DNA from: Candidatus Bipolaricaulia bacterium | Lineage (GTDB): Bacteria; Bipolaricaulota; Bipolaricaulia; JBHIAT01 | Assembly: GCA_046758705.1 (NCBI GenBank) | Contig: JBHIAT010000017.1 | Coordinates: 1-34,145 of the forward strand | Length of the DNA: 34,145 nucleotides | Reading direction: 5' to 3' | Shown here: piece by piece, positions 1-34,145 of the stretch | How positions within the stretch are numbered: the stretch's first letter is position 1 | Layout: each line of letters starts with the position of its first letter | Made by a program: the position numbers and the translations under genes | The notes under the pieces: model-generated | Databases searched by the model: none | What the model was told of the DNA's origin: nothing | What the model saw: the letters and a program-made list of their open reading frames with translations, nothing else

Positions 1-101
1 ACATCGCCAACCAATACGGGCTTGCGGCGCTTGGGACACCAAATGAGGTGGTAGATAATAAGATGAACCCGATGCTCGTCTCTCATGTATTCCAGTGCCA
101 T
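1..101 (-). CDS. tnpA: IS200/IS605 Y1 (HUH) transposase TnpA, N-terminal part, truncated by the window edge
   Basis: Not in the ORF track. Hand translation from ATG 101 gives MALEYMRDEHRVHLIIYHLIWCPKRRKPVLVGD, containing the TnpA signature YHhhWCPKxRK. Confidence 0.9.
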   Translation of the reverse strand, partial: MALEYMRDEHRVHLIIYHLIWCPKRRKPVLVGD

Positions 102-198
102 GTTGTTTATAGTATAGCATGTAACGACACCAAGATCAACAGGCAGCCGCCTTATCCGCAGGGATTAAAACCTCGCAGCTTGCGGCGGCGTGATTTCG
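1..198 (-). mobile_element. Left end of an IS200/IS605-family element (continues past the window start)
   Basis: Minus strand reads TGAC|CGAAATCACGCCGCCG-CAAG-CTGCGAGGTTTTAATCCCTGCGG-ATAAGGCGGC: target tetranucleotide, guide and imperfect subterminal hairpin. A TATACT -10 and a Y1 transposase start follow. Confidence 0.85.
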
Positions 199-199
199 G

Positions 200-634
200 T
201 CAGTCGCGTGGAGGAGAAGCGGGGTGGAAGAGATGAGGATAGCGGTTCTCGGCTTCTTCCTCGGTGAGGGCCTGCTGGCGCTGGATCTCCTCGTCGATCT
301 CATCCGGATAGCGGCGGTAGTAGGCGAGCGCACTGCGCAACTGGATAGGTGTGAGCCAGTCATAGATCTCTTTAAGCCGCTCGAAGTCCTCGCTGCATTC
401 CTGGTAAGCTGTGATAACCTCCCAGACCTCCAAGCCGGTCCCGGCGATCACCGGCCGACGTCCGGTCGGGCCGTCCACGAAGGCGATCCCCGGACAACGG
501 CGCATGCGGATCGCTTCATCCAGGAGTTCCCGCACGACTGTGCTCTTCGGGCGGTGCTGCTCCTTGGCTAGCTCTTCCACAGCTTTCCGCGCTTCTTCTT
601 CTAACCTCACGCTAACACGAGCCGTCTTGGACAT
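200..634 (-). CDS. RHH/CopG-like + DUF433 domain putative antitoxin (VapB45-like)
   Basis: N-terminal RVSVRLEEE...KSTVVRELL ribbon-helix-helix pattern; DUF433 motif GRRPVIAGTGLEVWEVI...LTPIQLRSALAYY; SD AGGAGG. Confidence 0.85.
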   Translation of the reverse strand: MSKTARVSVRLEEEARKAVEELAKEQHRPKSTVVRELLDEAIRMRRCPGIAFVDGPTGRRPVIAGTGLEVWEVITAYQECSEDFERLKEIYDWLTPIQLRSALAYYRRYPDEIDEEIQRQQALTEEEAENRYPHLFHPASPPRD

Positions 635-648
635 GGATGTCCTCCTGT

Positions 649-680
649 TATGACAGTGTCATACATCGTTACCCATTATA
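649..680 (-). promoter_or_regulatory. TATAAT -10 box (675-680) plus perfect palindrome TATGACA-G-TGTCATA (649-663), probable autoregulatory operator
   Basis: A 7-bp perfect inverted repeat lies between the -10 box and the SD of the RHH antitoxin gene. Confidence 0.6.
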
Positions 681-739
681 CAGCTTGGCTGAGTCACTTT
701 CCACCAAAGGATGAGAGACGTGGCGTTAGCAACAATCAT
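659..739 (-). pseudogene. Probable 5' remnant of a DUF3368-type PIN toxin
   Basis: 26-codon ORF MIVANATSLILWWKV... starts 12 nt after the UPF0175 gene. Its first residues resemble the hhVSNxxPLI N-terminus of the PIN toxins that normally follow UPF0175. Confidence 0.5.
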
Positions 740-751
740 TGATAAGAAGGA

Positions 752-1027
752 TCAGGCTTCCTCTTCCAGGGCCTGTTTGAGTGCTTGGATATCTTGTTTG
801 AGTTCGTCGGGTTCGACGGTGATCGAGGGAAGTCCGTGTTTGGCCATGAGATCAGGAAGATCCCACCGATCCACGGAAAGCAACTCCACGGCCCGACTCT
901 GAGAGAGTTTGCCCTGGCGGAGAAGTCCCATGACAAAGGCTTCCTTGCTGGCCGCTTCGGGAGAATCAAATGAAACCATCAGTTCATCGGGAAGTTCGAG
1001 TTCAAACCGCAATTTCTGAGTACCCAT
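752..1027 (-). CDS. UPF0175 family protein (putative antitoxin)
   Basis: LLRQGKLSQSRAVELLSVDRWDLPDLMAKHGLP matches the UPF0175 pattern; start placed at ATG 1027 after AAGGGA. Confidence 0.85.
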   Translation of the reverse strand: MGTQKLRFELELPDELMVSFDSPEAASKEAFVMGLLRQGKLSQSRAVELLSVDRWDLPDLMAKHGLPSITVEPDELKQDIQALKQALEEEA

Positions 1028-1104
1028 GTTGTATCCCTTCTTCGTTGAGCTGAGGTTAGCCCAAGAAAGATATAACAATTTCATAGATGGAGACTACACA
1101 AAGC

Positions 1105-1181
1105 TGGTCGGGGAGACCCGATTTGAACGGGCGACCTCCTGCTCCCAAAGCAGGCGCGCTACCCAGCTGCGCCACTCCCCG
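1105..1181 (-). tRNA. tRNA-Pro (anticodon TGG), CCA encoded
   Basis: CGGGGAG...CTCCCCG-ACCA acceptor stem, anticodon arm CCTGC-TT-TGG-GA-GCAGG, T loop TTCAAAT, 77 nt. Confidence 0.97.
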
Positions 1182-1191
1182 ATGCCTGATC

Positions 1192-1265
1192 ATTATAGCC
1201 ACCCATCGGACCGACCGTCAAGCCGCTTTTGGACGGTTGAACCCTGATCCAAAGCGTTTTACAAT
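1192..1265. promoter_or_regulatory. Divergent sigma70-type promoters for tRNA-Pro (-) and pus10 (+)
   Basis: Minus: TTGACG(1221-1216)-18-TATAAT(1197-1192). Plus: TTGAAC(1237-1242)-17-TACAAT(1260-1265). Confidence 0.7.
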
Positions 1266-1273
1266 AAGGTAAG

Positions 1274-2530
1274 ATGGGAGACCTCGTCGAGACAGCCAAC
1301 CGCATTCTGGAAAAGTACCGACTCTGCGATCCGTGTCTGGGAAGACAGTTCGGCTGGCTGAGCACCGGGTTGACAAACGCGGCGCGGGGTCGAGCATTGC
1401 GGATCGCGGTCGCCCTCGACCGAGACGGGCCGATCTCGACGCTCCCGACCACACCATGCTGGCTCTGCGAGGGACGGTTCACCGAGCTCGACCGCTGGGC
1501 ACAGCGAGCAGTTTCTGCGGTTGCAGGAATCGAGTTCAAAACCTATCTGGTGGGAACACAGGTCCCGGAGTCGATCTCAGAACGAGAACAGGTGCTCATC
1601 CATGAGTTCGGGATCGACTCGCATGAGCCGTTCCAACGGGAGTTCAACCGTGAGGTCGGCAAACGGCTGTCTCAACTCCTTGAGGATCGGCAGGATAGAA
1701 CGGTGACCGTCGATTTCGACCGGCCGGAGGTCGTCCTGCTGTTAGAGCTTGACAGCAACCATATCAAGGTTCAAATTAACCCTCTATTCCTCTACGGACG
1801 GTACACGAAACAGGTCCGTGGTATCCCTCAGACCCACTGGCCGTGCCGGACATGTCGGGGGCGCGGTTGTGAGGCCTGTGACTATACGGGAAAGCGGTAT
1901 CCAGAGTCGGTCGAGGAGTTGATCGCCGAGCCGATCGTGGCAGCGACGCAGGGAAGTAAAGCGATGTTACACGGCGCCGGACGCGAGGACATCGATGCGC
2001 GAATGCTCGGCGACGGACGACCGTTCGTCCTGGAGGTCAAAGAGCCGAGGGTCCGCTGCCTTGATCTAAAAACCCTGGAGGCGGAGATCAACGCGCGCGC
2101 CCAAGGCAAGATCCAGGTCCGAGATCTTCGCACTGTAGGCGGGGAGGCGGTCGAGCGGGTCAAGTCTCTGAAGGCCGACAAGATCTATCGGATCCGGGTT
2201 CTGTTCGAACAGCCGGTGACGGAAGCGCAGCTTAACGGGGCGCTGGGTGAGCTCATCGGGGAGATCCGCCAGCGGACCCCGACCCGGGTCAGCCACCGAC
2301 GGGCGGACAAGGTCCGGATTCGCCAGGTGATCGAGGCATACGGAGAACTGACCGGGGATCGGGAGGCGGAAATCGAGATCCGGGGGGAGTCCGGCCTCTA
2401 TATCAAGGAGCTGATCTCCGGCGACGAAGGACGGACGAACCCGAGTCTCGCCGGCCTGTTAGGGGTCGATGCCCAGGTAGAGACGCTCGACGTGCTTGCG
2501 GTACTCGCAGATCTCGATGATCTGTCGTAA
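1274..2530 (+). CDS. pus10: tRNA pseudouridine(54/55) synthase Pus10, archaeal type
   Basis: N-terminal CxxC pairs (LCDPCLGRQF, CWLC); GRYTKQVRGIPQTHWPC; catalytic loop HGAGREDIDARMLG-GRPF; QRTPTRVSHRRAD; GLYIKELISGDEGRTNPSL. Confidence 0.95.
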   Translation: MGDLVETANRILEKYRLCDPCLGRQFGWLSTGLTNAARGRALRIAVALDRDGPISTLPTTPCWLCEGRFTELDRWAQRAVSAVAGIEFKTYLVGTQVPESISEREQVLIHEFGIDSHEPFQREFNREVGKRLSQLLEDRQDRTVTVDFDRPEVVLLLELDSNHIKVQINPLFLYGRYTKQVRGIPQTHWPCRTCRGRGCEACDYTGKRYPESVEELIAEPIVAATQGSKAMLHGAGREDIDARMLGDGRPFVLEVKEPRVRCLDLKTLEAEINARAQGKIQVRDLRTVGGEAVERVKSLKADKIYRIRVLFEQPVTEAQLNGALGELIGEIRQRTPTRVSHRRADKVRIRQVIEAYGELTGDREAEIEIRGESGLYIKELISGDEGRTNPSLAGLLGVDAQVETLDVLAVLADLDDLS

Positions 2531-2623
2531 TCTCCTCTGTATCGGTTGTCTGGAGCGAACTGTTTCTTGGTTTCCCCCTTGATTTTTGGTATAATAAGCT
2601 TGATGAGGGAGGGATGATCAAGA

Positions 2624-3298
2624 ATGTTCTTCCTATTGGGTCCCGGTTGGCTTCTACTGATACCGGCGCTGTTGCTTGCGACGTATGCCCAATGGAAGGT
2701 GAGGAGCACCTTCAACAAGTATGCGTCGCTGCAGAGCGCCTCTCGGATGACCGCCGGACAGATCGCCCGGAATCTGCTCGATCACGCCGGGCTCGGCCAA
2801 GTGAATATCGAGCCGGTCGCCGGAACGCTGACCGACCACTACGACCCGCGAAACAAGGTGTTGAGGCTCTCCGCTTCAACGAGTCGATCGGTGGCGGCGA
2901 TCGGGGTGGCCGCTCATGAGACGGGCCATGCGATCCAGCATGCCAGAGGGTACAGGCCGCTGGTGCTGCGGTCGGCGATCGTTCCAGTGGTGGGCTTCGG
3001 ATCAAACCTCGCGTTTCCGCTGTTTATCGCCGGGCTCTTGTTCCGTTATCCACCGCTGATGACTTTTGGTATCATCGCCTTCTCGCTGGCGGTGCTGTTC
3101 ACCCTGGTGACGCTGCCCGTTGAGTTCGACGCCAGCCGTCGGGCGGTCAAGCTGCTACACGGCGGAGGGTACGTCACCGATCATGAGGAGCGGGCGGTGC
3201 GCGAGGTTCTGAACGCCGCGGCGCTCACTTACGTGGCATCTGCCGCCATGGCCGCAGTGCAGTTGGTCCGAATGATCCTCCTTAGCCGAAGTCGATGA
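2624..3298 (+). CDS. Membrane zinc metallopeptidase (Zn_peptidase_2, YugP-like)
   Basis: LTDHYDP, AAHETGHAIQH (HExxH), TLPVEFDASRRA, VLNAAALTYVA. Confidence 0.92.
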   Translation: MFFLLGPGWLLLIPALLLATYAQWKVRSTFNKYASLQSASRMTAGQIARNLLDHAGLGQVNIEPVAGTLTDHYDPRNKVLRLSASTSRSVAAIGVAAHETGHAIQHARGYRPLVLRSAIVPVVGFGSNLAFPLFIAGLLFRYPPLMTFGIIAFSLAVLFTLVTLPVEFDASRRAVKLLHGGGYVTDHEERAVREVLNAAALTYVASAAMAAVQLVRMILLSRSR

Positions 3299-3960
3299 AA
3301 CTCCACCCATCTCTCCTGTCAGCGGACTTCAGTCGGCTGGTGGAGGAGGCGAAGACGGTCGCCGACAGTTCGGACGCCTTGCACGTCGACGTGATGGACG
3401 GTCACTTCGTCCCCAACATCACCATCGGCCCGCCGGTTGTCAACGCATTAAGACGAAACCTGGATATACCGTTCGATATCCACCTGATGATCAGCGATCC
3501 CAGAACCTACGCCGTGCGTTTCAATGTCAAGGTCTCGGATACCATCAGTTTTCACATCGAAATCACCGCCGAACCGACCCCGATCATCGAGACGATCCGA
3601 GATCACGGAGCCCGGGTCGGGATCGCGTTGAATCCCGAGACACCGGTAGAGGCCATCGAATCGGTTCTGGAAGCGGTGGATCAGGTGATCGTGATGGGTG
3701 TCCATCCCGGCTTCGGCGGCCAGACAATCATCCCATCCACTCTGGAGAAGATCGCTGCACTGCGCGAGGCGATCGATCAGAAGGGACTTTCGACTGAGAT
3801 CGAGGTCGACGGCGGGGTGAACCTGGAGAACCTGGAGCAAGTGCTAAACGCGGGGGCTGAGGTTATCGTCGCCGGATCGGCGATCTTCGCGAGCCCGGAT
3901 CGACAGGTGACGATCACACAGTTTCGAGAGATCGCCGCCCGCGCCCGGGTCGAATCCTGA
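3295..3960 (+). CDS. rpe: Ribulose-phosphate 3-epimerase
   Basis: PSLLSADF, HVDVMDGHFVPNITIG, DIHLM, PGFGGQ, EVDGGV, VAGSAIF; ATGA overlap with the upstream gene. Confidence 0.96.
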   Translation: MKLHPSLLSADFSRLVEEAKTVADSSDALHVDVMDGHFVPNITIGPPVVNALRRNLDIPFDIHLMISDPRTYAVRFNVKVSDTISFHIEITAEPTPIIETIRDHGARVGIALNPETPVEAIESVLEAVDQVIVMGVHPGFGGQTIIPSTLEKIAALREAIDQKGLSTEIEVDGGVNLENLEQVLNAGAEVIVAGSAIFASPDRQVTITQFREIAARARVES

Positions 3961-3971
3961 TCCTGGTAGTT

Positions 3972-5378
3972 TTACCACGGGTCGGAGCGAGGCACCTCAT
4001 CACCTGTCAGCTCCACCTCTAACTCTACCTCCCCAATCACTGCCGTCTTCCAGTGACCGAGCCGAAACCACAGAACTCCGATCAGTGCTGACATCACAAA
4101 TCCGATCACCATCGCCCACAGAACACCATGGACACCGAAGTCGAGCGTGAACCCGAAGAGCAGGGCGAGCGGGATCGGGATCACCCAGCGCTGCAGCAGC
4201 GAGCAGATCATCGCCGGCACGGTGCGCCCGGCGCCCTGGAACGCCCCCTGAATGATGCTGAGTGACCCCCAGAAGCCGGATGCCAGGACGATGATCCGCA
4301 GAAACGAAGCCCCGGCTTCGATCACCTCACGATCCTTAATGAAGATGCTTATAACCGGCTTGGGGAAAGCGAAGAACAACAGTCCGCCAACGGTGAGCAG
4401 GGCGAAGTCGAGGGCGGTCGCCCCCCAGGCGGCCCGCTCGGCGCGCTCAGGCCGGCGCGCCCCCAGATTCTGGCCCACGGTGGTACCGACCGCCTGTCCG
4501 ATCCCCATCGAGGTCGTCCACACCACCGACATGACCCGGGTGACCACCCCAAAGGCGGCGACCGGAATCGTCCCAAACCGGGCGACGATTGAGATCATCA
4601 CCACCGCCGATAGGCTTCGCACTGCCCCATCCAGGCTCGCCGGTGCCCCGATCTTGACCAACTGCTTGATGAGGGGTAGTTCAGGCCACAGATCCTTCCA
4701 GCTCACGTGGATCCCCCGACGTCCGGAGAACAGCAGATAGAGCCCGGCCCCGGCCGCCACGCCACGGGACAAGAGCGTGGCGATCGCCGCGCCACGCAGC
4801 CCAAGCGCCGGCAACCCGGCCCACCCCAAGATCAGAAATGGATCGAGGATCATATTCAGCCCGGTTGAGATGACCATCAGCCACATCGGCGTCAGCGCAT
4901 CGCCGGCGCCACGCAGCACCGACCACAACGCAAAGAAGCTCCAGGCAAACGGCAGGCCGGCGAAGATGATCCCAAGATAGTCCGATGCCAGAGGTAGCGT
5001 CTCCGCAGTTGCTCCCATCTGGGTCAGCAACCAACCCCGAGCCGGTATGGCAATGGCCGCCAGTGCCCCCGAGGCGAGCACGGCCAGGGTCACGGCCTGG
5101 CCGGCAACGCGATTCGCCCGCCTGTTCTCGCCGGCCCCAATGTACTGCGCCACCAATGCGGCACCCGCGATACTGGTCCCGGTACCTATTGCGATCGACA
5201 TCCAGACGGTCGGAAACGACAGCGAGATCGCCGCCACCGCCTCGGTGCTCACCCGCCCCACCCAGAACATGTCGGTGAGGTTATAAAACAGTTGCAGCCA
5301 GTTGCCCAAGACGAGCGGCCACGCCAGCCGAGCGAGGGCCGGGAAGATCGCGCCTTCGGTCAGATCGATCCGCTTCAT
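3972..5378 (-). CDS. MATE family efflux transporter
   Basis: DLTEG...LAWP, DMFWVG, RGAGDALTPM, NMILDP, GAAIAT, GQNLGA; about 12 hydrophobic segments in two halves. Confidence 0.93.
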   Translation of the reverse strand: MKRIDLTEGAIFPALARLAWPLVLGNWLQLFYNLTDMFWVGRVSTEAVAAISLSFPTVWMSIAIGTGTSIAGAALVAQYIGAGENRRANRVAGQAVTLAVLASGALAAIAIPARGWLLTQMGATAETLPLASDYLGIIFAGLPFAWSFFALWSVLRGAGDALTPMWLMVISTGLNMILDPFLILGWAGLPALGLRGAAIATLLSRGVAAGAGLYLLFSGRRGIHVSWKDLWPELPLIKQLVKIGAPASLDGAVRSLSAVVMISIVARFGTIPVAAFGVVTRVMSVVWTTSMGIGQAVGTTVGQNLGARRPERAERAAWGATALDFALLTVGGLLFFAFPKPVISIFIKDREVIEAGASFLRIIVLASGFWGSLSIIQGAFQGAGRTVPAMICSLLQRWVIPIPLALLFGFTLDFGVHGVLWAMVIGFVMSALIGVLWFRLGHWKTAVIGEVELEVELTGDEVPRSDPW

Positions 5379-6697
5379 CAGAGGTACCGCCCATCTTGGA
5401 AATCCCCCGCTGCGTCGAACGCCAGTGACTCAGGCTCACCGATCGGTTCAAGCTCCGGGTGCTCGTTGATCGACTCCAACAGGCTCTCAGAGACGAACAG
5501 CGTCTCGAGCTTTGCGGTGTTCTCGATCCATGCAATTCCCGCCTCTGGGGGGGAGACCCCGATTGAGGCGAGGCAGAGTTTCAGTGCTGCCCGATCGCTG
5601 TCGAAGTGCGGAGGGATGCGGGCCTTCTCCGGTCCGGTGCCGGTGAGCGCGTTAACGTAGGTGGTTCGGGGATCGAGCTTGTCGATCACGCGACGGTGTA
5701 CGATATCGGCCAGTCCAATCCCGGTCGCGTTGCCGTGGGATGCCTCCGTCAGGTCGCGCACGTAGATCCGTGAGATCGCGGGCCGCCGGGGCTCGGCCTG
5801 TCCGAGCACCATGATGCGGCCGATGACGTGGGTGTCCATTCCGGTACCGCTGATGTTCTTCCCCATCTCATCGACGATCAGCAGGTCGAGCGCGTCAAAC
5901 GGCAGGGTCGGCATCAGCTCCCTCGCCTGCTCAAGCAACGCCGGCTCGCGTTCGAACAGACGCTCGGGGGGAATCGCCTCAACGATCGCAGTCCGACCGT
6001 AAAAGTTCTCAACGATCGCCAACCCACCCAGGACCGGCAGTTGGTCTAAAACCACTCCGGCGATCTCCCGGATGGCCTGTTCCAGACCGATCCGAAACCC
6101 CCATCGGTGGACGGTCCGTGCCCCGATGGCTTTACCTATGCCAACGGCGAGCACCTTGAGCAGGCCGCTTCCGATCTTGCCTGAGAAGGAGGTGTGAGGT
6201 TTCACCCGGTTGACGATCAGGAGCCCATCGGCCTGAGACGCGATCCGGTCGACCACCACCGAGATGCCGGCCTCGGTCTCTCCGAGCACAACGGTGGCCA
6301 TCGTCCCTCGAATCGGGCAACCAATTGACGCTTCATTGATCCCTAGAGAGCGGAGCATCCCCAGTTGTCCGTCCACGGTCGCCCCGCCATGGCTGCCCAT
6401 CGCTGGAAACAGAAACGGCTTCGCTCCGATCGCCTTCAGATGGCCGATGACCTCCTGGAGAATTGGAACAATGTCGGAGATCCCCCGACTGCCTGCGGTT
6501 ACCGCCACCTGGGCACCCGGTTTCAGCCTGGAGCTCAGAGCCAGTCGTTCCAATTGCTCCCGAACGGTCTGCCCCAGATTATCTATCTCAACGGTCTCGA
6601 CCGACCGCCGAACCCGGATGAATTGCGGCAACATCTCATCGCGGATGTCAGCGATCGCCTCGAAGATCTCCTCGCCTGGGCTACCCTTGCCAGCCAT
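5378..6697 (-). CDS. LarA-like (DUF2088 / lactate racemase domain) protein
   Basis: VAVTAGSRGI, PAMGSHGGAT, NRVKPHT, MGKNISGTGMDT, SHGNATGIGLAD; TGATG coupling to the MATE gene; start taken at ATG 6697. Confidence 0.75.
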   Translation of the reverse strand: MAGKGSPGEEIFEAIADIRDEMLPQFIRVRRSVETVEIDNLGQTVREQLERLALSSRLKPGAQVAVTAGSRGISDIVPILQEVIGHLKAIGAKPFLFPAMGSHGGATVDGQLGMLRSLGINEASIGCPIRGTMATVVLGETEAGISVVVDRIASQADGLLIVNRVKPHTSFSGKIGSGLLKVLAVGIGKAIGARTVHRWGFRIGLEQAIREIAGVVLDQLPVLGGLAIVENFYGRTAIVEAIPPERLFEREPALLEQARELMPTLPFDALDLLIVDEMGKNISGTGMDTHVIGRIMVLGQAEPRRPAISRIYVRDLTEASHGNATGIGLADIVHRRVIDKLDPRTTYVNALTGTGPEKARIPPHFDSDRAALKLCLASIGVSPPEAGIAWIENTAKLETLFVSESLLESINEHPELEPIGEPESLAFDAAGDFQDGRYL

Positions 6698-6802
6698 TGT
6701 TCGTATCAATATATCACAGATGTGGATAGATTTGTATCATCACTCAGCATAGAGCTACAATGTGGCGTTAACTGGTATAATGGGTAACGGGTGAGGGATG
6801 GC

Positions 6803-7363
6803 ATGGCATTATGGATCATCGTCGGGATCATCGTAATCGGGTTGATCTGGGCGATCTCCGTTTACAACCGGATGATCCGGCTTCGGGTGCGAGCTGAAGA
6901 GGCGTGGCGGGATGTCGATACCCAGCTCAAGCGGCGCTACGACCTGATCCCCAACTTGGTCAACACCGTTAAAGGATACGCCAAGCACGAGCGAGAGGTT
7001 TTCGACCAGGTGAGCGAGGCGCGATCCCGGGCGATCGGTGCCCCGACACCGGGGGAGCAGGCGGAAGCGGAGAACCTGCTCACCGGTGCTCTCAGACAGC
7101 TGTTCGCCGTCGCCGAGGCCTACCCCGAACTGAAGGCCAACGAGAATTTTTTGGGTCTGCAACAGACGCTGGGTGATGTGGAAAGCGATATTCAGAAGTC
7201 AAGACGCTTCTATAATGCGGTCGTCCGCGATCTGAACATCGTCCTCCAGGTCTTCCCCAACAACATCCTGGCCGGAATCTTCGGTTTCACCGAGCGAGAG
7301 TTCTTCGAGCTCACCACCGATGAGGAGCGGATGAGCGTCGAGGTGAGTTTCGAACCAGGATGA
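6803..7363 (+). CDS. lemA: LemA family protein
   Basis: N-terminal TM, QLKRRYDLIPNLVNTVKGYAKHE, AVAEAYPELKANENF, RRFYNAVV, FPNN; start could also be GTG 6791. Confidence 0.95.
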   Translation: MALWIIVGIIVIGLIWAISVYNRMIRLRVRAEEAWRDVDTQLKRRYDLIPNLVNTVKGYAKHEREVFDQVSEARSRAIGAPTPGEQAEAENLLTGALRQLFAVAEAYPELKANENFLGLQQTLGDVESDIQKSRRFYNAVVRDLNIVLQVFPNNILAGIFGFTEREFFELTTDEERMSVEVSFEPG

Positions 7364-9201
7364 AGCGGTTGCGAAAGTACCTCGTTATACTGCTGATCGT
7401 CGGGGCAGGCCTGACCAGCATCACCGCTGACGCGCTCGCGGGGTTCCGAATCGAGAGGTTCCACAGCGAAATTGCGATTGACGAGGACAGCTCGTTCACC
7501 GTGATCGAAGAGATCACCGTGGTATTCGATGCTCAGCATCACGGAATCTTCCGTGACATCCCGTTCCGTTACCGACGTGACACCGGAGAGAACTTTTCGG
7601 TGCGGATGGAAGTGCTCGAGGTCACCGATGAGCGGGGGAGGCCACGGCCGTACAAGGTGAGTCGAGTCGGCTCTAACAAACGGATTCGGATCGGGGATCC
7701 CAACGTCACCGTCACCGGCCGGCAGAGTTATGTAATCTACTACCGGGTTGCCCGCGCCCTCAACTACTTCGATTTCCACGATGAGTTCTACTGGAACGTC
7801 ACCGGCACCGGATGGCCTGTCCCAATCGGCCGAGCGTCGGCGATCATCACCTTCCCCAAGTCAGTTGAGGCGGTGCAGCTCAGGTGCTTCGCCGGAGCAT
7901 TCCAAAGTACAAGTGAGGCTTGTACGAAACGGATCATAGACGATCGCACGGTCGCCTTTGGGACGGCCGACCTTGGCTTTAACGAGGGGTTGACGATCGT
8001 CGTCGGGTTCGACAAGGGCGTCGTTACCCCACCGTCGTGGACCCAGGAGGCGGCGTGGTTCATCTCCGACAACTGGTATGTAGGGATCCCGCTCCTGACG
8101 TTTCTCGTCCTCCTCGGGCTTTGGTATCGGGAAGGCAAGGACCCGGAGCGTGGCACGATCGCCCCGCAGTTCCACCCACCGGCGGGCTTGACGCCAGCGG
8201 AGGTCGGCGTCATCGTCGATGAGCATGCAAACCTGCACGACATCTCGGCAACGATCATCGACCTGGCGATCAAAGGCTATCTGAAGATTAAGGAGATCCG
8301 GGACGACGATGAGGAGGATGGGGAAAGTGCCTGGGACCCATTGGAGCAGGAGATCGAGAGCAGCTCCCTGGGAGACAGGGAAAAGCGGGTACTGAAGTCG
8401 GTCGTCGGGGCGCGGATCAAGCGGCTCTTTAACCTGACGGCACCGATCGATTATCGGTTCGAAAAGCTCGAGGAACCTGGAAAAGACGAGCTCAACGAGT
8501 TCGAGAAGACGATCCTCAACGCGATCTTTGACGGTTCCAAGCGCAAAAAACTCTCGGATCTGAAGAATCAGTTCTACAAGGATCTGGCTCATATCAAAGA
8601 GGAACTCTACCTGACCGTGGTTGGCAAGGGGTACTTCACCAACGATCCCGACCGGGTGCGGAAACGCTACCGGGGCTTAGCGATCCTGGGGATATTCGCG
8701 GGGGTTGCCAGCGGGATCGCGTTCTCCTCGCTCTACCTGGGGGCCACCGTGTTCGTCTCTGGGTTGCTGATCCTGGCGTTCGCCCCGCTGATGCCCAAGA
8801 AAACGATCAGAGGCGGTCGGGCCAACCAGGAGATCCTCGGGCTGAAGGAGTACATCGCTCGAGCCGAGAAGGAGCGGATCGAGTTCCACAACGCTCCGGA
8901 GCGGACACCCGAGGTGTTCGAGCGGTTGCTGCCGTTCGCCATCGCTCTTGAGGTCTCGGATATTTGGGCAGAGCAGTTCAGGGATATCTACACCACTCCT
9001 CCGGACTGGTACGAGGGGCGCTGGGGCGGGTTCAACAGCTACTACTTCTATCGGTCGCTCACCGCGCTTAACTCCGATATGCAGCGGACGTTTGTCTCCT
9101 CGCCGAGCGGGAGTTCGAGCAGCGGCTGGAGCGGCGGCAGCGGGTTCAGCGGTGGATCGGTCGGCGGCGGCTTCGGAGGCGGTGGCGGCGGCAGCTGGTA
9201 G
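7360..9201 (+). CDS. DUF2207 family membrane protein
   Basis: Signal peptide, HGIFRDIP, DEFYWNVTGTGW, PPAGLTPAEVG, LLPFAIAL, C-terminal GGGFGGGGGGSW; usual lemA partner, ATGA overlap. Confidence 0.92.
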   Translation: MKRLRKYLVILLIVGAGLTSITADALAGFRIERFHSEIAIDEDSSFTVIEEITVVFDAQHHGIFRDIPFRYRRDTGENFSVRMEVLEVTDERGRPRPYKVSRVGSNKRIRIGDPNVTVTGRQSYVIYYRVARALNYFDFHDEFYWNVTGTGWPVPIGRASAIITFPKSVEAVQLRCFAGAFQSTSEACTKRIIDDRTVAFGTADLGFNEGLTIVVGFDKGVVTPPSWTQEAAWFISDNWYVGIPLLTFLVLLGLWYREGKDPERGTIAPQFHPPAGLTPAEVGVIVDEHANLHDISATIIDLAIKGYLKIKEIRDDDEEDGESAWDPLEQEIESSSLGDREKRVLKSVVGARIKRLFNLTAPIDYRFEKLEEPGKDELNEFEKTILNAIFDGSKRKKLSDLKNQFYKDLAHIKEELYLTVVGKGYFTNDPDRVRKRYRGLAILGIFAGVASGIAFSSLYLGATVFVSGLLILAFAPLMPKKTIRGGRANQEILGLKEYIARAEKERIEFHNAPERTPEVFERLLPFAIALEVSDIWAEQFRDIYTTPPDWYEGRWGGFNSYYFYRSLTALNSDMQRTFVSSPSGSSSSGWSGGSGFSGGSVGGGFGGGGGGSW

Positions 9202-9287
9202 GAGCAAACTCTTTCCTTTTCCTTGAAGTTGCTTCCAACAGGCCCACGGTATATTCTGAGAAAGATGTCCCCCTGAAGGAGGAAAAA

Positions 9288-10268
9288 ATGGAAAAGCAGG
9301 CTCTGGAGAAACGTATTTTGGGAAAGAGTGGTATCGCTGTGACCAGCATTGGGATTGGCCTGTGGGCCATGGGCGGTAACGAGTGGGGAGCTACCGACGA
9401 CCGGGAATCCCTCAATGCGATTCATGCCGCTTTAGATGCTGGGGTGAACTTCTTCGATACCGCCGACGTCTACGGCGTCGGTCACAGTGAAGAGCTGCTC
9501 GGCCAGGCGATGAAAGGGCGTCGCGACCGGTTTATCGTCGCCACCAAGATCGGCTGGCGGAACTTCGATGAAACGCGCAACCGGACTGCCTACGACACCG
9601 TCGACAAGCTGATTGCCGGTGTGGAGAGCGGTCTGCGTCGCCTAAACACCGACTACGTGGATATCATTCAGAGCCATATCAACTTCCGCGATCCCACCAT
9701 GGAGATCTTTTTGGAAGGTTTTCACAAGCTCCAGCGGGATGGCAAAGTGCGGGCCTACGGGGTCAGCACCAGTGACTTTGAGTACCTGAAGGCGTTCAAT
9801 GCCGACGGCAATTGTGCCACCCTGCAGATCGACTACAGCATCCTTAACCGGACGCCGGAGGCCGATATCTTCCCCTACTGTCAGGAGAACGACATCGGCG
9901 TCATCGTGCGGGGTCCGCTGGCGATGGGCATCCTCGCCGGCAAGTTCGGTCCCGATACGCGGTTTGGCGAAGGTGATTTCCGGCAGCGCTGGCATGACAA
10001 CCCGGAGGAGCACCAGATCTTCCTGGACGATCTGGCCAAGGTGGACAAGTTGCGTCCTCTGGCTCAGAATCGCACGCTGGCCCAACTGGCCCTGCAGTTT
10101 ACGTTGGCCCATCCGGCTGTCACCACGGTAATCCCAGGAGCCAAGACGGACAAACAACTGCAGGAGAACGTGGAGGCGGGACTGATTGCGTCGCTGAACT
10201 CTGGGGAGCTAGCAGAGATCGACACCATCACCCCGCCGAGCGGCGGTCGCAAGATCTGGCCGGCATGA
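9288..10268 (+). CDS. Aldo/keto reductase
   Basis: GVNFFDTADVYGVGHSEELLG, VATK, GKVRAYGVS, PLAMGILAGK, VIPGAK; SD AAGGAGG. Confidence 0.94.
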   Translation: MEKQALEKRILGKSGIAVTSIGIGLWAMGGNEWGATDDRESLNAIHAALDAGVNFFDTADVYGVGHSEELLGQAMKGRRDRFIVATKIGWRNFDETRNRTAYDTVDKLIAGVESGLRRLNTDYVDIIQSHINFRDPTMEIFLEGFHKLQRDGKVRAYGVSTSDFEYLKAFNADGNCATLQIDYSILNRTPEADIFPYCQENDIGVIVRGPLAMGILAGKFGPDTRFGEGDFRQRWHDNPEEHQIFLDDLAKVDKLRPLAQNRTLAQLALQFTLAHPAVTTVIPGAKTDKQLQENVEAGLIASLNSGELAEIDTITPPSGGRKIWPA

Positions 10269-10321
10269 CGATCAAGATTCTTTCACCGACCTGTTTGTAA
10301 GACGGAAGTAACGTTGTAGTA

Positions 10322-10567
10322 CTAACTTAGGGCACTTAGGTCAAAGACAGGGGTCTCTTCCTTCCTCGTCGGCTCTCTTGCTTCTCTAACCACTCGATCC
10401 ATCTCCTCTAGGATCTCTGCACTGAGATATTCTTCTCCGCATTGGTCGCACACTAACGCCTCGACATTCTCAAAGATGTAAAGCCGACCATTATGCCTCT
10501 CCTCATGTGTTATAGTCTTCTTTACCAAAGCCCCTCCGCATAAGGGACATAACCTTCTCTTCCCCAT
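10322..10567 (-). CDS. YgiT-type zinc finger protein (MqsA N-terminal-like, no HTH)
   Basis: CPLCGG...IFENVEALVCDQCGEEYL. Confidence 0.88.
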   Translation of the reverse strand: MGKRRLCPLCGGALVKKTITHEERHNGRLYIFENVEALVCDQCGEEYLSAEILEEMDRVVREAREPTRKEETPVFDLSALS

Positions 10568-10576
10568 TATCCGGGA

Positions 10577-10888
10577 TCACCTCCTCCGCGTCCAAGGATC
10601 GATCCATTCCTCTGGATCCATCCAATGTGCAGTAACGATGTATGCTTCCTCTCCGTCAAAGGAACAGGAGATATAGAGAGGCTCCCCTTCTCTAACAAAA
10701 CCCATGATCAAACACTTAGGATAGGGCTTATCCTGCTGATGCTCTTCCAAAATCTCCCCTTCCATGATGGCCTTCTCTATATCTTCCTTCTCTATGCCTC
10801 TTTCGATCATTCTCTTCCTCGCATGAGCTCTGAGATAGTACTTCTTTGCCCTAACTGCTTTCCTGATATCCTCAAGAGCTATAGACAT
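10577..10888 (-). CDS. DUF4258 family protein (putative RelE-like toxin)
   Basis: HARKRMIERGI...GEILEE...DKPYPKCLIMG...IVTAH...PEEW; lies upstream of a YgiT finger, the usual pairing. Confidence 0.88.
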   Translation of the reverse strand: MSIALEDIRKAVRAKKYYLRAHARKRMIERGIEKEDIEKAIMEGEILEEHQQDKPYPKCLIMGFVREGEPLYISCSFDGEEAYIVTAHWMDPEEWIDPWTRRR

Positions 10889-11079
10889 TTCTCGTCTCAG
10901 GAATAGTATAGTTGCTCAGGGTCATTACCACAACCTGATGTTGTCTGAGGACGACTAACAAAGAGGAGAGGTAAGACCCCCACAGGAGCTGCCGAGGATC
11001 ACTACGACAGCTGTAGTAGCAGCACGTCGCAGGTCGTGGTGAAAGAGATTTGTTTGATAAAAGTATGGAATGCAAGTTA

Positions 11080-14000
11080 TCAGACAGCTGCAGCTGTCCT
11101 CGACCGAAAGAGTTGGATGAACGTATCGCTTACGATATGGTCTTTGGTATCTGCCGCGTATTGTATCAACTGTTCGCGTAACGCCTGGGCATCTTCCAAT
11201 GGCATTAACACTGCCAAAAGGAAATATACTCCGCGGAAACGCAGATCGCTCAAGTATTCTTGCGGCCTGTTATTATCAGGTCCAAGGAACGTCTGTACGA
11301 TAAAGAATTCCCTGATCTTATCGTGCCGAAAATGCCATTCCTTGGTCAGATTCCCCTGTGCATCCAAGGCCTGTCGGATAACGACCATTTTATGTCGCTC
11401 CATGCATTGTAATTCTTTAAGGTATTCCTCCCCGCTCAAGGCTACTTCGTCCTTCAGCCGCATCTGAAATACTTTCTCCGAGAAGGAATCAAGTGGGAAT
11501 TCCTGGTTATTCACACGCTTGTAATCCGCAGCCATGATGTTGTATTGCTGTTCCTGCAGGTGAAAAAGGTCCGGATCTTGCTCGCGAGCCAACATATGCG
11601 CCACCACGGTCAGATCCATAGGGTTAGAAAGAATTCTCTTCGCCGAGGCAAGCGCCTCTTCTGGCTGCTGTTCATTTAACGCCTCAGAGAGATAGCTCAG
11701 GCAGGCCTGCTCGTAATCTGTCCCAGATACTGTGGCATCCTCGGGAAGGCTCTGTTCACGCGTGAGAAGAAAACGTTCAATCTGGTCCTGCGTGAGCGGC
11801 TGCATTATGTAGATTTTCGCTGTAGAGGGTGGCGTCCACTCCAGCGGTTGTGTGACCATGATGATATTTCCCTTAAAGTAACTCTCCACAAACTCAGTCA
11901 CCCTGGCTCGTGTGTCTGCCGTCACTTCGTTCAAACCATCAATGCAGATATCGATTGCCCTACTGTAAATCAGATTTCGGAGGAAATCAGGGTCCCTCGC
12001 CGGACCATGCAGCTTTGCCTGAATGGCTTCAATTACCCCTCTCGAACATTTCTCGGCGGGCAAATAAACCACAATACGCTTCGAGCGTTTCACCAGATGT
12101 CGGAGGAACATGGTTTTTCCAAGCCCCGAGTCCCCTTCGAGGACTATCTGCCCTTTGATCTTAGGGATCACTTCTCTGATAGGTTGGATGCACTCCGATG
12201 TCTTGATCTTAACTTTGGACTCTTCAAAGTAGGCTTGTGGATCGAAGCTTTCCAACGCGGCATCAGATAGTAGAGATTCCTTGAACGGAGCCAACAGCTT
12301 CAAACGCAGGTAGGGAACCCAAGTGAGCGCAAAGCCGACATAGCCAAGCCCAGTAATACGCCGTACCCACCGATTCCAAAAAAAGATAGCCTGGATCTGT
12401 GAGGATTTCGGGTAGATAAAGGTTAATAACAGCCAGAAAAGAGCGTGAGCAGGCCAAATTTTAAGCGCAATTTTACTTATGTCAGAGAACCATCGCTTTC
12501 TTTCGAGGGAAGAGATTGTGTTTTGAACGGGGACAGCATAGATAGACCCTGAAGATTTCAAATTGGACGCATGGCGCCGAAGAAGGGGAAGATCATCACG
12601 TTTCCACGTCACTGTACTGGCCACTATAGCTATCTGTTTTTCCAAGTCGTCATGCAATCTGGGAAGAGAGGTGCTTGCTTCCCAAGCTTTTTCAAAAACT
12701 TTCAAGTTATTGACGCCATCATCGTGCATGATGGTGTCTGGATAATTTTCTGGAATTCCAAGCCATTTAATGAGAATCTCCGCTCCTTCTTTGCCACCAC
12801 CCAAGAAATGGGCAAGGAATCGAAGCTCACCGACCCGCGATATATTCCCGTATACTGGACTCAAAATGTGAAGAATGCTTTTCAAATCCAATGGTCCCAT
12901 CGCAGTCAGCGCATCGATAACAGTAGTATCATAAACCGAAGATCCAAAGCCCCAAAATGTAGGTCGAAAGTCCGTAGGTCGAAAGTCCGAAAATACAGGT
13001 TCCATGGGAAAGGTGCTTGTAATTGTAACATCATTCAACAGATTCGCAATCCTTGGGGCTTGATCCTTGGCGATCTCTCCTATGATCCCCAGCGCTTGGG
13101 CAGCGGTAGCACGCACAAACCCATTTGGATCATTCAACAGGTTCGCGATCTTGGGGACCTGATCCTTGGCGGCCTCTCCCATGGTCCCCAATGCCTTGAC
13201 AGCGGCAGCGCGCACAGACGCATCCGGATCATTCAACAGGTTCGCGATCTTGGGGACCTGATCCTTGGCGGCCTCTCCTATGGCTCCCAACGCCTGGGCA
13301 GCGATAGCACGCACAGACGCATTTGGATCATTCAGCAGGTTCGCGATCTTGGGGACCTGATCCTCGGCGGCCTCTCCCATGATCCCCAACGCCTCTACAG
13401 CAGCAGCACGGACACCCCTAGCCGGGTCATTCAACAGGTCCACAAGCATTGGGGCTTGATCCTTGGCGGCCTCTCCCATGGCCCCCAGCACCCGAGTAGC
13501 AACAGCACGGACATCCTCATTCGAGTCATCTAACAGGTTCGCGATCTTGGGAGCCTGATCCTTGGCGGCCTCTCCCATGACCCCCAACGCCTTGACAGCG
13601 GCAGCACGGACATCTTCATTCGGGTCATCCAACAGATTCGCGATCTTGGGGACCTGATCCTCGGTGGCTGCTCCTATGGCTCCCAACGCCTTGACAGCGG
13701 CAGCACGGACATCCTCATCCGGGTCTTTTAACAGGTTCACAAGCTTGGGGGCCTGATCCTTGGCGGCCTCTCCTATAGCTCCCAATGCCTGGGCAGCGGT
13801 AGCACGCACATCCTCATCCGGGTCATCCAACAGGTTCGCGATCTTTAGGATCTGATCTTTGGTGACATCTCCCATGATCCCTAACGCTTCTACAGCGGCA
13901 GCACGGACATCCCTAGCTGGATCATCCAACAGATTCACAAGCTCTGGGACCTGATCCTTGATGGCCTCTCCCATGGCTCCCAATGCCTTGGCAGCGGCAG

Positions 14001-14667
14001 CACGCACAGACGCATTTGGATCATTCAACAGGTTCGCGATTTTGGGGACCTGGTCCTTGGCGGCCTCTCCCATGGCCCCTAGCGCTTCAGCAACGGCAGC
14101 ACGCACAGACGCATTTGGGTCATTTAACAGGTTCGCGATCTTGGGGACCTGATCCTTGGCGGCCTCTCCCATGGCTCCTAACGCCTTGGCAGCGGCAGCA
14201 CGCATAGACACATCCTCATTTAAGTCATTCAACAGGTCCACAAGCATTGGGGCTTGATCCTTGGCGGCCTCTCCCATGGCCCTCAACGCCTCGGCAGCGA
14301 CGAAACGGACAAGCCCAGGCTCATCCGGATCTTTCAATAGGTCCACAAGCATTGGGGCCTGATTCTTAGCAACCTCTCCCATGGCCCCCAGTGCCCTGAT
14401 AGCCGTAACACGAACATCCACATCCGGTATTTCTAGCATGTCGACAATTCTTTTTATGGGGATTGTGCCGAGAGATTTAAACTCCCTCAATTTATCCAAC
14501 GCCTTAGCTTGTACTTCGGGATTTGAATCCTCAAAAGCGGCCAAAGCACCATTGATTTTCCACGTTTCCGCCTCTGGTTTGGGCTCTGCGGTGTTGCCGA
14601 AGAGTGGGAAGAAAAGCACTGTCAAAAGAAAAGCGAGCAGCCAGTTAAATTTGGAATGCTTGGTCAT
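11080..14667 (-). CDS. Signal peptide + HEAT repeats + transmembrane segment + C-terminal NACHT/STAND-type NTPase (~1195 aa)
   Basis: Start reassigned to ATG 14667 (MTKHSKFNWLLAFLLTVLFFPLFGNTA, signal-like), which removes the overlap with the nuclease gene. About 14 HEAT repeats; TM IWPAHALFWLLLTFIYP; Walker A GDSGLGKT; Walker B ICIDGLNE; NPMDL; winged-helix motif FRHDKIREFF. Confidence 0.85.
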   Translation of the reverse strand: MTKHSKFNWLLAFLLTVLFFPLFGNTAEPKPEAETWKINGALAAFEDSNPEVQAKALDKLREFKSLGTIPIKRIVDMLEIPDVDVRVTAIRALGAMGEVAKNQAPMLVDLLKDPDEPGLVRFVAAEALRAMGEAAKDQAPMLVDLLNDLNEDVSMRAAAAKALGAMGEAAKDQVPKIANLLNDPNASVRAAVAEALGAMGEAAKDQVPKIANLLNDPNASVRAAAAKALGAMGEAIKDQVPELVNLLDDPARDVRAAAVEALGIMGDVTKDQILKIANLLDDPDEDVRATAAQALGAIGEAAKDQAPKLVNLLKDPDEDVRAAAVKALGAIGAATEDQVPKIANLLDDPNEDVRAAAVKALGVMGEAAKDQAPKIANLLDDSNEDVRAVATRVLGAMGEAAKDQAPMLVDLLNDPARGVRAAAVEALGIMGEAAEDQVPKIANLLNDPNASVRAIAAQALGAIGEAAKDQVPKIANLLNDPDASVRAAAVKALGTMGEAAKDQVPKIANLLNDPNGFVRATAAQALGIIGEIAKDQAPRIANLLNDVTITSTFPMEPVFSDFRPTDFRPTFWGFGSSVYDTTVIDALTAMGPLDLKSILHILSPVYGNISRVGELRFLAHFLGGGKEGAEILIKWLGIPENYPDTIMHDDGVNNLKVFEKAWEASTSLPRLHDDLEKQIAIVASTVTWKRDDLPLLRRHASNLKSSGSIYAVPVQNTISSLERKRWFSDISKIALKIWPAHALFWLLLTFIYPKSSQIQAIFFWNRWVRRITGLGYVGFALTWVPYLRLKLLAPFKESLLSDAALESFDPQAYFEESKVKIKTSECIQPIREVIPKIKGQIVLEGDSGLGKTMFLRHLVKRSKRIVVYLPAEKCSRGVIEAIQAKLHGPARDPDFLRNLIYSRAIDICIDGLNEVTADTRARVTEFVESYFKGNIIMVTQPLEWTPPSTAKIYIMQPLTQDQIERFLLTREQSLPEDATVSGTDYEQACLSYLSEALNEQQPEEALASAKRILSNPMDLTVVAHMLAREQDPDLFHLQEQQYNIMAADYKRVNNQEFPLDSFSEKVFQMRLKDEVALSGEEYLKELQCMERHKMVVIRQALDAQGNLTKEWHFRHDKIREFFIVQTFLGPDNNRPQEYLSDLRFRGVYFLLAVLMPLEDAQALREQLIQYAADTKDHIVSDTFIQLFRSRTAAAV
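12959..12988. repeat. Perfect 15-bp tandem duplication GTAGGTCGAAAGTCC x2
   Basis: Read directly; encodes DFRPT-DFRPT in frame. Confidence 0.9.
13030..14430 (-). repeat. Coding tandem array of ~14 units of 99 bp (33-aa HEAT repeats); boundaries approximate
   Basis: Recurrent GATCCTTGGCGGCCTCTCCCATGG and CAGGTTCGCGATCTTGGGGACCTG; consensus QVPKIANLLNDPNASVRAAAAKALGAMGEAAKD. Confidence 0.93.
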
Positions 14668-14740
14668 GTTCTTCGACTCTGCATGGGTTTGATAGATGCG
14701 CCAGTGACCACGATCCGATTTCTGCAGTGGTGATTCTGTA

Positions 14741-15706
14741 TTATTCAATGTTGTCTTCTTTGGAGTTGGCAGACTGTTCGATTTCAGAAGTGCTGGCTTT
14801 TGTTCGTACGGACACAAACTGCGTTCCAGATTGGGGATATTGATGAAGTTCAAGAGCAAATGTCTTACCCATGTGCTTAAACTCAAACTCAGCACTTTGA
14901 GCCACGATCTTGTTGTCATCCCGATAGACCCGCACGGTGGTTACAGGTTTCTTCTCGACTTCGATCCATAGCTCAGTGTACACTTCGATATATGCAATAT
15001 CTACGGCTCCAGATGTAGTTATCAATTGGAAGCAATCTTGCTCATTTGTAAAATCCAAATGAATAAGCCGTTTAACTTTGGAACCATTTGGCAAAACGTT
15101 GGAGTATAGTTTTTCGCGAGGAGCACATGCCCAGATGTCCATAAAGGATGCTGAGGTTCCATCCTTCTTTCTTCGAAAAATTGGCGCATTGATATCAAAA
15201 GATGGTTTGACCTTGGTAAGCACTTCGGGCGGAAGTTCAACTTTGACACTGTCTGGAAGTGGAAGATTAACTGATATGCGATCGAAATTTGCAGAATGTT
15301 TAAAATATGTTATTTTATTGCAAGTGAACCAGAGCACGATTTCATCAGGATCAACTTCTTCCAAAGTTCGTAGCTCAATGTTATTAGTAATCGCTATATT
15401 CCTCGCGCCAGACGTAAATCCTGTCGAGGACACAGCTACAGCTTTGTCTGCTTCAACATCTCTGCATTTCGATGCGAGCTGCTCTATCCAAGTTACATCT
15501 TCGGTTCCCTGGCGATCTCGACTCTCAATGATTACCAGGATCTCAGAGGAGCCTATCTGACTTCGAAGGGAGATGTCAACTTCCCGCCTCGATTTGGATT
15601 CTCTTCCTTGAATGTAGTCAGGTGAAGTGACCTGTATACCCTCTGGGCCCAGATGCTCTTCAAGCAGGGCGATCAATCTCTCTAGATCTCGACCTTTTCT
15701 TGTCAT
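14741..15706 (-). CDS. Mrr_cat-like PD-(D/E)xK restriction endonuclease domain plus uncharacterised ~200-aa C-terminal region
   Basis: KGRDLE, RREVDI, IIESRD, DVTWIEQL, AVAVSSTGFTSGA...NNIELR; SD AAGGAG. Confidence 0.82.
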   Translation of the reverse strand: MTRKGRDLERLIALLEEHLGPEGIQVTSPDYIQGRESKSRREVDISLRSQIGSSEILVIIESRDRQGTEDVTWIEQLASKCRDVEADKAVAVSSTGFTSGARNIAITNNIELRTLEEVDPDEIVLWFTCNKITYFKHSANFDRISVNLPLPDSVKVELPPEVLTKVKPSFDINAPIFRRKKDGTSASFMDIWACAPREKLYSNVLPNGSKVKRLIHLDFTNEQDCFQLITTSGAVDIAYIEVYTELWIEVEKKPVTTVRVYRDDNKIVAQSAEFEFKHMGKTFALELHQYPQSGTQFVSVRTKASTSEIEQSANSKEDNIE

Positions 15707-15736
15707 AAATCACATTCTCCTTCACGCTGGTCAAAA

Positions 15737-15892
15737 ACGATATAATATAACTCCCACATAGACGGATCTGTGAAGTTCATCTAACGATTAATGTCATTTC
15801 GTCACTACAATGTCAATATAGCATATTTACTGAGGAGGGTCAAGGCTCGCCCGTTCTCATAACTTTTAGTGGATATCGGGGAGTTATATCGT
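15737..15892. repeat. Inverted repeat pair (ATATAACTCCC 15745-15755 / GGGAGTTATAT 15879-15889) enclosing a promoter
   Basis: 11-bp perfect IR, extendable to TATnnGGGAGTTATAT and, allowing a 5-bp ATATA duplication in the left copy, to ACGATATAACTCCC. Confidence 0.7.
15815..15843 (-). promoter_or_regulatory. Sigma70-type promoter facing the nuclease-HEAT/NACHT genes
   Basis: TTGACC-17 bp-TATATT with extended -10 (TGc); a second TTGACA overlaps the -10. Confidence 0.65.
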
Positions 15893-15979
15893 GCTATAGA
15901 GACATGCATCCAACGATCGACCTATATCTGGAAGATGGAAATGGAAGTGAAGCTCTGCCGAGCAGTAGATCCTTCCTAA

Positions 15980-16023
15980 AGGTCATGGTCGGGGCGACCC
16001 CGTGGGTCGCCCCTCTATGACCT
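15980..16023 (-). terminator. GC-rich hairpin; terminator of the trk-oxidoreductase operon and/or REP-like element
   Basis: GGGGCGACCC-CGT-GGGTCGCCCC with outer AGGTCAT/ATGACCT arms, just after the stop at 16032. The minus strand has GTAG at the 5' foot and only a short T run. Confidence 0.6.
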
Positions 16024-16031
16024 CTACTTCA

Positions 16032-17846
16032 TTACTTCTCCGCCGACTCCGATCTATCTCCTTCCACAATCCGATCCGCCAGGGCACAGACCATGGCGAT
16101 CCCCTCCTCCCGCCTGATCCCTTCGTGACGGTCGAGCCGCTCGCGAAGCTCCCCTGAGATCAATCCATCGGCGTTAACTCCGTAAATGCTAGCGAGCTTC
16201 TCCAAGAAGGCGATCGCTTCCTCTTGGCTGATCGCCTCCTGGTCGACGAACAGGGCGAGATCATAAACGGACTTGATCCCCGGGGGCAGAGGGCGTAGCG
16301 CGTTGTTCAGCAGGTTGAGGAGGTAGCGCGGTGGCATCTCGGTCTCCAGTCTGAGGTTGTTATTGTAACCGCCGACGATCGACCCTCGCTTCCGCAGGCG
16401 GCGGATGCAGGGGTAAGTCCAATGATCGGCGTAAGGAGCGGAGATCTGGAACGGCTCCAGGTAGGCCCCCTGGGCGATCAGGAGCGCTTGGATCTGACGG
16501 ATCTCTTCCTGATCTTGAGCAAGTTTTCTGAAGTTCATCCCGTGCTGGACGCTGTAGGCAGCGGCGACTCCGGCCGCCTCACCCTCAGTCATCCCCACCG
16601 GAACCACTCGGACACTCCCCGCTGCCAATGCAGTGTAAGAGGCGGATCGGCCGACGACGAGCAGGTTGTCGACCCGCAACGGCACGAGCGACCGGAACGG
16701 GACGCTGTATTGAGCCGGAGTTCCGATGACGAACCCTCGTTCCTCGGGAATGGCCGGGTGGGTATCGATCGGATAGGACCCAATGGCGATTCGATCCCAG
16801 AAATCCCGGTTCTCGAGCACGTCGTTGACGGTCAATTGATACTCCCCGAGGATGTGTCGCGACTCCCGAACATATAGCTCGTCGGCGACCCCAATCAGAT
16901 AGGCGTTCTCAAACCCGGGCGCGTGCTCACGGAGGTAGACGATGATCCGCTCGACCTCTTGCTGTCCTCGGACCATCGCCTTCTGTCGCGAGGTGGGATC
17001 GAGCACGTCAACGTCGAAGATAAGGAGCGCGTTGATCAGGACGGAACCGTCTCGCTGTCTCCCAATGTTGAGGCCGCGCAGGCGCATCAACGGATCGCCC
17101 GGTCGGTAGTCGTTGATGAACTGCCCGTATCCCCAGGCTGAGGTAGCATCTGCCCCGGTCACCGGGTTTTTGTCGTTGTTCAGATACATCTGAATCGCTT
17201 CCCAGTCAACCCCGCCAACCTGGAAGACGAGCGTCGGGGCCATCGGCTGGCAGGAGAGGACCGAGATCTCGCAGATCTCCTCCCGCCCCACGGTATATGG
17301 AACGCCGCTTATTGCCGCCAGATCCGCATCCTCGGTCGCATCGATGAACCGGTCGGCGTAGACCGTCACCATTCCTCTTTCCCGGAGGATGAGCACACCT
17401 CGTAGGAGGTGCCCATCCTCACTGAGGATCGGTGCCACGACCTCGGTTCCGAGCATCAGGGTGAGATTTGGTTGCTTTGAGACGAGCTCCAGCAGCGCTG
17501 CTTCCGCCTCGGTCACGTCGAAGGAGGTCCTTCTCTCCAGTCGCTCGAACAACCATGCGAAGAGTCCTTGGGTGAGCAGCTGGTTCTCCGGTCCGTAGTT
17601 CATGTCGAAGCTGTTGAGTTTCGCCAAGGTGAGCACTCCACCCAGCTTCGGGCGGGATTCGATTAACAGGACGTGAGCGCCGTTTCGCGCCGCCGCCACC
17701 GCCGCCGCGACCCCCTCCGGCCCACCCCCGATGACGACCACCTCAAAGCGGTCCCGTTCCTCATCGGCAAGCCCTACAAGGGAGATCACCAGTATGAACC
17801 CCATCAAAGCGATGACTAGGCCCATGAATCGCTTCATGATCGACAC
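16032..17846 (-). CDS. FAD-dependent oxidoreductase with N-terminal signal/TM and C-terminal SLH-like motif
   Basis: VVVIGGGPEGVAAAVAAARNG, FIDATEDADLA, YVRESRHILG, YPIDTH, VPFRSLVP; DHWTYPCIRRLRKRGSIVGGY resembles an S-layer homology repeat. Confidence 0.85.
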   Translation of the reverse strand: MSIMKRFMGLVIALMGFILVISLVGLADEERDRFEVVVIGGGPEGVAAAVAAARNGAHVLLIESRPKLGGVLTLAKLNSFDMNYGPENQLLTQGLFAWLFERLERRTSFDVTEAEAALLELVSKQPNLTLMLGTEVVAPILSEDGHLLRGVLILRERGMVTVYADRFIDATEDADLAAISGVPYTVGREEICEISVLSCQPMAPTLVFQVGGVDWEAIQMYLNNDKNPVTGADATSAWGYGQFINDYRPGDPLMRLRGLNIGRQRDGSVLINALLIFDVDVLDPTSRQKAMVRGQQEVERIIVYLREHAPGFENAYLIGVADELYVRESRHILGEYQLTVNDVLENRDFWDRIAIGSYPIDTHPAIPEERGFVIGTPAQYSVPFRSLVPLRVDNLLVVGRSASYTALAAGSVRVVPVGMTEGEAAGVAAAYSVQHGMNFRKLAQDQEEIRQIQALLIAQGAYLEPFQISAPYADHWTYPCIRRLRKRGSIVGGYNNNLRLETEMPPRYLLNLLNNALRPLPPGIKSVYDLALFVDQEAISQEEAIAFLEKLASIYGVNADGLISGELRERLDRHEGIRREEGIAMVCALADRIVEGDRSESAEK

Positions 17847-19322
17847 TCAACTCCTCCAGTAATGTCGAGTGAGCAGAGCGAAGACGGGGAAGATCTCTAA
17901 CCTCCCTGCCCACATACAGAAGGTCAGGATCAACTTGGAAAGGCCGGAGAGCTGAGCATAGGAGCTCATCGGTCCGATGACCCCGAATCCTGGCCCGACG
18001 TTTCCCAGGGTGGCGGCAACCGCGCTCGCCCCCTCAAACAGGTTGAGCTCGTTTCCCCCGCGACTCCCGTCGATCATGATCAGCAGGGTCGCGAACGCGA
18101 ACAGAGCGACGTAGAGGATGGTGAATGCCATCACCCCGCGCAGCACCGACTCACCGATCGGTCGATCCCCCAGCCGCAGGGTGATGACCGCGTCCGGGTG
18201 AATCACCCGCTTGATCTCCCGACCGATGAACTTAAAGACGAGCAGCGCCCGGACGATCTTGATCGAACCGCCGGTGCTGCCAGCGCTGCCGCCGAAAAAC
18301 ATCAGCGTCAACAGCAAGGTCTTCGCCACCGTTCCCCAGGTGTTGAAATCGAAGCTGGCATAGCCGGTCGTGGTCATGATGCTCGACACCTGAAACAGGC
18401 TGTGTCTCAGGGCCACCTCCGTGCTGCGATACTGCTCGAACCTTAAGTTGGCGAACAGGATCAGCATAGCGATCAAGACGATCCCCAGGTAGAAACGGAA
18501 CTCTGAGTCCTTGAGCAGAATCCGGGCGCTCTTCCCGGTAATCCCCCGGTAGATCAACGCGAAGCTCATCCCGCCGAGCAGCATGAACGGGATAACGATC
18601 CATTGCGTCGCTGCGCCAAATGTCGCAATGCTGTTCGCCTGCGGCGAGAACCCTCCGGTGGACAGGGTGGTGAACGCGTGAGCGAAGGCATCGTAGGGGG
18701 ACAACCCAGTGAGGATCAGACCGATCGCCTCCAGAACGGTCAGCCCCACGTAGATCCGCCACAGGGCCCGGGCCGTCTCTCGGATCCTCGGGGTTAACTT
18801 TTCGATCTCGGGGCCGGGGGCCTCGGCTTCCATCAACTGTCGTCCCCCGACGGCGAGCTTTGGCAACACCGCCAGAGCGAGGACGATGATCCCCATGCCG
18901 CCGAGCCACTGAGTGAGGCCCCTCCATATCAGAATTGATCGGGAGTGGGATTCGATATCCACCATCACCGTCGCCCCGGTCGTGGTGAAGCCGCTCATCG
19001 CCTCGAAGTAGGCGTTCAACGGCGTGGCGACACTTCCCTCACCGGCGATCAGATACGGCAGGCTCCCGAACGCGGCGGTGACGAGCCAGGCGAGCGAGAC
19101 GACCAGAAATCCCTCTCGCACTCCGATCTCCTTGCTCTCGCGGGTTCTATGTTCGAGGGCGAAGCCGAGTAGAGCTGAAGCGAGCGTCGGGATCAGGAAC
19201 GGAAGGATCGTCTCGCGATTGACCAACGCGACGATGAATGGAACCAGATAAGCGAGGCTCATCCACTTGATGATCGCACCGATCAGGTGCAGGGAAGAAC
19301 GGACATCGACGACGATGCTCAA
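17847..19322 (-). CDS. trkH: Trk potassium uptake membrane subunit
   Basis: FEAMSGFTTTGAT, QWLGGMGII, TLSTGGFS, TTTGY, GSTGGSIK, LGNVGPG, GRLEIF. Confidence 0.95.
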   Translation of the reverse strand: MSIVVDVRSSLHLIGAIIKWMSLAYLVPFIVALVNRETILPFLIPTLASALLGFALEHRTRESKEIGVREGFLVVSLAWLVTAAFGSLPYLIAGEGSVATPLNAYFEAMSGFTTTGATVMVDIESHSRSILIWRGLTQWLGGMGIIVLALAVLPKLAVGGRQLMEAEAPGPEIEKLTPRIRETARALWRIYVGLTVLEAIGLILTGLSPYDAFAHAFTTLSTGGFSPQANSIATFGAATQWIVIPFMLLGGMSFALIYRGITGKSARILLKDSEFRFYLGIVLIAMLILFANLRFEQYRSTEVALRHSLFQVSSIMTTTGYASFDFNTWGTVAKTLLLTLMFFGGSAGSTGGSIKIVRALLVFKFIGREIKRVIHPDAVITLRLGDRPIGESVLRGVMAFTILYVALFAFATLLIMIDGSRGGNELNLFEGASAVAATLGNVGPGFGVIGPMSSYAQLSGLSKLILTFCMWAGRLEIFPVFALLTRHYWRS

Positions 19323-20644
19323 AGCAATGCCTCCACCGCTTTGACCTGCTCCTTCTTGCTGAACACGATGATCGTGTCCCCCGGCTGCAGGGTCGCCTCT
19401 CCGTCTGGGACGATCGCTTGTCCGTCGCGAACGATGGCCCCGATGATCGATCCGTAGGGGAACGTTACCGCTTTGAGCGGCTTCCCCGAGATCTGGCTCG
19501 ATGCCGATACCTCCATCTGGAGCACTTCGGCCTTATCGGTCCCGATGAGGCTGACCGCCCCGATCTTAGGGCCGCGGGTGAACCGGATAATTTGCTCGGC
19601 CATCAGGATATGCGGACTGATGACGACATCGACTCCAACGGCGGCGAACAACTCTGCGAAATCGGGGTTGGCGACGACAGCGATCGTCTTATTGGCACCG
19701 AGCTTCTTCACCAGAAGCGAGCTGAGCAGGTTCTTCTCATCGGAATCGACCACGCTGACGACCACATCCGCCTCACCGACCTTCTCCCGCTCGAGAAAGT
19801 CGAGATCGGTGCCGTCGTTTCGGAGCACCAGCGTTCGATGGAGTTCGGAGGCGATAAACTCGCTGCGTTCCTCGTCCCGTTCGATGACCCGCAGCTTCAG
19901 ACCCGTGCTCTCAAGCATTTGGGCCATCTTGAAGCCGATCCGTCCGCCGCCGATGATCACCACATCCCGGGCGCGCTCTCGGCGATCACTGAGCTTCCGG
20001 ATGAACGGACCCGCGGCCTCACCGGTGCCGATAACGACCACCCGATCGCCGGCCTGGATCCGATCGTCGCCGCGTGGGATGATGACCTCCTCGCCCCGCA
20101 GGATGCTGACGATCATGCACGGTCTAGGGACTTTAGCTTCCACGATGCGCAGACCGGCGAGCGGGGAACCCTCAGAAACCTTGAGCTCCACCATCTGGAT
20201 GCGGCCATCGGCGAACAGATCGACGTAGTCAGCCTCTGGCATCCCGATGATCCGGGCGATCACCTCGGCGGTGACCACCTCGCTGCAGACCATGAAATCG
20301 ACCCCGAGCCCCCTGCGGTTGGCCTTCCACGTCTCCAGGTATTCGGGGTCATGGACCCGGGCGATCGTCTTCGGGACACCGAGCTGCTTGGCGATCACCG
20401 AAGCGACGAAGTTCACCTCATCCACATTGGTGCTCGCGATCACCATATCGGTCTCCTCGATCCCGGCCTGTTTCAACACGCGTAAGCTCGCGCCGTTCCC
20501 CCGAATCGCCATGATGTCGTATCGATAACTGATGGCCCCGCAGTGCCCCTCATCTCGATCGATCGCCACGATCTCGTGCTCCCGATGGAGTTGTTCCACA
20601 ACCCTGGAGCCCACTCCACCGACCCCGATCACCATGATCCGCAT
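19319..20644 (-). CDS. trkA: Trk potassium uptake NAD-binding subunit (two RCK repeats)
   Basis: MRIMVIGVGGVG and VVIIGGGRIG Rossmann motifs with two TrkA_C domains; start at ATG 20644 after GGAGGG. Confidence 0.95.
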   Translation of the reverse strand: MRIMVIGVGGVGSRVVEQLHREHEIVAIDRDEGHCGAISYRYDIMAIRGNGASLRVLKQAGIEETDMVIASTNVDEVNFVASVIAKQLGVPKTIARVHDPEYLETWKANRRGLGVDFMVCSEVVTAEVIARIIGMPEADYVDLFADGRIQMVELKVSEGSPLAGLRIVEAKVPRPCMIVSILRGEEVIIPRGDDRIQAGDRVVVIGTGEAAGPFIRKLSDRRERARDVVIIGGGRIGFKMAQMLESTGLKLRVIERDEERSEFIASELHRTLVLRNDGTDLDFLEREKVGEADVVVSVVDSDEKNLLSSLLVKKLGANKTIAVVANPDFAELFAAVGVDVVISPHILMAEQIIRFTRGPKIGAVSLIGTDKAEVLQMEVSASSQISGKPLKAVTFPYGSIIGAIVRDGQAIVPDGEATLQPGDTIIVFSKKEQVKAVEALL

Positions 20645-20711
20645 CGTCTTGGATCCCTCCGAGTCTGTTGCCACTGTGCAAAAAAGTTGGCACTTCTGTA
20701 TCATAGCCTAG

Positions 20712-21548
20712 GTGAGCACAATGATCAACCAGCCGGAGACGGGGGACACGGAAACCATACCCATGCCACGCGAGATCGACTGGAACCGCCGTCCGATCAT
20801 CGGGATGGTTCACCTGTCTCCGCTTCCCGGGAGCTATCGATACACGGACTCTATGGAGGAGATCCTGGACCGGGCCCGCCGCGATGCCACATCACTCGCC
20901 ACGGGCGGAGTCGACGGCGTTCTCGTCGAGAACTTCGGCGATGCACCTTACCGGAAGCGTGCCGAACCGATCACCATCGCTGCGATGGCACGGGCGGTGA
21001 ACGAGGTCGTTGCCACGGTCGATCTGCCGGTCGGAGTCAACGTGCTGCGCAACGACGGTGTGGCGGCACTGGCGGTCGCCGCGATAGCCCAGGCAAGTTT
21101 CATCCGGGTCAACATCTGGAGCGGGGTCGCGTTCACCGATCAGGGGGTCATCGAGGGTTGTGCCGCCGAGGTGTTAGAGCTTAAACACCGGTTGGCCTCG
21201 CAGGTGGCGGTCCTGGCCGACGTCCATGTCAAGCACGCCGCCCACTTTGACCGGCTGGAGGCAGCGGTTCAAGACGCGGAGAGAAACCTGCCCGACGCGC
21301 TCATCGTCACCGGCCCGGGAACTGGAACCGCAGCCGACGTGGAAGCACTCCACGGGGTCAGGCGAATTGCTACGCTTCCGATCCTGGTGGGAAGCGGGAT
21401 CACCACGGAGAACCTGGGAGCATATCGGGAGGCCGACGGCTTTATCGTGGGGACGGCGTTGAAGCTAGAGGGGCATGTCAATAACGAGGTCGATCCGGCC
21501 AGAGTCGAGCGGTTGATGAAAGAGAGGGACAGGGTTTTTAGCAAGTAA
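20712..21548 (+). CDS. BtpA/SgcQ family TIM-barrel protein
   Basis: IIGMVHLSPLPG, VENFGDAPY, GVNVLRND, ADVHVKHA, IVTGPGTG, LVGSG; start uncertain (20721 or 20763 possible). Confidence 0.92.
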   Translation: MSTMINQPETGDTETIPMPREIDWNRRPIIGMVHLSPLPGSYRYTDSMEEILDRARRDATSLATGGVDGVLVENFGDAPYRKRAEPITIAAMARAVNEVVATVDLPVGVNVLRNDGVAALAVAAIAQASFIRVNIWSGVAFTDQGVIEGCAAEVLELKHRLASQVAVLADVHVKHAAHFDRLEAAVQDAERNLPDALIVTGPGTGTAADVEALHGVRRIATLPILVGSGITTENLGAYREADGFIVGTALKLEGHVNNEVDPARVERLMKERDRVFSK

Positions 21549-21561
21549 GGAGGTGGGACCG

Positions 21562-22761
21562 TTGTCGCTGAAACTAGCCGATTACCAGGAGATCGTCGGA
21601 AACTCGGTGATCGAGGAACTCCGGGCGCTGGCCGAGCCGTTGGCAGGCGTTTCACTGTTGCACATCAACGCCACCCGTGCCGGGGGCGGGGTCGCCGAGA
21701 TGCTCCTCAGTCTGGTGCCCCTGTTCAACGACCTGGGGCTTGAGACCCGCTGGGAGGTCATCGAGGGCACCGAACGATTCTTCGAGACGACCAAGCGCTT
21801 CCACAACGCGCTCCAGGGCAACCGAATCGAGATCCCCGAGGCGCTCCTTGAAGAGTATCGTCGGGTGAACCGGGAGAATGCCAAACGACTAGACTTGAGC
21901 GCGGATGTGGTGGTGATCCACGACCCGCAGCCCGCCGCCCTGATCGCTGCGCGTCCTAACAGCAACTGGGTGTGGCGCTGTCACATCGACCTTTCCGCAC
22001 CCGATCGGGACGTCTGGGGCTTCCTGTCTGAGTATGTGAAGCGATACGCCGCGGCCATCTTTTCACTGGAGGAGTTTTCTCAGGATCTACCGATCCCTGA
22101 GTGGATCATCCCGCCGTCGATCGACCCGTTGAGCGACAAGAACAAGGAGCTCGACAAGGCGCAGATCGAGGCGGTTTACGAACGCCATCGCATCCCTCGG
22201 GACAAGCCGGTGTTGCTCCAGGTCTCCCGGTTCGATCGGTTCAAGGATCCGGTCGGTGTGGTTGAAGCCTACCGACTCGCCAAGAAAGAGGTCGACTGCC
22301 GGCTGGTGCTCGCCGGGGGCGGGGCGGCCGACGATCCCGAGGGAGTCGAGGTGCTGGCCGACGTGCGCGAGGCGGCCGGGGACGATCCCGACATTCACAT
22401 CCTCGACCTGCCACCCGACAGTCATATCGAGATCAACGCCCTGCAGCGAGGCGCCGACGTCGTGATCCAAAAGTCGACCAAGGAGGGTTTCGGACTCACC
22501 GTGACCGAGGGGCTATGGAAGGGCAAACCGGTCGTCGGCGGTGCTGTGGGCGGCATCAAGCTTCAGATCATCGACGGCAAGACCGGCTATCTGGTCCGCT
22601 CCGTCGCCGAGACGGCCGAAAAGGTGTTGGTGTTGCTCCGAGATCCCGAGTGGGCGAAGCAGCTTGGTGAGGCAGGCCGGGAGCATGTGCGGGAGCGGTT
22701 CCTGATCACCCGTCACCTGAAAGACTACCTCCAGTTGATCCGATCGTTTCAGGATCGTTGA
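21562..22761 (+). CDS. treT: GT4 glycosyltransferase, trehalose synthase TreT-like
   Basis: INATRAGGGVAEML, HDPQP, WRCHID, PSIDPLSDKN, QVSRFDRFKDP, DDPEG, EGFGLTVTEGLWKGKPV; TTG 21562 fits the AAGGAGGTG SD better than GTG 21553. Confidence 0.85.
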   Translation: MSLKLADYQEIVGNSVIEELRALAEPLAGVSLLHINATRAGGGVAEMLLSLVPLFNDLGLETRWEVIEGTERFFETTKRFHNALQGNRIEIPEALLEEYRRVNRENAKRLDLSADVVVIHDPQPAALIAARPNSNWVWRCHIDLSAPDRDVWGFLSEYVKRYAAAIFSLEEFSQDLPIPEWIIPPSIDPLSDKNKELDKAQIEAVYERHRIPRDKPVLLQVSRFDRFKDPVGVVEAYRLAKKEVDCRLVLAGGGAADDPEGVEVLADVREAAGDDPDIHILDLPPDSHIEINALQRGADVVIQKSTKEGFGLTVTEGLWKGKPVVGGAVGGIKLQIIDGKTGYLVRSVAETAEKVLVLLRDPEWAKQLGEAGREHVRERFLITRHLKDYLQLIRSFQDR

Positions 22762-22777
22762 CCGAGTGATTCAACCG

Positions 22778-24043
22778 TTACCCTTTGACGTCCTGGTTCA
22801 GAAGCTCCAAGAACACCTCAACCACGTTTGGGTCAAAGTGCCTTCCGGCCTGCTCGCGAATGTATTTACGCGTTTTCTCTTCCGACCAAGCGGCGCGGTA
22901 CGGGCGGTCGGAGCATAGCGCATCCCACACGTCAACCACAGCAAAGATGCGTGCCGCCAGCGGGATTTGCTCCCCGTGCAGCCCGCGCGGGTAGCCTGTG
23001 CCGTCCCACTTCTCGTGATGGTAGTAGGGGATGTCCAACGCGGGCCGCAGATAGACGATGGGTGAGAGCAGTTCGTAGGCATGGCTTGGGTGACGGCGCA
23101 CGATTTCCCACTCTTCTTCGGTGAGCGGGCCAGGCTTGAGCAGAATGCTGTTAGGGATGTCCATCTTGCCGATGTCGTGTAGCAGTGCGCCGCGGCGGAC
23201 GTGCACCCGTTCCCCTGGGCTCATCCCCATAGCTCGTGCTATATGCACGGTCATCTCGGTGACTCGTTGGGTATGGCCTTCAGTCTCTTCGTCTCCCAGT
23301 TCAAGGGTGTTAGTCCAACCGGCGAGGGTGGTGTCTTGGGGCATGGCAAGTTCGATGTTGGAGCGTTGCAGTTCGTCGAACAGCGAGGGGTCGTCTTCGT
23401 CTATAGCAATGGCCACCTGCCCCGCCAGTGTCTCCAGAGCGTCCAGCCACCTCTGGTCGGGGTCGAGGAAAGCGCGGTGGAAGATTTCGAGCATGCCTTT
23501 GATCTGGCCGTTGACGATCAGCGGTGCGGCGTAGTAGGTGATGAACTCCTCGTCTGCCAGCAGTGGGGCCCGTTGAAACCCACCCATAGCCTCGGGCAGG
23601 CTGGAGATGCTGACGATGCGGCGTTCGAGCGCGGCGCGCCCAGCGTAGCTCTCGCCCAGTCGAAGGTTTGTGTGCTGGAGGGCTTGGGTACGGAAGCCGC
23701 GCCCGGCAGCGTATTCGAGCGTCTGTGTGTGCGGGTTGAGCAACAACACATCGGCGGCGTCGATGCCGAGTTGGGTGATCACCCGGTCGAGGAGGATGTT
23801 GAAGGCAACGTGCAGGTCGAGGCTGGCGGAGATGGCCATGTCAATCTCGCGTAGGGCATCGAGACGCTGAAGTCGCCGTTGAATCTGTTGTTGCGATCGC
23901 ACCCGCTCGGTTTCGACTGCTTCCAATTCAGCAATTCGTTGGCGCAACTTCACCAGTTCATTGATCAGTTGCTCTTTGGTCTTATCTTTATCTTTTATTT
24001 TGTGTGCCTTCCCAATTGGTATTTTTAACATCCATTCGGTCAT
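22778..24043 (-). CDS. Coiled coil-GAF-HD-GYP cyclic dinucleotide phosphodiesterase
   Basis: ETEGHTQRV, LLHDIGK, HHEKWDGTGYPRGL, RIFAVVDVWDAL, RPYR; GAF domain upstream; start uncertain. Confidence 0.9.
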   Translation of the reverse strand: MTEWMLKIPIGKAHKIKDKDKTKEQLINELVKLRQRIAELEAVETERVRSQQQIQRRLQRLDALREIDMAISASLDLHVAFNILLDRVITQLGIDAADVLLLNPHTQTLEYAAGRGFRTQALQHTNLRLGESYAGRAALERRIVSISSLPEAMGGFQRAPLLADEEFITYYAAPLIVNGQIKGMLEIFHRAFLDPDQRWLDALETLAGQVAIAIDEDDPSLFDELQRSNIELAMPQDTTLAGWTNTLELGDEETEGHTQRVTEMTVHIARAMGMSPGERVHVRRGALLHDIGKMDIPNSILLKPGPLTEEEWEIVRRHPSHAYELLSPIVYLRPALDIPYYHHEKWDGTGYPRGLHGEQIPLAARIFAVVDVWDALCSDRPYRAAWSEEKTRKYIREQAGRHFDPNVVEVFLELLNQDVKG

Positions 24044-24062
24044 CTGTCAATTGACTGACAGA

Positions 24063-24971
24063 TCACACTTCAAACGAGCTATAGCGAATCGCTTGGCTGG
24101 CGATCTCTTCAGCCTTCTGGATGTAGATCTTGCTGGTATCCGGGGAGCTGTGCCCGAGAAAGTTCTGGATTACCTGGAGCGGTGCGCCGTTGAGTGCCAT
24201 GTTGGTGGCGCAGGTGTGGCGCAGGGAGTGAGGGGTGATGTGCTTGGGAATCCCGACCTGTTCAATGTACCCCCGCACGATTCGGACCATGTGCGTCGGC
24301 GAGATCCTGGGATCGTCTCGGGACTTGCGGCTCTCGATGAGGTAGGACTCGCGGTCCTGTGGGCTCTGGAAGCTTTTCTCCGAGCGGCGCATGTACTCGA
24401 TCACCCGGGCAAACAGGTCATCGGCGATCGGGATCGTTCGCTCACGATTCCCCTTCCCTTGAACGGTCAGAAACGCCCGACCGTTCATCATCGAAAAATC
24501 CTTGAGCCGGATGTTGCGGATCTCTCCTTGGCGTAGACCGGCCTTCAGGCCCAGAGCGAAGATCAGGTAATCCCGCGGATCGTCGATGGCGCTGAGCAAC
24601 ATGCGCACCTCCGTCTCATCGAGCACCTCCTTGGGGCTGCGGCGGTTGACCTTTGGACTGCTGAGGATCTCGTCGATCTCCTCCGGTGACAGCGCCGTCG
24701 CACCGGTCCGACTGGCGAACTTGAAGAACGAACGCACCACCGAGAGCACCCGGGCGATCGTACTGTTGTGATAACCCCGCAGTTCCTGCTTGTAGTCGAG
24801 CAACATCTCGAGATCGACCTCGTCCACAAACTTGGTGGGAACCCGGGTGAAGAATCCAACGACGTCGCCTCGGTAGGCCTTAAGCGTATAGGGGGATGCG
24901 TCCGGCTTGAGTGATTGGAGGAAGCGGTGCAGGATCATCTCGTAGGGGTGGTGTCGGAAATCGGGCTTCAT
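24063..24971 (-). CDS. XerC/XerD-like tyrosine recombinase
   Basis: SAM-like N-terminus ([25 protein letters not shown]); catalytic GLRQGE, GKGNRER, HSLRH, LGHSS, KIY; ATG 24971 overlaps the metK stop (ATGA). Confidence 0.92.
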
Positions 24972-26158
24972 AAACCGGCGCGCTCCTTCAAGGCTTCCAC
25001 TCGGTCCGTCCATTCCCAGGGCAAGTCGAGCTCTGGCCGGCCGAAGTGGCCATAAGCGGAGAGCGGTTGGTAGATCGGCCGTCTCAGATCGAGTGTCTCG
25101 ATGATCGCGGCCGGACGGAAGTCGAAGCTGTCGCGGATGATCTCGGCCAGTCGGCTGTCGGAGAGGCGGCCGGTCCCAAAGCTGTTGACGGTGATGGCGA
25201 TCGGCTTGATCATCCCGATGGCATAGGCGATCTGGATCTCGCACTCCTCAGCCAACCCGGCCGCCACGACGTTCACCGCGACGTAGCGGGCCATGTATGA
25301 GCCGGAGCGATCGACCTTGGTCGGATCCTTCCCCGACAGAGCCCCGCCTCCGTGACTCCCGTAACCGCCGTAGGTATCGACGATGATCTTTCTGCCGGTC
25401 ATCCCGGTGTCGGCCTGGGGCCCCCCTTCTACAAACCGGCCTGAGGGATTGATGCGCACTTTTGTCTCTTTATCCATCCAGTCATCCAGGATCGGCTCGA
25501 TCACCGCCTTCCGGATCCCCGTCTCCAGTTCCTGTTTCGATAGTTCGGGATCGTGTTGCGCTGAGATCAGCACCGTATGCACTCGGATGGGTGCCCGGCC
25601 CTCGTACTCCACCGTTACCTGAGACTTGCCATCGGGGCGTAGATAGGGCAGAATCCGCTCCTTACGAACCTCGGCCATCCGCCGGGTGAGTCGATGGGCG
25701 AGCATGATGGGCAGGGGCATCAGTTCCTCGGTCATGTTGTTGGCGTAGCCGTACATGATCCCCTGATCCCCGGCTCCGAGGGCCTGATAGCGATCTTGTT
25801 GTCCCCCCCGGGTCTCCTTCGCGCGACTGACGGCCTGAGCGATGTCAGGAGACTGCTCACTGACGGAGGTGAGCACGGCAATCTCCTCACAATTGAACCC
25901 ATGCTCCGGCCGATCGTACCCGACGGCCCGGATCTGGTCCCGGGCGATTCTGGGGATGTTGACGGACGTGGTCGTCGTGATCTCTCCACCGATCAATGCC
26001 AGGCCGGTCGTCAGAAAAACCTCACAGGCAACCCGAGCCTCAGGATCCTGGATGAGAATGGCGTCCAAGATACTGTCGGCGATCCTATCGGCTAGCTTGT
26101 CGGGGTGACCTTCCGTCACCGATTCGGAGGTGAACAGTTTTTTGTCGTGGCGCCCCAT
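24968..26158 (-). CDS. metK: S-adenosylmethionine synthetase (bacterial type)
   Basis: [55 protein letters not shown]. Confidence 0.98.
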
Positions 26159-26181
26159 GGTATCCCTATCCTCTGACCCCC

Positions 26182-26210
26182 ATTCTATCGACCGGGTTGG
26201 GGAAAATCAA
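26182..26210 (-). promoter_or_regulatory. Sigma70-type promoter of metK
   Basis: TTGATT-17 bp-TAGAAT, 23 nt upstream of the ATG. Confidence 0.6.
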
Positions 26211-26300
26211 AAGCGGGGCACACGGAGGCGTCCGGTTGACAACTGAATATCCCTGGTGATATCGTTGGCTGAGGACCCGATGGAAGGGGAGCGTCAATCG

Positions 26301-27491
26301 ATGACCCTTCGCGAAGAGTTCGAGGCCAAAGAGCAGCGAGAGCTGGCCCCGTACGCGATGACCAGCGTGGCGACCCGGGGCCGGGACCATGAGATCGCAC
26401 CCGATGAGTTGAGGACCGAATTCCAACGTGATCGGGATCGGATCATCCACTCCAAGGCGTTCCGTCGCTTGGAGTATAAGACTCAGGTCTTCGTGGTCCA
26501 CGAGGGTGATCACTACCGGACTCGGCTCACCCACACCCTGGAGGTCTCCCAGGTCGGCGAGACGATCGCCCGCGCTCTGGGGCTCAACCCCGACCTCACC
26601 GAAACGATCGCCCTGGGGCATGATCTTGGCCATACGCCTTTCGGTCACACCGGAGAGGAGGCGCTCGACCGGATCCTGGAGGACGGATTCCGCCACTACG
26701 AGCAGGGGGTCCGGGTGGTGGAGTACCTGGAGACACCGTATATCTACAAGGGCCATCGGGGGCTTAACCTGACCTGGGAAACCCGGGAGGGAATCCTGAA
26801 GAACAACCTGTGGAAGGGGGAACCGATCCCCAACCGCGATGAGTTCGCTCATCTGCTCGTTGATGAGCTCCCGACCCTGGAGGCTCAGGTGATCATGTAC
26901 GCCGATCAGATCGCGTTCATCAGTCACGATGTCGACGACGGACTGCGCTCTGGGCTTATCATCGTTGACGAACTCAAAGATCTGACCATCTGGGAGGAGA
27001 TTCAGGGTGGCCCCGAGAAGCCAGCCTCGAGGAACATCATCCCGTTCTTGGTCAACGATGTGATTCGAAACAGTAAAGAGAACTTGAAGCGGTTCAACGT
27101 CAAGACGTCTGAGGATGCGAAACGAGCTGATCACCTGATCGTCTGCTTCTCGGAGTCAACTCGAAGGATGAAGGAAGAGCTGTTTAGTTACCTGTTTGAC
27201 CACGTCTACTTTCATCATCGGGTCGCCCGGATACGTCATAAGTGTATGGAGACGGTGGAAACCTTGTTCAGGGAATTTACGAACGACCTCAGATTGCTCC
27301 CGACGAAGACGCAGGCGCGGATCAAGGAGGAGATCGCGGCGCTGCCGGGCGACCTGTCAGCGACCGAGCACAACGCGGCCGAGCGCCGGATCGTCGCTCA
27401 CACCATCCGGGATTACATCGCCGGGATGACCGATCGCTACGCCTTCAAGGTCTATAATGACCTCAAGGCACCGGAGCTACGCTATACTTAG
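26301..27491 (+). CDS. dgt: Deoxyguanosinetriphosphate triphosphohydrolase (HD family)
   Basis: RTEFQRDRDRIIHSKAFRRLEYKTQVF, RTRLTHTLEV, GHDLGHTPFGHTGE, DYIAGMTDRYA; start at ATG 26301 after AAGGGGAG. Confidence 0.95.
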   Translation: MTLREEFEAKEQRELAPYAMTSVATRGRDHEIAPDELRTEFQRDRDRIIHSKAFRRLEYKTQVFVVHEGDHYRTRLTHTLEVSQVGETIARALGLNPDLTETIALGHDLGHTPFGHTGEEALDRILEDGFRHYEQGVRVVEYLETPYIYKGHRGLNLTWETREGILKNNLWKGEPIPNRDEFAHLLVDELPTLEAQVIMYADQIAFISHDVDDGLRSGLIIVDELKDLTIWEEIQGGPEKPASRNIIPFLVNDVIRNSKENLKRFNVKTSEDAKRADHLIVCFSESTRRMKEELFSYLFDHVYFHHRVARIRHKCMETVETLFREFTNDLRLLPTKTQARIKEEIAALPGDLSATEHNAAERRIVAHTIRDYIAGMTDRYAFKVYNDLKAPELRYT

Positions 27492-27501
27492 AGATTTCTC
27501 C

Positions 27502-28567
27502 CTACTGCTTCAGATAGCTTTCGATGAACACGTCCAGATCCCCGTCGAGCACCCGATCCACATCGCCGAGTTCCACCTCAGTGCGGTGATCCTTGACCAA
27601 CCGGTAGGGGTGCAGGATGTAGGAGCGGATCTGATGACCCCACTCGATATCCTTCAGCTCACCGCGCAGTTCCTCCAATCGCTCTAGCTGTCGCTCCTGC
27701 TGGTAGGTATGTAGCTTGGCTTTCAGGATTTTGAGTGCGGTCTCTCGGTTCTGATGTTGAGAACGTTCGTTCTGGCAGCTCACCACAATTCCGGTCGGCA
27801 GGTGGGTGGTGCGCACCGCCGAGTCGGTGACGTTGACATGCTGACCGCCGGCACCGCTCGATCGAAACGTCTCGATCTTGAGATCGTCATCCTTGATATC
27901 GACCTGGATGTCCTCGAGCTTCGGCGTCACCGTCACCGAGGCAAATGAGGTGTGACGACGGCCTCCTGCATCGTAAGGGGAGATGCGCACCAACCGATGG
28001 ACGCCTTGCTCGCCCTTCAAGTAGCCATAGCTGTACACCCCGTCCACCTCGATCGTGGCGCTTTTGATCCCGGCCACCTCGCCCGGGCTGACCTCGATAA
28101 GCTGTGACCGAAAGCTGTGTGTCTCTACCCAGCGCAGGTACATCCTGAGCAGCATCTCCGCCCAATCCTGAGCATCGGTTCCCCCGGCCCCGGCATTGAT
28201 GGTGAGGAAGCAATCGAGTTCAGCGTGCAGCCAGTCCATGAACACCTGCAGCTCAAACTCACGCAGCTGGGTCTTGAGCGCCGCCGATCGCCGTTCGACC
28301 TCGTCCAGGACCTCGTCATCCTCAGCCTCTTCGGCGAGCTCACCGAGGAGCTCAACCTCCTCGATCTCCTCCTCCAGCTTTCGATATACGTTCAGCAACT
28401 CTTTATCGCGCTTGAATTGCTGGGTGGCGTTTCGGACGCGCTCCTGATCCTCCCAGAACTCGGCCTCGGCCATCTCGGCCTCGAGTCGGGCGATCCGTTC
28501 CGCCAAGCCATCCGGATCAAAGGCGATCACCGACGAGCAGCAACCGTTTCCGCAACGCTTCTAACAT
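27502..28567 (-). CDS. prfB: Peptide chain release factor 2, decoded through a +1 frameshift at CTT-TGA (28522-28517)
   Basis: GGAGGTG-SD ATG 28567 gives [16 protein letters not shown]-stop; the +1 frame continues DPDGLAER... with [34 protein letters not shown]. Confidence 0.95.
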
Positions 28568-28587
28568 GTCACACCTCCCGTTGCCCG

Positions 28588-28636
28588 TTGACAAATCGTT
28601 GCCCACTATTCTAAAATGCCGAGGCTGAAAGGTCAA
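28588..28636. promoter_or_regulatory. Overlapping divergent promoters for prfB (-) and rsmI (+)
   Basis: Minus: TTGACC(28636-28631)-17-TAGAAT(28613-28608). Plus: TTGACA(28588-28593)-18-TAAAAT(28612-28617). Confidence 0.65.
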
Positions 28637-28672
28637 TCGAAGGCCTAGCGCTGAGGAGGAGGATCGGGGACC

Positions 28673-29374
28673 ATGTCTGGCAAGCTCTTTATCTGCGCGA
28701 CGCCGATCGGCAATCTGGATGACATCACACTCCGGGCGTTGCGGGTGTTCCGTGAGGCCGATTTGATCGTGGCTGAGGACACCCGACGCAGTCGTCAACT
28801 GCTCCAGCGCTATGAGATCACCACCCCGTTCGGGTCCAGCTACTACCAGGGGGTGGAACAGCGACGGGTCGGTCCGCTGGTCAGTCGGCTCGAGCAGGGG
28901 GAACAGATCGCGCTCATCTCAGATGCTGGAACCCCGCTCATCTCGGATCCCGGATATCGACTCGTTCACCGGGCGATCGCGGCGGGGATCCCGGTGGTTC
29001 CGATCCCCGGCCCCACCGCCCTGATCGCTGCCCTGGTGATCTCAGGGTTGCCGACCGATCGATTCGTCTTCGACGGCATGCCCCCAAGGCGGCTGGGTCG
29101 CAGGCGTCGCTACTTCGAAGAGATTCGGGCCGAGCCCCGGACGATCATCCTCTATGAGTCTCCGCATCGGATCCTGACGACCCTCGAGCTGATGGACGAA
29201 CTGCTCGGCGATCGAAACATCGCCCTGTGTCGGGAGTTGACCAAACGGTTTGAGGAGGTCATCCGGGGCACGCCGGGACAGGTGTTGGATCAACTCCAGA
29301 ACCGGGGGCAAAGTCGGGTGAAGGGCGAGCTGACCCTGGTGATTCAAGGGGCCGGGAAAAGAAATAGAGAATAG
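28673..29374 (+). CDS. rsmI: 16S rRNA (cytidine1402-2'-O)-methyltransferase
   Basis: ATPIGNLDDITLRA, AEDTR, SDAGTPLISDPG, YESPHR, RELTKRFEE, KGEL. Confidence 0.96.
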   Translation: MSGKLFICATPIGNLDDITLRALRVFREADLIVAEDTRRSRQLLQRYEITTPFGSSYYQGVEQRRVGPLVSRLEQGEQIALISDAGTPLISDPGYRLVHRAIAAGIPVVPIPGPTALIAALVISGLPTDRFVFDGMPPRRLGRRRRYFEEIRAEPRTIILYESPHRILTTLELMDELLGDRNIALCRELTKRFEEVIRGTPGQVLDQLQNRGQSRVKGELTLVIQGAGKRNRE

Positions 29375-29407
29375 AGAAAAGATAAGATAAGACCTGAAGG
29401 AGCGGCC

Positions 29408-30046
29408 ATGCGGAATGTATTCGAATCTCCCCATGAGCGGAGAATCGGGCGGTGGAGACGGATCTCAAATCTGCTGTTGGTCATCGCGATCGGTGGATTG
29501 GCCTACGTCGGCTGGAGCTTCTTGGACATCCGCTCTGAGTTGGAGACGCTCAGAAACGATAGGGATCGGATCCAGTTAGAGCAGGCCCAGGTTGGGAATG
29601 ACATCAGTGAGCTCAACCGGTTCAGCCTCAGCTTTCGCCAGATGGAGGAGACCCTGGAAGCGATCCAACACCAGATTAAGGGGCTTGAAGAGTTCAGGAC
29701 GACAGCCACCCTGGGGACGGGGGAGAACCTGGTACAGCTTCTGGCGCTCAAGGAGGCTTGGGTCCGAATCTCAAAGAACCAGGAGCGGATCTTCGAGGGG
29801 ACGTTAGCGAGCGGCGAGGCCCGAGATTTCTCGTTCGACTCCGACGAGACGCTGAGTGTGGAGACCGGCAGGGCGAACGCGATCCAGGTCCGGCTCAACG
29901 GTCAGGGAATCGGGCTGTTGGGTGAGGCCGAGGACTACAAGGAGGTGGTGTTCAGAAGCCCGTTCTTCGAGGTCGGATCGGCTTCCCAGCCCACCGATGC
30001 CAGTACCGATCAGGAACAGGAATCGGAGCCTGAACCTGGGCCCTAG
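29408..30046 (+). CDS. Single-TM coiled-coil protein with RodZ C-terminal (DUF4115)-like domain
   Basis: TM LLLVIAIGGLAYVGWSFL; heptad region; AWVRI...IFEGTLASGE...GRANAIQVRLNG. Confidence 0.7.
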   Translation: MRNVFESPHERRIGRWRRISNLLLVIAIGGLAYVGWSFLDIRSELETLRNDRDRIQLEQAQVGNDISELNRFSLSFRQMEETLEAIQHQIKGLEEFRTTATLGTGENLVQLLALKEAWVRISKNQERIFEGTLASGEARDFSFDSDETLSVETGRANAIQVRLNGQGIGLLGEAEDYKEVVFRSPFFEVGSASQPTDASTDQEQESEPEPGP

Positions 30047-30531
30047 ACGTGCTTGTCGGCAACCGACGAGGCGCCGTAGGCTTCGGGCTTCGTCTTGACG
30101 GCGAACCCACTTCCGATGATCATCCCGACCACTTCGTCGATCATCTCACGGGTCTTTCCCCGTTCTCCGACATCGACGTGGATCTCCAGGTTGTAGTCGA
30201 GCATCGTACGATCTTGGAGCGTCCGCATCAGTTCTTCGGCCAGGGTGAACGAGAGTGTCGCTTCGGTGTAGATCTTTTGCCGCAGGGTGTGGATGTGGGA
30301 TTCTTGGATCTTTCTCCAAAAGTATCGTCCGCCCTTCCCGACCCGATGGATGATGATCGCTGACACGAAATCTACCGTTCCGAGCCGCGCCTGGGAGTCG
30401 GTCCCGACGATCACCTTGTACCGGTCTTCGGGCTCGGTCTCCATGATCTCCACGATCTCATCGACCACCGCGTCGAAGCTCATCCGACCCTGGGATGGGT
30501 TGTAAAAGTCCAAAGTCGTCACCGTTGGCAT
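30043..30531 (-). CDS. Ribonuclease H-like YkuK family protein
   Basis: IVGTDSQ, IHRVGKGGRYF, LRQKIYTEATLS, EIHVDVG, KPEAYGASSVADKH. Confidence 0.9.
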   Translation of the reverse strand: MPTVTTLDFYNPSQGRMSFDAVVDEIVEIMETEPEDRYKVIVGTDSQARLGTVDFVSAIIIHRVGKGGRYFWRKIQESHIHTLRQKIYTEATLSFTLAEELMRTLQDRTMLDYNLEIHVDVGERGKTREMIDEVVGMIIGSGFAVKTKPEAYGASSVADKHV

Positions 30532-30660
30532 AGCAATATATTATACCATAAGTCTCCCACCTCATCTACGATGATCACTCTGAAGGTCATTGACTTTAGA
30601 ACGATCGCTTCTTAGGATTAGAATTGTGGGTATGATTAGAAGTGAAGGAGGGAGAGCAAC

Positions 30661-32208
30661 GTGTCGCTTTTATGGTCAAGGCGGTCGGCGGTGATCGTCA
30701 CTCTGTCCGTGGGACTGGTGTTGATTGCCTCCCCCTGGATGGGCGTCTCACAAGGGATCGAAACGCGCTACGCCGAAGTTCAGGCGCTGTTTGCCGCCGG
30801 GGAGTTCGAGGCCGCCGACCGGATCCTCGACGATCTGCTGAACCACAGGCCTCAGAACCCGATCCTGTGGTATGCGAAGGGGGTGATCGCCTACCGGCGT
30901 GGAAACCTTGAGGTGGCGGTCATCGACCTGCTGAACAGCCGCGAGAATCTGGGTGAGTTGTCGCCCGAGGCAGGTGGGATAAGGGGGGCTCTGCAGATCA
31001 AACTCGCGGATATATTAGGATTTTTACATATGAAGCTTGGACAACCCGCCAAGGCACTGAGCTTCCTCGAGGACTCCACCTCCGAGTACGGTCTCTACTT
31101 GCGAGGCACGATCCATCAAGAGCTCGGTCAGTTCGAGCCCGCGCTGGAGAACTTCGTGAAGCTGTCAGCGATCTTCAAGGAGGAGCACCGTGCGGTCCCC
31201 TATAACCTGGGGCTGTTGTACTACAGGCAGAGACAGTTCGATCGGGCCCTGGAACAGCTGAAACAGGTCGAAGATGATAGTCGGCCGGAGGTCCTGCTGG
31301 GGATCGCCGGCAGCTACGAAGGGTTGGGCAACCTTAATTCAGCAGCGAGCTATTACGCCAGACTCCTCCGGCGCGGTGATCTCCCCGAGGATGTCGTGAT
31401 CGAGGCACGGTATCGGTTGGCCTCGGCCCGGATCAAAGCCGGGGAGATCGATCAGGGGATTCGGGAGTTGGAACGGCTGCTTAGGATCGATCCCGATCAC
31501 CTCCAGGGTCAGCTGGCGATCGCCTTCGCCCACATCCAGAACGGAAGCTTTCAAGAAGCACGGCGCTATCTGAATCGGTTGGACCAACTCAGCCTGGAGA
31601 TGGTGGGGGTCGTCCATTACGGACGCGGCCTGATCGAAGCGGGGCTGGAGAACCCGCGTCAGGCGATCGTGGCGTACCTGACTGCCGAGACCAATGGATT
31701 TCGATCACGCGACCTGTTGGTGAATCTGGGGCGAGCCTATCTGGAGATCGGTGAGTTGGCCAAGGCCAACCAGATCTTCGATCAGGCGTTGTCCATGGAT
31801 GCCTCCCAGGATCTGCTCGCCATCTCGGACGCGGAGGTCCAATTTCAGAAGGCCAACGCCCTCTACAGCGTCGGGAACATGAGTGGGGCGCTCGATTTCT
31901 ACCATCAGGCACTGGACGGAGGGTTGCGCATCCCCGCGCTTCACTTTAACTTGGGCAACGTCTACTTCAGGATCGGGGATTATGAGTCGGCGATCGTCCA
32001 GTATCAGACATCCCTCAATCTGAACATCTTCCAGCAGCTTGCCTTGTACAACATGGGAATGGCTTACTACCATTTCGGGGACAAAGAGCGGGCGATCCGA
32101 GAATTCGAGCGGATCGGTCGTATGTGGCCCGACTCCGAGATCACCAAACGGGCGGATCGGATCATCGAGATGATTGGGCTTGAAATGGAACTCGAGCCCG
32201 AGGGGTAA
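30661..32208 (+). CDS. Exported tetratricopeptide repeat protein
   Basis: Signal-like N-terminus; repeated YNLG/FNLGNVY/YNMGMAY TPR helices; SD AAGGAGG. Confidence 0.88.
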   Translation: MSLLWSRRSAVIVTLSVGLVLIASPWMGVSQGIETRYAEVQALFAAGEFEAADRILDDLLNHRPQNPILWYAKGVIAYRRGNLEVAVIDLLNSRENLGELSPEAGGIRGALQIKLADILGFLHMKLGQPAKALSFLEDSTSEYGLYLRGTIHQELGQFEPALENFVKLSAIFKEEHRAVPYNLGLLYYRQRQFDRALEQLKQVEDDSRPEVLLGIAGSYEGLGNLNSAASYYARLLRRGDLPEDVVIEARYRLASARIKAGEIDQGIRELERLLRIDPDHLQGQLAIAFAHIQNGSFQEARRYLNRLDQLSLEMVGVVHYGRGLIEAGLENPRQAIVAYLTAETNGFRSRDLLVNLGRAYLEIGELAKANQIFDQALSMDASQDLLAISDAEVQFQKANALYSVGNMSGALDFYHQALDGGLRIPALHFNLGNVYFRIGDYESAIVQYQTSLNLNIFQQLALYNMGMAYYHFGDKERAIREFERIGRMWPDSEITKRADRIIEMIGLEMELEPEG

Positions 32209-32237
32209 GAGGGATAGGGATAAAAAAACGACGATCG

Positions 32238-33476
32238 TCACCCGCCAAAACCGCCCCCGGTCAGTTTGAAGATCGGCAGATAGAGGGAGATGATGATCGA
32301 GCCGATGACCAAACCCATCATGGCCATCATCAACGGTTCGATCAGTGACGTCAGGGTTTCGGTCGTCTGGGAGACCTCACGATCGTAGAAGCCAGCGATC
32401 TTGATCAGCATCTCGTCCAGGGCACCGGTCTCCTCACCGACGGCGAGCATCTCCACCACCATGTCGGGAAACTCACCGGTCTCGGCCAGCGGTTCGGCGA
32501 GTGGACGGCCCTTCTGTACAGCGAATTTGGTGTCCTCCAGAGCCATCTGAACGATCTTGTTGCCGACGACATCTTCGGTGATGTTGATCGCCTCGATGAT
32601 GGGAACGCCGGTGCGCAGCAACGTCCCGAAAGTACGGGCGAACCGGGCGATTGCTGTCTTTCGGAACAGCCCGCCTACGATCGGGAGTTTCAGTATCAGC
32701 ACATCCCTCAGGTAAGCGCCCCTCTCGGTCTTCTTGATCAGCGAGCGGATCCCCCAGATCAGAACGCCGCCCGCGAGGATGAACAGCCCAACCCACTTTC
32801 TGAAGATGTTGCTGATATCGATCAGGATCTGAGTCGGCAGGGGCAGCCCCCCCTCGATCTCCATCGACTCGAAGATATCGGCGAAGCTGGGCAGGATGAA
32901 GACGATGATCCCGAAAGCGGCCAGCAACGTGAGCCCGAACATGAACGCCGGATAGGTCATCGCCGATTTGATCTTTCCTCTGAGCTCCTCCTGGGACTCC
33001 AGATAATCGGCAAGTCGTTCCAGGATCTCATCCAGGACTCCGCCTGTCTCCCCCGACTCGACCATGCTGATGAACATGTTGGAGAACACGTTCGGGTGCT
33101 CGCCCATCGCCTCCGAGAGTGACGCCCCCTCCTCGACACGCATCTGGACCGTCTGCAGCGCCTTCCTCAGCTTGTCGTTGGCCGTCTGCTCGGCGAGCAC
33201 CGTCAGCGACTTGTTCATTCCCAGGCCGGAGTTGATCATCGTGGCGAACTGCCGACTGAAGACCGCCATATCCTTTGCCGTAACCCGTCCGAAAAATGGG
33301 AGCTTATCGAGGGGGATCTCGATATCCTTGGAGCCCTTCTTCTCCGCGATATTGATCACGATGAAGCCCATATTCTTGAGCTTGGCTGCGACATCGCGCT
33401 GGGTCTCCCCCTCCATGCGGCCGTTCTTCACCTGGCCAGTAGGAGTTCTGGCTTTATAGGTGTAGGTAGTTGCCAT
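32238..33476 (-). CDS. pilC: Type IV pilus / T2SS inner membrane platform protein (PilC/GspF)
   Basis: FSRQFATMINSG, GETGGVLDEIL, KIKSAMTYP, VGEETGALDEML, LIEP, YLPIF. Confidence 0.95.
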   Translation of the reverse strand: MATTYTYKARTPTGQVKNGRMEGETQRDVAAKLKNMGFIVINIAEKKGSKDIEIPLDKLPFFGRVTAKDMAVFSRQFATMINSGLGMNKSLTVLAEQTANDKLRKALQTVQMRVEEGASLSEAMGEHPNVFSNMFISMVESGETGGVLDEILERLADYLESQEELRGKIKSAMTYPAFMFGLTLLAAFGIIVFILPSFADIFESMEIEGGLPLPTQILIDISNIFRKWVGLFILAGGVLIWGIRSLIKKTERGAYLRDVLILKLPIVGGLFRKTAIARFARTFGTLLRTGVPIIEAINITEDVVGNKIVQMALEDTKFAVQKGRPLAEPLAETGEFPDMVVEMLAVGEETGALDEMLIKIAGFYDREVSQTTETLTSLIEPLMMAMMGLVIGSIIISLYLPIFKLTGGGFGG

Positions 33477-33504
33477 CTAGTCGTTTCCTTCCCTTCTGTT
33501 AATG

Positions 33505-34145
33505 TTAATCCCAACCGACCGGGCCCTTGGCCTTATTCCAGCCGGCCGGACTGGTGTTTGTCTCCTGGCCGATGCCAATCATGCGCCCCAGCTCCTCTTT
33601 GTTGTTTGCTGCCTGCATCGCAACCTCATGATCGATCTTCCCCTGCTCGTGGATGTCGGCCAGGCATTTCTCGAGCGTGATCATGCCGTCCCTGGCGCTC
33701 ATCTGGATGATCGAGTACAGCTGATGGGTCTTCGCCTCTCGGATCGAGTTGCGCACCGCCGCAGTGGCCACCATGATCTCCAGGGCGGGCACCCGCCCAC
33801 CTTGCTTGGCGCGCAGCAACCGTTGAGTCAGGACGAGCCTGAGCGTGGCACCGAGCTGGGTGCGGATCTGATCCTGTTGGTGACTGGGAAAGACGTCGAT
33901 GATCCGGTCGATCGTCTCGGGGGCGCTGTTGGCGTGGAGGGTCGAGAAGACCAGGTGGCCGGTTTCCGCCGCGCGTAGCGCCCACTCGATCGTCTCGTGA
34001 TCGCGCATCTCCCCCACCAACACGACGTCGGGGTCCTCGCGCAGCATGTGCTTGACCGCCTCCGGGAAGCTCCGGGTATCCGCGCCGAGTTCGCGCTGGT
34101 TGACGATCGATTGCTTGTGCCGGTGCAGGAACTCGACCGGGTCCT
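33505..34145 (-). CDS. pilT: Type IV pilus retraction ATPase PilT, 5'-truncated by the window edge
   Basis: Frame open to the window end: DPVEF..VNQRELG, LREDPDVVLVGEMRD, AAETGHLVFSTLH, AVRNSIRE (AIRNLIRE-type motif). Confidence 0.92.
   Translation of the reverse strand, partial: DPVEFLHRHKQSIVNQRELGADTRSFPEAVKHMLREDPDVVLVGEMRDHETIEWALRAAETGHLVFSTLHANSAPETIDRIIDVFPSHQQDQIRTQLGATLRLVLTQRLLRAKQGGRVPALEIMVATAAVRNSIREAKTHQLYSIIQMSARDGMITLEKCLADIHEQGKIDHEVAMQAANNKEELGRMIGIGQETNTSPAGWNKAKGPVGWD

Follow-up and report, generated by a model that had tools for sequence, protein, structure and literature searches.

An intact pseudouridine synthase of the archaeal Pus10 type is encoded in the genome of a bacterium of the phylum Bipolaricaulota (Acetothermia/OP1), a draft genome from a hydrothermal vent (93.9% complete, 4.7% contamination). 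The gene lies in a stretch of 34,145 nucleotides of contig JBHIAT010000017.1, here called the window. In bacterial tRNA, m5U54 and the Psi55 formed by TruB count as constant features. Judging from the gene content described below, Pus10 in these bacteria likely does the work of TruB at position 55 (Psi55) and is also the source of Psi54, the substrate that TrmY would then methylate, so that an archaeal-style 54/55 module acts in bacterial tRNA. Psi55 and Psi54 are thus probably made in the archaeal way in the tRNAs of this bacterium, contrary to reviews of 2021 and 2023 that describe bacteria as being without Pus10 (PMC7912444, PMC9957541).

The open reading frame at 1274..2530 on the plus strand (418 amino acids and a stop codon) is confirmed as an intact Pus10 by family model, motifs and fold, as a sequence-only reading of this DNA had claimed. 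It matches the Pus10 model TIGR01213 (family COG1258) with 528.2 bits at a cut-off of 200, over model positions 2-401 of 402, and the whole-genome profile search gave 527.9 bits for the same protein. Pfam assigns a THUMP RNA-binding domain to residues 75-157 (1496..1744; PF22023 Pus10_THUMP_arc, E 1.4e-24) and the catalytic pseudouridine synthase domain to residues 172-410 (1787..2503; PF21238 Pus10_C, E 5.5e-66, profile positions 1-231 of 232), both on the plus strand like all further elements of the protein. The AlphaFold model (pLDDT 95.8, pTM 0.90) retrieved human PUS10 (2V9K) as the top PDB entry (TMq 0.78, E 2.7e-32), with the next family at no more than 0.38; the catalytic domain also matches 2V9K by sequence (E 4.7e-31).

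Near the N-terminus C18, C21, C62 and C65 (1325..1468) form a zinc-ribbon-like element. These four cysteines are invariant in 50/50 bacterial and 101/101 archaeal Pus10 sequences, and likewise in alignment A1, and the motif suggests that the element binds zinc. The forefinger-loop segment (residues 191-213; 1844..1912) consists of CxxCxGxGCxxC at 191-202 (CRTCRGRGCEAC) followed by DYTGKRYPESV, which includes Y209. C191, C194, C199, C202 and Y209 are nearly invariant in alignment A1, and the segment has its full length in every bacterial Pus10 sequence inspected for it. The Cys-initiated forefinger segments of Methanocaldococcus jannaschii Pus10 (MjPus10) are described by Joardar 2013 as required for Psi54 and dispensable for Psi55 (PMC3753934). 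The active-site motif GREDID at residues 236-241 (1979..1996), with the catalytic Asp239 and Arg237, was placed by the alignment and by the GREDxD consensus and residue roles given in the same paper; its G, R, E and D are invariant in 50/50 bacterial and 101/101 archaeal sequences (151/151 aligned). His341-Arg342 of the thumb loop (2294..2299) was assigned from the alignment and mapped to MjPus10 by motif. The histidine is found in 50/50 bacterial and 98/101 archaeal sequences, the arginine in 50/50 and 101/101; in MjPus10 the His-Arg pair is the thumb 'hook', and Pyrococcus Pus10 is described as being without it (PMC3753934). Altogether 50/50 bacterial proteins keep the Asp, Arg, Tyr, thumb His-Arg, Lys and Leu positions. 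The elements linked to Psi54 activity, namely forefinger segment, Arg237, Tyr305 and thumb His-Arg, are intact in the window Pus10, the correspondence to M. jannaschii numbering being motif-based only and not taken from a direct alignment.

The contig is clearly bacterial, as had been read from the letters alone, with prfB, metK and rsmI and also PilC, PilT and TrkA/H. The composition of the Pus10 gene is backbone-like, again in line with that reading: its GC3 is 0.723 compared with 0.74-0.81 in neighbouring genes, and its tetranucleotide distance lies at the 70th percentile of 300 random windows. The divergently oriented neighbour already noted at that stage, tRNA-Pro(TGG) with the T-loop TTCAAAT, was located at 1105..1181 on the minus strand (ARAGORN; Rfam tRNA 63.3 bits) and is a likely substrate of Pus10. 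The adjacency itself looks incidental because 0/30 bacterial Pus10 loci of relatives have a tRNA. None of six neighbouring window proteins adjoins Pus10 in 91 related loci; since neither these neighbours nor the tRNA are kept beside Pus10 in relatives, the gene context offers no functional clue. The sigma70-type promoter proposed earlier is present as a pattern, TTGAAC-17-TACAAT at 1237..1265 on the plus strand (9/12), which ends 8 nt 5' of the Pus10 ATG, but it is a pattern match and no evidence of function. A look-up of sequencing runs containing the locus listed no RNA run. A second such pattern, TTGACG-18-TATAAT at 1192..1221 on the minus strand (11/12), points toward tRNA-Pro; 2 such sites were counted between 900 and 2800, versus 0.6 +/- 0.8 in shuffled sequences.

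Pus10 is a trait of the phylum and not a one-off transfer. Among 184 Bipolaricaulota genomes, mostly incomplete drafts, it occurs in 169, and the 71 high-quality genomes have it without exception (71/71), including single-contig genomes at 96-99% completeness. A profile search for TruB was negative in all of the genomes (0/184), and in the window genome neither TIGR00431 nor PF01509 gave a match; both models were positive in 14/14 control genomes, including archaeal Cbf5. In G004, a closed genome, infB-rbfA is followed by a gene other than TruB. The earlier idea that TruB has been replaced thus agrees with gene content. TruA was also not found (0/41 genomes), and the loss of TruB could therefore reflect a wider disappearance of pseudouridine synthases and not a specific exchange. 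U54-U55-C56 is present in 44/47 predicted tRNAs, 43 of which also have A58. NCBI already labels these bacterial proteins Pus10, and a literature search, which did not extend to the 2018 article by Fitzek et al. on how Pus10 evolved, found no paper on Pus10 in these bacteria. The wider bacterial occurrence that had been considered applies, by NCBI labels, to at least one further lineage, Candidatus Frackibacter (Bacillota, Halanaerobiales). Pus10 was found in 0/10 bacterial control genomes.

Position 54 appears to be served by a second enzyme of archaeal type. The window genome has a TrmY on another contig (C6) with 233.4 bits for NF002560 (equivalog cut-off 183), 189.3 bits for PF04013 and an E of 1.8e-41 against M. 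jannaschii TrmY (MJ1640, 3AIA). Family membership and co-occurrence with Pus10 suggest that it N1-methylates Psi54. This archaeal m1Psi54 methyltransferase is present in 144/184 genomes, and it is described as acting on no tRNA but that in which Pus10 has already made pseudouridine (PMC9508554). The family also includes the Vibrio homologue 2QWV of unknown function, and therefore membership alone leaves the substrate unfixed. A TrmA/RlmD-type m5U54 enzyme above cut-off was found in 0/184 genomes, with no match to the TrmA model in the window genome; TrmFO likewise did not exceed its cut-off there, the best hit being a 24.9-bit, 33-residue match at the N-terminal end of the model. By gene content, the archaeal-style T-loop module suggested by the sequence-only reading was recovered. 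A search for a fuller archaeal T-loop set did not find Trm56 and gave a weak sub-cut-off match for TrmI (21.8 bits), so that the archaeal part is the 54/55 module only. An operon of Pus10 and TrmY was ruled out, the genes lying on different contigs in the window genome; in relatives the distance between the two is 10-14 kb (three genomes of family f7) or amounts to hundreds of kb.

Three lineages depart from this pattern. In genus g22 TrmY is missing (0/11 genomes) and TrmFO exceeds its cut-off in 9/11, the only 9 of the 184 genomes to have it. The g22 Pus10 proteins have lost near-invariant residues in the loop required for Psi54: Y209 is A or S (7/7), P185 is A (7/7) and E254 is changed (7/7), while outside g22 Y209 is retained in 147/148 proteins, P185 in 143/148 and E254 in 148/148. 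We lean slightly towards a phylum-wide exchange in which the T-loop chemistry of bacteria, with TrmA/TrmFO for m5U54 and TruB for Psi55, gave way to that of archaea, with Pus10 and TrmY for m1Psi54 and Psi55, and which was partly reversed in g22, with TrmFO taken up for TrmY and Pus10 narrowed to Psi55 via Y209, P185 and E254. Family f6 has Pus10 in 18/19 genomes, no TrmY and no TrmFO, and weak generic TrmA-type matches in only 2/19; not every lineage, then, has the full module. The Pus10 of genus g6 has a separate origin (AU p 8e-40, tested on the 48-row set), and the history was thus not one single transfer; Pus10 of the Candidatus Frackibacter type groups with it, outside the clade of the window Pus10.

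Most bacterial copies appear to form one clade with moderate support in the unrooted trees of 97 and 48 rows. FastTree gave a support of 96 for one bacterial clade; a clade of exactly the 29 rows is supported with 36.9, and with two archaea included the value is 89. In the 48-row tree, where one unlabelled representative falls inside the clade, its support is 77/98. The GTDB families hold together in this clade and, together with the presence across the phylum and the backbone-like composition, this bears out the description of the gene as old and domesticated. Which way the gene was transferred, and how long ago, we infer. As to the archaeon-to-bacterium transfer proposed earlier, we name no donor, and with g6 apart the event was not single. 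Methanomicrobiales were considered as donor, being nearest in the 97-row tree, and were set aside since the 48-row tree does not resolve the point.

Two other explanations concern the provenance of the gene. It is hardly credible that the gene is archaeal contamination of the draft genome or the product of a chimeric join: Pus10 does lie 1.3 kb from the end of the contig, there is a break in the assembly graph within tRNA-Pro (1134-1136) and the genome has the contamination value given above, but single-run contigs from 2 runs cover 1135-6000 with zero differences and connect Pus10 with zinc peptidase, rpe, MATE and LarA-like genes. Its composition fits the genome and its presence in every high-quality genome, single-contig ones included, speaks against this as well; a chimera, named earlier as a possible objection, was not borne out. 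Quite improbable is that Pus10 predates the split of Bacteria and Archaea and that other bacteria lost it. According to a preprint, the phylum often takes a deep position among Bacteria (10.1101/2025.11.21.689855), and in the 48-row tree, unrooted like the other, the archaeal backbone is without resolution and most bacterial rows stand on one side of a branch. Against this, the bacterial rows of the 97-row tree fall in a starred clade (96) that also holds Methanomicrobiales and is separate from the type sequences of Methanosarcinales/Methanocellales, the identity to the nearest archaeal Pus10 (~50%) equals that to other Bipolaricaulota, and the bacterial control genomes had no Pus10.

The preferred reading is that an archaeal-type Pus10 was probably acquired early in Bipolaricaulota and inherited vertically since, the window Pus10 being the resident tRNA T-loop pseudouridine synthase; the activities and tRNA targets of Pus10 and TrmY are here predicted from sequence. 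THUMP domain and zinc ribbon would dock the acceptor/T arm, and the thumb and forefinger loops would pinch the T-loop. Asp239 of GREDID would then convert U55 to Psi55, the job of TruB in other bacteria, and also U54 to Psi54, which TrmY would turn into m1Psi54 in place of the bacterial m5U54 made by TrmA/TrmFO. It is unlikely that Pus10 makes Psi55 alone here, as in Pyrococcus, with U54 unmodified or left to another enzyme and the TrmY homologue acting on another substrate. Some archaeal Pus10 proteins are described as making only Psi55 (PMC7912444, PMC3753934), family f6 has Pus10 without TrmY, and the role of the Vibrio protein of the TrmY family is unknown. However, the Psi54-linked elements of the window Pus10 are intact, TrmY scores above its equivalog cut-off and Psi54 is given as its sole known substrate (PMC9508554), no m5U54 enzyme was found in the window genome, and the only lineage with TrmFO, g22, has lost TrmY and has an altered forefinger region. 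A role of Pus10 outside the T-loop, on another RNA target or in non-catalytic RNA binding, with Psi55 absent from the phylum, is very improbable. Human PUS10 is described as having non-catalytic roles (PMC9957541), and with TruA also missing a low-pseudouridine lifestyle is conceivable; the invariance of catalytic and tRNA-specificity residues in 50/50 bacterial proteins, however, suggests that the protein still catalyses the reaction on the same substrate, and TrmY has been retained along with Pus10.

Genome quality tools expect TruB as a universal bacterial marker, and a phylum without it matters for them. Beyond that, a phylum without TruB, TruA and TrmA-type enzymes but with Pus10 and TrmY would mean that a core modification of the tRNA elbow is swappable between domains of life. 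If the proposed module and its partial reversal in g22 hold, the tRNA of Bipolaricaulota would be the first in bacteria to carry 1-methylpseudouridine naturally, and g22 would be a natural experiment pinpointing the residues that determine the site specificity of Pus10; g22, f6 and g6 together offer natural variants for studying how Pus10 chooses between U54 and U55. A pure culture of the phylum is reported in the preprint 10.1101/2025.11.21.689855, and the prediction is therefore directly testable.

Among known systems, M. jannaschii Pus10 shares with the window protein the family model TIGR01213, the order of zinc ribbon, THUMP and catalytic domain, GREDxD, the full Cys-rich forefinger and the thumb His-Arg, and both genomes hold Pus10 and TrmY. 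In 2008 Gurha and Gupta reportedly identified the M. jannaschii enzyme as a dual tRNA Psi54/Psi55 synthase. It is described as making both in E. coli tRNA, where it outcompetes TrmA (PMC3753934). The host of the window differs in being a bacterium without TruB and without Cbf5, whose nearest archaeal sequences are ~50% identical. Pyrococcus furiosus, with a Psi55-only Pus10 and an RlmD-type m5U54 enzyme, is an archaeal precedent for the apparent course of g22, namely the gain of an m5U54 enzyme and a Pus10 narrowed by changes in the forefinger region; in g22, however, the m5U54 enzyme is TrmFO and the forefinger is substituted (Y209, P185) and not deleted, and the window Pus10, unlike that of g22, is of the unaltered type. 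TruB (TIGR00431/PF01509) has in common with it a predicted Psi55 product in the T-loop of nearly all tRNAs and the fold superfamily, but is a separate family without THUMP, forefinger loop and Psi54 activity, and its structures reach a TMq of no more than 0.32 against the window model. Human PUS10 (2V9K) is 23% identical in the structural alignment, is without the CxxCxGxGCxxC stretch (a gap in the sequence alignment) and carries a larger accessory domain. The Pus10 of Candidatus Frackibacter shares family and database name with the window protein and belongs to a different clade, whereas the NCBI-labelled Pus10 proteins of Candidatus Acetothermia/Bipolaricaulota MAGs represent the same phenomenon as the one described here.

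The Pus10 ORF at 1274-2530 (+) encodes a protein of 418 aa, which matches TIGR01213, the NCBIfam equivalog model of archaeal Pus10, over model positions 2-401 of 402 (528.2 bits; cut-off 200) and comprises the Pfam domains Pus10_THUMP_arc (residues 75-157) and Pus10_C (residues 172-410). All motifs named in the sequence-only reading are present: GREDID at residues 236-241, CRTCRGRGCEAC (CxxCxGxGCxxC) at residues 191-202 and four N-terminal cysteines at residues 18, 21, 62 and 65. Among solved structures the only sequence match is human PUS10 (2V9K; E 4.7e-31). An AlphaFold model, based on an input alignment of 47 sequences (the window protein and 46 of 150 representatives), has a mean pLDDT of 95.8 and a pTM of 0.90. 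In comparison with the PDB 2V9K ranks first (TMq 0.78), followed by TruA, TruB, Cbf5 and Pus1 with TMq values ≤0.38.

The window is the entire contig C17, 34,145 bases long, of a draft genome of 3.70 Mb in 319 contigs (93.9 % complete, 4.7 % contaminated), and besides Pus10 it encodes RF2, RsmI and a bacterial MetK, as had been read from the sequence, together with PilC, PilT, TrkA/TrkH and a dGTPase. The closest bacterial relatives are labelled Candidatus Bipolaricaulota, Acetothermia and Bipolaricaulis. The backbone-like composition of the gene was confirmed, with a GC3 of 0.723 versus 0.74-0.81 in its neighbours and a tetranucleotide distance at the 70th percentile of 300 random windows. 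A chimeric assembly was considered as well. The locus was found in four public runs, all from one hydrothermal-vent metagenome study, and in two of them single-run contigs cover 1135-6000 without differences and link Pus10 to zinc peptidase, rpe, MATE and LarA-like genes; these contigs represent an independent assembler and not independent data, as the assembly may itself derive from these runs. The sole assembly break (1134-1136) lies within the tRNA gene, where the depth jumps because the tRNA sequence is common to other organisms. The host is thus a bacterium and the Pus10 join is real.

Pus10 is indeed divergent from tRNA-Pro(TGG), located at 1105-1181 on the opposite strand. The spacer of 92 bases contains two back-to-back promoter-like sites, so that of the sigma70-type promoter proposed for Pus10 a promoter-like site remains, as a pattern match only. 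The −10-like hexamer TACAAT (within 1260-1276) ends 8 nt before the ATG with AAGG in between, which would result in a very short mRNA leader if the promoter is real. Upstream of the tRNA gene, two small ORFs on the minus strand (200-634 and 752-1084), one with RHH/DUF433 domains and the other with UPF0175, look like antitoxin or regulator genes. Between 10000 and 16000 the GC content falls to 0.44-0.51 versus about 0.60 elsewhere; this island, likely recently acquired DNA, contains genes for a 1279-aa HEAT/PBS-lyase-repeat protein (11080-14919; GC3 0.55) and for a protein of 321 aa (14741-15706; GC3 0.40) that carries a restriction endonuclease domain of the Mrr type. Relative to the RF2 model, the prfB ORF (27502-28530, −) starts at position 15; the initial residues may be encoded in a different frame, in the manner of the programmed +1 frameshift for which prfB is known. 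As called, an XerC/XerD-type tyrosine recombinase ORF (24063-25244, −) shares about 280 bases with the 3′ end of metK and probably begins too far upstream.

Pus10 is a trait of the phylum Bipolaricaulota. Profile searches of the host and 40 relatives (one class, nine other families, 22 genera) found Pus10 in 40 of the 41 genomes and TruB in none, and extension to all 184 genomes of the phylum gave 169 with Pus10 and again none with TruB, in line with the suggested replacement of TruB. Pus10 occurs in 52 of 54 genera, in two single-contig genomes (96 % and 99 % complete) and in all 71 high-quality genomes (≥90 % complete, ≤5 % contaminated); the 15 genomes without a match are all less than 90 % complete. 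The TruB model was positive in all 14 control genomes (10 bacteria and 4 archaea, the latter via Cbf5). A second model, PF01509, exceeded its cut-off in the same 14 controls and had no match in the host. In the closed genome G004 of a relative, the order infB, rbfA is followed by a 441-aa gene without a Pfam or NCBIfam match and then by a convergent gene; TruB is absent from this, its usual slot. As expected, Pus10 was found in 101/101 sampled archaeal genomes of the phylum of Methanoculleus palmolei. TruA (PF01416; 13/14 controls positive) was not found in the host or any of the 41 class members, and the clade seems to be equipped with very few pseudouridine synthases. A single RluA/RsuA-type gene was observed in the host genome.

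At position 54 the expected bacterial enzymes were likewise not found in the host: there is no TrmA/RlmD-type gene (12/14 controls positive), and the TrmFO model matched at 24.9 bits and only over 33 residues of its N-terminal end. The search for trmY was positive. TrmY is encoded on host contig C6 (10402-10974, −) next to an alkaline-phosphatase-like gene and a protein-isoaspartate methyltransferase, and matches PF04013 (189 bits; among the controls positive in three archaea only), NF002560 (233 bits; cut-off 183) and M. jannaschii TrmY (3AIA; E 1.8e-41). Together these results agree with the archaeal-style T-loop modification proposed earlier. Across the phylum TrmY occurs in 144/184 genomes, including 66 of the 71 of high quality, and is missing in family f6 (0/19), where TrmFO was not found either by profile search, and in genus g22 (0/11). 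TrmA-type genes reached the cut-off in 0/184 genomes (11 weak matches, best 37.7 bits). TrmFO exceeded it in nine, all of genus g22 (9/11); the other 87 matches (45-70 bits, partial, within ORFs of roughly 620 aa) are taken to be MnmG-like. Gain of an m5U54 enzyme is thus seen in a single lineage, one that has lost TrmY; this is one event and not a statistic. Since, according to a SPOUT review (PMC9508554), TrmY modifies tRNA only after its pseudouridylation by Pus10, the retention of TrmY would imply that Psi54 is made.

In the portion of Joardar et al. (2013; PMC3753934) on the M. jannaschii enzyme, Asp275 and Leu440 are required for both activities and Arg273, Tyr339 and the Cys-initiated forefinger segments for Psi54 only; the Psi55-only Pyrococcus enzyme is described there as having neither these segments nor the thumb His-Arg. 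In an alignment of 50 bacterial and 101 archaeal sequences, with M. jannaschii residues mapped by motif, all 50 bacterial proteins keep Gly-Arg-Glu-Asp, Tyr305, His341-Arg342, Lys378 and Leu405 (window numbering), and the forefinger segment has full length in all sequences displayed. Seven sequences from the ten g22 genomes with Pus10 (loci L110 and L170-L175) were compared with 148 others. Their catalytic residues are intact and four near-invariant positions are altered in 7/7: Y209 in the forefinger segment is A or S (Tyr in 147/148 others), P185 is A (Pro in 143/148), E254 is changed (Glu in 148/148) and V293 is E or Q (Val in 139/148). These substitutions would be in keeping with a Pus10 that no longer forms Psi54, leaving U54 free as TrmFO requires. 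Of 47 tRNAs predicted in the host, 44 have a T-loop starting with U54-U55-C56, 43 of these also with A58; the remaining three are doubtful predictions.

Window Pus10 shares 46-55 % identity with the Pus10 of other Bipolaricaulota and 46-51 % with archaeal ones, and its best match among 1.84 billion representatives reaches 51 %. In a FastTree of 262 rows (151 locus-derived and 111 of 150 representatives, length filter 385-480), 48 of the 50 bacterial rows form a clade with four unlabelled representatives and no archaeal row (support 96). An IQ-TREE LG+G4 quick tree of 97 rows (32/50 bacterial, 24/111 representatives, and as archaeal rows 17/61 named and 24/40 unnamed) places 29 bacterial rows together, with an SH-aLRT of 36.9 for this exact set and 89 once two unnamed archaea are added, within a clade with Methanomicrobiales (support 96); the families f3, f4, f5, f7, f9 and f11 are each coherent. 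In a 48-row bootstrap tree, without resolution of the archaeal backbone, 17 of 19 bacterial rows and one long-branched representative are separated from the remaining rows by one branch (UFBoot 77, SH-aLRT 98).

A single clade of all 19 bacterial rows is rejected by the AU test (log-likelihood difference 136.7, p 8e-40), whereas the 17-row clade without genus g6, a group defined after seeing a tree, is not rejected (p 0.41). Pus10 of g6 (L113, L115; genomes G005, G013; family f6) groups with a representative from a cluster to which NCBI gives the label Pus10 of Candidatus Frackibacter (Bacillota, Halanaerobiales), and is of second, separate origin. For the rest of the phylum we conclude that one old acquisition followed by vertical descent would account for the trees; the coherent families, the occurrence in 169/184 genomes and the neighbour-like composition all speak for the old, domesticated transfer that had been suspected. 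The donor is concluded to lie within sampled archaeal diversity, with no one group singled out in these unrooted trees. Seven MAGs whose public titles name Thermotogae, Thermotogaceae or Thermotogota (L014, L027, L028, L041, L066, L080, L085) carry Pus10 of the Bipolaricaulota type. All fall within the bacterial FastTree clade; of the three included in the 97-row tree, all are nested among Bipolaricaulota sequences and two pair with named ones (99-100). TruB was found in none of four records searched, these three MAGs and one 'uncultured bacterium'; the Thermotogae-type labels are probably wrong.

The gene call itself is not new, since NCBI already uses the name 'tRNA pseudouridine(54/55) synthase Pus10' in Acetothermia/Bipolaricaulota MAGs. 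Among the matches listed, no paper on Acetothermia/Bipolaricaulota dealt with Pus10 and none linked it to Frackibacter, Halanaerobiales or Planctomycetota; for Pus10, TrmY and bacteria nothing on Bipolaricaulota appeared by title or abstract. By term search, pseudouridine is unmentioned in the closed-genome paper (PMC6092417) and in the isolation preprint (10.1101/2025.11.21.689855). New here is the system-level reading, in which we infer the activity, the targets and the transfer direction of Pus10: judged from gene content, Pus10 most likely replaces TruB as the Psi55 synthase of the phylum and, with TrmY, supplies m1Psi54 instead of m5U54. The M. jannaschii Pus10 forms Psi54 and Psi55 in E. 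coli and outcompetes TrmA, as stated in the Joardar paper (PMC3753934). The T-loop review of 2021, in its lines on this enzyme, gives Pus10 as 'not in Bacteria' (PMC7912444); the enzyme encoded in the window is of the canonical Pus10 type, in a domain of life where it was not expected.
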